From the NCBI GenBank assembly GCA_025594325.1, contig JANHCV010000001.1:3906001-3970000 (forward strand): 64,000 nucleotides of DNA, in the 5' to 3' direction. The notes under the pieces are model-generated. The model was given only the letters and a program-made list of their open reading frames with translations, was not told the DNA's origin and did not search any database. How positions within the stretch are numbered: the first letter of the stretch is position 1; every line of letters begins with the position of its first letter. Origin of the DNA: Blastocladiella emersonii ATCC 22665. Lineage: Eukaryota > Fungi > Blastocladiomycota. The position numbers and the translations under genes are program-made. Of the stretch, positions 1-64,000 are shown one piece after another.

Positions 1-723
1 CGCGTCAGCCAGGCCAAAGACGTCGCGGCGCGAGCGAGAATGCGTACCGTCAAGCTTGCGCGCGTAGCTGTTGTGGATCTCCTGCTTCTCGCGCTCGGTC
101 TGGAGCTGGTTCTGGTCAATGGACGACCGCAGCGCGATGATCTCGCGGTCCTTGCGCTCCATCTGGTCGCGGAGCGCGCCCATGACTTCGATCTGTGCAC
201 AGGTGCGGTCAGCAGTGAGTTTGGAGATGTCCGTGAAGAGCACACGCGTACCGCGTCCTTTTCTTGCTCGGTGCACTGCTGCTGCAGATCGGCGTTGGTT
301 TGAATCCTATGCACCACCCCAATTCGTCATTACCCATGCCCATGTCACGACCCCACGCTCGACGCACAGGTTACTCAGCCGCTCCTTGTACAGCGCGAGC
401 GCCTTGGACGTCGACTCGAGCGTGGTCGCGAGCGCGCGCTCGCCAACGGTCCCGTTCGCGAGTGCGTTGCGAGACCCGGCGATCCCGCGCATCGAGCCCG
501 AGTTGGGCGCGTTGCGGACGGGCGACAGCATGGATTTACGGCGCGCGCCGAGCCGGGCGCTCCCACCGCCACCGTTCCGTGATGCATCCGCAGCAAGCGC
601 GGCGGCGGTGGCGGCGGCCATGCCGGCCGAGGGCGCAGCTGGTGGACCGGTGCCCCCGCCCCCGTTACCGCTCGAGTTGAGCGCGCCGCCGGCTTTGGAC
701 GCGCGTTTGACCGTGGAGGCCAT
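1..723 (-). CDS. Basal body-orientation factor 1-like coiled-coil protein (BBOF1/CCDC176, DUF4515-like); 5' part only, spliced, runs off the window start
   Basis: ATG at 723 (MASTVKRASKAGG). The spliced reading YKERLSNL/IQTNADLQQQCTEQEKDA/IEVMGALRDQMERKDREIIALRSSIDQNQLQTEREKQEIHNSYARKLD matches the BBOF1 N-terminal coiled coil as recalled (Y..L..N.DL....EKD..V...L.....KD..I). GT-AG introns lie between these segments. Confidence 0.6.
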
Positions 724-914
724 GGCGGGGAGATTGCATTTAGTGGTGGATTCGTGATCTGACTCAAGGGTCCTTAATTCACGGGATGGACTGACGTTGG
801 AGGTGAAATGAAACGCGTCGCGACACGTCGCACGTGGTGCGAGACAGAGTGCGAGACATCCAGCGAGCTCTATCAAAAACGGCGAAAGTGTATATCCTAC
901 TACTAAAAAACGAA

Positions 915-2823
915 TCAAGACGAAGACGAGGCCTCGAGCAGCTCCTCGTTGGTCGCGTCGACCGGGATCCCGTCGACGGCGGCAGCGACGCGCTTGAGGA
1001 GCGCGAAGAGGGCGCCCTTGTCCTCGGTAAAGTCGTTGTGGACGATGTTGATGAGGAACCATTCGCCGGCGAGCGCCTTGAGCAGAGCGTGCTCCTGGGT
1101 GTCGTTCTCGTAGAGGTTGGTCCACTGGTCCCACAGGGCAAACGCCTCGTCCTTCCAGGCCATGAACGAGGCGAGGTCGACGATCGTCGGCTGCACAATC
1201 TCCTTGCCGGGGAACACGCCCCAGGTGACGGCGTTGGGCGAGTCGCCGGCGTGGTTGGTGCGCACGTCGTCGCCGGCGCGGTTGACGGCGTGGTACGTGA
1301 TGAGCGAGTCCGGGTCGGTGTCGCGCAGCAGGGCGACGAGCGCGTCGAGCTTGGCGGGGCTGACAAAGAACTCGAGGTACGCCTTTTGGTACACGTAGCC
1401 GCCCTTGGGACCCCACCCGACGGTCGGGTCCGACGACTTGGCGCCGTTGACGGGCGGCTGCGAGTTGATGGTGAGGAACCCGCGCAGGTTGGCGGCGCCG
1501 AGCGCGTCGCAGATGAGCTTGGACTCGCCGGCGAGCGGCTGGTCGCACCACGGCAGGGCCTTGATCTTGCCGCGGCAGTAGTCGGCAAAGACGCGGTAGA
1601 CGTGGCGCAGCGTGGTCGGGCGGCCCCACGTCTTGAGCGACTCGGCGCGCGACAGCTTGAGCGACACGCCGTACCCGTCGAGCTCGCCAAAGGCCGGCGA
1701 CCGCGCGTCGCCCCACCGGCCGTTCGGGAAGTCGTCCCACGTCTCGGTGCGGTTCACGTACGAAAGCGTCCGGTGCCGCCAGAACACGGGGCGCACGTTC
1801 TCGCCGAGGCGCTTGGCGGACAGGGACTGATCCGGAGCAACGGGTTCCTAGGGCGCCGGTCAGTTGACGGTAACGACACGGAGATTCGAGCGAAAAACGT
1901 ACCGGATTCCACGGGAGCGGGCGTGCGGTCTCGAGCGCGGGCACGAAATCGAGGCCCTCGAGGATGAGGCGGACGGAGCGCTCGAGGTTCATGGTGTAGA
2001 TGTGAAAGGCGCGAATATCGTTGTCGATGAGCTTCTTGCACATGTCGATGGCGAGCTGTACGCCGTAGTCCTTGACGGCCTGGTCGTCGTCCTTGATGGG
2101 CTCGAGGGCGTTGAAGACGTGCTGCGGCACGCGCGTCTGCGACAGCGAGGTCATGCGCACGAACCCGCCAAACGTCTGAATGGGCATGATACCGGGCAAA
2201 ATCGGGCAGTTGATGCCGGCGGCGCGACACGCCTTGACCCAGCCGACGAACAGGTCGACGTCGTAGAAGAGCTGGGTGACGACAAAGTCGGCGCCGGCGT
2301 CGACCTTGTCCTTGAGGAAGCGCAGGTCGGCGGCGACGTCCGTGTTCTCGGTGTGGCCCTCGGGGTAGCCGGCGACGGCGATGCAGAACCAGTCGCCGTG
2401 CTTCTCGCGGATGTAGCGCACGAGGTCGATGGCGTGGTTGAAGCCGCCGTCGCACGCGGTCCAGTGCTCCTGGCCGCGCGGCGGGTCGCCGCGCAGGGCG
2501 AGGATGTTCTGGATACCGATCTCGCGGGCGCGCGTCAGGGCATCGTCGATCTTGGCGCGCGGCATGTTGGTGCAGGTGAGGTGCATGCACGTCTCGAGGC
2601 CCCACACGGACTGGGCGACGTTGCAGATCTCGAGCGTCAGGTCGGCCGTCGACCCGCCGGCGCCCCACGTCACGTCGATGAAGGACGGGCCGAGCGAGTA
2701 CATGCGCTCGAGGCGGTCGTAGAGGTTGAGGACGCCGGCCTGCGTCTTGGGCGGGAAGAACTCGAAGGACCAGGTGGTGCGGCCCTCGGCCTCGGCCTGG
2801 CGCAGCTTCTTGATGATCTTCAT
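915..2823 (-). CDS. MET13: Methylenetetrahydrofolate reductase (eukaryotic; catalytic plus SAM-regulatory domain), 2 exons
   Basis: Motifs SFEFFPPKT, FIDVTWGAGG, MHLTCTN, NILALRGDPP, VAGYPEGH, VTQLFYD, then VRPVFW, WDDFPNGRWGD, TINSQP, GYVYQKAYLEFF, NAVTWGVFPGKEIVQPT. Intron donor at 1902. Confidence 0.95.
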
Positions 2824-3125
2824 GGTAGGGTGTTCGTTCGATTGAATGCGAGTTGCGAGAGCGAGCAAGAGGGGCGAGTGGAAGTATTTGAAGGCGGCGA
2901 GGGGCTGAGGGAGAGGCGGGTCCGAGCGCGTCAACCGCGGCGAACGTGCGGCCCGAGGGCGCGGATCGCCGGCTTGACGCGTCGCGGGACGCGTCGGTCA
3001 CGTGAAATGCTGCCACCCGCTCCAGCTCGCACGCGCCCGCCGCCGCCACCAAGGGAACTGCCGCCACAGCCTGTCGACGCCACTCTCCCCTCCTCGCGGC
3101 GCCCTCCACCCCTCATGCTACACTG

Positions 3126-4560
3126 ATGAAGTTTGCCAACCTGTTCGTGTCCAAGTCGCGTCTGCTCGTCTTCGACGCCGACGTGACGGTGCACTCGATC
3201 GAGTCGGTCCCGCTCATCTCGGGCCACTTCTACGCCAAGCTCAAGCTGCCGCACGGCGCCGGCAGCAATGGCCACAACCCGGACGCACCCGACCACCTGC
3301 GCGCTGGCGGTGGTGGCGGTGCGGCGGCCGCGGGTCCTGTGCCGGCGACATCTGGAACTAGTACACCCGGCTCCGCTGCCCCCGCCGCCGCGGCATGGAT
3401 CCCGCCGTCGTCGCACCGCGCGCCGCTGCGCGACCACGCCGTGCAGTGGAACTGGCGCTACGGGTTCGACGCCGAGATGACCAAGGACGACTCGGGCGTG
3501 CTGCTGTCGTGGCCCTTTACCCTCGTCATCAAGCACGTACGGCTGCCGCTTGCTGCCTCCACCTCGGCGCCGCCTGTGGCTGACATGCGTTCGGACAGGA
3601 CCGCTCCGAGGACCGCGCCGGCACCGAGCGCATCGGCGTGCTGCACCTCGACCTCGCCCACTTTGCCGGCACCCGCTCCATGACCCGCAAGTTCCTCCTG
3701 CAGGAGACCAAGATGAACTCGACCGTCAAGGTCACCATCGCCATGACCCTCAAGAGCGGCGACCCGCTGTTCAAAGTGTACGTGTTTTCGCATCCGAAAT
3801 CGCGTCAACCCGGTCTCACACCCTTCTCTCGCCGTAGACCGGAGCTCCCGAACGACCTGCAAATCGATCTCACCCGCTTCACCAAGTCCATGATCCCATC
3901 CGCCGCTCCGGGAACGCTGGACGTGCCCGCCTCGGACCTGGGTACGCTGCGCCTCACTCGCGTGCCGCCCACCGCGCTCACGCCCGCCACGTAGACGCGT
4001 CGAGTGTCGCGCAAACGCGCAGCGGGTCCATGTCCGAGACCGCCTCCATCGGCTCGAGCCGCGCCGCGTCTGCGCGCGTCGTCAACCACGCGAGCGGCGG
4101 CGGCGGCGTCGCCGGCATCGACGGCTCCGGCGCGAGCGCGTACGGCGTGTCCGCTGACGACTCGTCCGTCTCTCCGGCCTCGCTACAGCTCGCGGGCGCG
4201 CTCCCGCACCTGCCCAACGCGGACCCGCGCCCGTCCGCGGCCATCGTCGACGACCTGTTCGCGCAAGTCCTCGCCGCGTCGACGGTACACCCGGGCTCGC
4301 TGGGCCTGCCGTCGCCGCGCCCGGGTGTCGCGGCCGACCCGTTCCTCGCGCTGCGGTCGGCCACGGCGCCGGCGAACGGGCCCGCCGAGGGCCCCGACCT
4401 GCCCGACGGCCGCGGCGTGTTCCACTACCGCAGCGGGACGTACGCGTCGTCGTCGGCGTCGAGCGCGGCGCACTCGCCCATGGCGCCCGTGCTGCTGACA
4501 GGCGGGGGCGAGGCGAAGGTGACACAGAGCCCGCCGCCCGTCTCGTCGTCGGTGCTCTGA
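3126..4560 (+). CDS. NT-type C2 domain protein (EEIG1/EHBP1/FAM102 family), spliced
   Basis: N-terminal FDADVTVHSIESVPLISGHFYAKLK...HAVQWN, then IGVLHLDLAHFAG...KFLLQETKMNSTVKVTIAM, typical of NT-C2. Ser/Ala/Pro-rich tail ends at TGA 4560. Confidence 0.75.
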
Positions 4561-4649
4561 GAGTGGGATAGAGAGGGAGATACGCGTGGATGCGCACGCA
4601 CGTGTACCATAAGTTATACCACGAAGTTGGCTGTTCAAAATTAGGGGTA

Positions 4650-6122
4650 TCATGGTGAAGAGGAGGAGGAGGAGAACTCGATGGTGCGGACTTCGAGCGA
4701 GCCGAGGTTGACGAGGACAAGCGTGCCCGTCGACTGGAACGCGGGGACGAGGACCACGCGGGCCGACGGAAGTGAGGGGTTTTCCACGTCTACACGAGCG
4801 AGGACACGGTCAAGGTACTGGTCGAGGGCGACGGAGAGAGCAGGGAAGCGTACCCTCGATGAGTTGGCTGGCAAACTCGGGCTGGTTGCCGAACGCGAGC
4901 ACGCGGAGCCGCGGCTCGACGACGAACGGGTCGTCGTCCCGGTACGGGTAGCACCCTACGAGGGAGCGAGTCAGCGACGCCCCGACTCAACCCAAAACGA
5001 AGGAAGCGTACAGAGCGTATCGGGCGCCGACGGCGCGAGGTGCCGCCACTCAACAAAGTAAGCAGCGAGCGTAGCGCGGTCCATGCCTCCCTCGCCGATA
5101 TACCGGAACGCGTCGTCGAGCGGCTGGCCAGCGCACGCGGCGACGGCGTAGTCGGAAACCTTGGCGACAAGCGGGTTGGTGACGGACTGGAATGCGGATG
5201 AGGTGGCCGTCTTGGGAAAGCACGCCGGGTGGATGGCCTGCTGCGGCAGCGTGTGGGTGGCAGGGTCGGCGGCGCCCGGCAGCAGGGTCACGGGCATGGA
5301 CGCAGCGATCTGTGAGAGGTAGTCGTCGAGCTCGGACAGGTGCGCGTCCTCGGCCGACTCGAGCGAGTTGCCGAGCACGAACAGCCGCGACACGCGCGAC
5401 ATGAGGTCCACGTCCTCGTCGGACCCGATCTCGCCCGCGAGCGTGTCGGCTAGGAGCTGCAGCGCGAGCGGGTTGGTCGCGTCGCTGCCGCAGTGCAGGC
5501 CCGAGACGAACCCGATCCACGGCGCGTTCGCGTCGTCGCCATCCCCCATGGACACGTCGCCGGCGGGCGCGGACATCCCGGCAAAACACATGTCGACGAC
5601 CTCGAACCCGCCGCTGCTCGTCTCGGTCCCCAGCACGGCGGCGACGACGCCCGTGACGATGGGGAACTTGCCGAGCGCGGGTCCCTCAAGGCGCACGCGG
5701 CCGAACTCGTCCTCGATGGCGACCTTGTCGGCCTCGTCGCCGACGACCTTCTCGCGCTTGGGCGGCGGGAGCGCGCCCGAGTACTCGGCGGCCACGTCGT
5801 CGAGGATCGACGGCTTGAGCGGGTACTCGCAGCAGATGGTGCCGACGAACCACGACAGCACGTTGGGCTTGATGTCGAGCGACCGCGCAAGGTACACGGC
5901 GCCGGCCCGGTCAGCGTAGGACCGCCAGCGCGCAGTGGCACGCTCGACGATGGCCGGGCGCAGCTTGGTCAGGCGGTTGAAGTAGATGTTGGCATACTGC
6001 TGCGTGTAGGTGCGGTCGCGCAGCACGAACGGGACCGACGGCGTCACGTCGATCGTATCGGCGGTGCGCTCGCGCGGCGCGGTCGACTGCGATGCATGGG
6101 CTAGCGCGGCGGGCTTTGTCAT
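4650..6122 (-). CDS. POL31: DNA polymerase delta subunit 2 (small B subunit), spliced
   Basis: QQYANIYFNRL, KPSILDD, IEDEFGRVRL, GFVSGL, LFVLGNS, VTLLPGAADP...LPQQAIHP, WRHLAPSAPDTL/WCYPYRDDDPFV...AFGNQPEF, VLVPAFQSTGTLVLVNL. Confidence 0.93.
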
Positions 6123-6442
6123 TTTTTGCGTCGGTGTGGGAGGAGTGAAGCGACGACGCAGTGCTGTGACGCAGAGAGCGCGGAGGGACGCGAAAACCTC
6201 TCAAGGGGCGGATCAGGTGACCGTGGCAGGCGGGTCAGCTGATGCTTTTGGCGCCGCAGTTTGTTGACAGGCCGTGCGGATCGGGCCGCGCAGAGTTGGC
6301 CGACCGGAAGTGGTTTTGGCTGAGAGGAGTGCCACGCCGCCGCCGCCGCCTTCACCATCGCCGTCGACCCCGGCCCCCCGAGTCCCGCTTCCCCGCCCCT
6401 GCTTGACTGCTAAGCCGCCGCAGTGTGACCGCACCACCCACC

Positions 6443-7513
6443 ATGTCTGCCTCCCTCGTCGCCGCGCGGGCCACCGCCCGCACCGCCTTCGTACGTGTCG
6501 ACACGCGCCGTCGGCACACGTTTGCGGAGGGGAGGGTCGATGGGCCCTACCGACTTGTGGCCGCGTCGATTCACCACCGAGACTTCCCCGCTGCACCACC
6601 GCCGCCCATGAAATGCTATCGACACCTTTTGGCGTGTGGTGCAGGCGGAGGGGGAGTCGCGATGCGTGGCCACCTTGGATCGGTCGGGCACCTCAGCGAG
6701 TCACCACGACGACCCTCCCTCCCGCTATCGTGACCGACGACGTGAGGCCCTGCACCCGTCGGCTCATGGCTAACCGCCGCCTTGCTCCATCGTCGTGTAT
6801 CGCGCGCTCCATCACACCGTCATGTCGACCTGGTTCCATCCCTACAGCGCAACGTTGCTGGTACGCGCTCGACCCGACGCCACCACACCTCGAGCGCACC
6901 GCGCTGACCCCTCTTTCCCTTCGTAGCCCGCTCGCTGCACTCGTCGGTCGCCAAGTCGACGGCGCAGATGCCCGACTTCTCCGCCTACAAGAAGACGTCG
7001 TCGGCCGCCAACGACCGCACCTTCACCTACTTCATGGTCGGCTCGACCGGTTTCATGACCGCCGTCGCCGCCAAGAACACGGTCCACGACTTCCTGTCCA
7101 ACCTGTCGGCGTCCGCCGATGTGCTCGCCCTCGCCAAGGTCGAGGTCGACCTCACCACCATCCCCGAGGGCAAGAACGTGGTCGTCAAGTGGCGCGGTAA
7201 GCCCATCTTCATCCGCCACCGCACCCAGGACGAGATCACCGAGGCCGCCTCGCTCGACGTGTCGACGCTCCGCCACCCCGAGACCGACGCCGAGCGCGCC
7301 CCCAAGCCCGAGTGGCTCGTCATGCTCGGCGTCTGCACCCACCTCGGCTGTGTCCCCGTCGGCGAGTCGGGCGACTTTGGCGGCTGGTACTGCCCCTGCC
7401 ACGGCTCCCACTACGACATCTCGGGCCGTATCCGCAAGGGCCCTGCCCCGCTCAACCTCGAGATCCCCGCCCACTCCTTCACCGATAACGACACCAAGGT
7501 CGTCATCGGTTAA
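6443..7513 (+). CDS. RIP1: Rieske iron-sulfur subunit of cytochrome bc1, with mitochondrial presequence; 3 exons including a 13-nt microexon
   Basis: CTHLGCVP and CPCHGSHYD Rieske motifs, [20 protein letters not shown]. Exons 6443-6490, 6848-6860 and 6927-7513 join in frame ([27 protein letters not shown]). Confidence 0.96.
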
Positions 7514-7720
7514 GGTTCTCCCTCCTCCCTTTCCATCTCTCCGCTTGTCCTATTACCTCACCCCCTCTCGTCCCCTCGCTCGCTCAAACCACTTGACATG
7601 GACTAGGTCGATCACCGTCCACTCCCTCTCTTCCCCTTCCCTCCCTCTCGTCGCAACTTGATACATTTCTCTAGTGAAAAGCATCCATGCATTCGTCCGT
7701 GCCCCACCCGCGCCCAGCAT

Positions 7721-10700
7721 TCACTTCTTCTTCTTCGCGTCCTTGCCCTTCCCCTTCTCGGGCACCGGCTCCTCCTGCACGAGCCCCAAGACGATCTCGC
7801 GCTTCTTGAACAACGGGAGCTTGAGCGTCCAGTCACGAAAGTCCTGCTCAATCTTGCGGTCTGGCTCGGGCAGCTGGAGCATGTGGTGGACAAGCTCGCC
7901 CGTGTCGAGCGCGCGTTGTGGCAGCTGGCGCACGCGGCGCGCCGTGAGCGTGCGGTGGACGATGGCCTGGATCGTGGCGCCGGGCATGCCCGCCGATACG
8001 CGCGCGAGCACGCTGCAGTTGACGCCGAGGACCGCGTCCAGGAGCACCGCGGGCGGCGTGTCGTTGTTGGCGCCGGCGGCGGCGCGCTCCGCGATCCACT
8101 CGCGCCAGATGGCCTCGCGCGCCGTGTAGTTGGGCCGCGGGACGTGGATCATGCGTTGGAACGCGTCCGACATGGCCTTGGCGTCGCTGTAGAAGGGGTT
8201 GCGCGATGTGCCGACCACGAGCACGCGGTCGCTCGGCTTGAGCCCGTTGATGGCCTTGACCAGGTCCTTGCGCACGCGCTTCGGGTCCGACGTGTCCTCC
8301 TTGGGCACCTTCTTGCAGAACACGGCCTCGGCGTCGTCCACCACCACGAGCGACGGCGCCATGGCCTTGGCCACCTTGAACACCGTGTACACCATGCGCG
8401 CCACGTTCGACTTGCCCGTGTACTGGCCCGCCGTCGTCTTGGGCGACAGGTTGAACAGCGTCGCGCCCGCCTCGTTGGCCGCTGCGTTGATGAGCATCGT
8501 CTTGCCGCACCCCGTAGGCCCGTACAGCAGGATCGACCGCGGCGGCGGCGGGATCACCGTGTCGTCGATCCCGTCGAGCCCGAGCGGCAGGATGCAGTGC
8601 TCGATGATCGACCGCTTGATGTCGAACGACGACGGCTCCGGGTTGAGCTTGTCCTTGTTCATGAGCGACGGCATCGCCTTGTAGTCGGCGATCCGGCACT
8701 TGACGGGGCGCTGCATCAGGCCCGCCGCGACCAGCTCGTCGACCAGCTCCTCGATCGGCCGACCGCCCGTCAGGTCCTTTTCCTTTTTCCCCTTCTTGCC
8801 GCCGCCCTTCTTGTCCTTTTTCTTCTTCTTGCCTACAAGTTCGAGCGGGGACCGTGAGTGTGGCCATGATGCGCATCATGATGGGGATCCGTACCGCCGT
8901 CCTTCTTCTTCTTCTTGCTATCCTTCTCCATGGCCAGCTTGAGGTTCTCGAGCTCCTCGCGCAGCGCCGCAAACAGCTCGTCCTTGATCTCCGTGTCGAC
9001 CTCGAGCCGCTTGTCGCCCTTGATGATCTCGACGTCGTGGCGCTGCGCAAAGTTGTCGGTCTCGTCCTTGCTGCGCCAGTCCTTGAGGTACGCCGTCTGC
9101 TTGTCCTGGACCGCCTTGAGGTAGTTGGAGTTGGTGTTGACCAGCAGCGGCTCGGGCTCCTCGGCCGCGTCGCCGCCCTTGCCGCCCTTTTTCGCGTCCT
9201 TTTTGCCCGCGTCCTTCTTGCCGGCGTCCTTCTTTCCGGCATCCCTCTTGCCCGCGTCCTTGCCCTTGCCGCCCGACGGCGTCGCGGGCGCGGCGGCCTC
9301 GGCCGCGGTCCCTGGCGCGGGCTCCGCCGGCTTCTGGCCGAACTTGAACCCGGGCAGCTTCCACTCCTCGTCGGGCGGGAAGTCCGGGAACTTGCTCGTG
9401 TCGCGCTTGAAGTCCATGTACCACTGCCGGAAAGCGTCCTGGTACGACTCTTTCATGTCGGGGCCCTCGACCTTGCGGATCCTACACGCGCGCGCAACGG
9501 TGAGTGAGCTGGCCGCGACGATGGCCATGGCGCTGGTACTGGTGGCGTACTTTTCCTTGACGCTGACGAGCGCCTGCTGGTACTCCTCCTCGTGCTGCGC
9601 CTGCAGGTCCTTGCGCTGCTTCATGTTGGCCGTCATGATGTTACGCTGCGTGAAGCTCGGGATCGTCGCCATGCCGAGGAACTCGGCCTCTTTGCGCCGC
9701 TCCTCGGCCGCGAGGCGGCGGCCAAGGTAGCCGCGCCAACTATAGTCGGTGACTCGCGTGAGTGGTCGATCGAGGTCGGCATGCGAAGAGAACGTACACG
9801 CGCTGGATCTTTTGCACGGCCTTGACGACCTGCAGCTCGTCGTGCGTCCCGTCGAGGTCGGCGTCCTGGTCTTCCTGCTGTCTACTCGGCTGTCGCGTTA
9901 GCAGGTCATCGTGGCGAGATCAAAACCGAGCGTACCGAATGTCGCGCATGTACTTGGCGCGGATCCGGCCCTGCCGCCCGCGCTCGTTGCGCTGCAGAAT
10001 GGCCACGGCCTCCTCGACCGTGAGCTCAGGAAACGCGACCTTGTTCTCGATGGCCAGCGGCCGCGCGCCTTTGCTGTCCTACGAGGGCGGAGCAGGGGAA
10101 TGAGGCGGTGTCGTTTGCGGTTGCGATGTTGATGCGTACGAGCAGCGCCTCGCGCTCCTTGAGCACCTTGGCGCGTTCCTCGGCGAAACACCGCGGAACG
10201 GGGACCGAGAGGTCGTCCGGGATCATCTTGAGGTCAAAGTACACCGAGTCCATGTCGGGGAAGTCGGACGCGTCGATCTCATAGATTTGCTACACGGGGC
10301 GGGCCAGGGTCAGTGACGCGATGACAGCTCGTGGGCCGCGAGGCAGCGCACCAGACTGATCTCGAGCAAACGGCCCATAACGGCCATGAGCAGGTCGCGC
10401 AGCAGCCGCTTCTTCTGCGGGTGCAGGATCTGGTCGTGTGCGATCTACAGCTTGTCCGAGAGGCGTTACTCGCGCGGTCTGACACCACCCGCCTAAACTG
10501 CATACCTCGAGCCGCTGAAAAATCCGCACATACTTGGCGTACAGGTGCGTGAGGTGGAGCAGCGCCGAGTCGCGGTCCTTGGGGATCAGCGCTGGGTCCT
10601 TGGGGTTCTCATACTCCTGCTGCTGCGCGATATCGGCGCTGATCTCGCGCCACGCATTCGTGTAGGTTCTGTACACGGCGAGATGTGGTTGGCCATCGTG

Positions 10701-10740
10701 GTACGGCGCGGCGGGCGTGTTGCGCGTACTGATTCGACAT
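7721..10740 (-). CDS. IQCA1: Dynein regulatory complex protein 11 / IQ and AAA domain protein, multi-exon
   Basis: Spliced start MSNQTYTNAWRE resembles the IQCA1 N-terminus as recalled; YAKYVRIFQRLE; Lys-rich linker; C-terminal AAA domain with Walker A GPTGCGKT, LFNLSP, DPKRVRKDL, VLVVGTS. Confidence 0.88.
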
Positions 10741-10950
10741 GTTCCCGGGCTAATTCATTCGTATCATCGTTTCACTACGCGGGGATACGGGTTTCGTCTC
10801 GAAACGCGCCAAAACGCGTGACGCAAAATGTCTCGCACCCGCCACGTGACGAATGCGGGACGCGTTTCGCTTCGCGTTCTGCCGTTGGTCAGGTCACCTC
10901 TCTCTCACCGCAACCGTCCGAGTCTATGAAGCGCTTAATAACCACGAATC

Positions 10951-13900
10951 ATGCCACCACCAGCTCCCGCGGCGCAGGGCCTGACACCGCTCGTGCTGCC
11001 GCCAGTCAAGGCGCCGGGTACCGTGTTCCAGCCCGTGGAGCTCGTCGTGCCGACGACGCCCAAGGACAAGGACCGGAAAGCCGCCGTGACCGTCGCCACG
11101 CCCGTCTTCGTCACGAGCGGATTCGTCAACCTGAGCGATGACGTCGAGGGCGCGCCCACGGCGTTCCAGGCGTCGCTCGGCGACCCGCCGCCCGATCTCT
11201 CGGGCTCGGTCCCAACGGTCCCGTACCGCAACCTGCCGCGCGACAACGTGGTCGCGCTGCTGCACAAGGTCAACACGCGCGACAGCGCCAAGGCCGCGCA
11301 GGCCGCGTCTTCCTCCAAGCCCGCCGCGAGACCGGCGGCCGCGGGCGGCGCACCCGCCGACTACTCGTACACGCGCAAGTACAAACGCAACATCGTCGCG
11401 AAGCCGACGCCCGGCGTCGTGGCGGCATCGCAGCGGCGCAAGAAGAACCGCCGCGAGGTGACGCTGCAGTCGAACCTCGACGATATCCGCACGTTCCGCA
11501 ATACCATGGTCGCGCCGGCGCCTGGGCTCGGGCTGATCAAGGACGAGTTCCTCGAGTTCGAGTCGCCCAACCCGCCGGCCGGCAAGAAGAAGCGCCAGTC
11601 GGTCGTCAACCAGGGCGCCGCCTCTCCGGCTGCGGCTGCCGCGGCGGCGGCCGGCGCGAACGCGCTGCTCGCGGCCATCGGCGAGCTTCCCGGCGAGGGC
11701 GCTGCAGCTGCTACTCTCACCGCCGTTGGAGCCGACGGTGCCATTGCGGCCGCCCGGCTGGCGGCGAGCGGCGAGCCAGCGCCTGGAGCCGTCCCGGCCG
11801 AGACGATCGTGAACCCGTTCATGGTCATGTGCGACGACGTGGTCAACTCGCTGGCCGAGTTCGAGTCGGCGATGCAGACCTTTTCGCTGTGGAAGAACGA
11901 CTTCCTCAAGCAGAACGTGACGTCGGGCGTCAAGCTGACGCTGGCGCTCATGGTGTCCAAGATCGTGCGCACCCAGTCGGACCTGTCGCAGATGGTGCTC
12001 GAGCTGATCCGCGGCGTGCGCGTGTACTCGAGCCAGTGGGCCGACAAGCTCAACGCCATCACCGAGCTCGAGGAGGAGCACGCGCGCCAGTCGCGCGCTT
12101 TCGACATTGCCCTGCGCAAGCTCGAGAGCATGCACGGCCAGGTCACCCGCAACCGCACCAACCGCCAGATCTTCATGTGGGAGTATATCACCAAGAAGCT
12201 CGTCCGCCGACACCAGGAGCTCGCCGCCATGGAGGACGATAGCGACGACGACAGCGACTGGGACAAGGAGTCGGTCTCTGGCGACGAGGACGGCGAGGCC
12301 GATGACGCGGACGCCGTGGCCTCGGGTGCGAGCCTGTCTGGCTCCCGCGGACCAAGCGCTCCGGGCACGGCGCCTGGAACCGCCGCGCCGGCCGTCGGGT
12401 CGCTGCTCAAGCAGGAGTACGCCAAGGTCGTCGGCGGCCTCGCGGCCTCGGGTCCCGCACCGAAACCTGCCGCCGCGACGGGCTCCAAGAAGTCCAAGGC
12501 CGGCGACGACGACAAGGGCAAGTCCAAGTCGTCGTCCAAGGACAAGACGGGTACCGGTGGCGGCAAGAAGCCGCGCGACGACGCGCAGCGCGTGCACGAG
12601 ATCCGGTCGATCCTCGAGTCGAAGCGCAAGGAGCGCGAGGCGCAGCTGCGCGCCGCGCAGGAGGCCGAGCTGCCGCGGCGCGCCATGCTCGAGCAAAAGT
12701 TCAACGAGCTGCTCAACCGCATGTACCCGTCGCTGCCGCGGTCCATCTTCGCGTTCCACCAGCGCGAGCGCCACGCGCCCATGTACTACGCGTCCGAAGT
12801 GCTCGTGCTCGAGATCCCCAAGGGCGAGCCGCCCAAGGACCTGTCGAAGCGGAGCGCGTGGCTCGCCGAGGACGCGGTCGAGCTCGCGCGCCCGCCGCAG
12901 CCCCGCGGCCTCGTCCGCTCCAACTCGGCCAACGCGCTATACCAGATGGCCAACCACCGCCGCGACTTTGTCCCGCTCAAGGAGCGCGAGCTCATGCAGA
13001 AGGCCAGCGACGCGCTCATGAAGGCGCACCGCGCGCGGTTCCCGGCCCACGCCCTGCGCTTCGACAAGGTGCTCGGGTCGCCCGCAGGGTCCAAGCCGGG
13101 CACGGCGCCGACCGACTACGACGGCGACGCGGCGCTGCTCACGATCCCGCACGTCGACCTCAACAAGACGTGGTTCACACTGCAGGACGTGGTCGAGCTC
13201 TCGCTGCTGCACATGCAGCAGATTCAGCAGCTACGCAACGAATACGAGTGCGTCGACCTTCGCTTTCAATCGCATTGATGGAGCCGTGCTGACCGAGCGA
13301 CCATGGCCGTGTAGAAACCGCGTCCTCCAGCTCACCCAGCTCAACACTCAGCACAACGTCATCCCGAAGAACTGGCAGCACGTCACCGATGCCGCGCCAA
13401 CGCCAAGGCAGGGCGGATCGCGCGCCGAACTGCGCAGCCGCAACCAGTCGGGCGCGTCGCTGGCCAAGCAGTCCGGCCAGCAACTGCACCAGCCGCCGCG
13501 CAAGAGCAAGTCGCCGGGTCCCGCGGCCAAACCATCGCCGCCGAGCCCGCGGCGCAAGTCGCCGATCCGGTTTAAGCCCAAGCCGATCCTCAACTCGTCG
13601 CTGCTCGACATGACGGTACGTGGACTCGAGTCTGTCGCGCGAATCGAACTAACGCGATCGACGCCCTAGTTCATGGATCGAATGACGCGCATGGCCGCGG
13701 CAGCGCACAAGCGCAAGGCCGACGTGTCCGAGCGCATCATGCGCAAGGAGTTCGAGGAGAACCTCACCAAGGTGGTCCGCGATCGCACGCAAACGTTTTC
13801 CAAGGAGCAGGTCGTCGAGCTCATGGAGCGTGGTACGCTGGCCTCGCACCTAGATTCGCCGCGACGTACTGCTGACCTTCGCGTTTCTTGGTAGTTTTGC

Positions 13901-14181
13901 CCGCCGTCTTCATGCCGCTGCCCGAGAAGGAGCCCGAGGCGCCGTCGTTTCCATCACGGCCGCCATCTCGAGGTACGAATCGTTCAGGTCGGGGCCGTGA
14001 GTGTCGCGCGATATTAACGACGGCTTGTGTAGTCATGGACCGCTTCAAACCACGCTCGCCACACTCGGGAAGCGGCGACGGCAAGGTCACCGAGGACGAG
14101 TTCGACTTGTTCGAGATCGCGCGACCACTTTCACGGCGAGGCCAAGAAGGACCACCACCACCACCACCACCCCAAACCTGA
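10951..14181 (+). CDS. Large hypothetical protein (low-complexity plus helical/coiled-coil segments), spliced at the 3' end
   Basis: 775-codon first ORF with the host codon bias. Further GC-biased exon-like blocks at about 13320-13615, 13670-13830, 13895-13973 and 14032-14181 are separated by GT-AG introns. No family recognised. Confidence 0.6.
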
Positions 14182-14232
14182 GCCATTGAGCGATCATAGA
14201 AGATTTTTGCAATTGATTCATGATCATGGCCA

Positions 14233-16931
14233 TCAAGACATGTCAACGGGCGTCGTGTTGAGCGGACTCGTGATGGCGAGCACTTGCGCGACCGTGCTCG
14301 TCAAGTGCATGTCGGCAGCCTCGCCGGACGCGACGTCGGCCAGCACCGAGAGCAGCGTGCCGTGAGGCTACAGTAAGGTCGATAGTCAGTGCTCCGTCGC
14401 CACACGCGTGGCACTCAATCGTACCTTGCACTCGGCCGACCACTTGATGAGGTCGGCCTCGTTCGAGATAAAGTACGCCTTGCGCGCCTTGGTCGAGATG
14501 ACGTGGTTGTAGTTGGCCACGATGACGCAGCCGGGCTGCGCCTGCTTCTCGCCCGACGAGTCGGGCGCGGTGCCCGGCGGCGAGCCGGCGGCCGCGGACC
14601 CGGGCGGCGCGTCGGCGGCAGCTGGGTCGCTCGATGGCGGAGCAGCAGTGCCGGGCTTGGTCTCGGGCGCCGGTGCTGCAGGCGTAGCCGGCGCAGCGGG
14701 CTCGGTGGCCGCGCCGCCACCTTCGGCCGATGCGGCCGACTCCTGCAGGACGACCTCGGGCAGCAGCGGAGGCGCGACGACCTCGGGCTCGCCCGTGTAG
14801 ACCATGGCGCAGAACACGCGCGCATTGACGCTCGTCAGGTTGGCCTTGTGCGCGGAGAAGGCGAGCTGCGTGCACCGCGTGGCCATGGCCCAGTAGCACT
14901 CGTTGTCCTCCTTGATCGGGCTCGTGTTTTGGTCGAGGAAGCTGCACGGCGATGCAAAGGCGAGGCCGAAGCGGCAGAGTTTCTACACGGTCAAGCGGAG
15001 GTGAGTGGAGTCGGACGCTCAAAAGCGGCCGGGTTGTACCATGAAGAAGAGCGTCGGCGGGAACCATTTGCCCTTGAAGACCTCGAGCCGGTCGTTCATC
15101 GGGCGGATCAGCGTGACGCCCTTGGCCGAGATCTCGACCTCGAGGTCGCTCCACTTGCCGTTCATGGACAGGCGGACCGACGGGAACAGCGGTGGCGGGT
15201 CGAGCGGGCCGGGGAGCACGGGTCGCAGCCGCCATTCCTCGGACGGGAAGTCGGAGAAGGCCTCCTGGACGAGCGCGCACGGCTTGAAGACGGACGTCTT
15301 GAACTGAACGGTGCCCTTGGCCCGGTCAATCTCGACGTCCGAGATGCCCTCGGTGCGCCACGTGCAGCTTTTGGCGCACCACCACTTGACCGTCGCGAGC
15401 GGGTGGAGGAACAGCTCGCTGCCGACCGAGTACGAGATGATCATGGCCGAGTCGTCATCCTTGACTGGCGTGGGAGCCGAGCCGGGCGGTGCAGTCGAGC
15501 CGTCGCCGCCGACCGCTCCGTTGCTGCCCGTAGCACCGCTGGCTGCCGCTGCGGCTGCCGTAGCGTTCGGCGACGACGCGTCGAGCGAGCCCTCGCCGCC
15601 GCCCGAGTCTCCGCTTCCGTCGCCGCCTTCACCCTCCTCGGTGCCGCGCGGGAACGGATACGGGACGTGGCGGACCGAGAGGTCGTTGGCGAGCAGGGCG
15701 CGGATCGTCCAGAAATCGGCCGTCTTGGGCAGCTCGGGGAGCTCAAGCAGGCTGAAGAAGATGACGCCGTCGAGGATGATGTGGCGGCTGACGAGCCGGT
15801 CGTCGCGACTTGTCGTGTTCTGCTGCAAGCTGAGGTCCATGAGCGTCGAGTCGCTGCGGTCGTGGATCACGCGGATCGCGACGTTGGCGAGAGTCAGCGA
15901 CTTGGGCAGCGTGACGTGCATGTCGGCGACGTCGAAGGCCTTGTGGCGCGGGTTTTTGGTGTAGTTGGCCCACAGGCAGAACCGGACCGAGGGCGGAAAG
16001 TCCTGAAAGATGAGCAGGTTCTCGGTCGACTCGCGCGGGAAGAGCTCCGAGTTCTGCAACAGTACGTGTGTGTGAGCAGCGTTCGGGCGAACGGTTCAGT
16101 GCGAGGACGAACCTGTAGGATATGCGCGGAAAGCGCGTCCCACTTGCGCTCGATCGCGGCACGTGCCTCGCGGATGTTGAAGGCGTAGCGGTCCGCCTTG
16201 CCGTCGCGGTAGTCGATGGACCGCGAGTAGCGAGTTTCGAGGAGCGCGTGCAGCTACACGACAACGTGTGAGCGACGGGATCGAGTTGCACGTCATCGGA
16301 GACTGAGCCGTACCCGCTCCGCCTCGGCGAGGTCGCTCTCGAGGTAGCCGAACGACGGCTTCTCGGGGAGCTGAATGAACTCGGCGAGGTACGCGACGAC
16401 CTCGGCCTCGACGCGCGGGTTGGGCAGCCGCGAACACGAGATATACGCGTCCCACTACACGGATTTCAAGTAAGCATCGAAGGGTTCGGTACGGTGATCA
16501 AAGTACGAACCTCCTCCTCCTTGTCTCTTGCCGCAAGGATCCCGTCGACATGGCCAACCATCTGCTGGCGCAGCTCGACGGACGCTTGCCGCTCGGACTC
16601 GAATGTGCCCTCCTCCTAGATACGCTCGGTTGGCGTAAGCGATGGATGTGCAGCCGAGCCCTCGACGACTCGCGTACCGCTTCAAGCGCGGCGTCGCGCT
16701 CCTCGCGGTCCTTTTGCTCAGCGAGCTCGGCCTCGCGCTGCCGTGCCAGCTCGGCCAGTCGTGCCGCTATAGAGCACCCGATCGCTTAGAGCAAAAACAT
16801 AAGATGACCGCGGGCTACATCCTACCTTCCTCCTCCTTGCGTTTCTGCTCCTCGAGAGCGAGCCGTTCGGCTTCGAGCTCCTTCTTGCTCTTTTTCTTCT
16901 TCTTGCCGTCCTTTTTCGCAGAGCCGGGCAT
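14233..16931 (-). CDS. DNAI7: Dynein axonemal intermediate chain 7 / CASC1 / IC97-like, multi-exon
   Basis: N-terminus MPGSAKKDGKKKKSKKELEAERLALEEQKRKEEE; WDAYISCSRLPNPRVEAEV (CASC1 W..YI.C...P.P motif); FCLWANYTKNPRHK; W.TEGISD; FKT..F.P.AL.Q.AFSDFP..EW.LRP; C-terminal PHGTL. Confidence 0.82.
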
Positions 16932-17065
16932 GATGCGTCAACTTAGATACGTCAAAGCTTCGTAATGCTCGTCCTCAAGAGCGGTGGTGGCTCGCGCGAC
17001 GAGACGATCGACAGCCGACGCGTAGCGACGCGTGGGGTCGGCATCACGTGGTGTGATGCATGATT

Positions 17066-17107
17066 GTCTCGCGACGTGTCTCGCGGCCTGTCGCGGCGTG
17101 TCTCGCG
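17066..17107. promoter_or_regulatory. Triple GTCTCGCG array upstream of DNAI7 (example of a recurrent intergenic motif)
   Basis: GTCTCGCG at 17066, 17078 and 17100, in non-coding DNA 135-175 nt upstream of the DNAI7 ATG. The same word recurs in many other intergenic regions. Confidence 0.5.
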
Positions 17108-17177
17108 TTTTCCTTTCGCTTCGCGTCGCGGACGCGCACAAGGCGAGTACGAGGTAGCTTTCTACAATTTTTGTATT

Positions 17178-20100
17178 CTACCCCCGCCGACCGCTTTGCG
17201 ACGACGAGTGAGCGTGACCGTGCCCGCTGTTCCCAAGCCCGCTGCCGCCCGAGTAGAACCGGGTCGGGTCCTTTGAGTAGTTCGGCTTCTCGGGCAGCTT
17301 GATGTCGGCCAGCTCGTACTTGGTGTGCCGGACCAGCTCCTTGTACACGGACTCGGGCCGGACATGCCCGATCCGCACCGTCGGCCGGTCCACGCCGGTC
17401 GGGTGGGACTTGGCGTGCGAGTAGCAGAAGTGCGAGGTGCCGTGCTGGACCCGCAGCTCGTCGTCGTCGACGCGCCACTCGCGGCTCATTCGTTGCCTTG
17501 CCGTGAAGTCTGTAGCGGGGTGTGTGAGTGGTCAGCGGTTCGTGCTGCTAAGATGTTCGCGACGGTCATGTGTACCCTTCCACTTGCGCACGACGTGCAT
17601 CTGCATTGCGATCACACGGCTCGACTGCGACACCTTGACCAGCGACGTGGGCTGCTGGAGAATCTTGGCGTTGACCATGGCCGTCACCTCATTCTCGAGA
17701 TCCTTGAGCTGCTGCTGCGCGTTGGTCTCTACATTCGCGTGTACGGGGCGGCTTTTAGTGATGGGTGTCGGCAGTCGCGCGAAGCTGGAACACACCTTTC
17801 GGATCCATGGAGGCCTCGAACGCCTTGAAGTTGGCCCACGCCTTGAGGACCTCCTCCTCGAGCTCGAAGGTCGGGTTGTTGAGGGCCTGGAGAGCTACGC
17901 AATCCGATGGACGACGAGTGAGACTTCGCCGTGGCAGCGAGTTCAAATGAAGCCGTACCGAACGAGGCCTGGTTCGAGTTCTGCTGGAGCATGCCGTTCT
18001 TCGAGCCTACGGTAAAGCGCGTCAGCACCATCATCAACCCCAACACACCGTGCGCCTGTACCCTTCCACAGATCGACGACGGCCGCCTTGAGATGATCGC
18101 GGTGCGTCTCGAGAAAGTGTTTGCGCTTCTTCTCGATCAGGTTCTCTTGCCGCACGTCCTGCGGAATCGGGAGGAACGTGGACGGGTCGTCGAGGTCCCA
18201 CGAATCCTCCTGGCCGAAGATCCCGATGTGTGTTCCTGTAATCAAGTGCGACGGGATGAGTTGCGACTCGAGCGCGTCGAGCAGCGGATGCCATACCGTC
18301 AAGGGTCCACATGCGGATCGTCGTGTCCGAAGACGCCGAGAGAAAGGCGTTGTGCGTCGAGATGAAGCTCACGCTACACATGGCCTCCGTTGTTAGCGCT
18401 CGAGTCCACGACACGGCCGAGCAGCGTACCTCGTCACGCCGATGTTGTGGCACTTCCACATGGACTTGAGCTGCACCACGTCGACGAGCGTGTCGTTGCC
18501 ACGCAGAATAAACGGCGCGATCTCGATGACACGGACGTGGCCGAGCGAGCCGCCGACCACGAGCTTGGTCCCCGCCAGGTTCACGGCCATGCAGGTCAGG
18601 CCCTCGCCCTCGGGCAGGCCGCACGAGGCCTCGAAGACCATGCGCGACTCGTACACGTCCCAGATGCGGAGGAACCCGTCGGCGTGCGCCGAGATGAGCG
18701 GGAATCGGTGCGACTTGGAGTAGTTGTCGTTCTGCTTGTCGTACAGGAAGAAGAGCTAGATTTCGGGGGCGTGAGCTGTCGTAAACCGAGCGGTGAGTGC
18801 GATCAACGTACCTCCTCGACTGCCTTGGACTCGAGACTCTTGTACTCGAGGAACGGGTCCTTGAGGTTGCACCGCCACGTCCCGCTCTCGAGGTTCCACA
18901 CGACGATGCGGCCGTCGAGCCCGCCCGTCGCGAGGAGCGCAGCCGGCGCGAACGTGACGCACAGGATGTCCTCCTCGTGGCCGCGGTGCGCGTCGGCCAT
19001 CTCGCGCAGCGGCCACACCTCGAACGCCTCGGGGTCGTCCAGGAACACGCTGATCTTGTGGTCCCAGCCGACGGCGAGAATGTACTTGTTGGCGCCGACC
19101 TCGGCAAACAGCACGGCGCTGACCTCTGCCGCGTTGTGCTTGTAGCACTTGCGGAGCAGCTGGCCGTTGTTGAAGTTCCACACCTTGACGATCCCGTCGC
19201 GGCTCGCCGTGATGAGCCGGCGGCCGCTGTTGTCGAAGCACATGGCCGTGATTTCGAAGGCCTACACGTCGCGATGCGAGTGAGTTTTGGGCCATGAAAG
19301 TCGGTCGGGTGCACGTACGCCGTGAACCTGGTTGAACTGGAACGTCTTCTCGCCCGAGTGCGCGTCCCAGACGCTGACGGCCGACTCCTCACACCCGGAC
19401 ACGACCTGGTGGAACGAGTTGTTGAACATGGCCGCGACGATGGGGGCCTCGTGGCTCTGGACGAGCGAGTGTTTGTGCTGCGTGTACAACGGCCACGACT
19501 CGAGCTTGCTGGACCCGGTGATGAGCTGGCGGTGCACGTTGTCGAAGTAGATGGACGAGATGATGTTTTCGGGCCGGTGCGGGAACCGGTCCGTCAGGGT
19601 CTGCAGGCAGAACATGGTCTTGATGTTCCAGATCTTGATGACCTTGTCCTCGCTCAGACTGATGACGTGGCCGTCGGTCTGGTTCACGAGCACGTCGGTG
19701 ACCACGGCGTTGTGCCCGACCAGGCTGCCCGCGGCCTTGCTGAGTACGTAGGGGTTCCAGAGTCGCACAATTCTACACGTGCGAGTGTGGTCAGCACACG
19801 GCAACGAGTTGGTCACGCAGAGAGGAATGTACTTGTCGCGGCCACCCGTGATGATGAATGATGGCCGGCGGCAGTAGTCGAAGCACCGCACGCCCTTGGG
19901 GACGCTGATCGAGCGTGCAGTCCTGCGCTCGAGGTCGTTGATGATGAGCGACTTGACGCTCTCGCTCGAGCACGTCACGAACGCGTTGATCTCGCGGAAG
20001 CACTGGATGCGCTCGACCCACTCGCCGTCGTGGTGGACCTTTTTCTACACGAGCGCAATAGTCGGAGGGGTCAGTCAAGCAGGACTGGTACCACAGCCGT

Positions 20101-21536
20101 GCTCGCGTACCCGATGCAGAGTGATGTTGCCCTTGTACGGGTTGTCGTCGCGGTGGGAGAGGACCGACGGCTTGACGGTGCTCGACTCGTTATCGTTGGT
20201 GTACTCGGTGAAGAAGCGGCGCGTGAACGAGAGGATGTTGATGAAGCCGCCGTCGTCGCCGAACACGAGGACCGAGCGCTCGTCCTCGAACTTGCCTACA
20301 CTCTGCAGTGTCAGTCACAGCTCGGCTGGTTGCGAAGAGCGCAGCCGACGTACTCGCATAGGCGATGCAGAGCGGATTGTTCTCGAGCGGCGCGATGGTG
20401 ATCAACTTGCGCGGCTTGATGGACATCATCTCGAAGATGGTCAGCCTAGAGGAGCGGCACCGTTAGCGGAAGTGGCATCGCACAGCGAAGTCGGAAAGTA
20501 CGCACTGGCGATCGTCAGAGACGACGGCGAGCTTGTTCTGGTCCTGCATTAGCACGGCGTCGGTGACCCATGCCTGGGAGCCCTCGCGCGTCGAGAGCGA
20601 GCGCTGGAGCTTGAGCTTCGGCGACCACAGGCAAATGGATCCGTCGCGGCTGATCGAAAAGTACTTGCGCTCCTTGGGGATGTAGTCGATGCGCTTGATG
20701 AGGTCCTTGTGCGACGAGTCGACGAGCTTGCGCACGCGCTCGTCGATGATGGATTTCTACACGAGGGTGACGAGGAGTCAGCAACGAGCTCGGAGTTTGT
20801 GGGCGGGAGCAGCGGTCGGCGAGACGGACAATGTACTCTTGGTTCAGGCCGCCGACCATGACGACAAAGGTGGAGAACTCGTCCCAGCTCACGGTGCCGT
20901 CCGAGTTGGCGTCGATCTTCATGAACAACTGGGTCATCTGGTCGAAGGACAGGTTGCCGCCAAGCACCTTGCCGAAGACTTCCCGGAACTACACGAGGAG
21001 CCGTCAGCGGGCCGCGAAGGTCCGATGAAGCAAGCGAGAGCGCGTACCGTGTCAATGTCGAAGCCCTCCTCGCCGTCCTCGTTGCGGTGCGACTTGAAGA
21101 TGGTCATGAGCTGCTCAAAGTGGTGAATGTTCATGTACTGCTGAATGTCGTCGGTCCTACACATGTCGACGGAGTGAGCCACGGGTCGGCACACGGTGGC
21201 TCACGACCACGTACGCCGTCTTGCCGGCCTTGCGCTTGGGCGGCGGCGCGAGCGCCGTGTTCGACTGGTCATTCTCCTGGTCGCCTGGAGTGCGGTTCCG
21301 CAGGAGCAGGTCGTCGTCCGATTCATCGTCAATCGAGGGTGGTAGCAAGAATGATTGGGTGGCGGCGAATAAGTCATCCATGGTTGCAAAAGTGTGTGTG
21401 GGTAGAGGCAGAGGAAGGGAGGATACATACTTCGGTAGCCCGAGGACCCCTCGCCGAGCCGGCCGCGGTCGCTCACGTCCGCATCGGCGGTGAAGGCGGC
21501 GGACAGTCCGATGGTCACGTTGTTGGGCTCGCCCAT
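17178..21536 (-). CDS. EF-hand plus WD40-repeat protein (WDR49/CFAP337-EFCAB8-WDR64-like, cilia-associated family), many exons
   Basis: EF-hand FMKIDANSDGTVSWDEFSTF near the N-terminus, followed by WD repeats (DGSICLW, GGRDK.IVRLWNPY, GHNAVVTD, DKVIKIWN, ESAVSVWD, DGIVKVWNFNNG, DGRIVVWN, DGFLRIWD, DTTIRMW). N-terminus ambiguous (ATG 21536 or about 21381). Confidence 0.75.
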
Positions 21537-21971
21537 GGTACAAAAGGCAAAGGCAGTGGGGTGCAGGCGCGTCCTTTGTTCGTGCTCAGCTGGGAGAGGT
21601 CACAGGCCTGCTGGGCCCATCAGCGGCGGATCGTTGCATAGGCAGCCGGGCGGCCAGGGGTGGAGGGAAGTGGTTGTTTTGGCCCGCGCGGAAACCGTCG
21701 GAATGCGCGATCACGGCGGCGGCGGCGCGTCTCCGGGCATGGCGAGGCGAGGCGAGACGCGCCGGGTGACGCGTTGCGCCACAGGCGGGAGACGCGGGTG
21801 CGTCACATGATTGATTACAGGCGAGGCGCCGCCGCCGCCGATCCCGAGCGCGATCGCGGACAGTGACCAGGGCCCGAGGGATGGCCCGAACCAGCTCACT
21901 GCCCCTCTCCTCTTCGGCAACGTACCCGCTACTACACGCACTCTCTGCAACGTATCGACGCATTACCGACC

Positions 21972-23544
21972 ATGGACGTGCCCGACGCACCCGTCACCGA
22001 GAACGAGCTCGAGGCGTTCCGCCAGCAGTGGAAGCAGCAACTCACCTCGGGCCAGCACGCGGCCGCCGGCGACGCAAAGCCCGCGCCGCAGGTCTCGCCC
22101 AAGGGTAAGGCCGCGGCCCAAAAGACGAAAAATCGACGTGGCCCTGCTGCTGCTGCTGCGCCGCTCGCGGAACTGGCTCGGCCCGCCGCCGCCGACCCGC
22201 GCGCTGTTGGCAAGAAGCCCACGGCATGGGAATCCGGCGTGGTTCCGCCACCAACAGCGCTCCCCGTCGCGTCTCCTGGGAAAACTAAGGCCAAGGGTAA
22301 GGGCAAGGCGAGCGTTCCCTCCATCACCAACGCCGTCGCCCCGCCATCTGCAGCCAAGGCCAACTTTGCGCAGTCCGCGTCGAAACCCGCTGCACCCGCC
22401 ATCGCGCCCGCCGCTGCCTCATCAAAGCCGCCCGCGCCCAAGCCCGACCTCGAGCCCGCCCTCTCCGAGAACCAGCTCGAGGCGCTCAACATGTACGAGG
22501 AGGCCATGGAGTACGAGTCCGAGGGCCAGCTCGCCGATGCGCTCAAGTTCTACCGCGCCGCCTTTGTACGGTCTCCGTGAACGTGCACGCCGCATCCAAC
22601 TGACCGAATCTCGCGTCATGTAGAAAGTCGACCCTGACGTCGACCTGTTGTACCGGTCCGAGTCGAACCGCCGCGCTGCTGTCGCGGCCGCTGCCTCTGC
22701 CGCCGCGGGCCCATCTGCTGCTGCGCCATTGGCCAAGTCGCTCGTGAGCCAGCCCAAGGGCGACCCGGCCGTGCCGATGCGGCCGTTCGCCGAGTGGTTC
22801 GAGGAGCTCAAGCACCTGCACCACGAGCTCGTCCCGATCAAACCGGGCCGGCCCGTGCCGCTGCAGGTGCTGCCCGACGACCTGATCATCCACGTCCTCA
22901 AGCACGCGCTCGCGACCGACGTGCACAGCTTCTTCACGGTCTCGCTCGTGTGCAAGAAGTTCCTCGTGCTCGCGCGCGAGGCCACCGTGTGGCGTTTCGT
23001 CTGCGGGCGGCACTTCCCGCACCGCGACCTGACGGCGCTCAGCGACGACTGGATGGACTTCTACCGCCGGGAACCGCGCATCCGCACCGACGGCGCGTAC
23101 ATCAGCCCGTGCCGGTACATCCGGCCCGGCTTCTCCGAGACCAGCATCAACGCGCCGATCCTGATCGTCGAGTACTACCGGTACCTGCGGTTCTACCCGG
23201 ACGGCAAGGTGATCTCGCTCATGACGCCGACCGAGCCCAAGTCGACGGTCAAGAACCTGACCGAGGCCAAGCTCGAGCACGCCGAGGGGTTCCAGAAGGG
23301 CGCCTACTCGATCGCCGAGGACAAGGTGTACATCCAGCTGACGGAACGCAGCCGGCCGCACTGCAGCTTCAACCTGACGCTCACGATCCGCATGTCTAAG
23401 CGCCGCAACCGCGCGCTGCGCCTCGAGTGGGACTCGTACACCGTGGTTTCGCCAAACCGGTACTCGGAGCCCGAAGAGTACGAGATGGACATTTCCGAGT
23501 TCAAGCCGTTTGCGTTCGGCAAGGTCCGCAGTTACATCCTATAG
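21972..23544 (+). CDS. HRT3: F-box protein of the Hrt3/FBXO9 family, 2 exons
   Basis: Helical YEEAMEYESEGQLADALKFYRAAF/KVDPDVD, F-box LPDDLIIHVL...VSLVCKKF, and hallmark PRIRTDGAYISPCRYIRPG and VEYYRYLRFYPDG. Confidence 0.88.
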
Positions 23545-23710
23545 CCGTTGTCGCGGTGAGCAGTACATGATCTCTTCCCATCACTTTGTGCAGGCGGGCG
23601 TAGTCGCGTTTCAGCGTCGGCGGAAGGCTTGGAGGCAAGCTTCTCTTCACACGGCGCCGCCGCTCGGATCACTCTCTCCCTCTCCCCATCATCGACACAC
23701 TCACAGAATA

Positions 23711-24838
23711 ATGGATACTGCAACGAATCAACTTGATGCATCAGGCCCGCTGCTGCGGTCCGACTCTGCGCAGCTGAGCGACTCGGCGTGGGCGTCCAAC
23801 GACGGCGACCTGCGCGCCGTCCCTAACATCCAGGGCCTGCCGTACGAGCTACTTCTGCAGATCATGCACCAGATTTCGGCCCAGGACCGCATCGCATGCT
23901 CGTCCGTGTGCCGGCGGCTGCACTCGGCGGCGAGCGCGGTGCTGTTCGCGAACCCGGTCATCGAGTCGGCGCAGCACCTCGAGCAGTTCCTGGCGTGCGC
24001 GACCGTGTCGCGGCACAACTGGCGCGCGTCGCTGGCGGCACTGCACACGCAGTCGCTGTACATGCACGTCCAGCCCGCGGCGTTGTTCCGCGACGAGTTC
24101 CGCCGGCTCGGCGCCGTGTGCCCGAACCTGACGCGGGTGGTGCTCACGGGCAAGCCGCGCACCAACACCGTGTTCCAGGCGCAGCCGAATACCGCTGGCG
24201 CCATGGTCTCGCTCAAGCTGCAGGCGCTCGCCGAGGCCGCGCCGAACCTGCGCGACTTGGAGCTATCGCACCTGGCGCTCCCCGAGGCGCCGGCGCTGCT
24301 TCTCGCCATGGCGCGGCACTGCAAGGACCTGTCGCGGCTGACGATCGACACTTGTTCCGGCATCGATTGGCGCGGGTGCGTTGTGGTCCTGCGTCACTTT
24401 CGCTCGCTCTCGTCGCTGCACCTCGCCGCGGTCCAACCCCCCGAGACGATCTCAGCTATCCATCTCGTCCGCTTGCTCAATTGCCCTCTGCTCGTCCGCC
24501 TGATCGTTGGCTTGTCGGTCTGGACGGACGTCGATGTGCTGCAGGCGATTCCGAGCTTCCTAGACCGCCACCCGCTGCTCGCTCGGCTCGGACTCCGCCG
24601 CGGTCGCATGAACGATGCGGTCGTCAAGGCGATCGCGGACCACTGGCACTCGGGCGCCCTGCCAACGATCTCGCGGGTGCTCGACCTCCACATGATGTTT
24701 GGGCTGCGGTACCGGACCATTCTCGCGCTGGAGAAGCGGTACGAGCGCACGATGCAGATCGTACGGCCTGGGGTTTACATTCCGGAATCCAAGGCCAAGG
24801 AGAGCGACGAGGAGAGCGATGAAGAGGTGATCGCGTAG
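23711..24838 (+). CDS. F-box / leucine-rich-repeat protein, intronless
   Basis: F-box LPYELLLQIMHQISAQDRIACSSVCRRLH, followed by LRR-like units (CPNLTRVVL, APNLRDLEL, CKDLSRLTI, FRSLSSLHL, CPLLVRL, HPLLARLGL). Confidence 0.75.
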   Translation: MDTATNQLDASGPLLRSDSAQLSDSAWASNDGDLRAVPNIQGLPYELLLQIMHQISAQDRIACSSVCRRLHSAASAVLFANPVIESAQHLEQFLACATVSRHNWRASLAALHTQSLYMHVQPAALFRDEFRRLGAVCPNLTRVVLTGKPRTNTVFQAQPNTAGAMVSLKLQALAEAAPNLRDLELSHLALPEAPALLLAMARHCKDLSRLTIDTCSGIDWRGCVVVLRHFRSLSSLHLAAVQPPETISAIHLVRLLNCPLLVRLIVGLSVWTDVDVLQAIPSFLDRHPLLARLGLRRGRMNDAVVKAIADHWHSGALPTISRVLDLHMMFGLRYRTILALEKRYERTMQIVRPGVYIPESKAKESDEESDEEVIA

Positions 24839-25257
24839 TAATAAAGCAGCACGTTCCTTGACCATCCACTTGACTCCATGCGGCACCGTTTGGGCCGCGA
24901 ACACGGCCGTGAGGCGCGACGCCCCGGCGCAGCGCGTCAAGTTCGCGCACGTGGGTGTCGTGCGCCACCTGCCTGAAATAGTATAGCGAGTGTCCCCCTG
25001 GGCGGCGCTCGGGTCGCTCTCAGCTCCCGCTGCTCCCAAAAGCTCCATCGAACCACTTCGTCCATGTATCATACCGTGCAGCCGTGAGCAGCTGCGACCT
25101 CGACCACCTCCGATCACACCGGCTCGCCGCCATCTGCGCCGCCGCCGCCGCCACACTACCCCTTCGTTTGCACCGTCGTGTTGGCAGGGATCGCGGGAAC
25201 CCGCCGCCACTTCGCTCTCCTCCTCCCCCTGCAACGCATCCGGCCCACATCAACGCC

Positions 25258-27320
25258 ATGGAAACCAACGTCGGACTCGACCCGAACCTCATGGCCAAGC
25301 TCGGCGAGGCCGCGCAACGGCCCGCGTGCGACGCCAACTGCCCGAGTTCGCGCCAGCTCCTCCTCTCCGCCGGTGCGTGCGCTCTCCCCTCCACACCGAC
25401 CGTGCGCCAACCCCTGCTCCGATGCGCCGTGTAGAGATCGGCCAGGAGCTGCTGGCGAAGTACCAGCTGGCGTGCGGCCAGCTCGAGTCGGTGCGCGCGC
25501 AGCACGCCGCGGCGCAGCAGCAAGTGTCTTCGCTGCGCATCGAGGCCGAGATGCGTTCCGCCGAGAACCGGGCGCTGGCGCGCGACCTGGCCGCGGCGAA
25601 CGCGCAGCTGCACTCGGTTGAGTCGTCGTTCGAGGCGCTGCAGTCGATGCACTCGCTCGCGGCCTCGGCGTCGCAGGTCAACCTGCTGCGGTCCGAGTCC
25701 AAGGAGGCCGCGCTCGCGACCACCGTCGAGGCCCTCGAGGACGAGCTGCAGGCCGAGCGCAGCAAGAACCACCGCCTGCTGCTCGAGGCCAAACTGCACC
25801 GCGACCTCATTGCGCAGCGCACGCGCGACCGCGACGAGGCGCGGACCCGCTGGATGGCCGCCGAGGACCAGGTTGTCGCCCTCAAGGCGCAGAACCAGCG
25901 GTTGCAGGTCGACGTCGCCAAACTCACCGACGCGGCCGCCGCTTCGGTGTCCGGATCCGCGGTCGCCGCCGACGCCGCGCAGGCGGCCGAAGCGCTCGCG
26001 CTCCTCGGCGACCTGCACGACGCGCACGAGCGGCTGCAGCGCGAGCACGCCGCCGTCCTCGAGCTGCTGCACTCAACGCAGGAGGAGCTCGCCAACGCGC
26101 AGGCCATCGTGAGCACCTCGCCCGCCGCCGACCAGACCGAGTTCAAGCCGCTCTCGTTCTACCTGCCCGAGCACGACGAGCCGCCAAATGTCGCTGCGCA
26201 CGCGCGCGACTGCCACCTCGTCATCGTGTCCGACCCCACCCTCGCGTCCGCGCACCTCGACGCCGACGTGCCGCTCCCGCCGTCGCCGCGCTCGCTGTCG
26301 CCCAACGAGCCCGCGCTCGCGCCGCTGACGACCGCGTCGCTCCTCACCTCGTCCATGATGGTGACAGCGTGCCACGACAGCAACGCGGCCCCGCTCCTCT
26401 CCCTGCCGTCAGCCGTCAGCACCGTCGGCGTCGAGTGCCAGACGCTCGACCTCGACGACTTCCCGCCACCCTCGCCCACCTCGCCGCCACCACCACCACC
26501 CGCCTCACTCGACGCCGTCCTGCACATCTGCCACTCGTTTGCGCGGCAAGTCGACGACCTGGTCGACCACGTGCACGCGATGCGCCACCGCGTCAAGGCG
26601 ACCGACCCCGCCGCGCTGCAGCGCCACGCGCGCGCGTCGTCGCCGCCGCCCGGCACCCCGCTCGCGCCCGACTGGGACTCGCTGTGCGCGCAGAGCCGCG
26701 TGCTGCTGGACGCCATTGAGCGGGAACTCGAGGCGGAAACCTCGCCGAGCGCGGCTGCGGAAGACGCGAGTCCAGCGCCTCACGTCGGGACTTGGTCGGG
26801 CGACAGCGCGCGCGGGGCGTCCCCCTCGCGGTCGCCGCGCGCGTCGGTCGATGCCGCGACGTTGCGCGGGCGGCGGAGCGAGGGCGACACGTGCGACTCG
26901 GCGTGCGGCAGTGGGACCGGCGCCGACGATATCCGCGAGCTCCTGGTGTCGGGGGTCCTGGACTCGGTCTCGCGAGCGATGCGCGTGCTGCTCGCGGACG
27001 CGGTCGCGCTGCAGCGGTCCGTGACCGACGCGTCCCAGGCGTACGTCGCCATGGTCGATGCGAAAGCTGCGGCGTTTCACCATGCGGCCGCGGCCGCCGC
27101 GAGTGTTCCTGACCGTGTTCCAGCGCGAACCCCGCCTGCGACCCCCGCGCGGGGCGGCGCGCGGACACGGCAGGGCACGGCGGCGACGATGGCATCGTCA
27201 GTGCGGTCGCCGAGTGGAGCGCCAGGGAACACGTCGATGGCGCGGTTCCTCGGCCTGTTCGCGAGCCCGCGGCGGCCGAGCCACGCGAGTACGGTCGTGG
27301 GCGGCGGTGGTGGGACGTAA
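25258..27320 (+). CDS. Long coiled-coil protein with an N-terminal CC1-box-like motif, 2 exons
   Basis: ATG 25258; intron 25373-25434 joins LLLSA to EIGQELL; about 250 aa heptad-rich region, then a Pro/Ser-rich tail; stop 27320. Confidence 0.7.
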
Positions 27321-27382
27321 TGAACTGTATATAATAGTAGTGCCATGTGATACATCAAACAAATGTGCTGTGCGTGATCGGT

Positions 27383-28126
27383 CTACGGGAGCGCGTTGCG
27401 CAGGAACATAGCCACGTCCATGAGCTCCTGGTCGTTGGCCGAGTGGCCGAGGCCCGAATACGACTTGAAGTCGATCTTGTACCCCTTGCCCGCGAGGAAG
27501 TCGCGCGACTTTTCGCCCCACTGGAACTGGACGACTGCGAGTGCGGGTTGCGCAACGTCAGTCAGTACGTTCTTAGAGCGCGAGATCGAGGGATTTGGAA
27601 GCGTACCCTCGTCGGACGTGCCATGGCACATGAGCACCTTAGTCTCCTGGTTGGCGGCGTTGAAGATCTTGTCAAACTGCTGCAACAGCGGGTAGTACCC
27701 GCTCATGGCGACGACCCCGCCGAGCTTGTGGGCCGACGTGGTGAGCGTGGTGAGCGACAGCGCCGCGCCCTGCGAGAAGCCGCCGACGACGATGCGCTCG
27801 GACGGGATCCCGTGCACCTCGATCTCGTTCTTGATCAGGTCGTTGACCTTGGCCGCGCTCGCCGCGATCCCGGCCTCGTCCACCTTGCCGTCGCGGTCCG
27901 CCAGGCTGTAAATGTCGTACCACGACGGCATCTTGTACCCCATGTTGAGCGTCACGGGCTGCACGGGCGCGTGCGGGAAGATGAACTTGACGTGCGGCAG
28001 CGCGCCAGCGAGCATCGGCGCAATGTCGCTCCACCCGTGGCCCGAGTCGCCCAGACCGTGCAGGAACACGACGGTCGCCGTGTGCTTGCCCTTGGCGGCG
28101 TGGACGACGGCGTTGAGGAGGGACAT
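27383..28126 (-). CDS. APT1: Acyl-protein thioesterase 1 (LYPLA/APT1), 2 exons; possible upstream in-frame starts
   Basis: FLHGLGDSGHGW, IFPHAP..PVTLNMG..MPSWYDI, GGFSQG nucleophile elbow, CHG.SD.VV, GLGHS catalytic His. Confidence 0.92.
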   Translation of the reverse strand: MSLLNAVVHAAKGKHTATVVFLHGLGDSGHGWSDIAPMLAGALPHVKFIFPHAPVQPVTLNMGYKMPSWYDIYSLADRDGKVDEAGIAASAAKVNDLIKNEIEVHGIPSERIVVGGFSQGAALSLTTLTTSAHKLGGVVAMSGYYPLLQQFDKIFNAANQETKVLMCHGTSDEGTLPNPSISRSKNVLTDVAQPALAVVQFQWGEKSRDFLAGKGYKIDFKSYSGLGHSANDQELMDVAMFLRNALP

Positions 28127-28392
28127 GGTTGGAGGATGCGGGGCGGGCTGAAGGTACACTGCGGCGCCGGCGAGGGCGAGCGCAGCGGCGAACCACGGCG
28201 TCAGTCGATGCATGGACAGCAGTTGCATCAAGTCGGAGAGATTCATGGACGCACAGGCTGCGCAGGGATCAGATGTGCAGGGAGAGAAGAGTCGGCGCGG
28301 CGCGGCTGTCCTGCTTGACGTCGCGTCGCTCTCGGCCCGCTCTCCCTCTCTCCTACATAACGACACTGAATGAAGCATCACACCCCCACACC

Positions 28393-29725
28393 ATGAATAG
28401 CACTACGCGCAACAACCGGCCCGGGGCCCAGGACGACGTGGTCCCGCCGCAGGACGACCGGACCGACGTGTACTTCCGGCATCCCGAGTTCCTCAAGGTC
28501 AGTGTGCCGTGCCGCTTCCGTCAGTCAGCCGTAGTATACTCATGATGGCTCTTGATCCGCCCGCGTCGCGTAGCCCATCGATGGCCGCTTCTCGCACCCG
28601 GACGTGGCGCTGCGGTACCTCAAGCTGTCGCCCGACTTTTACGACCCGACGTGCGGCAACGAGCAGATGGAGATGCAGTCGCGCTACAACTCGATGCAGC
28701 TCATGGACCCGGCCGACGTGCAGTACGTTTGTCTCGACCTACCAACTCGATCGTACGACTGATCCGTCGCCCGGTCACGCTAGAAACATCCTCGGCGTGT
28801 GGTACCGCGTCGACTACATGGACCTGCGGCTGCAGAACTTCCACATCCGCAAGGAGTTCCGCGTCACGGCGCACGAGACCCGGCCCATGGCCGAGTACTA
28901 CATCCACAAGGGCAACATCTACCAGGCGCCCGACCTGTACACGCTCCTGTCCGCGCGACTGGTACGGATAGACGGTCGCCTCGACTGCGCGTACGAGCAC
29001 ACCGCTCACCAGCGTGATGTCTAGTCCACGAGCTTGTTCCTCCTCAACTCGGCCTTCAACTCGCTTGCCAAGGTGGCCCGGTTCCACCCGGCCCAGGGCT
29101 ATGTGTGGGAGGCCGGAGCTGATGCCGTCGCAGGGGCCAAGGACGAGAACGGCGATTCGGACGACAAGTCCGGCAAGAAGTCGGTCAAGTCGGCCACGCT
29201 CGCGGCGACGTCGGTCCGCGACGGCACGGCGCGCGGTACGACTCGCTTTTCCTGCGTGCGGTCGGGCATGAAGACTGACTGACCTGCGTGTGCATAGGCG
29301 CGGAATCGCGCGAAAAGAAGCGCGCCGCGGCGCAAAACACGCGGCACCTGTCGGACAACATCTTCCTGAGCCGCGTCGACGCGCTGATCGGGCACGCGGC
29401 CGAGCGGCAGCACGTTGTCCTCGAGGCGGTACGTGCGAGCGATGTACTCTCGAAACGAGAGCGGCACTGACCCTGATAGTAGATCCCGCAAGAGCCCACC
29501 GAGCAGGACAAGAAGCCCGAGACCGACGCGTCCGCCGCACTGACGGGGGCGCCCGGCGGCACGCCCGAGCTGTCGACGGTCGGGTCCGTGCTCCCGCGCA
29601 AGCGCAAGTCCAAGCGCGACCGCGAGAGTGACGCGGGCAGTCTCGGCGGCGAGTCGACCGTCAGCCGCAAGCGCAAGAAGACGAGCAAGAAGCGCTCGGG
29701 GCAGTCGCAGAGCCAAGGCATGTGA
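28393..29725 (+). CDS. MED6: Mediator subunit 6, multi-exon
   Basis: YLKLSPDFYDPTCGNE, FHIRKE, YYIHKGNIYQAPDLYTLLSARL, FHPAQGY, and a basic C-terminal tail. Confidence 0.88.
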
Positions 29726-29811
29726 TGTGGGAAGGGAAGAGAAGGCATTTATTCCAGCTGCATTGAGCGTATCGAGAGGGAGAAGAAGGTATTAAGAGGA
29801 CAATGAAGCGT

Positions 29812-30965
29812 TTAGAGCTCGCCGTGGGCAGCAGCAGCGCGACGGGCGCGGTTCTGGTCGGTGCCAGCCTGCTCGCAGCCGATGCGGGCGACCGACAAGG
29901 CCGCGACCTCGCCCGACCCGCCAACGCCGACCGACACGGCCGTCGACTGCTTGTCGGCGTCGAACACGGCGGCGAACGGCTTCCAGCCGTTGAGCGGGGC
30001 CTCGACGATGGTCTCAACCTGGGCGCCGTTGATGGCGACCGTGGGCTTAGCGGCACCGCCGCGCACCAGGCCCGAGACGCGGTACCGCTGGCCGGGCGTG
30101 ATGGTCACGGAGCGAGCGACCGATGCGGACGCGCCGCCGAGCCGCGCGAGCTCGGGCGCCTGCGCATCGCCCTTGCTGGCGACCACGTGCCCGTTGGTCA
30201 CCTTCCACCCGGCGAGCCCGTCGTGCCCGACGAGGTTCTCGCCGCACGCCGCCTCCTCGACGATGGTCGAGCGGCGCGCGCGCGCGCCGTCGTGGGCGAC
30301 GCACAGGCCCACGGCGTCGACCTCGACCGTGCTGCCGCCGGCCGCGGCCACGGCGATCACCACGGCGTGCTTGCCCGTCGCGGGCGTGAACGTGTGCGAG
30401 ACCGTGGTCCAGTCGGCGCCCGCGGGCACCTCCTCCTTGAACAGCGTGTCGCCGGCGTTGTTGGACAGCGTGATGGTCGCGGCGCCATCGGCCGCGGGCT
30501 TGCGCGCGCTCGCGACAAACGTGTACGACTGGCCGACCGTCAGGTGCGCGGGCCCGTGGTACAGCGTCGCCGTGGCCGACGACGACGCCGTCGCGTCCAG
30601 CGCGAACACGCGCTCGTCGGCCGCGTCCGTCGACCCCGTCTTGGCCGCGAAACCGGCCTCGCCGCCGTTGCGCTTGTCGACGCGCCACGTGCGCGGCAGG
30701 ATCGACTCCTCCTACGGAAGGCGCAGAGGGTGAGCGATGGGCGCGGATGGAGAGCGCGCTCAGCGAGGAACGTACGAAATCGCCGTTGGCAACGAGGTTG
30801 CGCGTGCCCTCTACACAAGTGAGAGCGAAATCGAGCGCGTCAGATCTGGATCCGCGGGTGAGACAGCAGCGAGCAGCGCGACGCACCTGGACACGTCGTG
30901 GCGGTCGCGAGCTGGGCCGACGCGAGCGCGGCAACGGCGAGGGACGAGAGGATGATCGACTTCAT
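29812..30965 (-). CDS. Secreted protein with two tandem galactose-binding-like (CBM4/9-like) modules, 3 exons
   Basis: Signal peptide MKSIILSSLAVAALASAQLA; spliced NLVANGDF/EES...W, LTVGQSYTFVASAR, WTTVSHTF, VEVDAVGLC; second unit ENLVGHDG..GW, ITPGQRYRVSGLVR, WKPFAAVF. Confidence 0.7.
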
Positions 30966-31253
30966 GGTGAACACAAGGGGCTGGCTCAAGCGGTAAGACA
31001 CGGCGTAGCTCGACGAGGGGAGCGGGGAGAGGAGGGGAGAGCGCGGCGCGCGGCGAAAGACATGAGGGCGCGACGCGTCCGGGCGAGACGCGTCTGCACG
31101 CTGGTCCCACCCGACGCGTCGTGTCCCCCACTTTCGTCGCGTCTTGGCACCGGACGCGGTCGCCGTGAGATGCGCGCGAGGTGCGAGACACGTTGTTTGG
31201 CTGGCAAAAATATAATTGGTTGAACTATTGAAGACTAGCAAGGCCGCAAAGAA

Positions 31254-32639
31254 TCAGCGGAGCTCGACCTTGAGCTGCGACGCGACGGCGTCGCGCACCT
31301 TGGCCTGGATCGCGTTGATCTCGTCGTTGGTGACGTTGCGGTCCATGCTGCGGTAGGTGATGCGGAAGCACTTGGACGTGCGGCCCGTCTTGGGGTGGGT
31401 GAAGGCGTCGAGCAGCTCGACGTGCTCGGCGAGGTCGCCCGCCACGTCGCGCACCACGTCGAACAGCGAGTTGTCGTGCATGCCCTCGGCGGGGAGCCAG
31501 AACGCCATGTCCTTGTAGCACGGCGGGAAGCTCGAGAACGGCTTGAACTGCACCAGCGACTTGGGGTCCGTCGGGTCGACGCCGCGGAACTGGTCGAGGA
31601 ACCGCGGGTCCGTGCTCCAGAACAGCCGGATGTCCGGGATCCCGAACAGCACCATGGCCAGCCGCTCGAGCCCGAGCCCGAACGCCCACCCGACCACCTT
31701 GGGCTTCTCGCCCGCCGCCACTGCGTTGCCCGGCGCGCAGCTGATGATCTGCTGCTGCACCACGCCGCACCCGAGCACCTCCATCCACTTGCCGTTGTAC
31801 TCGACCTCGAGCTCCCAGCTCGGCGCCGTGAACGGGAAGTAGTCGTCGTTCCACCGCAGCGGCACCTGGTCGCCGAACAGGAACCGGCACATGCCCTCGA
31901 GGTTCGTGAACAGGTCGCGCCCGACCGCGGCCACGTGGTCCGGGTCGTGGCACGCCTGCGCCGCGTTCTTGGCCGCCGTCGGCGGCGGGTTGGCCTCCTT
32001 GCGCAGCGACTCGACGGGGAACGACCGGAAGCCCTCCATCTGGTGGAACACCGGGTAGTGCGACGCGTCGATCTCGTCGCGCCGGTAGCAGTCGGCCACC
32101 ACGAGGAAGTTGGTCGCGCCCGAACGCAGCAGCTGCGTCTGGTGCGCCGACGTGTGCGTGCGCAGCAGGTGCGTCTCGTTCAGGTAGTAGCTGTCGTGCA
32201 CCGACCGCCCCGGGTGGTCGCGCGGGAACAGCAGGTCGTCAAAGTTCTGCACCGTCGTCACCACCGGCGGCAGGTCGTTGAACACCTGGATCGCCGGCGT
32301 CATGGGCACCGACGTCTTCCAGTAGTGCGCGATCCGCTGCGCAATGATGTTCACCGGGTGGTGCGGCAGACGGTGCAGCCCGCGTGGCACCTTGTCCAAG
32401 ATGTGCGGCGTCACGTTCGTCCACTGGTCGCGCGCATAGTGCTTGCCCTGCACCGTGTTGCCGTCCTTGCCCACGGCGTTGGCGGTGGTGGCGCTAGCCG
32501 GCGTGGAGAGGGACCGCGAGGCAATGGACCACGGCAGCCCGCGCGCGAGCGTCGTCGCGCTGATCGGCTGGCTGACCGTCGCAGCGCGGATACATGTGGC
32601 GGACGCGGCAATATGCCGCAAGTTGCGAGTAGCGAGCAT
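31254..32639 (-). CDS. MSF1: Mitochondrial (monomeric) phenylalanyl-tRNA synthetase, intronless
   Basis: Presequence; QNFDDLLFPRDHPGRS..DSYY, LLRTHTSAHQ, YRRDEIDASHYPVFHQMEG, YFPFTAPSWELEV, GWAFGLGLERLAM; C-terminal FDX-ACB domain. Confidence 0.96.
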   Translation of the reverse strand: MLATRNLRHIAASATCIRAATVSQPISATTLARGLPWSIASRSLSTPASATTANAVGKDGNTVQGKHYARDQWTNVTPHILDKVPRGLHRLPHHPVNIIAQRIAHYWKTSVPMTPAIQVFNDLPPVVTTVQNFDDLLFPRDHPGRSVHDSYYLNETHLLRTHTSAHQTQLLRSGATNFLVVADCYRRDEIDASHYPVFHQMEGFRSFPVESLRKEANPPPTAAKNAAQACHDPDHVAAVGRDLFTNLEGMCRFLFGDQVPLRWNDDYFPFTAPSWELEVEYNGKWMEVLGCGVVQQQIISCAPGNAVAAGEKPKVVGWAFGLGLERLAMVLFGIPDIRLFWSTDPRFLDQFRGVDPTDPKSLVQFKPFSSFPPCYKDMAFWLPAEGMHDNSLFDVVRDVAGDLAEHVELLDAFTHPKTGRTSKCFRITYRSMDRNVTNDEINAIQAKVRDAVASQLKVELR

Positions 32640-32846
32640 GGCAGTGATGGTGGAACGGATGGCGCGACGAGAGCTCGCAAGCTCGGGCCTCCCTCAAAAT
32701 GTTGTCGGATTCGCTCCCACGTGATGGACCCGCGCTGATGAACATCGCGAGCTCGCTCGAGGCGCAGCGGAGAGTTCGTTCAAAATGGTCAACGTATTAT
32801 GAAAAATGGAGTGGGTAGCAATGAAAGCGTGGTGGAGGCGGGCACA

Positions 32847-34682
32847 CTAGCCGCCGAACCCGCGCATGGGCGAATACTTCATGGGCGGGACATTAGGATG
32901 CGGCTACAGGGAGAGGTGGACGATCGTGAGCGGAGGAACGACGGCAAGGACAAGAAAAGCGATGGGATACGTACCACGGCCTTGAACTGCTCGATCTTGA
33001 GCTCGAGGTCCGGCTTGATGATGATGTAGGCGCCGAGGTTCCCGACCGCGTCGCAGTAGTTGGGCGCCGAGAACACGGTGATGCCTAGACACGAGGACGA
33101 GCGAAAGTCAGCACGGGCGAGAACCGAGGCGACAGCGACGTGACCACGTACACTTGCCGCCGTGGGCCATCTCGTAGCCCTCCTCCTTGACCTCGTGGGA
33201 GCGGATGATCACGTCGAGATTGTTGAGCTTGCAGAACCGCTCCGTGACGTCGGGACCAAACTGCAGGCCGGTACCGCGCTTGGACGGGCCACGGCCGGGG
33301 TGCTCTTGTGGGTCGGCCCACAGCAGGTCGTTCATGACGTCGTTGCCCGTCGGCTGGCGGAACCGGTTGATGCGCTCGATGGCCTCGAGCGTGACGCCGT
33401 CCTCGGACGGCAGACCGCCGTGCACGACAAACACCTTGTTGCCGATGACGTGGACGAGCGGCATCGCGTTGAATACCTCCGTGAACACGTTGAAGGCGGC
33501 GGGCGTGTACTTGGCCACGACCTCGCCCTTGAACCCGTACATCTCGTTCATATTCAGGCTCTCGTGGTTGCCGCGCGAGAGGAACATGACGGGCTCGTCG
33601 TACGCCAGCGTCCACGCGAGCAGCGTCATGATGACCTCGACCGAGAAGGAGCCGCGGTCCACGAAGTCCCCGTTGAAGAGGAACGCGTTGGTCGGGGATG
33701 GGAGGCCGTTGAGCTCGAAGATGTGCAGCAGGTCAAAGTACTGGCCGTGGGTGTCGCCGCACACGATGATGCGGCCGTCCTCGGGGACGGCGACGTGGAC
33801 CAGCGACTTCATGGCCGTGAACCGCTTCTTGGCCTCGACCAGGATCTTATACACGTACTTTTTGTGGAGCAGCTTCTGCTTCTTGAAGTGCTCCATGAGC
33901 TCCTTGACGAACTCGGGCGTCAAGCCCTCCTCGAAGCTCGGGCCGTCGTACGAGGGCTCGACGACTACACTTGTGAGCGGGTCAGTGCTGCCTACGGTGA
34001 GCAAGGAGTGGCTGGTGGCGCGTACTGATCGAATCAATGTCGCCGAGCGCCTCGACGGCGCTCTTGACAATGTCGTCGCTCGCGATCGCCTTCTCGAACT
34101 CGATGCGGCGCACGATCTTCTGGCACTCGTCTACACGGCGGTCCGTCAGTGTGAGAACCGCTATTCGAGCGCCCGAGCACATTATGCACCGTACCGAATT
34201 TCTGGCGCGCGTCGGGGTCGCGCGGGCTGTACTTGATGACGTTGCGCAGATCAGCGAGCGCCTCCTTGAACCGCATCATGCCCATGTTGGCGGTGGCGCG
34301 GCGGTAGTACGCTTTGCTGAACGTCGGGTCGAGCTTGATCGCCTCGTCGGCATCGCTACGCAGTTGGGTTGCACTGTCAGACACGAGCATGGTGCCAGAT
34401 TCGACAAGAGAGAACACACTTGACAGCGAAACCGAAGGACTCTGTCTTGATGTGGGCGAGGGCGCGGTTCGTGTAGTAGGCCTGGACCGAGGGGTTCAGC
34501 AGGATCGCCTCCGTGTACTGCTTGATGGCGCCCTCGTAGTGCTTCTCTGTGCGGGAGAGCCAGGCGAGCGATCAGCCGTGTGAATCTCGGGCAGTCCGAG
34601 GGGCAGCTGGCGCACCGGCGAAGAGGCGGTTGGCCTCAGCCTTGATGGCCTCGGCGCGGACCTCGACTTCAGTGGGTTCCAT
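32847..34682 (-). CDS. PPT1: Serine/threonine protein phosphatase 5 (TPR plus PPP domain), multi-exon
   Basis: TPR segments (AEAIKAEANRLF, KAYYRRATANMG); PPP motifs GDTHGQ, GDFVDRG, RGNHE, HGG, DLLWADP, RSHE, FSAPNYC; C-terminus PHPNVPPMKY. Confidence 0.95.
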
Positions 34683-35047
34683 GGCAGTCAATGGTTTGAA
34701 TCCGTTGCAGGGAGAAGGAAGAGGGGGAGGCCAAGGTTGCTCTGGGAACTGCAACGAGGCAGCGAGTCGCGAAAGCGATCGTCACGTGGCGCGTCAGCTG
34801 ACGAAACGCGAGACGCGTTTCGACTTTTCTGGCTTCGGGTCGCCTCCCTGCTTCGGCTCGTTCACTGCGTTCGACCGACTTGATCTCCGTGTATTCACCG
34901 TAGTGTTTCTATACCTGCAGCAATGTCCGATACTTGTCCGGTTGAGCTGAGGGAGACAGTTCGCACGGCGCTGCAAGAAAGCAAGGAACACTTCTAGCAC
35001 GCGATCGGCTTCAGAGGCCTCGCGATTGCCAGCGAGCGGGAGTATAT

Positions 35048-36319
35048 TCATGTGCTGCTTTTGGCCGATCGGGCAGATAATGAACGGACAATGCTGTTGG
35101 TCGGGGTCGACGGCGCGGAGGGTGCGCGCGAGAAGAGTATGACGAGGGAGAATCCAAAGTAGTACGCGAAGATCACGATCCCATCGGCCATGGTGTGGAT
35201 CATGGTCGGGATCAGGTAGAGCCAGTTGCGAATCAGCGGGAATGAAGTCGAAAGATTGGCGTGGATCACCTCGAACGCGATGATGTCGAGTCCGTTGATC
35301 AAAGCGAACTGTGAGGACAACCCGATTGCGCCGAGGATCAGGAGACGTAGCTGTGTCAGACTCAACGCGCGAGCGCGTCGCGGGTCCTGCGCCTGGCTGG
35401 CACTACTGCCGCTGCCCTCGCTCGATTGCCCCTGGCTCGATGTTGACGCTCGCCCAGGCTTGGCGAGCGGCGCGGCCGAACCTATGACGGCCGACTTCTT
35501 GACAGCAGGGCCAGTAGCAGCTGCGTCACCAAGCGGCTTGTCTTCTTCCTTCGTGGACATGAAGCTTTCGGGACGCGATGGTGCGACGGTGGTGATGCGA
35601 TGGCGCTCGTTGGACTCGATCACGATGAGAAGCTGCATGCCGAAGAGCGCGAGCGACTGACCGAGGAAGGCAGCAAAGAAACCCCAAGCGGTCCAAAGCG
35701 CCGCTCGCCATGCTCGAGCCTCAGCCCACGTCAATGCCAACCCGAGTCCGATCGAGATGCTGTTGGTTGCAACGACGTGGACGAGCAGAAAGTAAAGCAT
35801 GATCAGGTTGAGCACCTTGGGTTTCGGGACCGGGGCCGCGAGGATGAGTCGTTTCCACGCGGGAAGCTGTTGTTGGTCGAACCCACTGGCGATGGTCGCG
35901 GCGCCAGATGGGATACTTGAGAGAATACCGACGAGATACAGGATGAGGCCGATCTCTGCGGCAGTGTACCGCAAGTTCTGGAACACATGGCGCAATAGGG
36001 GAGACCCTACGTCAAAGTAGACGAGCAAGTGCCACGGAATGATGGTCGGAAACCCGAAGGAGAAACCAGCCATCAAGCACTCGTTTGGCATGGGTTTGAG
36101 TCGCCCCGATTCCGAGTTGCGAGGCGCAAACAGCCGGCGCCGCTGCCTTACGAAGGTGTGGTACAGCGTGTGAAAGGCGAACGGGACCGCGAGGCAGGCC
36201 ATGCAGAGTCCGACGATGTGGAACGTCGCCACAACCTGCGCCGTGTCTGAGTCGACGTTGTGAGCCGTTGCGGCCCAATCGCCGAACGGAGGGGATTTAA
36301 GACGATCTTCGTGATTCAT
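35048..36319 (-). CDS. Orphan seven-transmembrane (GPCR-like) protein, intronless; start uncertain (open to 36568)
   Basis: Seven hydrophobic segments by eye, a long polar loop between segments 5 and 6, and a Ser/Thr-rich C-tail. No family signature recognised. Confidence 0.6.
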   Translation of the reverse strand: MNHEDRLKSPPFGDWAATAHNVDSDTAQVVATFHIVGLCMACLAVPFAFHTLYHTFVRQRRRLFAPRNSESGRLKPMPNECLMAGFSFGFPTIIPWHLLVYFDVGSPLLRHVFQNLRYTAAEIGLILYLVGILSSIPSGAATIASGFDQQQLPAWKRLILAAPVPKPKVLNLIMLYFLLVHVVATNSISIGLGLALTWAEARAWRAALWTAWGFFAAFLGQSLALFGMQLLIVIESNERHRITTVAPSRPESFMSTKEEDKPLGDAAATGPAVKKSAVIGSAAPLAKPGRASTSSQGQSSEGSGSSASQAQDPRRARALSLTQLRLLILGAIGLSSQFALINGLDIIAFEVIHANLSTSFPLIRNWLYLIPTMIHTMADGIVIFAYYFGFSLVILFSRAPSAPSTPTNSIVRSLSARSAKSST

Positions 36320-36720
36320 TCGAATTTCATCCGGTGTTCGGTGATGTGGAACAGCTTGTGTCCGGCGCGACGGAAAGAAGAAACTGGGCACGCTCGCGGC
36401 ATTTGGTCTGGTGGTCCGCATTGAAAGGCCGCAGAGAGTACAGAGCACCAAGTTCGACTGTGTGAGACGTCTCATTCGTCTTGCAGCGAGCGTGTCGCCC
36501 GACAGGTGCGAGACAAAAGCGCGAGACACCTTACGGGACGCGACGCGAAAATAGGTGACCCGCCCCACGTGATTTGGCTTCGATAAAGCGTCGCGTTTTT
36601 CGAGCGAGCGGCACCACCCGCGAACCGACCTCTGCTATGGAAGGCGCCCAAAACTCTCCTCTGACCTCGCGGCTCGCCCTCTCTCCCCTCGCTCGCAGCA
36701 AAGATCACACCCACATTGCA

Positions 36721-38464
36721 ATGTCTGCCATCGTCGCCGCGTCACACAAGCACCCCGCGCCCGAGGGTGTCGTGTTCACCTACGGCACCGCCGGCTTCCG
36801 CATGAAGTACGCGCAACGCAGGCTCGTGTGACCCGAGGCCGCGAAGCAGGCGCTGACGGGCACCCCGCTCGCTCCCCGTGTAGGGCCGAGCTGCTCGACT
36901 CGGTCATCTACCGCGTTGGCCTGCTCGCCTCGCTGCGCTCGCGCTACCTCGGCGGCAAGACGATCGGCGTCATGATCACGGCGTCGCACAACCCCGTCCA
37001 GGATAACGGCGTCAAGCTCGTCGACCCCATGGGCGAGATGCTTGAGCAGTCGTGGGAGGCCCACGCCACCGAGCTCGCGAACGCCCCCACCCACGAGCGC
37101 GTCGCCGAGCTGTACGCCGAGATCGCCAAGGCCCACAACGTTGACGTCGCCTCGGTCGCCAACGTCATCTTTGCCCGCGACACTCGGTACGCGCGCCCTT
37201 CGATCGGATGGTTACGCGGGGACCGTCGCTCACTCCCGCCCGCTCTCCGTGTAGCCCGTCGGGCCCCGCTCTCGTCCAGGCCCTCGCCGACGGTCTGACC
37301 GCCGCTGGCGCCACCTTTGTCGACCACGGGCTCAAGACGACCCCGCAGCTGCACTACCTCACCCGCTGCATCAACGACGCGACGTACGGCGAGCCGACCG
37401 AGGAGGGCTACTACACCAAGATCTCCAAGGCGTACAAGGACCTCGTGGCCGGTCTCCCGGCCCTCGACGTGACCGTCGACTGCGCCAACGGCATCGGCGC
37501 GCCCAAGCTCGTCGACATTGCCCAGCACCTCGGCGACTCGGTCAAGCTGACGGCCGTGAACGGCGACACGGTCAACGGCATCCTCAACTACCGCTGCGGC
37601 GCTGACTTTGTCAAGGTCAACGTCAAGCGCCCCGAGGGCTTTGTCGTCAAGCCCAACGCGATCCACGCGTCGTTCGATGGCGACGCCGACCGCATCGTCT
37701 TCTACTACGTCGACGACAAGGACGAGTTCCACCTCCTCGACGGCGACCGCATCACGGCGCTCGTTGGTGCCTTCATCATCGAGCAGGTCCGCGCCGCGGG
37801 CCTGTCGCTCGACGTGGGCGTGGTGCAGACGGCGTACGCCAACGGCAACTCGACGCACTACCTGCGCGACTCGCTGCAGGTCCCCGTGGCCTTCACGCAG
37901 ACGGGCGTCAAGCACCTGCACCACAAGGCCGAGGAGTACGACATTGGCGTGTACTTTGAGGCCAACGGGCACGGCACCGTCATCTTCTCCAAGAAGGCGC
38001 ACGCGACGATCGCGGCGGCCGACGCGTCCAAGCCCGCGCTGCGCGTGCTCAAGTCGCTCATTGACGTGATCAACGAGACGGTCGGCGACGCCATTTCGGA
38101 CCTGCTCGTCGTGCTCGGCGTGCTGTCGCACCGCGGCTGGACCCTCGCCAACTGGGACGCCCTGTACGACGACCTGCCGTCGCGCCTCGTCAAGGTGGTG
38201 GTGGCCGACCGCGCCGCCTTCAAGGCCATCAACGCCGACACGGAGCTCGCTGAGCCCAAGCACCTGCAGGCGCTCATCTCGGCCGAGGTCGCCAAGGTGC
38301 CCCGCGGCCGCAGCTTCGTCCGCCCCTCGGGTACCGAGGACGTGGTCCGCGTCTACGCCGAGGCCGAGACCCGCGAGGCGTGCGACCAGCTCGCATACAC
38401 GGTCGCTGGCCTCGTGTTCGACAAGGCCGGCGGTGTGGGTGCTCGCCCTGCCGAGTTCCTGTAA
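36721..38464 (+). CDS. AGM1: Phosphoacetylglucosamine mutase, 3 exons
   Basis: YGTAGFR, GVMITASHNP phosphoserine loop, DGDADRI, GVVQTAYANG, FEANGHGT, RSFVRPSGTEDVVRVYAE. Confidence 0.95.
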
Positions 38465-38687
38465 GCATCTAGCTAGGTATACAACTTCTCGCAACATGAG
38501 AGAGCAGATTTGATTTGACTCTCTTTGACGCAAACCCTGTGAGACGAGAGACGGAAAGCGCGTGTCCTGCAGGCGCCGAGAAAGAGACGCCGAGAAAAAG
38601 ACACGTCGCGTTCGGCCGAGTGGGAGACGCGTCGCGCCACGCGCGCGACTCCGCAGGATCGCCTGCGTACAAATCGTCCACCGGATT

Positions 38688-41600
38688 ATGGCGCCTCCTG
38701 GTAGCTCCGAACTACCGGATCTAACACATGCAGCATCGAACACCACCATGTTATGCAACTACGATCATCATGGACCTCGATCTTGGCCGAGGCCACGATG
38801 GCCACTCGCGACTGCATTGCTGCTGGTCGTGGCCACCGTCCTCCTCCTCGCGGTTCCACCCGCCGTAGCCGCGGCAGTTAACATCAGCCTCATTTTCACG
38901 TCGTCGTTCAATGGCGAGGCCACGGGCCTCGCGGTCAGCGGCAGCACGTACGGCGGGTATGCCCGTCTCAAGACCGCGTACGACCGGCTCGCGGCGGGCG
39001 CGCCACCATCCTCGACCGTAATGCGCATGCACCTGCACAACGCGATCGGGACCACGCTCTTCGACCAGTTCTTCCAGGGGCAGATGGAGAAGACGCTCAT
39101 GGGCATGGTCGGCATCGAGCTGACGGGGATGGCCACGCGAGACATGTTCACGCCCCTCGACACGCTGGCGACGAACCTGTACCAGGGCGCCAACTACTCG
39201 CTGGTCTGCTCGGATTGCATGGTACGCGACACTCTCCGCCTGAAGCGGTGCTGAGCACTCACGGTTGTGGCCACCACTCGTAGGTTCCGAATTCGCACCC
39301 GTTGTACTCGGTCATGAACCGTGTCGTGGTTCGCGAGTTCAACGGCGTCCGCGTCGCCTTCCTGTCGTTCCATACGGACGACCAGTGCCTTAAGGGTACG
39401 CGCGCCCGTTCGCGCCGCAGAACTTCATCGCTGACGCCTGACTCGCCTCGTAGTCACGACTTGCACTGTCACCAACAACGGCACGACCAAGGAGGTCATG
39501 TACTTCCAGCCCAACCGGATACAGGACACGATCAAGCTCGCACGTCTCGTTTACCGCGCCGACTACGTGATCACCATGGGCCTCGGCAACGTGGACTCGA
39601 TTGACCTCGACCGCGTGTCCGCCGACCTGTACACGGGGCTCGACTTCGTCCTGTCGATCGACTTCTCGGCGCCGACGCCGGTGCCCGTGTACTCTGCCGG
39701 CGGGATCCCGCTGTTCTCGGCCGCGGGCACGGGCGGGACCGAGGTGGCGCGCGTCGACCTCGAGCTCAACCCGGGCTCGCCGCTGCGCGTCGTCGGCAGC
39801 GCCAAGATCACGACGCTCAAGTGCGCGAGCGAATCGGCGCCGACGCCCAACTGCACCGTGGCCGACCCGGTGGTCCAGGCGGCCGTCGACCAGGCGCTCG
39901 TCCAGGTGAACCAGTTCACGACGACCGTGGTCGGTGCCACGACCAACCTGCTCAACAACACGCTGTGCGGGACGCGCGAGTGCGCGCTCGGCAACCTCGT
40001 CGCCGACTCGCTGCTGTGGGACGGGGCCGCGCGGTGTGACCACATGATCCTCAACCAGGGCTCGCTGCGCACGACCATCAACGCGGGCAACATCACGATT
40101 GGGACGATCCGCACGCTGCTGCCGTTCCAGAACCGGCTCGCCTACTTCAAGATCAAGGGCCGCAACCTGCTCGACGCGCTGACCAACGGCGTCAGCCGCA
40201 CCGAGCTCCCCAGCGGGCGGTTCCCGCAGGTCGCCGGCATGCGCATCAACTTCCACCCGACGCGCAAGTGGTTTATGATCGACAGCGCCGGGTACGGCCT
40301 GCGGCTGCAGTCGGTGCAGATGCGCGACCCGGCGACGGGCACGTACTCGGACATCGTCATGGACAAGGTCTATCGGATGTGCGGCAGCGACTACCTGACG
40401 AGCGGCGGCGACGGCTACGTGCAGTTCAAGACGCTCGCGACCAACATTGACAGCTTCGGCCCGCAGATGGACGAGGTGCTCGCGCGGTACCTGCGCGCGG
40501 TCGGCACCGTGTCGCCCGTGGCCGAGAACCGCCTGTTCGCGTCCGAGTCGAACGCGGCCACGCTGATCGGCAACTGTAACTACCCGCCGGTGCTCCTGAC
40601 GGGCGCCTCGGGCACTTTCACCGACTACTGCGGCGCCGGCCGCCGCGCGTACACGAACGTCACCTTCGTCATCCAGCCCAACGTCACGACGCCCGTGCGC
40701 AGCATCGAGGTGACGCTGTCGGGGCTCGACTTCACGGCGCGCGGGCAGGACTACGTGACGCTGCACGCGGGCCCGACGGTCCTGAGCCCGCCCGTCACGC
40801 TGATCATGAACGGGACCCGCGTCACAGCCAACTACACGGTGGCTACGGGCCTGCCCGCGAAACCGCTCAACGTGTTCGCGTCGGCCATCGTCGTGCACTA
40901 CGAGTCGCGCATCGAGACGGCCGGCGCGGGGCTGACCGTCAGCTACACGGCGCGCAACACGTGCCCGAACGGGTACGTCCCCGTCGACGAGACGGGCTGC
41001 TTTGCGTGCGGGACGGGCTACTTCAAGAACGCGACCGTCGCCGGGTGCACCGCGTGTCCCGCGGGCTCGTACTCGGCGTTCGTCGGCAGCCCCGAGTGCA
41101 GCGAGTGCGCGGCGCCGTCGTACTGCCCGTCGGCGGGCATGTCGGACACGCTGATGTGCGCGACGAACCGCGGGTACGTGCGCAAGTCGGCCAGCCTGTG
41201 CGTGTGCCCCGACGACACGCGCGAGACGGCCAACGGATGTATTCTCGCGCCCACGTCGAGCTCGAGCACGTTCGCCATCGTCAGCGTGTCGGTGATTGGC
41301 CTGGTGCTCGTCATTGGCGGGGTCTGGTACCGCAAGCGTGTGCAGAAGCTCCGTGACAAGGCGCTCGGGCGGCACCTGCAGGCGCGCAAGATCAAGGTAG
41401 TCTCTAAGCGCGCGCAGCTGCTCGTCGACGCAACCAAGAGCGGGTTTTTCATTGCGCTTGACGCGGTCGAGATTGGGTTCGATTGGTGGACGTACTTGTC
41501 GTTCAACGAGGGCGACACCTTCAAGGTCGTTTACATGGTCGTCGCGGTCGTCGGAACGACGGTCGCGCTCATTTCGATGGCCCTCCGCGCGCTGTTCGCG

Positions 41601-42524
41601 TACCGCATGTACAAGATCTCGACCGAGGGCATCGAGGTGCTGCAGCGCAAGAAGGCCAAGGGCAAGCGCGGCAGCAAGCTCCCTCTGCCGACGCCGCTCA
41701 CGGCCAAGGTCGACCCGAGCAGCGGCGGCGGGCTCGACAAGGAAAAGGGCGGGGCGGCGAGCGAAATGGACCTGCAGGCGACGCTCGGCGACGACCCGGA
41801 CTTTGTCGACCAGTTCCGTAAGCTGCACCTGTCGCGCGAGCACCTGCAGCACACGCAGTACGTGGCGCTGCCCGGCTTGCTCAAGTCGCTGCCCGTCATG
41901 GTCGTCGAGCTGCTGGTAATCGGGTCGGGCGACTCCAAGAAGCCCGCGCTCCTCCTCACCGGCGCGTTCGGCGTCAGCTGTCTCTCGTTCGCGCTCAACT
42001 TGCAGGTGTGCGGCGAGTGGCTCACGACGCTGCACGAGTACCGCCGGCAGAAGCTCTTCATCGACAAGCGGCTGCGCGACTTCGGCATGGCGCGCGCGTC
42101 GCGCATCGAGGCCAACAACTCGCGCGCCACCATGAAGAGCATACGGCGCGGGTCGGGCCCTGGCGACGGCGGGATCCCGGCGTTGCTGGGCGCACCGGCC
42201 ACCGACTCGGTGCTCGTCCCCGCAGCGCTGCGGGTCGGCGGGATCACGGCAACGGCGCCGATCCACGGGAACGAGCACCACGGCGGTGGCGAGCACGCGG
42301 GGATCGGTGGCGGCACGACGCTCGACCGGCTGCAGCCGGTGCCCGAGGAGTCGCGGCCATCGAGCGGCGTCGACCTGCTCGCACCGATGGGCGACGCGGT
42401 GAGCACGGCGCTCCCCGTGTCGATGCCGGCGAGCCGGTCGCCGTCGTCCGACCTGCTGTCGTCGTCGATCAACGCCGCGGGCGGAGGCGGCGGCGTCAAG
42501 AAGCGAACCATCAACTTTGGATAA
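38688..42524 (+). CDS. Receptor-like membrane protein: signal peptide, degenerate 5'-nucleotidase (N and C domains), CUB, Cys-rich (GCC/ephrin-receptor-like) repeats, about 5 TM helices, cytoplasmic tail; 3 exons
   Basis: GGYARLKT, ECALGNLVADSL, NQGSLR, LLPFQN, GRFPQVAG, YLTSGGDGY (5'-NT). ASGTFTD...DYVTLH...GAGLTVSY (CUB). CPNGY, CGTGYF, CPAGSYS repeats. FAIVSVSVIGLVLVIGGVWY and further TM segments. Introns at about 39222-39283 and 39396-39453. Start 38688 or 38748. Confidence 0.8.
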
Positions 42525-42629
42525 TGTCTGCATTTCGGGGAGTCGGAGATCATAGAAATTCATTAGCTTGCGTGAGGCGAGGAAAGCAAGTGCCGCAAAA
42601 GCCGAGGCTCGGAGAAGTCAGGTCAGCGA

Positions 42630-42677
42630 GCCGAGCGACCGACCCGACCGACCACCGACCGACGAGCCGACCGACCT
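42630..42677. repeat. Imperfect (CCGA)n microsatellite upstream of PTGR3
   Basis: gccgagcgaccgacccgaccgaccaccgaccgacgagccgaccgacc read directly. Confidence 0.5.
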
Positions 42678-42747
42678 CTGAAAGCGCGTTGCGCCCACTC
42701 GGCCCTTGCTCCCTCTCCACCACACCCTCAGATCGCCCTGAAAACGA

Positions 42748-43818
42748 ATGAACATGACCTCGCCGCTGCCGACCACCTACTCGCGCGTCGTGTGCGTCAA
42801 GCAGACCTTCGACTTTGCGCAGGGCACGGTCGTCGAGCGCGACGCCTCGATGGCGGACCTCGAGGCGCAGCTCGCGGCCAACCCGACGCTGGTGCTCATC
42901 CAGGCGCGCATTCTGGGCCTCAATGCGTCCGACGTCAACTACATCAAGGGTTCGTACGACCCCAAGGCTAAGCCGCCCTACACGGCAGGTTTCGAGGCCC
43001 TCGGCAAGGTGGTCCGCGTCGGCGCCAAGGTGACCGCCGTCAAGGTCGGCGACTGCGTCGGGACCATGAGCTTCGGCGCCTTCAGCGAGTTCATCGTGCT
43101 GCCCGAGCGCCTCGTGTTCCCGATCCCCGAGATCCGCCCCGAGTACCTCGGGCTCATGGTCAACGGGCTCACGGCGTACCTCGCCCTCCACAAGACGACG
43201 CCGCGCGGCGTCGAGCCCGGCATGAAGGTCCTCGTCACGGGCGCCGTCGGCGCCACGGGCCAGATCGCCGTCCAGGTCGCCAAGGCCGCCGGCTGCCACG
43301 TCATCGGCACCTGTGGCAACGAGGACAAGGCCGTGCAGCTGCGTGCACTCGGCGCGGACCGTGCCATCAACTACCGCACCGAGGACGTCGGCAAGGTCCT
43401 CCGCTCCGAGTACCGTCGCGGTGTGGACCTCGTTTTCGAGGGCATCGGCGGCAAGATGTTCGAGCAGGCCCTCGCTTCTCTTTCCCCTCGCGGCAACCTG
43501 ATTGTGATCGGCGCGGCGTCGACGTACCACGCCGAGGGCCGCATCGACGAGCTTTGGCAGGACAAGGTCCCGACCTACCTGCTGCTGCACAAGTCCATCG
43601 GCGTCGTCGGCTTCTTCCTCAACCACTACGCCAAGGACATCCCCGAGGCGTGGACCTGGCTCGTCAAGACCTTCGCCAAGGGCAAGCTGCAGGTCGCTGT
43701 CGACCCGACGCCGTTCTTCGGCCTCGACCAGGTCAAGGACGCGGTCGCGTACATGCAGACCGGCAAGAACATTGGCAAGATTGTCGTCGACCTGCGCAAG
43801 GGCAACAGCAAGCTGTAA
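42748..43818 (+). CDS. PTGR3: Prostaglandin reductase 3 / ZADH2-like MDR-family NADPH oxidoreductase, peroxisomal, intronless
   Basis: GLNASDVNY, GFEALG, GLTAYLAL, VLVTGAVGATG, GVDLVFEGIGG, GFFLNHY, YMQTGKNIGKIVV. C-terminal SKL is a PTS1 signal. Confidence 0.85.
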   Translation: MNMTSPLPTTYSRVVCVKQTFDFAQGTVVERDASMADLEAQLAANPTLVLIQARILGLNASDVNYIKGSYDPKAKPPYTAGFEALGKVVRVGAKVTAVKVGDCVGTMSFGAFSEFIVLPERLVFPIPEIRPEYLGLMVNGLTAYLALHKTTPRGVEPGMKVLVTGAVGATGQIAVQVAKAAGCHVIGTCGNEDKAVQLRALGADRAINYRTEDVGKVLRSEYRRGVDLVFEGIGGKMFEQALASLSPRGNLIVIGAASTYHAEGRIDELWQDKVPTYLLLHKSIGVVGFFLNHYAKDIPEAWTWLVKTFAKGKLQVAVDPTPFFGLDQVKDAVAYMQTGKNIGKIVVDLRKGNSKL

Positions 43819-44224
43819 ATGGGTGTGGTGCATGGCAGTGTTGAGATGGGCGGAGAAGGAGAAAATCAAAGCGTTTCTAAGTATCCAGCCCACGTGCAAA
43901 TGATCGCCGCGAGATTCCCACGCTCGTCTCCTTGCTTCCGCTCCGCCGTCTCCGCCCGGAGCGGGAGGAGATCTCGCGCGGAGATGCACGCCATCCCGCT
44001 GCTCTCTGCCGAACCGCTGACTGGCGACGACGACTTTCATGGATACCGATGCACGCGTGAGCGCACTTTGGGCAGGAACGCCGTCGCCGTCGGGTGGCAG
44101 CGCCTGGCAGCGGACGCCTTCCGGGGTCGCTGTCGCCCTCGCCCTCTCTTCTCTCTCCCCGGCCGCATCCCTTGCCACGGACCCGACCCCTCGCTTGTTG
44201 CAACCAAGCTGATCCGAGGTCGAC

Positions 44225-46419
44225 ATGGACGCCCTCGCCTCGCTGCTGCCGCCGCCGCCCACAGCCGCGGGCGGCATGCCCGTCGTGATCACCGCCGAGG
44301 GCCAGGTCACGGGTGTTCCCGCCATGACCTACATGCAGGTGCACCAGTACATCACGCTGCCGATCCTCGCCACGCTGGCCGTGGTGGCGCGCCCGTTCCT
44401 GCACCGCATGGACCTGATCAAGCTCGCGTTCCTCGCGACGGTCGCCTTCGCCTACACGACGCCGTGGGACAACTGGATCATCGCCCAGGGCGCCTGGGGC
44501 TACTGCCCGACCTGCGTCGTTGCCACCGTCGGCTACGTCCCCGTCGAGGAGTACATGTTCTTCGTCATCCAGGCCGTCTCGGCCGGCATCCTCGCCACCC
44601 TCGTGTTCCTGTCGGGCCCGTCGCCGCTCCACGTCCTCGCCCGCGTCACCTTCGCCGCGCGCGGCCGCGTCCTCCCCGAACCCTCGGGCCGGGGCTGCGA
44701 GCACGCCTCGCTCCTCGCCCACGTCGCCTCCGACCGCCCGATCCTCTCGTCCAAGGGCCAGATCGCCGCCCCCGCTACCTCGGACAACGTCGCAGCCCGC
44801 TCGTGGACGCGCATCCTCGGCGTCGCGTTCCTGTCCATGGTCCTCGCCGTGGCAGCGACCCAGTGGCTCGCCATCGGCGCACGCACCTTCTACCTCGGCG
44901 CGATCCTCGTGTGGGCCGTCCCCGTCCTCATCATGCTGTGGTGGATCGCTGGACCGTTCATCTGGGCCCAGCGCCGCCGCGCCGCCGTCGCCATCGCGAT
45001 CCCGACGCTGTACCTGTGCGCCGTCGACTGGTACGCGCTCGGCGCCGGAGCGTGGTCCATTATGCCCGCGACGACTGTCGGGATTCACTTTTTCGGCCAT
45101 CTCCCGCTCGAGGAGGCGCTCTTCTTCTTCGTCACCAACGTGCTGCTCGGTACGCTCACTCGCTTCCCGGGGACCTCGTCCGTCATCTTACACATCGCCG
45201 TCCGCTAGTCTTCGGCCTCCTCACCTGCGACCGCACCTTCGCCATCATGAAGCTGCAGGGCACGCTGGCCGCGTCCAAGTCGTGGCCGTGGTCTGCCCAA
45301 CTCCGCGAGTGGGTCCGGTGCACGCTGCTCGCCGACTACGCGGCGTGCCCGACGCAGGACCCGGCGTGGCTCGGCGACCTGCTCGTCGCGACCGAGCTGA
45401 TCCGCAACGGGTCGCGGTCGTTCCACCTCGCGTCCAAGCTGTATCCGTGGGACCTGCGCACCGACGTGCACGCCATCTACGCCTTCTGCCGCGTCACCGA
45501 CGACATTGCCGACGCCGAAACCATGTCGCGCGAGTCGCGCCGCCGCAAGCTCGACGTTATCGAGAAGCTCCTGCGCGCCTCGTTCGAGGAGGATCCCAAG
45601 GTGTTTGGTGCGGCCGACAGCGACGTCGCCAAGCCGGCCACGCGCTCCGAGCCCATCCACGTCGACTGGTCCACGGTCCCCGACCTGACCGCCCTGCAGC
45701 AGTCGGCGTGCCGGTCGCTCGTCCGCGTGCACCGCCAGACGGGTCTCCCGCTCGCGCCCGTCCTCGACCTGCTGCGCGGGTACCGGTGGGACCTCGACCA
45801 GCGGCCCGTGACGTCGGTCGACGACGTCATCGAGTACTCGCGGTACGTCGCGGGCACCGTCGGCGAGATGTCGACGCACCTGATGATGGCCGCGGCCACG
45901 GGGTCGCGGACGTGGCCCAACGTGCTCGCCCAGGCGACCTCGCGCGCACCCGCGTCCGTCGCCAAGGACGTGCTCGGCCCCGCCATCGAGATGGGCGTCG
46001 GGCTGCAGCTCCTCAACATCGCCCGCGACATGGTCACGGACGCGCGCCTCGGCCGCGTCTACGTGCCGCCCGACTTCTTCCCGAAGCGCAACAGCTTCTC
46101 GCGCGCGGCGCTCGTCGACCGCATGGCCCAGAACGACCTGACCCCCGTCGACCACGCCGTCCTCCACGCCGCCGCCATGGACCTCGTCAGCCTCGCCAAC
46201 TCGTACCTGACCCGCGCCGAGAACGCCGGCGTCAACCGCCTCCCGCGCGCGTTCCGCGGGCCCGTCCGTGTCGCGAGCGCCGTCTACGCGCAGATCGGCG
46301 ATGCGCTGCGTGCCGCCGCGGCCAGCGGTGCGCCGTACCCCGAGCGCGTCGTCGTTTCGTCCGCGGCTAAGCTTTGGGCCGTGGTCAAGATCATGTACCT
46401 CTCGCCGACCGTGGCGTAG
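44225..46419 (+). CDS. al-2: Bifunctional lycopene cyclase / phytoene synthase (Al-2/CarRA/CrtYB type), 2 exons
   Basis: Two membrane cyclase units (TTPWDNW...GAWGY...PVEEYMFF; VDWYAL..GAW...PLEEALFF). Intron 45150-45208. Synthase motifs SRSFHLAS, YAFCRVTDDIAD, Y.RYVAGTVG, LQLLNIARD, RVYVP. Confidence 0.95.
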
Positions 46420-46508
46420 GAGGCGTTGACTCAGTGGTGGAAGAGACTCGCAGATGCGCTTGCAAATGAGATAAATAAAAAGTGTGCACTCACAAACCAA
46501 ACCGAACG

Positions 46509-49500
46509 TCACCGCATCGACAACTGGTCGATCCGCGCCGTCATCTCGCGGATCAGGTGGTCCTGCGGCGTGTACACGCCCGACTTGAGGAGCAGGTCGC
46601 GCTCCTGCACAAGCCGCTCGAGCTGCGCGAGCTGTTCGGGACCGGGACCCATCCGCGCCGCGGGTTGTGCTGGTGGTGGAGGCGCGATGTGCGTCATGCG
46701 CAGCGGGTGCGGCGAGGTGGCCCCGAACGCGCCGCCGCGGTCGCCCGACCCGCCGACGATGCCGCCGCCCGCCATGCCGAGCGACTGCTTGAAGTGCTCG
46801 TGCGTCGACCGCAGCTCGTCGAGCTCGGCGCGGATCTGCTTGATCTCCATCTCGGTCGCCGCCGCCGCTGTGGTCGCCGCGGGGGCGGGGGTCGGGGCCG
46901 TTACGCCGAGCTGCGGTTGCGGGACCACGGCCGGCGACGCCGCAACCACAACGCTAGCACCGGCCGCCGCGACGAGATCGCGGCGCTTGATCTCGTGCTC
47001 GAGCTCGTCGACGCGCCGGTCCGCGTCCTTCTTGAACTGCGCGTAGTCGGCGAGCGTCTTGAGCCACTGCTGCTTGAAGTGAGCGCGCTGCTTCTTGTAC
47101 ACGGCGCCGCGCTTCTCGGCCGCGTGGAGGGCGTCGGCCGTCTCCTTGAGCCGAGCCGCGAGCTCGCGCGCCTCGGGCGCGCCCTTGGCGGCCTCCGCCG
47201 CCGTCGACTTGAACTCGAAGAACGCGGCGTCGAGCGCGCGGTACTTGCGCTCCCAGTCGTCGCGCTCCGCGAGCGCCGTGGTGCGCTGCCGCTCGAGCTC
47301 GGCAGCGCGCAGCCGGTCGTGCTCGCGGCGGTCCGCAGCGTCGGCCTCGAGGCTGCGCGCCGCGTCCTCGACGCGCGCACACCGCGCCTCGAAGTCGCGC
47401 TCGAGGTCGACGCGACGCTGGATCAGGTCCTGCTCCTCGCGCTGCAGCGCCTGCTCGCGCCGCTCCATGTCGGCCAGGATCCGGTGCAGCTCCTGGTCGG
47501 CCGTCGCGAACTCGGCGGCTTTTCGCTCGAATTCGGCCTCGCGCGCGCGCAGGCGGGATTCGAGCTCCTTCATCGCCGCCGCGTCCCGGTCCCGGATCGC
47601 TTGCTCGAGACGCTGCTCCTGGCGCTGCCGCCACTCCTCGACCTGCTGGTGCGCGCGGTCCCACAGGACCTGGTCAGGAACGGCGGGGGCGACGGGTGGC
47701 GCGGGCTGCTGCGGGACGCCTCCGTAGATGGGCAGCGGCGCCGGGGCCGAGGCAGTGTTGAGGCCGAGGTGCGATCCCATGGGCGTGGCGGGCATGACCT
47801 CGAGGCGCGGGGCCCCCGCTGCATCGAGCGCGGCCGGTGGCGCCGGTGGCAGGGCACCGACCGTGACGCTGGGCGGGATCGTGATCGTGTTGGCGAAGGC
47901 GTCGGGCGCGTCGACGGCGCCGTTCTGCTCCTCGATCGGGCCAAAATTCTCGAGACACAGGACGACGCGGATCGCGGCGACCTTGACGATGCCGCCGGGC
48001 GGGCCGGGGAGCGACGCGCACACGTTGATCCAGTGGTCGTAGACCTGGACCGCGAGGGGCTGTCCGGTCGCCGTGGCCGTCGACTGCACGGGCGCGTCGA
48101 GCGTGCGGCTGAGGTGAGCGAGGGCGGCGCCGAGCGTCGTGTCGCGGGCAAACGGGTCCTTGTGGATGGCGAGGATCTCGAGCGGGACCGCGTCGAAGAA
48201 GACGCGCAGGCGCTCCGGGACCATGACGAATTCGTACGCGCAGAACGCCGAGTTGAGCACGACCTCGCCGCCGCCGCGCGTCACTTGGACCGGCGGGTGC
48301 GACAGGAACGGCGCCCGCGTGCCGAACGGCGGGTACGCGTACTTGAAGTACATGTTGGCCGACTTGTACGTGCCCTGCAGGTCCTTGACCGCCTTGATGT
48401 CAATGGAGAAGCGGTACTGGTGCAGCTGGTGTGAGCCGGGAGCGGGCGGTGCACTGGCCGAAATCGGAGGGTAGAGTTGGGCCGAGAGCGGAGACGCGGT
48501 CGGCGGCGAAAACATGGCTGCTGCTAATGCCGCCCCGCCGTTGGCCTGCTGCTGCTGCTGCTGCTGCTGTTGGTGATACTCCTCGCGCATGGCCGAGATG
48601 GTCGACGGGATGTTGGGCAGCGTCGGAAAAGTGGTTGATGGTGGCTCGACGGTGGACGCGACGGGAGCGGGTGCAGCTGCTGCTGGTGCCGGGCTGGCGA
48701 TCACAACCGCAGGTGGTGGTACTGGTTGCGCGAGCGACGCCGGGGGCGCTGCGGCCGGAAGGACGGGGAGACTTGCTGGTGCTGATGCGGGCGCAGGAAC
48801 CGAAGCAGGCTGCTCGGCACCGAGAGCAGGCGCTGGCCGCAGCGTCTGCGCCGGCAGCTCGGTGAGGCCGACGCGCAGCTTGACCTTGGGGTGTTCGGTG
48901 AGCTTGAGGTCGATGGCCGAGTCCTCGAGAATGTCGAGGAGGTACTCGTGGTGGCTCGATTCGAGCTGCTCGAGGCTCGACCCGGTGCTGAGGAGCGAGA
49001 GGAGGTCGATGGTGGCGGACCCGAGGATCTGCTCGTCGTAGCACAAGTACACGGGCAGACGGTCCATGGACCGCAGGAAGGTGGCGAGGTCGGCCTTGCA
49101 CGCGACGAGGTCGATGGTGAGCGTCTCCTCGGGGAACTCGGGCCGCTTGGTGTCGGTGAAGGACTGCGTGCGCAGCTCGTTGCCGAGGATCTGCATCAGG
49201 ACAAAGTAGCCCTTGGCGGGTCCGAGGTCGAGTCGCGCCGCGGGCAGATCGGCGGCCGTCGTGTCGGCGTCGCCGCCGTTCACGCTCGGGAGCACCGAGA
49301 GCAGGTGCAGGCCCTCGATGCCGACGACGGTCACAGCGAGGCGGAACAGGCGGTCCGGGTTGTCGCCGAACTTGAACGACCCGTCCTGCTGCTGCGTCAG
49401 GTTGAGCGCCGAGAGGCTCTCCTGCAGCTGCTTCTGGCGCTCCGCGGTCGACGCGAGGCGGCGCTGCGCGGGCGGCACGTAAAAGGACGCCGCGGACGGC

Positions 49501-50169
49501 CGTGTTGGCGAGCGGGGCTTCGCGCCGCCGCGCGGCGAGACGGCCGAGGCGATGGTCGTGTTCGCGGTTCGCGTCGGTTTCGTCGGCGTGAAGTGCGACT
49601 GCGCGGGCAGGAGCGCGGGCATGTCGGAACCCTGCGGGCCCGACCCGAACGAGAGCTTGATCTCGGGCCGCGGGCCGTTAACGGCACCCCAGCTCGCTGC
49701 AGCGACGTTGGACGCTCCTGGTGGCGGCGGAAGGAGCGGAATCCAAACCTCCTTGGCGGGGAACGGCTGCGCCTGGCGCAGATCGAGGACGAGGTGGCCG
49801 AGCACAGATCGGGTGCCGCCCTGGGCCGACAGGGCAAAGACGGTCACCTTGATGGGGGTCCGGTTGACGCGCAGGAAGTGCAGCGCCTTGGCGTCGAGGT
49901 CCCACGCGAGCTCCGTGTCCCAGATCGGGCTGCCGGCGGGGCCGAGCGGCGCGGGGTCGCTCAGCAGCGCCTCGTCGTTGAACTTGCACTGCACATAGGC
50001 ACTCGCGCCCGTGCGGCGGGGGAAGTGGCGGCCTGTGGGCAGCCGTCAACGTCAGAGTCGTCCTTATCACGGCCGGGAAGAGTGAATCCGCACCCTCGAC
50101 AATGGAGACGACGATGGTGTACTTGGCCACCTTGGCGGCGGCCGAGGGGGCGGCGGCAGGCGCAGTCAT
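46509..50169 (-). CDS. CEP120: Centrosomal protein of 120 kDa (three C2 domains plus coiled coil), 2 exons
   Basis: IVVSIVEG/RHFPRR, TELAWDLDAKALHFLRVNRTPIK, YKFAYPPF-type YAYPPFG, AFCAYEF, coiled coil, and C-terminal ERDLLLKSGVY..QD.LI.E, all matching CEP120 as recalled. Confidence 0.9.
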
Positions 50170-50829
50170 GGTCGGGTAGCGAGCAGTCGGTCGGTGAAGC
50201 GTGAGTTTTGGGCTGCGGGGCTCACGGGTCACGGTCCAGAGTGTCGTTGCATGGAGTCTGATTCATTTAGAGATGGCATTGAGCGCAGGGGAGGGGATTC
50301 GCGGGCGGGGCTGATCCCTCTGCGTCGGCGCGGCCCGCGCACCCGCTGTACCCCTGAGCGCCACCACGTGCCGTCGCGTCGCGTCTCCCCCACGCGTCGC
50401 GCCGGCGGCCGCCGTGTCTCCTCTCCGCTCCTCCCCCACCCGCCCTTCGACGGAGCCTCGATTTCGACCATCGCGAGATGCGCCATGTAACTCACCGAAC
50501 GCAACGCAACGGATGCGCCACTCGCGCGCGCGGGAAAGTGATCGTCGCCCACCCGCACCCACCGCATCGTCGCGCCGGCCACGCTACGCCCGACTCGCCG
50601 ACGACAAGGCGTACACGCACGTCCCCGCTCAAGCGAGACTTCTCCCACACACACCTTGTCCGCGGCATTTGTCTCGCGCTAGACTAAACGCTGCCCGGAC
50701 TGCCGACCATCGCCCGCATCCGAGTGAGCACACGGTGCGTTGCGTGCAGGACTCGAAGGGCCTTTGATCCGCAAGCACGGCTAACCGATGGGTGGGGGAC
50801 ACGCTGCCCGTTCTTGATCGGTGATAGAC

Positions 50830-53800
50830 ATGTCGAAACCTGCCTCCGCGTCCACGCAGCGGGGCGATCCCGCCGCGGGGATCTCCGCCGCGCCTTCTCC
50901 GGGCACCACCGTCGATCCTGGCGCCCCTCCGACAGATCCTACCGCCACCGCCGCCACTACCGAAATGACGCTAACTGGCGGCCACGTTCCGCCCGGCGCG
51001 GTCGGCCCGGCATGCGCCATGGTGCCGCCGGTGCCGGGGACCGAAGAAAAGGAGCGGATCGAGGCGCTGCTGACGACGGCCGAGGCCGAGTTCCGCGCGA
51101 CGGTCGAGTCGCTGCGCGACGACGACGTGCTGGCCAAGTTCCGCACCGAATACGAGAAGCTGTTCCGGTCGCTGTCGCGGTCGGTGCTGACGGGCGTGCG
51201 CATGTTCGACCAGTACTCTGCGTCGCACCGCGCCTTCCACGAGAACATCAACAGCGCCAAGGTGCTCGGCGAGTCCACGTCGCAGGACGAGCAGACCATC
51301 CGCAACCTCAAGGGCCAGATCAAGCGCGCCAACGAGTTCCTCGAGTCGTCGCGCGTCAAGGAGGAAAAGTCGAAAGACGAGCTGCGCCAGCTGCGCATCG
51401 AGGTCAACGACCTGCGCGCCACCGTCGCCCAGGGCGTCGGCCTCAGCGCCGCCCAGGAGCGCAACATCAACGAGCTCATGAAGATGAAGGAGGAGGCCCT
51501 GCGCGACCTCGAGGCCGAGACCGACAAGATCGCCCACCTGCGCACCCGCATCGCCGACATGGCCGACCGCACCCGCTTCGTCGACGCCGAGCGCCGCGCC
51601 CTCGAGAGCGAGGTGCACCTCCTGAAAGAAAAGTGCGCCGCGCGCAAGATCGACGTGGACGCGGAGCTGCGCAATAAGGAGAACCTCGAGGCCGACCTGC
51701 GCGAGATGCGCGGCGTCGTGTCGGTCAAGATCGCCGACGTGCGCGCGCGCCAGGAGCAGGTCAACCGGTCGCTCGAGGAGATTGCCCTGCTGCAGAACCA
51801 GGTCAAGACCCAGAAGCAGATGCTCGAGAAGGTGGCCCGCGACTACGACAGCCTCGCCCTCAAGGCCGCAAAGTACCGCGCCGAGTGCGACGAACAGATC
51901 GCCATCACCAACGCCCTCGTCGACGAGAACAACGCCACGCTCAAGGACCTGCACAAGCACGAGGTCGAGCTCGCCAAGGTGTCCGAGGAGCTCAACAAGT
52001 CGACCAAGGTGCGCGACGGCCTGCAGAAGAAGATCCGCCAGCTCGAGGCCAAGAAGCAGGAGGCCGAGACCACCGTCAAGCTGCTCAAGGACGACAACAC
52101 CCAGGTGTACCACGCCATTGACCAGATCAAGCTCGACGTCGACAAGTCCAAGAAGTCGCTCGAGGACCTGTCGCGCGAGCGGTCCATCCTCTCCCAAAAC
52201 TACACCAAGCTCACCTCCGAGACGGATCGCGAGCAGCACATGCTGCTCCTGCTGCAGCAGACGCGCATCAACCTCGAGCAGGACCACGCCAACTGCGAGC
52301 GGCTGCTCGTCAAGAAGCGCAAGGTGCTCGAGTCGCTGCAGACGGACCAGGCCGCGTACCGCCAGAAGATCGACACGCTGCAGAAGCAGATCGCCGAGAC
52401 GCTGGCCCTCATCAAGCAGCGCGAGACCGAGATCTACCGGCACAAGAAGGCCGTGGTCGAGTCCGAGACGCGGCTCAAGTACCAGCAGAACCTGTACGAG
52501 ACGGTGCAGTCGGACCGCAACCTGCACGCCAAGAACCTGATCGAGTCGCAGCACGACATTGCCGAGATGAAGCGCCAGCTCAAGATCATGAACTTCCAGA
52601 TCAACGGGCTCAAGGAGGAGTACCAGGCCAAGCAGGACCAGCTCGCGCGCGAGTTCTCGGACCGCGAGAAGCTCGACCGCGAGACCGAGGCCATCGACAA
52701 CGAGATCAAGACGCTCAAGCAGCAGAACGAGCTCGCCCAGGCGTACGTGCGGTCGCAGGTCGCCGAGGAGAACAAGCTTAGCCAGTACGTCAAGGAGGCC
52801 GAGGCCGAGAAGCAGAAGCAGGACCACGCGCTCGCCCTCGTCGTGTCGGAGCGCGACCGGCTCTCGGCCCAGCTCATCAAGCAGGACGGCGAGCTGCTCA
52901 AGGTTTACGACGCCATCAAGGCCAACCAGTTTGCCCTGCTGCGCAGCCAGAAGCACTTTGTGGCCAAGAAGCGCCAGCTCGTCGCCCTCGAAAAGGAGCT
53001 GCGCGGGCTCGTCCGCGACAAGAAGCTGCTCGAGCTCGCGGTCCAGGACAAGGACCTGCTCAAGCAGGCCGTGCACCAGCTCAAGGCCGAGCTGCTCGAG
53101 GAGCAGTCGCACATCAAGGTGCTGTCGGACGAGATCAAGTACCCGATCAACGTGCACCGGTGGCGGCGGCTCGAGGGCTCGGACCCGGGCCAGCTCGAGA
53201 CCATCAACCTGATCCACAGCCTGCAAAAGACGCTGATCGCGCGCGCCGCCGACGACGCGGCCAAGGAGGCTGAGATCCACGAGAAGGAGGGCACCTACCT
53301 GCAGCTCAAGGAGATCCAGACGCGCCAGGTCGGGCCCGAGGCGCTCGAGCAGCTCGCCGAGATGGAGCGCGTGCTCCAGGACAAGACGGCCAAGCTCCGC
53401 CACATGGTCACCGAGGTCGACATGTACCGCGCCCAGATCAAGGAGCACAAGTACACGCTCGGCGGCCAGGGCCGCCAGCTCGCCGAGCTCAAGGCGCTCT
53501 ACTTTGAGAAGAAGCGTATCGCCAAGGAGTCGGGGCTGCCCGCGCCGCCGCCCGTGCCTCGCCCAGCGGCCCAGCAACAGCATCAGTCCAAGTGGATGGC
53601 GACGCGTGCTCGCGCTGCGCATTACGGGCACCCGCCCGCCGGTTCCGCGAGCGACGAGTTGCTCAACACGGCGGGGGCGCCGTCCCAGGGATCGCAGGCC
53701 GTGGACGCGGTCGATGCCGCCTCGGCCATCCCGCTGCCCGGCTCGCGGCCGCTGACGGGTTCGGCGCGCTCGACTCGCTCGCTCGACTGGAAGTCGCTGC

Positions 53801-53928
53801 CGCCGCTGCCTGAGAGCCGATCGACGCTCGCGCTCCGGCCGGGCGACGACGACTATGTCGCCGAGCGCGACATCAGCGACTACACGGCCGATCCGCCTTC
53901 GTTTGCCGAGGAGAGCAGTGCAACGTGA
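50830..53928 (+). CDS. CFAP58: Cilia- and flagella-associated protein 58 family coiled coil, intronless
   Basis: KFRTEYEKL, SQDEQTI..LK, QGVGLS, QNLYETVQSDRNLHAKNLIESQ, LKIMNFQI, NVHRWRRLEGSDP. Confidence 0.85.
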   Translation: MSKPASASTQRGDPAAGISAAPSPGTTVDPGAPPTDPTATAATTEMTLTGGHVPPGAVGPACAMVPPVPGTEEKERIEALLTTAEAEFRATVESLRDDDVLAKFRTEYEKLFRSLSRSVLTGVRMFDQYSASHRAFHENINSAKVLGESTSQDEQTIRNLKGQIKRANEFLESSRVKEEKSKDELRQLRIEVNDLRATVAQGVGLSAAQERNINELMKMKEEALRDLEAETDKIAHLRTRIADMADRTRFVDAERRALESEVHLLKEKCAARKIDVDAELRNKENLEADLREMRGVVSVKIADVRARQEQVNRSLEEIALLQNQVKTQKQMLEKVARDYDSLALKAAKYRAECDEQIAITNALVDENNATLKDLHKHEVELAKVSEELNKSTKVRDGLQKKIRQLEAKKQEAETTVKLLKDDNTQVYHAIDQIKLDVDKSKKSLEDLSRERSILSQNYTKLTSETDREQHMLLLLQQTRINLEQDHANCERLLVKKRKVLESLQTDQAAYRQKIDTLQKQIAETLALIKQRETEIYRHKKAVVESETRLKYQQNLYETVQSDRNLHAKNLIESQHDIAEMKRQLKIMNFQINGLKEEYQAKQDQLAREFSDREKLDRETEAIDNEIKTLKQQNELAQAYVRSQVAEENKLSQYVKEAEAEKQKQDHALALVVSERDRLSAQLIKQDGELLKVYDAIKANQFALLRSQKHFVAKKRQLVALEKELRGLVRDKKLLELAVQDKDLLKQAVHQLKAELLEEQSHIKVLSDEIKYPINVHRWRRLEGSDPGQLETINLIHSLQKTLIARAADDAAKEAEIHEKEGTYLQLKEIQTRQVGPEALEQLAEMERVLQDKTAKLRHMVTEVDMYRAQIKEHKYTLGGQGRQLAELKALYFEKKRIAKESGLPAPPPVPRPAAQQQHQSKWMATRARAAHYGHPPAGSASDELLNTAGAPSQGSQAVDAVDAASAIPLPGSRPLTGSARSTRSLDWKSLPPLPESRSTLALRPGDDDYVAERDISDYTADPPSFAEESSAT

Positions 53929-54088
53929 TTTTCTTGACTCAATGAAACCTCCTTTTCTTGCCTCGGAATCCCTCCCTTGCTCGACTTTGATGGAGAGGGA
54001 CGTTGGTTTGGTTGCACAAGGCATCTATAAAGGGTAACGATAGAATCACAACAACATTAACGACAGAACAACATCACAGGCTCGCTAG

Positions 54089-57000
54089 TTACATTCCCGA
54101 CGCGGGACGGCTCGCCCGCCGGGACCCGCTACCCGCCGCCGCCGCCGACCCGGTCCGCGACCCAGCCGCCGGCGCAGCGTTCGCGTCCTCGGCGACCTTG
54201 CCGAGACTCTTCTTGGACATGGTTGATGTTGGCCGCGACGCGTTGCGGATCTCGACGGGGCGCGCCATGCCGCCGGACCGCGGCCGCGACGAGGTGCCGC
54301 CGTTGCCCGAGGACGCGGGGCGGGACGCGGGCTTGGCGGCGGCGGCGTTGCCCGACGACGACGCGGGGCGGGACGACGGCTTCGAGCCAGAGCCGGGAGC
54401 GGGCGCGGCCTCGGCCGCGAGGTCGTAGTGCGAGGCTGGGAGCGCCGTCTTGATGGCCGTCGCGAGGTGGTGCACGGAACCGCTCACGGCTGCCGGCTCG
54501 GCGACGGCGTCAGCGGGCAGCGCGTTTGCCGCATCCTCGGCGGCAGCGTGGCCGTGGTTCTCGCTCGCGTTGAGACTGAACCGCGACTCGGGCAGAGTCG
54601 CGCGGATCGCCGTGTGCAGGTGGTCGTTCGACGCGGCCGTGGGCACGTTCTCCTCGGTGGCGACAGCGGCAGCCGGCGCGTCGACCAGCTCGGCCTTGAC
54701 GGACGCGACCGAGTGGTGGCTGCGGTGCAGCTCGTACGTCGACGCGGGGAGCTCCTTGTGGATGACCTGGTGCAGGTCGTGGCCGTGCGCGTCGGCGTTG
54801 CCGGCGGGCTTGCCCGCGGACGACGGGCGCGAGGACCGGCGGCTCTCGGACTTGGCGGCGAGCGAGTGGTGGCTCGCGGCGCGCACGGGCTCCTCGGACG
54901 CCGGCTCCTCGGCCGCCGGCGCCTCGGCCGACGCGGTCTCGGCGGACACGGGCTCGTCCTTGGCGGCGGCGGCGGCAGTCGAGTGGTGGCTCTGGTGCAG
55001 CTCGTATACGGACGCCGGTAGCTCCTTGTTCACGGCCGTCGCGAGGTGGTTCTCGTGGTCGTCGCCGTGCGCGTCAGCGCCCGCCTTCTCCTCATTCTCG
55101 GGCGCGGCGGCGGGAGCCGAGTCAGTGGCGTTGACCGAGTGGCGGCTCGGCGCGCGGACCGAGTGCTGCGACGCGGCACGGATCGAGTGGTGGCTCTGGC
55201 GCAGCTCGTACGTCGACGCTGGCAGCTCCTTGTTGATGGCGCTCGACATGTGCTCGTCGTCATGCTGCTCGGGCGCCGCCTGCTCAGCGGGCTCCGCCGC
55301 GGGCGCGTCGCGGACAGAGTGCTGCGACGCGGCGCGAATCGAGTGGTGGCTCGCGCGCAGCTCGTACACGGACGCCGGGAGCTCCTTGTTGATGGCGCTC
55401 GAGAGATGGTGCTCGTGCTCGTCGACGGCGGGCGCGGGCTCAGTGGCGGGAGCATCGTGAACCGAGTGGTGGCTCGCGGCAGCGTGGATCGAGTGGTGCG
55501 ACTTAGTCTCCTCGGCCTCCTCAACGACCGCGTTGGCGGGGGCCTCGACGACGGGCGAGTTCTGCGCCGACTCGGCCTCGATGACGGGCGACAGGAGCGA
55601 CCCGCGGCTCGCGGCCTTGGACAGCGCCTTGCGCATGACGGCGGGCGGCGGGCCCTCGGTGTTGGCGGCGATCCCGCTGAGCGAGTGGCGGCTCTGTGAC
55701 GTGGCGAGCTCGTGCGTCGACGCCGGGAGCTCGGTACCCATGGCCTGCGCGAGGAGGCCGTTCTCCTGCGGCTGCGTAGGCTGGTTCTCGGCGACCGCAG
55801 CGCGCGACAGCGAGCGGTGGCTCGACGACTGCGCGAGCTGGGTCTTGGACCCCGACTGCGCGAGCGCCTGCTTGGACCCCGACGGCCGCAGCGACTGCAT
55901 GCTCTTGTTCAGGTCGGCGCGCGACGCCGGGAGACCCGTCTGCATCGCGAGCGCCAGCGTGTTGCTCTTGTCGAGGTGGTCGGCGGACCCGCCCTTGAGC
56001 GGGACCGTGTGCGGGTGGAAGTCGTCGGTCGACGCGGCGTGCGCGGGCTGCGCGAGATCGTGCTGGCTCTTCTCGGCGGCGGCGGGCTTGGCCTCGACGT
56101 CGGCGGCGGGAGCCGCGGCACCGGCAATCGAGTGGTGGCTCTTGTTTAGGACGAGCTCCGACTGCGACACAGGGAGCGGGATCGCGGCCGGGTTGACCTC
56201 GGCGGCGGCAGCGGGTTCGCCCGCCTTGACCTTGTGGAGCGTCGCCTGGCTCGCCGACTTGGCCGCGAGCGCGTCGTTGGTCGTCTCCGAAAGCTTGTTC
56301 GTGGACGCCGCGAGCTTGGCGGTTGAGGCAGCCTTGTCGGTAACTATACATGAGGGAAGCGCAGACAGCGGACGTTAGTCACGCACTCGCGAGAACCGGA
56401 CAGCTTCCGGACGAATCGCCTACCATGGTCTGGCGCGGCAGCAGCGGGGCGAGGAGGCACAAAGGGCGACGGTCCGGCCGTGTCCTCGACCATGGCATTT
56501 TGGTGGGCGAAGTACGCACTGGAGGACATGGCCATACCCGCACCCGCCGTCGTCGTCAGGGGCTGCTGCTGGTGCTCCTCGGGCACGGTGCTGCTCAGCG
56601 CCGCGTTGGACGCGCGCGTTGACGGGCCCGACTTGATGGCCGACGACGAGTCCTTGAGCTTGACCTCGCTCACGCCCTTGATGGCCATGGTCGACGCGTC
56701 GAGGTGCCGCGGCGGGTGCGGGCTCGACTGGTGCGACGCCGAGTGCGACTCGTCGTGCGCGTCGAGACCCTTGTTGTTCGACTACACGGCGAGAACAGCG
56801 GGTTAGATCGGGTCCGGGCTGAGATGGGAGCGTCGCGAGTCGTACCTGGCTGACCGAGAGATCCTTGGTCGAGGCAGCCGCTGCGTGATGCTCGGCGGGC
56901 GCTGCCGCTGGCTTCTCCGATTTGGCGGCGGGCGCATGGGCAGCTGCCGGCGCCGGCACCGGCGCCGACGACGACGACGACGATGCCGCGGCAGCAGCGG

Positions 57001-57260
57001 TGGTGGTGGTGGAAGGCGATGCGGGCGACTTCTTGGCGCCGACCGACTTGTCCTTGAGCCCCTTGCCCTGGCCGGACGGCGACGAGGCGAGGGCGCGCTG
57101 CTCGGGCGACGCCGTAGCCGTAGCGTTACCGGCGCCCGCCGGCGTCGTGGCAGGGCGCGAGGTCTGCTCCTGCGCGAGTTGTTTCGAGGCCCCGCATCCC
57201 TAGACGAGTGGCCGAGTTAGAATGGTTCAAGTCACGCGAGGATCGAGGCATGCGTACCAT
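54089..57260 (-). CDS. Predicted N-myristoylated/palmitoylated disordered repeat protein (MGCGASK...), 4 exons
   Basis: ATG 57260-57258, intron 57257-57200, then GGA TGC GGG GCC TCG AAA. Further GT-AG introns near 56844-56785 and 56422-56345 keep the frame into the ORF ending at 54089. Contains repeated ELPAS.YEL..SHHS motifs. Confidence 0.75.
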
Positions 57261-57827
57261 GTCGAAATCAGCAGCAGGGTATTAACGATGTCTCGAGGAT
57301 CGGTTCAGCGGGCGCTACGGTCGCGACGTGAGTGTGAGATCCAGTCCCGAGCGGCAGCACGGGCACGGCATACGAGCAAGGTGGTTGAGGTGCTCGGTTC
57401 GGACAAGTTGCATGCAGAGACTTGCGAGTAGCAGTCCCGAGATCAATGACGTCGGCGTGATGTGTGCCGTTGCACGAGGAGACGCGTGCGGAGTGTAGAC
57501 GCGCGCGCGGGTCGGCTGCTGCAGGAGGTCGGGGCAGCGCAATGATCGAGCTAACATCGGGTCGCGACCGAGCGAGCGCGCGTGTATCCCAAGGCGAGGG
57601 CCATGATACGGTCGCCGGGTCGCCGCAGAGCTCGGTGGTGGTGGGGAGACAAGACACGCCGAAAACGCGTCGCACGACGCGTCGCGTCTCAGACCCACGT
57701 GAGGCGGGCGTTCGCGTGTGAGACATTTGCTGGAGGGGGGAAATTTCTTCTTCGTTATCTATCACGTACACGGTTCCAGTTCGTTTGCAAGGGCTAATAT
57801 ATGCACACACCGACGCACTCCGGGGCA

Positions 57828-59429
57828 CTACTGGGTCTTGGCCGCGGGCTTCGGGGGCTTCGGGCCGGGGAACACGGCGGTGAGGACGAAGAGAGCGGGC
57901 AGGGCGAGGTGGCCGATCCAGTAGAGCGAGTTAGCAGCGATGATGATGTTCTTGGCCGTGAGCAGGTCGAAGCCGAGCGCGGCGTAGTAGAGGGCGGAGG
58001 TGGTGAGCAGCCAGCACGTGAAGTTGACGACAATCCGGCCGGCAGCGGACTTGGACAGCGCCGCGACCAGCGGCTTGCACGTGTTCTTGAGCCGGGACTC
58101 GACAATCATGTCCACAAACTCCAAAGAGAAGGCGTAGGCGTACGAGGGATGAAAGCCGTGCCATATGGCGAGGAAGGCGAGGGTGCCGACCGAGGAGAGG
58201 TGCTTGTTGCCGAGGAAGCGGAGGCGCTTGAACAGGTACAGCTTGGCCCAGTTGTTGGTGTTGATGTTGAAGGTGCCGATGATGCGGGCGAGCGAGGTGG
58301 CCGTCTCGAAGCCGAGGGCGTCGATGTTGGCGAGGCCCGACCACCGCGGGTGGCCGTTGGCGTCGACGCCGTCGAAGCCCATGCCGCTGAGGATGCAGGC
58401 GCCCTCGGTGAGGATCCAGACGCCGAGGTACTTGGTGAGGGCCGTCTTGCCGGCCATCCACGCGAGGGCGAGGCGGTGGTAGTAGGGCGCGTCGAGGAAG
58501 GCCGGGGTCAGGACGATGGCCGACGAGAAGAACATGGACAGGACCTGGGTCACGGCGAGGTAGCCGACGGCGAGGCCAAATGTCTTGGCGGCAGCCTTGG
58601 CGCCCGTAGACAGCAGCTGCGGGATCGGCATGGAGATGGCGGCCGGGGTCGAGGTGCCGACCGGGGTGTGGGTGCGGAACAGGTCGAGCGAGAGGTAGCG
58701 GCGGTACAGGGCGAACGAGAACTGCGGGCCGACGAGGAACGAGCCCGTGAAGTAGGCGTAGCCGAGGACCTCAAAGTACGAGGGCAGGGTGGCGAGCGAC
58801 AGGTCGCCGGCCCAGGCGGTCGGCGTGCGGTTGGCCTCGGTCTCGATGCGGCGCGGGGCAGCAGCCGGGGCGGGGGCAGCCGGAGCAGCAGCGGCCACCT
58901 CGGTGCCCGAGTCGACGCCGGGCGAGGCGGCGCGCACGGGCTCGGCGGCAGCGGCGGCAGCATCGGCGTTCTTCTTGGCGACAGCCGCGGCGGCGTGCTT
59001 GGAGCCGTCGGCAAAATCGAATGCGAAGCCGATGAGGCGCAGGCACAGGACCGACTGGGGCGTGGTCCAGTTGATGTCGTACTCCTCGGAGGCGGTGAAG
59101 ACGTAGGCAATGAGCAGGTAGGCGCAGTTGAAGACGAAGGCGGCGGCGGCGGCGAGCCAGCGCTGCTTCGGGGCGAGGGCGACCTGGCCGGCGAGGCAGA
59201 TCAGGTAGGTGGCGGTGATGGTGACGAGCGAGTGGACGATGTCGGCGCCGCAGAAGAAGTAGGCGACGGCGAGGCCCGAGGCGACGTTGAAGGCGTTGCG
59301 GGCGGCGGGCGTCCGCGACGGCTTGAGCAGCGAGCGCTGCACGCCGGCGATCGGGTAGGCGGCGAGCACCGACGTGAGCAGGCGCAGCGTCGGCTCGGGG
59401 ATGCCCGTGGCGGCCGAGAGTGCGTCCAT
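57828..59429 (-). CDS. MBOAT lysophospholipid acyltransferase (LPCAT3/Ale1-like), intronless
   Basis: Multiple TM segments; QSVLCLRLIGFAFD, YFTGSFLVGPQF, KYLGVWILTEGACILSG.G, FNINTNNW...Y.FKRL, AIWHGFHPSY (catalytic His). Confidence 0.92.
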   Translation of the reverse strand: MDALSAATGIPEPTLRLLTSVLAAYPIAGVQRSLLKPSRTPAARNAFNVASGLAVAYFFCGADIVHSLVTITATYLICLAGQVALAPKQRWLAAAAAFVFNCAYLLIAYVFTASEEYDINWTTPQSVLCLRLIGFAFDFADGSKHAAAAVAKKNADAAAAAAEPVRAASPGVDSGTEVAAAAPAAPAPAAAPRRIETEANRTPTAWAGDLSLATLPSYFEVLGYAYFTGSFLVGPQFSFALYRRYLSLDLFRTHTPVGTSTPAAISMPIPQLLSTGAKAAAKTFGLAVGYLAVTQVLSMFFSSAIVLTPAFLDAPYYHRLALAWMAGKTALTKYLGVWILTEGACILSGMGFDGVDANGHPRWSGLANIDALGFETATSLARIIGTFNINTNNWAKLYLFKRLRFLGNKHLSSVGTLAFLAIWHGFHPSYAYAFSLEFVDMIVESRLKNTCKPLVAALSKSAAGRIVVNFTCWLLTTSALYYAALGFDLLTAKNIIIAANSLYWIGHLALPALFVLTAVFPGPKPPKPAAKTQ

Positions 59430-59931
59430 GGTGGGGTGGGGGTGCTGCGTGCTGCGAGCGCGGGTGTGGTGCAGGTCGGGTAGGAGGGGAGAGAGGGAGG
59501 GCGCGCCAGGGACGGCGCGCTACTTGTACGCTTGTACGAGTGATGGGCGCCGAGATGCGCGGCGGGCGGCCGGGCGAACGACCGCGAGCGAACCGGGCCC
59601 GTGGGACGCGTGTTGTCATGGCACGTGCAGGTAAAAGGTGGCGCCGATACACGTCCAGCTTGATTTTTACGCTGTTGTTGGGCTCGTTGGTGACCTTGAG
59701 GCATTTCATACTCGCTTGAGTGCACTAGAAGCTATATAACGCGGCGGCAATAGTATAGCAGGCACCGCGATAGATCACGCGCGGGCACGGGTGAGGCGGC
59801 GCCGCGTGCCGTGATCGGCGTTGGCGTCTCGCGGTCGCGGTCTCGCGGCCGACGCGCCTCGCCACTCCACCCTGCTCTCCAGCCAAAAGCAACGCACGGC
59901 ACGACGCACTTGCCGCACCCACACCCCTGCC

Positions 59932-60663
59932 ATGCTATCAACCTGGATCTCGCGCGTCGCCGTCGCGCTGTGCGCGCTGCTCGCCGTCGCCGCCGCCATG
60001 ACCGTGCGCGTGCCGCCCTACGACCAGCAGTGCTTCTTCGAGGACCTGGTCCACGGCCAGATCGTGAGCGTCTCGTTCCAGGTCGGCGACGGCGGCAACC
60101 TCGACATCGACTTCTGGGTCTCCGACCCCGACCACGCCATCATGCACATTGTCAACCGCGAGTCGACCGGCACCTACACCTTCACCGTCGCCAAGGACGG
60201 CCGCTACTCGTACTGCTTCAGTAACCAGATGTCGAGCCACCACGAGAAGGTCGTCCAGTTCTCCGTCACGGGCGCCGACGTGCCACCAGTCGACCCCAAG
60301 GGTACCGTTTTGCTCGCACACGCGTTGCAGGCACCACCCGGCTCTGACGCATATTCTCTACAGCCATTGTCGATCCCGTCATGGACGTCGTCAACGAGCT
60401 CTCGCGCGACATTCATGCCATCAAGGAGGAGCAGCAGTACCTCGTCGTGCGTGAGCGCCAGCACCGCAGCAGTACGCGTACTTCTACAAGTCCCCCTCTC
60501 CCTTTACGCGTCACTGACACTAGCACCCCTGCCTCCAGCCGCCGAGGACATCAACACGCGCGTCATGTGGTGGTCGCTGTTCCAGACCGCCATGCTCGTC
60601 GCCGTGTGTCTGTTCCAGGTCTACTACCTCAAGCATTTCTTCGAGGTCAAGCGCGTTGTCTAG
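59932..60663 (+). CDS. EMP24: p24/GOLD-domain cargo receptor (Emp24/TMED2 beta type), spliced
   Basis: Signal peptide; CFFE, FQVGDGGNLDIDF, Y.YCF.N.MS, N.RVMWWS, QVYYLKHFFEVKRVV (FF motif and hydrophobic end). Confidence 0.9.
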   Translation: MLSTWISRVAVALCALLAVAAAMTVRVPPYDQQCFFEDLVHGQIVSVSFQVGDGGNLDIDFWVSDPDHAIMHIVNRESTGTYTFTVAKDGRYSYCFSNQMSSHHEKVVQFSVTGADVPPVDPKGTVLLAHALQAPPGSDAYSLQPLSIPSWTSSTSSRATFMPSRRSSSTSSCVSASTAAVRVLLQVPLSLYASLTLAPLPPAAEDINTRVMWWSLFQTAMLVAVCLFQVYYLKHFFEVKRVV

Positions 60664-60854
60664 CTCTTCTCCTCGCCTACACGCGATATATCATCACTTT
60701 TTGAACCGCCTGCTTGCCGCGAGACACTTTCCCGCACTCCACGTGCGCCTGGGGCCGCGTAATCGGAACCTCGGAGCAGTCGCGCTGCGCCATCCGCCAA
60801 ACGAACTTCGCGCCGCGGTCTCTCTCTCCCCCGAACTACACCACCATTATTGCC

Positions 60855-61574
60855 ATGTCATCCGAAGAACCAACGAAACTTGATGCATCTTCCTCAACGC
60901 CAGACGAGGCACCATCGTCCGTTACTCCGACGCCTTGCAGCGGCGCCGCCGACTGCGACATCGAAGACCTCGCGAAACCGATCTACCCGACGGTGCCCTT
61001 CTACGGGCCGTGCATCGTGCGCGACCTCAAGCCCGGCGAGACCAAGCGCTGGTGCACTTGCGGTACCCCCCCTTGCGGCTATTATGATCTCGTGAGCATC
61101 GCGAGACTGATATACGGCGGTTTCTTCAGGTCTGTCCAAGAAGCAGCCGTGGTGCGACGCGAGCCACGTATGTTTCTCATCGTCATTGGCGTCGTAGCTT
61201 GCTCACGCGTGGTCCGATCGTAGCGCGGCACGCCGTTCAAACCGCTAGTCTGGAAGGTTCCCGAGCGTCAGCAGTCGCTCTTCGCCATCTGCAACTGCAA
61301 GTACACAAAGTACGCGCTCAGCCTTGCTCCGCGACATCTCCAGCAACTGACCCCGCTTCCAACCGTAGAGCACCACCGTACTGCGACGCAACGCGTACGT
61401 TCGCCCACTTCGCGAGCCGCCATCGCATACTCACGCTGCTCGTTCGTGACAGACACGAGCTGCCCGCTCGAAATCTACAAGCGCCAGAAGGCGTGCCAGA
61501 GCGACCACTCGCCCACCGTCAAGCTCTGCTCGGATTGCGGGTGGACACCAGACACGGTTCTGATCGACCTGTAA
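60855..61574 (+). CDS. CISD3: Two-CDGSH iron-sulfur (NEET) protein, CISD3/MiNT-like, 5 exons
   Basis: Splicing gives WCTCG/LSKKQPWCDASH/RGTPFKP and ICNCKYTK/APPYCDAT/H, two C-x-C-x9-C-x3-H [2Fe-2S] motifs. Stop TAA at 61572-61574. Confidence 0.85.
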
Positions 61575-62138
61575 ACGGAATTTGATGGAGCAACGTGTTC
61601 ACATACTTTCGTATGACTCTCGGTGTCTGCCAGAGTTGAAGGCGAACGAAAACGCGACAAGGCGATGACAATCTACGCGATTACTCGTCACGCGAATATC
61701 ACGTGCGGGTGTGAGACGCGACTGTCTCGCGTTTCACCTCGCGTCGCGGCTCGAGAGAAGTCCTCGCAACCGACGTTCTACCAGCTTTCGTGCACATGCT
61801 TGACCATTGGTTCGGGAATGTTGATGTTGATGTTGTGCGTGCTCGAAACTCTTCGCTCTGCACTGAGTTCATGCGCACCATTCATACGGAGGGGCTTTCG
61901 TCACAACACTCCACATCTTGGACTATGAAGTGCGGGTCATCCTACAGTGTTTGGGGCTGCGTGATGGCCATAGCGATGAGCCACTGCGCCAGCAGGGATT
62001 CGGTGGCGCCAGCGTGCCGATCCGACAGGATCCACCGCACCTCACCGCAGTACTGCCCGTCCGGCCACCGCACTGACCGCAGGGACGATTTTCCAGTGAT
62101 GTCCGAGATCGAACCTGCTCTCTCCACAACAAACTGCT

Positions 62139-62492
62139 ATGGAATCACAACCAAACTCGGCCATCAACGGCCCTGGCCCCGCGACCGTCGACCCAGCGGC
62201 CGCCCTCGGCGCCGTGCTCGCGGGTCCTGCCGATGCCATCGCGGCTTTGGCACGCGGCTACGTCGTCGATCGCTTCATCCGCACGCACCCACGCTTCGAC
62301 CCGGCGGCCTCGCCGCTACCGTCGGCCTGGTATCGGGCCATCGAGCATAGCTTGACTTACGCTGACATTCCGTTCGCCGAGCGCGTCGAGTGCATCCTTG
62401 GCCTCATCGACGCGCCCGAATTCGTCATGTACGTCAAGAGCGAGCTTCTCCAGCTTGAGGACTCGTCAAGCACGTCAATGTACGAACGGTAA
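62139..62492 (+). CDS. Short Gag-capsid-N-like ORF, diverged partial paralogue of the downstream ORF
   Basis: 117 aa, aligning by eye with the first about 115 aa of the 62699 ORF (LARGYVVDRFIR/LARGYAVDRFVR; RVECILGLID/RVECLLGLID; ELLQLED/ELLQLDD). Confidence 0.6.
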   Translation: MESQPNSAINGPGPATVDPAAALGAVLAGPADAIAALARGYVVDRFIRTHPRFDPAASPLPSAWYRAIEHSLTYADIPFAERVECILGLIDAPEFVMYVKSELLQLEDSSSTSMYER

Positions 62493-62698
62493 TTCCATTT
62501 GTTTTCTTTGATACATACATTTGTTGCATGACTAGTTCTTCGCGTTAATGAGCGACGCATCTCCGACGGGTCGTGAGACAAGTTGCGATATTTGACGCGG
62601 GCCGCATGTGACCGATTTTCGACTCGAATCCATGAGTGCTTCCGCGGCCGACTCTGACTCTTGCTCCGCGCCGATGAAGCATAGAACGTCCACTCGCC

Positions 62699-64000
62699 AT
62701 GAAAATATCTGCAACTAGAGGCAACGACGCCCTTGACCCGGCCTCGGTGCTCGGCGCGGCCTCCGCCGACCCGGCCGCGATCGCAATCCTCGCCCGCGGC
62801 TATGCCGTCGACCGTTTCGTTCGCGATAACCCCCGTTTCGACCCGTCGACGTCGAACTCGCCGATCGGATGGCTCGAGCGTGTCGAGGCGAGTCTCGATC
62901 TCGCCGCCGTCCCCACGTCGTACCGCGTCGAGTGCCTGCTCGGTTTGATTGACAGCCCCGACTTCCTCGCGATCGCCAAGGACGAGCTACTCCAGCTCGA
63001 CGACCGCTCCGACTCGATGATGTTCGAGCGTCTTCGCGAGTTCTTTATCGCGACCTTCGCGCCGTACGAGCGCCATCTGGCCGATGTCGCAACTCGCCAC
63101 CTGCGCTCGCTGTGCCCCGACGGCCGATCGGACGCCGAGTTCTACCTCGCTTTCCGCGCTGCTCTTCTCGATATCCCGCTCGGCTTCCGCATGCCCGAGG
63201 CCGAAGCGACGAGCCTCTTCATCGACGCGGTCGGCCGTGACCGCTTCCCCGCCGACTTTGACGCCGATGGCTGGACGCTACCCCAGACGTACGCCGAGCT
63301 CTGCCGCACGACATACCTGGCCGAGAACCCGCAGGCGGCCGAGGAGTCAAAGGAGGAGCCCAAAATTGCCACCAATGAACCCGTCGCCGACGCGCAGGCC
63401 AAGCCCGAGATCGCTGGCGATGCCGCCCCGGTCCCGTCCACATCGGAGGCGGATCTCGCCGAGTCGGCTTCGTCCACCAACAAGGCGGCCGAGGAGATCG
63501 AGGACACGGCCGACGTTGCCGAGTCATCCAAGGATGCGGCCCCCGCTGCTGCCGTCGAGCCGATTGCCGAGCAGGCCAAACCGATCCAGCCTTCGCCGAG
63601 CCCCGCGCGGTCCAAGAAGGCGCGCAAGAAGAAGCCGGCGGCGGGCCCGCCGCCCAAGTCGGCTTCTCCGCCCGCTGTTGCTGCTCAACGGCAGGTCACG
63701 GCGCTGGTCTCGAGCCCTTCCCCCGCCGCCGCTGCCAAGGGCGTGCCCCCGATCGCCATGCCGACGTACAAGTCGCCCGGCCCGATCGAGTGGCACGTCC
63801 CGGCCGCGGGCGACGCGCCGTTCGTCGTCGGCACCATCAACAACGTGCTCGTCGCCGCGCGCCTGCTTCCGTCCACGCAAGAGAGTTTCATCTCGTCCCG
63901 CATCGTGGATCGTGCGGGGCTCAAGATCGACCCGTCCGAGACGGTGGTGCTCGCCGCTCCCGACGGCCCGCCGACCGCGTCGCTGGGTGTCGTCCACGTG
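62699..64000 (+). mobile_element. Retrotransposon-derived (Ty3/gypsy-like) Gag plus degenerate retropepsin ORF, open to the window end
   Basis: Hand translation from ATG 62699 gives 434 codons with no stop. It contains a Gag-capsid-like helical region (W.ER.E.SL; FERLREFFIATFAP; LRSL...GRSDAEFY.AF), a linker, then VGTINNV.VAARLLPSTQESFISSRIV.R.GL.I.P...V.L.AP.DG....SLG.V (retropepsin pattern lacking DTG). Confidence 0.6.

Follow-up and report, generated by a model that had tools for sequence, protein, structure and literature searches.

One gene on the forward strand of Blastocladiella emersonii encodes, in order, a signal peptide, a two-domain head like that of CD73 and UshA, a CUB-fold domain, an ephrin-receptor-like Cys-rich stalk and a transmembrane helix (TM1), with a further four helices in the membrane and a disordered tail beyond it. 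No paralogue of this gene was found in the 64-kb window, by which we mean the whole stretch of DNA that was analysed. From its sequence, the gene product is predicted to lie in the membrane as a type I protein with five helices. Its positive-inside pattern indicates an N-out topology and its ectodomain carries 11 N-glycosylation sequons. A preliminary description of the locus had ended at 41270, which is the boundary between ectodomain and TM1; the gene itself runs on to 42524.

Gene structure and the annotated AGM1 fusion

The features of the gene are as follows, residue numbers of domains following the NCBI fusion protein P0001.

38688..42524, +, whole gene: three exons, two short introns, about 1238 codons plus stop (frame analysis, splice sites)
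38688..38867, +, leader with hydrophobic signal peptide (translation); alternative ATG at 38748
38868..39860, +, degenerate metallophosphatase-like N-domain of 5'-nucleotidase fold, P0001 523-813, split by both introns
38895..38912, +, former motif I, FTSSFN for HTNDxH; CD73 D36 to S, H38 to N
39030..39041, +, former motif II, HLHN for DxGD; D85 to N
39132..39149, +, former motif III, ATRDMF for GNHxFD; N117 to T, H118 to R, D121 to F
39222..39283, +, intron 1, phase 0, GTACGC..TAG; homology unbroken over the junction
39396..39453, +, intron 2, phase 1, GTACGC..TAG; same junction in P0001
39573..39590, +, former motif IV, TMGLGN for ALGHxG; H220 to L
39654..39668, +, former motif V, SIDFS for GHSH; H243 to D, with D in 8/8 fungal members
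39861..40541, +, 5'-nucleotidase C-terminal (substrate-binding) domain, P0001 814-1040, PF02872
39966..39983, +, CGTREC for CD73 CRFREC; both Cys of C353-C358 kept, G at R354
40053..40070, +, NQGSLR; CD73 N390 and R395 kept
40119..40127, +, LPF; CD73 F417 kept
40392..40418, +, YLTSGGDGY; aromatic at CD73 F500, D506 kept
40572..40949, +, CUB-fold beta-sandwich domain, P0001 1051-1176; AF2 block with pLDDT 80-94
40950..41264, +, Cys-rich stalk of ephrin-receptor-like / TNFR-like repeats, P0001 1177-1281
41268..41330, +, TM1, P0001 1283-1303; hydropathy 2.49, helix in the AF2 model
41331..42137, +, fungus-specific membrane module (hydropathy, AF2)
42138..42524, +, low-complexity, poorly conserved cytoplasmic tail and stop

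The frame of 1238 codons is unbroken, and canonical introns separate exon 1 (38688-39221), exon 2 (39284-39395) and exon 3 (39454-42524). Both splice junctions are identical in P0001, to which exon 3 is a 100 % match. P0001 is annotated as a 1700-aa fusion of phosphoacetylglucosamine mutase (AGM1) and the pseudo-nucleotidase, with ..VFDKAG joined to AAAVNISL... That such a fusion is the true product is highly improbable: the AGM1 frame closes with a stop codon at 38464, both this stop and the signal peptide would be lost through the annotated intron, in B. britannica the orthologue is a stand-alone protein of 1242 aa beginning at the signal peptide, and a cytosolic enzyme ahead of a glycosylated, disulfide-rich ectodomain is topologically senseless. 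Because the orthologue starts at the signal peptide, 8 residues ahead of the aligned hydrophobic core, we assign the B. emersonii gene a start of its own; the NCBI model that fuses it to the upstream AGM1 is most likely an error.

A 5'-nucleotidase fold with a lost metal centre and a largely retained pocket

The two-domain layout of CD73 and UshA, which the preliminary description had recognized, holds for both domains. The C-domain matches Pfam 5_nucleotid_C (PF02872) with an E-value of 3.6e-27 and 95.9 bits against a cutoff of 23.6, and phmmer relates it to the T. thermophilus 5'-nucleotidase (E 5e-21) and human CD73 (E 3e-17). Searched on its own, the N-domain reaches 23.1 bits with an HMM built from nine other 5'-nucleotidase N-domains, the best of 500 shuffles reaching 4.5. 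In an AF2 model (pLDDT 74.7), some 520 residues of the head align with human CD73 (Foldseek E 6e-40, TM 0.70-0.74); the closed-like pose of the model stems from the 10-sequence enzyme alignment and is not evidence of closure.

Within this fold none of the eight catalytic or metal positions is kept, a count on which three independent alignments agree. The di-metal ligands D36, H38, D85, N117, H220 and H243 of CD73 are now S, N, N, T, L and D, and the catalytic H118-D121 dyad is R and F. All five motif replacements first seen by eye are thus borne out, and none of the three alignments restores the metal ligands. Intact relatives (n=102) are near-invariant at all 14 positions (8 catalytic and 6 pocket). 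A Pfam scan of the N-domain found no match, Metallophos included, even at E 10, and no Metallophos match was found in eight family members at E 0.01. At the former metal site other residues are now conserved, namely N in place of D85 (62 %), F in place of D121 (77 %) and, in fungi, D in place of H243 (100 %), so the cleft is remodelled rather than decaying. With all metal ligands and the His-Asp dyad gone, a loss shared throughout the family, the B. emersonii head is predicted to be non-catalytic, as had been proposed. That it is still an enzyme using a different catalytic apparatus, with an acidic residue remaining after the former H118 position (ATRD) and two non-conserved His flanking former motif II (HLHN), can practically be dismissed, since no catalytic position survives in the three alignments, the two His of HLHN are missing from orthologues and Metallophos finds no match at the thresholds given above.

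In CD73, D506 and N390 hold the ribose, F417 and F500 stack the adenine and the di-Zn site holds the phosphate (PMC12586806). Five of the six pocket positions R354, N390, R395, F417, F500 and D506 are kept in B. emersonii (N878, R883, F902, Y991 and D997 in P0001 numbering), and R354 is replaced by G. The site table and the alignment to human CD73 agree here with the preliminary description, which had read NQGSLR, LPF and Y..GGDGY as kept and the R354 position as apparently lost; CGTREC aligns directly to CRFREC of human CD73. The hypergeometric chance that all five kept positions fall among the six pocket positions is 6/2002, or about 0.003 (calculated by hand).

Across a clade of 13 dead heads, 5 of 102 catalytic cells are kept versus 60 of 78 pocket cells (counted by hand). 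Conservation reaches 92 % at N390 and D506, and every member has an aromatic residue at F500; the 8 fungal proteins share N390, D506 and, at F500, Tyr without exception. Within the C-domain, conservation in the clade peaks at the ribose pair (N390, D506) and one stacking aromatic, at the 97th percentile. R354, R395 and F417 drift inside the clade: B. britannica, the nearest orthologue, has P for R395, Spizellomycetales have N for F417, and no Blastocladiomycota member keeps R354. Retention of N390, D506 and the GGDGY loop may in part reflect folding. With protein identity at 45 %, a dN/dS estimate would face saturation of synonymous sites.

CUB-fold domain, stalk and membrane module

The domain that follows the head had been called CUB, a claim that stands for the fold and fails at the level of sequence. 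Its VIA Z scores are 13.5 with the Kremen CUB, 12.7 with TSG-6 CUB_C and 12.2 with PCPE-1 (109-114 residues, 2.1-2.6 A), and Foldseek returns CUB matches with TM 0.64-0.69 by target. No Pfam match, PF00431 included, was obtained at E 10, and the top match of the family profile in the PDB, the PCPE-1 CUB, has an E-value of only 0.0085. The Cys-rich repeats noted earlier are identified as Ephrin_rec_like (PF07699) in the isolated stalk (E 8.3e-6, 25.9 bits against a gathering cutoff of 23.1); in the whole-exon scan they score 18.1 bits, under the cutoff. Foldseek matches the stalk region to Eph LBD-CRD and Elapor1, an Atlas shape search returns ephrin-receptor-like clusters only, and a weak NCD3G-like signal is present in the stalk (E 0.24 in B. 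emersonii, 2e-4 in the relative P0026).

In the membrane module, a basic juxtamembrane segment is accompanied by four helices paired into two hairpins, a variable loop and a small beta-pair on the cytosolic side. The module is kept in five fungal proteins, whose alignment has 21 invariant columns, among them D, D, W, K and P inside the membrane, and together with the juxtamembrane strand it is common to Blastocladiomycota and Spizellomyces. AF2 pLDDT is 83-91 on the best-modelled module helices and lower on TM1 and the juxtamembrane segment. Sequence searches of Pfam and the PDB with the module found nothing, its fold matches are with generic helical bundles only, and an Atlas feature search returned noise (0.81). 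Pfam finds no 7tm_3 (PF00003) in the B. emersonii protein, which has five hydrophobic helices only. A decayed 7tm_3 was also considered as the origin of the module and rejected, hhalign against the 7tm_3 modules of relatives giving a probability of 0.3 %.

Family history and proposed function

Relatives surfaced solely in an exhaustive HMMER search; word-index searches with exon 3, the N-domain and the membrane module returned only the B. emersonii protein or distant enzymes. Orthologues occur in Blastocladiomycota and chytrids: B. britannica (where the gene sits at a contig end), Sorochytrium, Spizellomyces (SPPG_01727 in Spizellomyces punctatus) and other chytrids. Two chytrid gene models stop soon after TM1. 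Alignment with 11 relatives is collinear through the dead N-domain, 5_nucleotid_C, CUB-like domain, Cys-rich stalk and TM.

The dead head is joined to 7tm_3 in P0026 (E 2e-44), P0072 (Salpingoeca helianthica, E 4e-33) and P0118 (E 9e-43), to PK_Tyr_Ser-Thr in Pigoraptor P0169 (E 1.5e-50) and P0161 (E 2e-53), and to a kinase with Guanylate_cyc in P0075. The Cys-rich stalk is present in receptor-type relatives wherever the stalk region could be scored, and the 7tm_3-linked and kinase-cyclase-linked heads have 5 or 6 of the six pocket residues. Since 13 dead eukaryotic heads form one clade (SH-aLRT 98), catalysis appears to have been lost once, long ago. The fungal part of the clade divides into Blastocladiomycota and chytrid groups, as vertical descent predicts. 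In a quick tree the receptor-type P0075 and P0118 sit on long branches outside the clade, and the single ancient loss of the di-metal centre that we infer from sequence applies to the 13 members, its extension to these two being less certain.

The preliminary description knew of no described fungal receptor with this architecture. The fungal form is indeed unannotated, but 5_nucleotid_C on class C GPCRs has been published: the Capsaspora class C GPCR EFW44378 carries 5_nucleotid_C and an Ephrin_rec_like N-terminus (Krishnan 2012, PMC3251606), and choanoflagellate class C GPCRs with 5_nucleotid_C heads are described in eLife 2025 (PMC12716839). Where these two papers mention the domain, they do not comment on catalytic residues or fungal members; the dead N-domain, the fungal branch and the membrane module, for which no family match was obtained, are absent from those passages.

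We propose that the ectodomain is a dead member of the CD73/UshA family reused as a ligand-binding receptor head, a reading to which we give a probability of roughly 0.6. A receptor role, rather than the enzymatic one already discounted in the preliminary description, is well supported by the receptor architectures of relatives, in which the same dead head sits on 7tm_3, tyrosine kinases and a kinase-guanylate cyclase, with 13 heads in one clade. The purine sensor suggested there is plausible and partly supported: five of six pocket residues are present and N390, D506 and the aromatic at F500 are near-invariant, but R354, R395 and F417 vary.

This variation within the dead clade also fits a receptor head with a cleft that was retuned for a different small molecule or for a protein partner, as do the conserved N, T, F and D that the former metal site has gained as its own. 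CUB domains often bind protein ligands, a further point in favour of such retuning. We consider it possible though not probable, given that the ribose pair and one stacking aromatic top the conservation of the C-domain and that five or six pocket residues persist in the heads linked to 7tm_3 and kinase-cyclase.

A non-signalling surface protein, acting in adhesion, in matrix or wall organisation or in nucleoside capture for uptake, would use the head as a binding or scaffold domain and the helices as an anchor or as part of a transport or lipid-handling unit. In its favour, many adhesion and matrix proteins contain CUB domains and Cys-rich repeats, no signalling enzyme can be recognised in the membrane module, the membrane proteins nearest to the module in fold are XK-related scramblases (Z 8.0-10.2) and the two short chytrid models finish shortly after TM1. 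We nevertheless judge this role unlikely: heads of the same clade in sister lineages are carried by 7tm_3, tyrosine kinase and kinase-cyclase proteins, the 21 invariant columns of the module exceed what an anchor needs, and the XKR likeness is under the noise bar and lacks sequence support.

For the receptor head that we favour, the following history and mechanism can be proposed. An old opisthokont head would have lost its di-metal centre once and moved, with the CUB-like domain and the Cys-rich stalk, between outputs: class C 7TM and tyrosine kinases in unicellular holozoans, and the four-helix module in Blastocladiomycota and chytrids. A ribose-containing small ligand, likeliest a nucleoside or nucleotide-like, would enter the retained C-domain pocket and favour hinge closure of the N- on the C-domain. 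Such closure is a known trait of the 5'-nucleotidase enzyme family. It could be relayed through the rigid CUB/Cys-rich stalk and TM1 into the membrane bundle, where the juxtamembrane strand of TM1 is modelled as pairing with the exit of helix 3. The relay would parallel, by analogy, the coupling from Venus flytrap through Cys-rich domain to 7TM in class C GPCRs. We infer the identity of the ligand, closure as the signal and the downstream role of the module. The fuller combination of a hinge-closing adenosine or nucleoside sensor, an enzyme-derived counterpart of the Venus flytrap, with a four-helix bundle that is a new signal-transducing, possibly ion-conducting, domain is offered as a doubtful extension.

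Little is understood of purinergic signalling in organisms other than animals, and we know of no fungal nucleoside receptor. A literature search for Blastocladiella nucleotidase or adenosine responses found nothing relevant. The family would provide a case of an enzyme becoming a receptor, an ecto-nucleotidase having turned into a non-catalytic head early in opisthokonts and having been coupled to no fewer than four output types (7TM, tyrosine kinase, kinase-cyclase and the fungal helical module). It suggests, as a testable hypothesis, what kind of ligand a set of orphan GPCRs and kinases of protists may bind, and it draws attention to a conserved fungal membrane domain. Should the doubtful extension hold, zoosporic fungi would have a purinergic receptor class of their own, linked through its head to the class C GPCRs and receptor kinases of protists. 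Spizellomyces punctatus is transformable, so the family is genetically tractable through SPPG_01727.

With CD73 and UshA the B. emersonii head shares the two-domain fold, N390, R395, F417, F500 (as Tyr), D506 and the C353-C358 cysteines; it differs in lacking the six metal ligands, the His-Asp dyad and R354, and is followed by CUB, Cys-rich stalk and five membrane helices where the enzymes have a GPI anchor or are free in the periplasm. The sandwich and Ephrin_rec_like repeats (PF07699) match the Eph LBD-CRD (Foldseek E ~3e-5), but the sandwich is far nearer true CUB domains (Z 12-13.5) and the protein has no fibronectin repeat and no kinase. XKR4, XKR8 and XKR9 match the module with Z 10.2, 9.3 and 8.0 over 143-153 aligned residues, values under the helical-bundle noise bar (~13), with no sequence similarity and a module of half the XKR helix count. 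Metazoan class C GPCRs such as mGluR, CaSR and T1R have the order Venus flytrap, Cys-rich domain, 7TM. The likeness to them, a bilobed hinge-closing domain on a rigid Cys-rich stalk and a membrane bundle, is a works-like analogy for which no homology is claimed, the head fold being that of a 5'-nucleotidase rather than a periplasmic-binding protein and the membrane module another one. Holozoan class C GPCRs differ in their membrane part, the B. emersonii protein having its own five-helix arrangement in place of 7tm_3, but share with it the dead head, the CUB-like domain and the Cys-rich stalk, with P0072 and P0026 placed in one clade with the fungal proteins.

The pseudo-nucleotidase gene and its degenerate head

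The gene lies in a window with a GC content of ~65 % and is composed of three exons:

38688-39221, +, exon 1
39284-39395, +, exon 2
39454-42524, +, exon 3

Both introns read GTACGC...TAG. The NCBI protein H9P43_001496 (P0001) shares both exon junctions and is 100 % identical to exon 3; the mature protein was analyzed as P0001 523-1700 and the leader from 38688-39221. However, the NCBI model (36650-42524, +, 1700 aa) fuses the upstream phosphoacetylglucosamine mutase gene to the pseudo-nucleotidase gene, with a predicted intron that deletes both the mutase stop codon (38464) and the pseudo-nucleotidase signal peptide. In B. britannica the orthologue stands alone as a 1242-aa protein starting just ahead of the aligned hydrophobic leader, and we therefore treat this fusion as an annotation error, probably a gene-merging artefact. 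A 1057-aa antisense ORF (39390-42563, -) overlaps the gene; since the Pfam domains sit in the + frame, it seems to be a side effect of GC-rich coding sequence.

The preliminary description proposed a two-domain 5′-nucleotidase layout with every metal or catalytic motif of the N-domain replaced and the C-domain pocket largely kept, and these assignments hold. Pfam matches the C-terminal domain (E 3.6e-27) and returns zero matches for the N-terminal 300 residues, even at E 10. Scored with an HMM of nine 5′-nucleotidase N-domains from which the query was left out, this region reaches 23.1 bits (maximum of 500 shuffles, 4.5) and is a true homologue of the 5′-nucleotidase metallophosphatase domain. 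For the head as a whole, an AF2 model (pLDDT 74.7) resembles human CD73 in both domains (Foldseek E 6e-40; TM 0.70-0.74 for closed forms and ~0.5 for open forms); because enzymes made up the alignment behind the model, its pose is not independent evidence.

Residue equivalences to CD73 were established by MAFFT, a leave-one-out HMM and hmmalign of 148 relatives, and all three agree without restoring the metal ligands. The catalytic positions D36, H38, D85, N117, H118, D121, H220 and H243 are S, N, N, T, R, F, L and D in the B. emersonii protein, and the pocket positions R354, N390, R395, F417, F500 and D506 are G, N, R, F, Y and D. All 14 are almost invariant in the 102 relatives retaining at least seven of the eight catalytic residues. 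Direct phmmer alignment with human CD73 pairs CGTREC with CRFREC, confirming the suspected loss of R354, as well as NQGSLR with NGGGIR, LPF with LPF and Y..GGDGY with F..GGDGF. At the former motif II (39030-39041) B. emersonii alone carries two histidines (HLHN), the orthologues reading GGN, QAN or VNN; as the histidines are not conserved, they are probably not a residual metal site.

Stalk and membrane module

The 126 residues C-terminal to the head, previously described as a CUB domain, have no Pfam match. A profile of 11 family members finds the CUB protein PCPE-1 as its best match in the PDB (E 0.0085). In a second AF2 model (P0001 1040-1572, pLDDT 79.8) the domain matches the CUB domains of Kremen, TSG-6, PCPE-1, cubilin and neuropilin (Z 12-13.5), with Foldseek matches as well. 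The CUB assignment thus stands for the modeled fold but not for sequence membership. The Cys-rich repeats are recovered as Ephrin_rec_like (25.9 bits, stalk scanned in isolation).

TM1 is followed by a basic juxtamembrane stretch and four helices arranged as two hairpins, a topology consistent with the positive-inside rule. This module is conserved from Blastocladiomycota to Spizellomyces. Among its 21 invariant columns are acidic residues, a helix 2 Trp and the helix 4 pattern LPG..K..P..V. In the AF2 model the juxtamembrane strand pairs with the strand leaving helix 3, which would link TM1 physically to the helix bundle. No sequence relatives of the module were found in Pfam or the PDB, and kinship with 7tm_3 was rejected (hhalign probability 0.3 %). 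By fold it resembles generic four-helix bundles; the matches to XKR4, XKR9 and XKR8 (Z 10.2, 9.3 and 8.0) fall below the helical-protein noise bar, leaving an XK-like identity of the modeled fold unproven.

Relatives and loss of catalysis

Word-index searches returned no close relatives. Exhaustive HMMER search recovered full-length relatives, all lacking the metal ligands, in zoosporic fungi (B. britannica, 45 % identity; Sorochytrium milnesiophthora; Spizellomyces punctatus SPPG_01727; Fimicolochytrium; Phlyctochytrium; Rhizophlyctis), in Pigoraptor chileana (three proteins), in Salpingoeca helianthica (one protein) and on several further contigs. The Fimicolochytrium (P0024, 875 aa) and Phlyctochytrium (P0025, 819 aa) models stop soon after TM1, without the four-helix module; either these gene models are truncated or the proteins are truly single-pass.

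Output modules joined to the head among these relatives
P0026: 7tm_3 class C GPCR module, E 2e-44
P0072: 7tm_3 class C GPCR module, E 4e-33
P0118: 7tm_3 class C GPCR module, E 9e-43
P0169: tyrosine kinase, E 1.5e-50
P0161: tyrosine kinase, E 2e-53
P0075: kinase, guanylate cyclase and kinase, Logan contig, 1398 aa

The 5′-nucleotidase-type head of P0075 keeps 2/8 catalytic and 6/6 pocket positions. The protein is receptor-like in layout, with a hydrophobic segment past the head (~residue 561) and, besides a guanylate cyclase domain, two kinase domains, the first of them tyrosine-kinase-like. A bacterial Anaerolinea group carries a partly dead head on a Ser/Thr kinase (3/8 catalytic, 6/6 pocket), which may represent convergent use of the 5′-nucleotidase fold as a sensor; P0062 (Anaerolinea sp., 1205 aa) and its cluster combine a Ser/Thr kinase with a hydrophobic segment near residue 367, an FGE-sulfatase domain and a 5′-nucleotidase-like domain. 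The contigs encoding the fungal-type P0021 (SRR27165748, 3668 nt) and the 7tm_3-type P0026 (SRR19044637, 3547 nt) each hold a single uninterrupted ORF with short flanks and look like assembled transcripts, in which case the family is expressed in those source organisms.

A quick IQ-TREE run groups 13 dead eukaryotic heads into a single clade (SH-aLRT 98). Its fungal half (support 91) divides into Blastocladiomycota and chytrids and is sister to the holozoan heads linked to 7TM and kinase; the long branches of P0075 and P0118 lie outside the clade. The simplest reading is that catalysis was lost once, anciently, and that the head was long retained while its output module was exchanged.

Pocket conservation and known receptors

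In CD73, D506 and N390 bind ribose, F417 and F500 stack adenine and the di-zinc site binds phosphate (PMC12586806). Members of the 13-head clade keep N390 and D506 in 92 % of cases, the 97th percentile of C-domain columns, and always have an aromatic residue at the F500 position. R395 (69 %), R354 (54 %) and F417 (54 %) drift: B. britannica has Pro at R395, Spizellomycetales have Asn at F417 and all four Blastocladiomycota lack R354. Heads linked to 7TM or cyclase modules retain 5 or 6 of the 6 residues. Overall, by hand count, 60/78 pocket cells are kept versus 5/102 catalytic cells. New residues are conserved at the former metal site (D85 to N, N117 to T, D121 to F and H243 to D, with this D in 8/8 fungal members), which looks like a remodeled cleft rather than free decay.

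Such conservation supports a putative binding site for a ribose-bearing ligand, without amounting to proof of purine binding. Drift of the phosphate-contacting arginines favors a nucleoside over a nucleotide in the Blastocladiella lineage. That the protein is a receptor rather than an enzyme, as first proposed, is well supported by the comparative architecture of its relatives, with dead heads on 7tm_3, tyrosine kinase and kinase-cyclase modules. The narrower proposal of a purine sensor is plausible: the near-invariant N390, D506 and aromatic F500 position favor it, while the drift of the other three residues weighs against it. The finding bears on how purinergic sensing and enzyme-derived receptors evolved, and is directly testable.

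The preliminary description was aware of no fungal receptor built this way; related receptors of unicellular holozoans have been published. A Capsaspora Glutamate-family GPCR was listed with a 5_nucleotid_C domain in 2012 (PMC3251606), and choanoflagellate class C GPCRs with 5_nucleotid_C and Ephrin_rec_like ectodomains were reported in 2025 (PMC12716839). Where these papers mention 5_nucleotid_C, they do not discuss the hidden dead N-domain, pocket retention, kinase-linked forms or the fungal proteins and their separate membrane module. The B. emersonii protein shares 5_nucleotid_C with both sets of receptors, and Ephrin_rec_like with the choanoflagellate ones, but differs from class C GPCRs in having its own four-helix membrane module, unrelated to 7tm_3.
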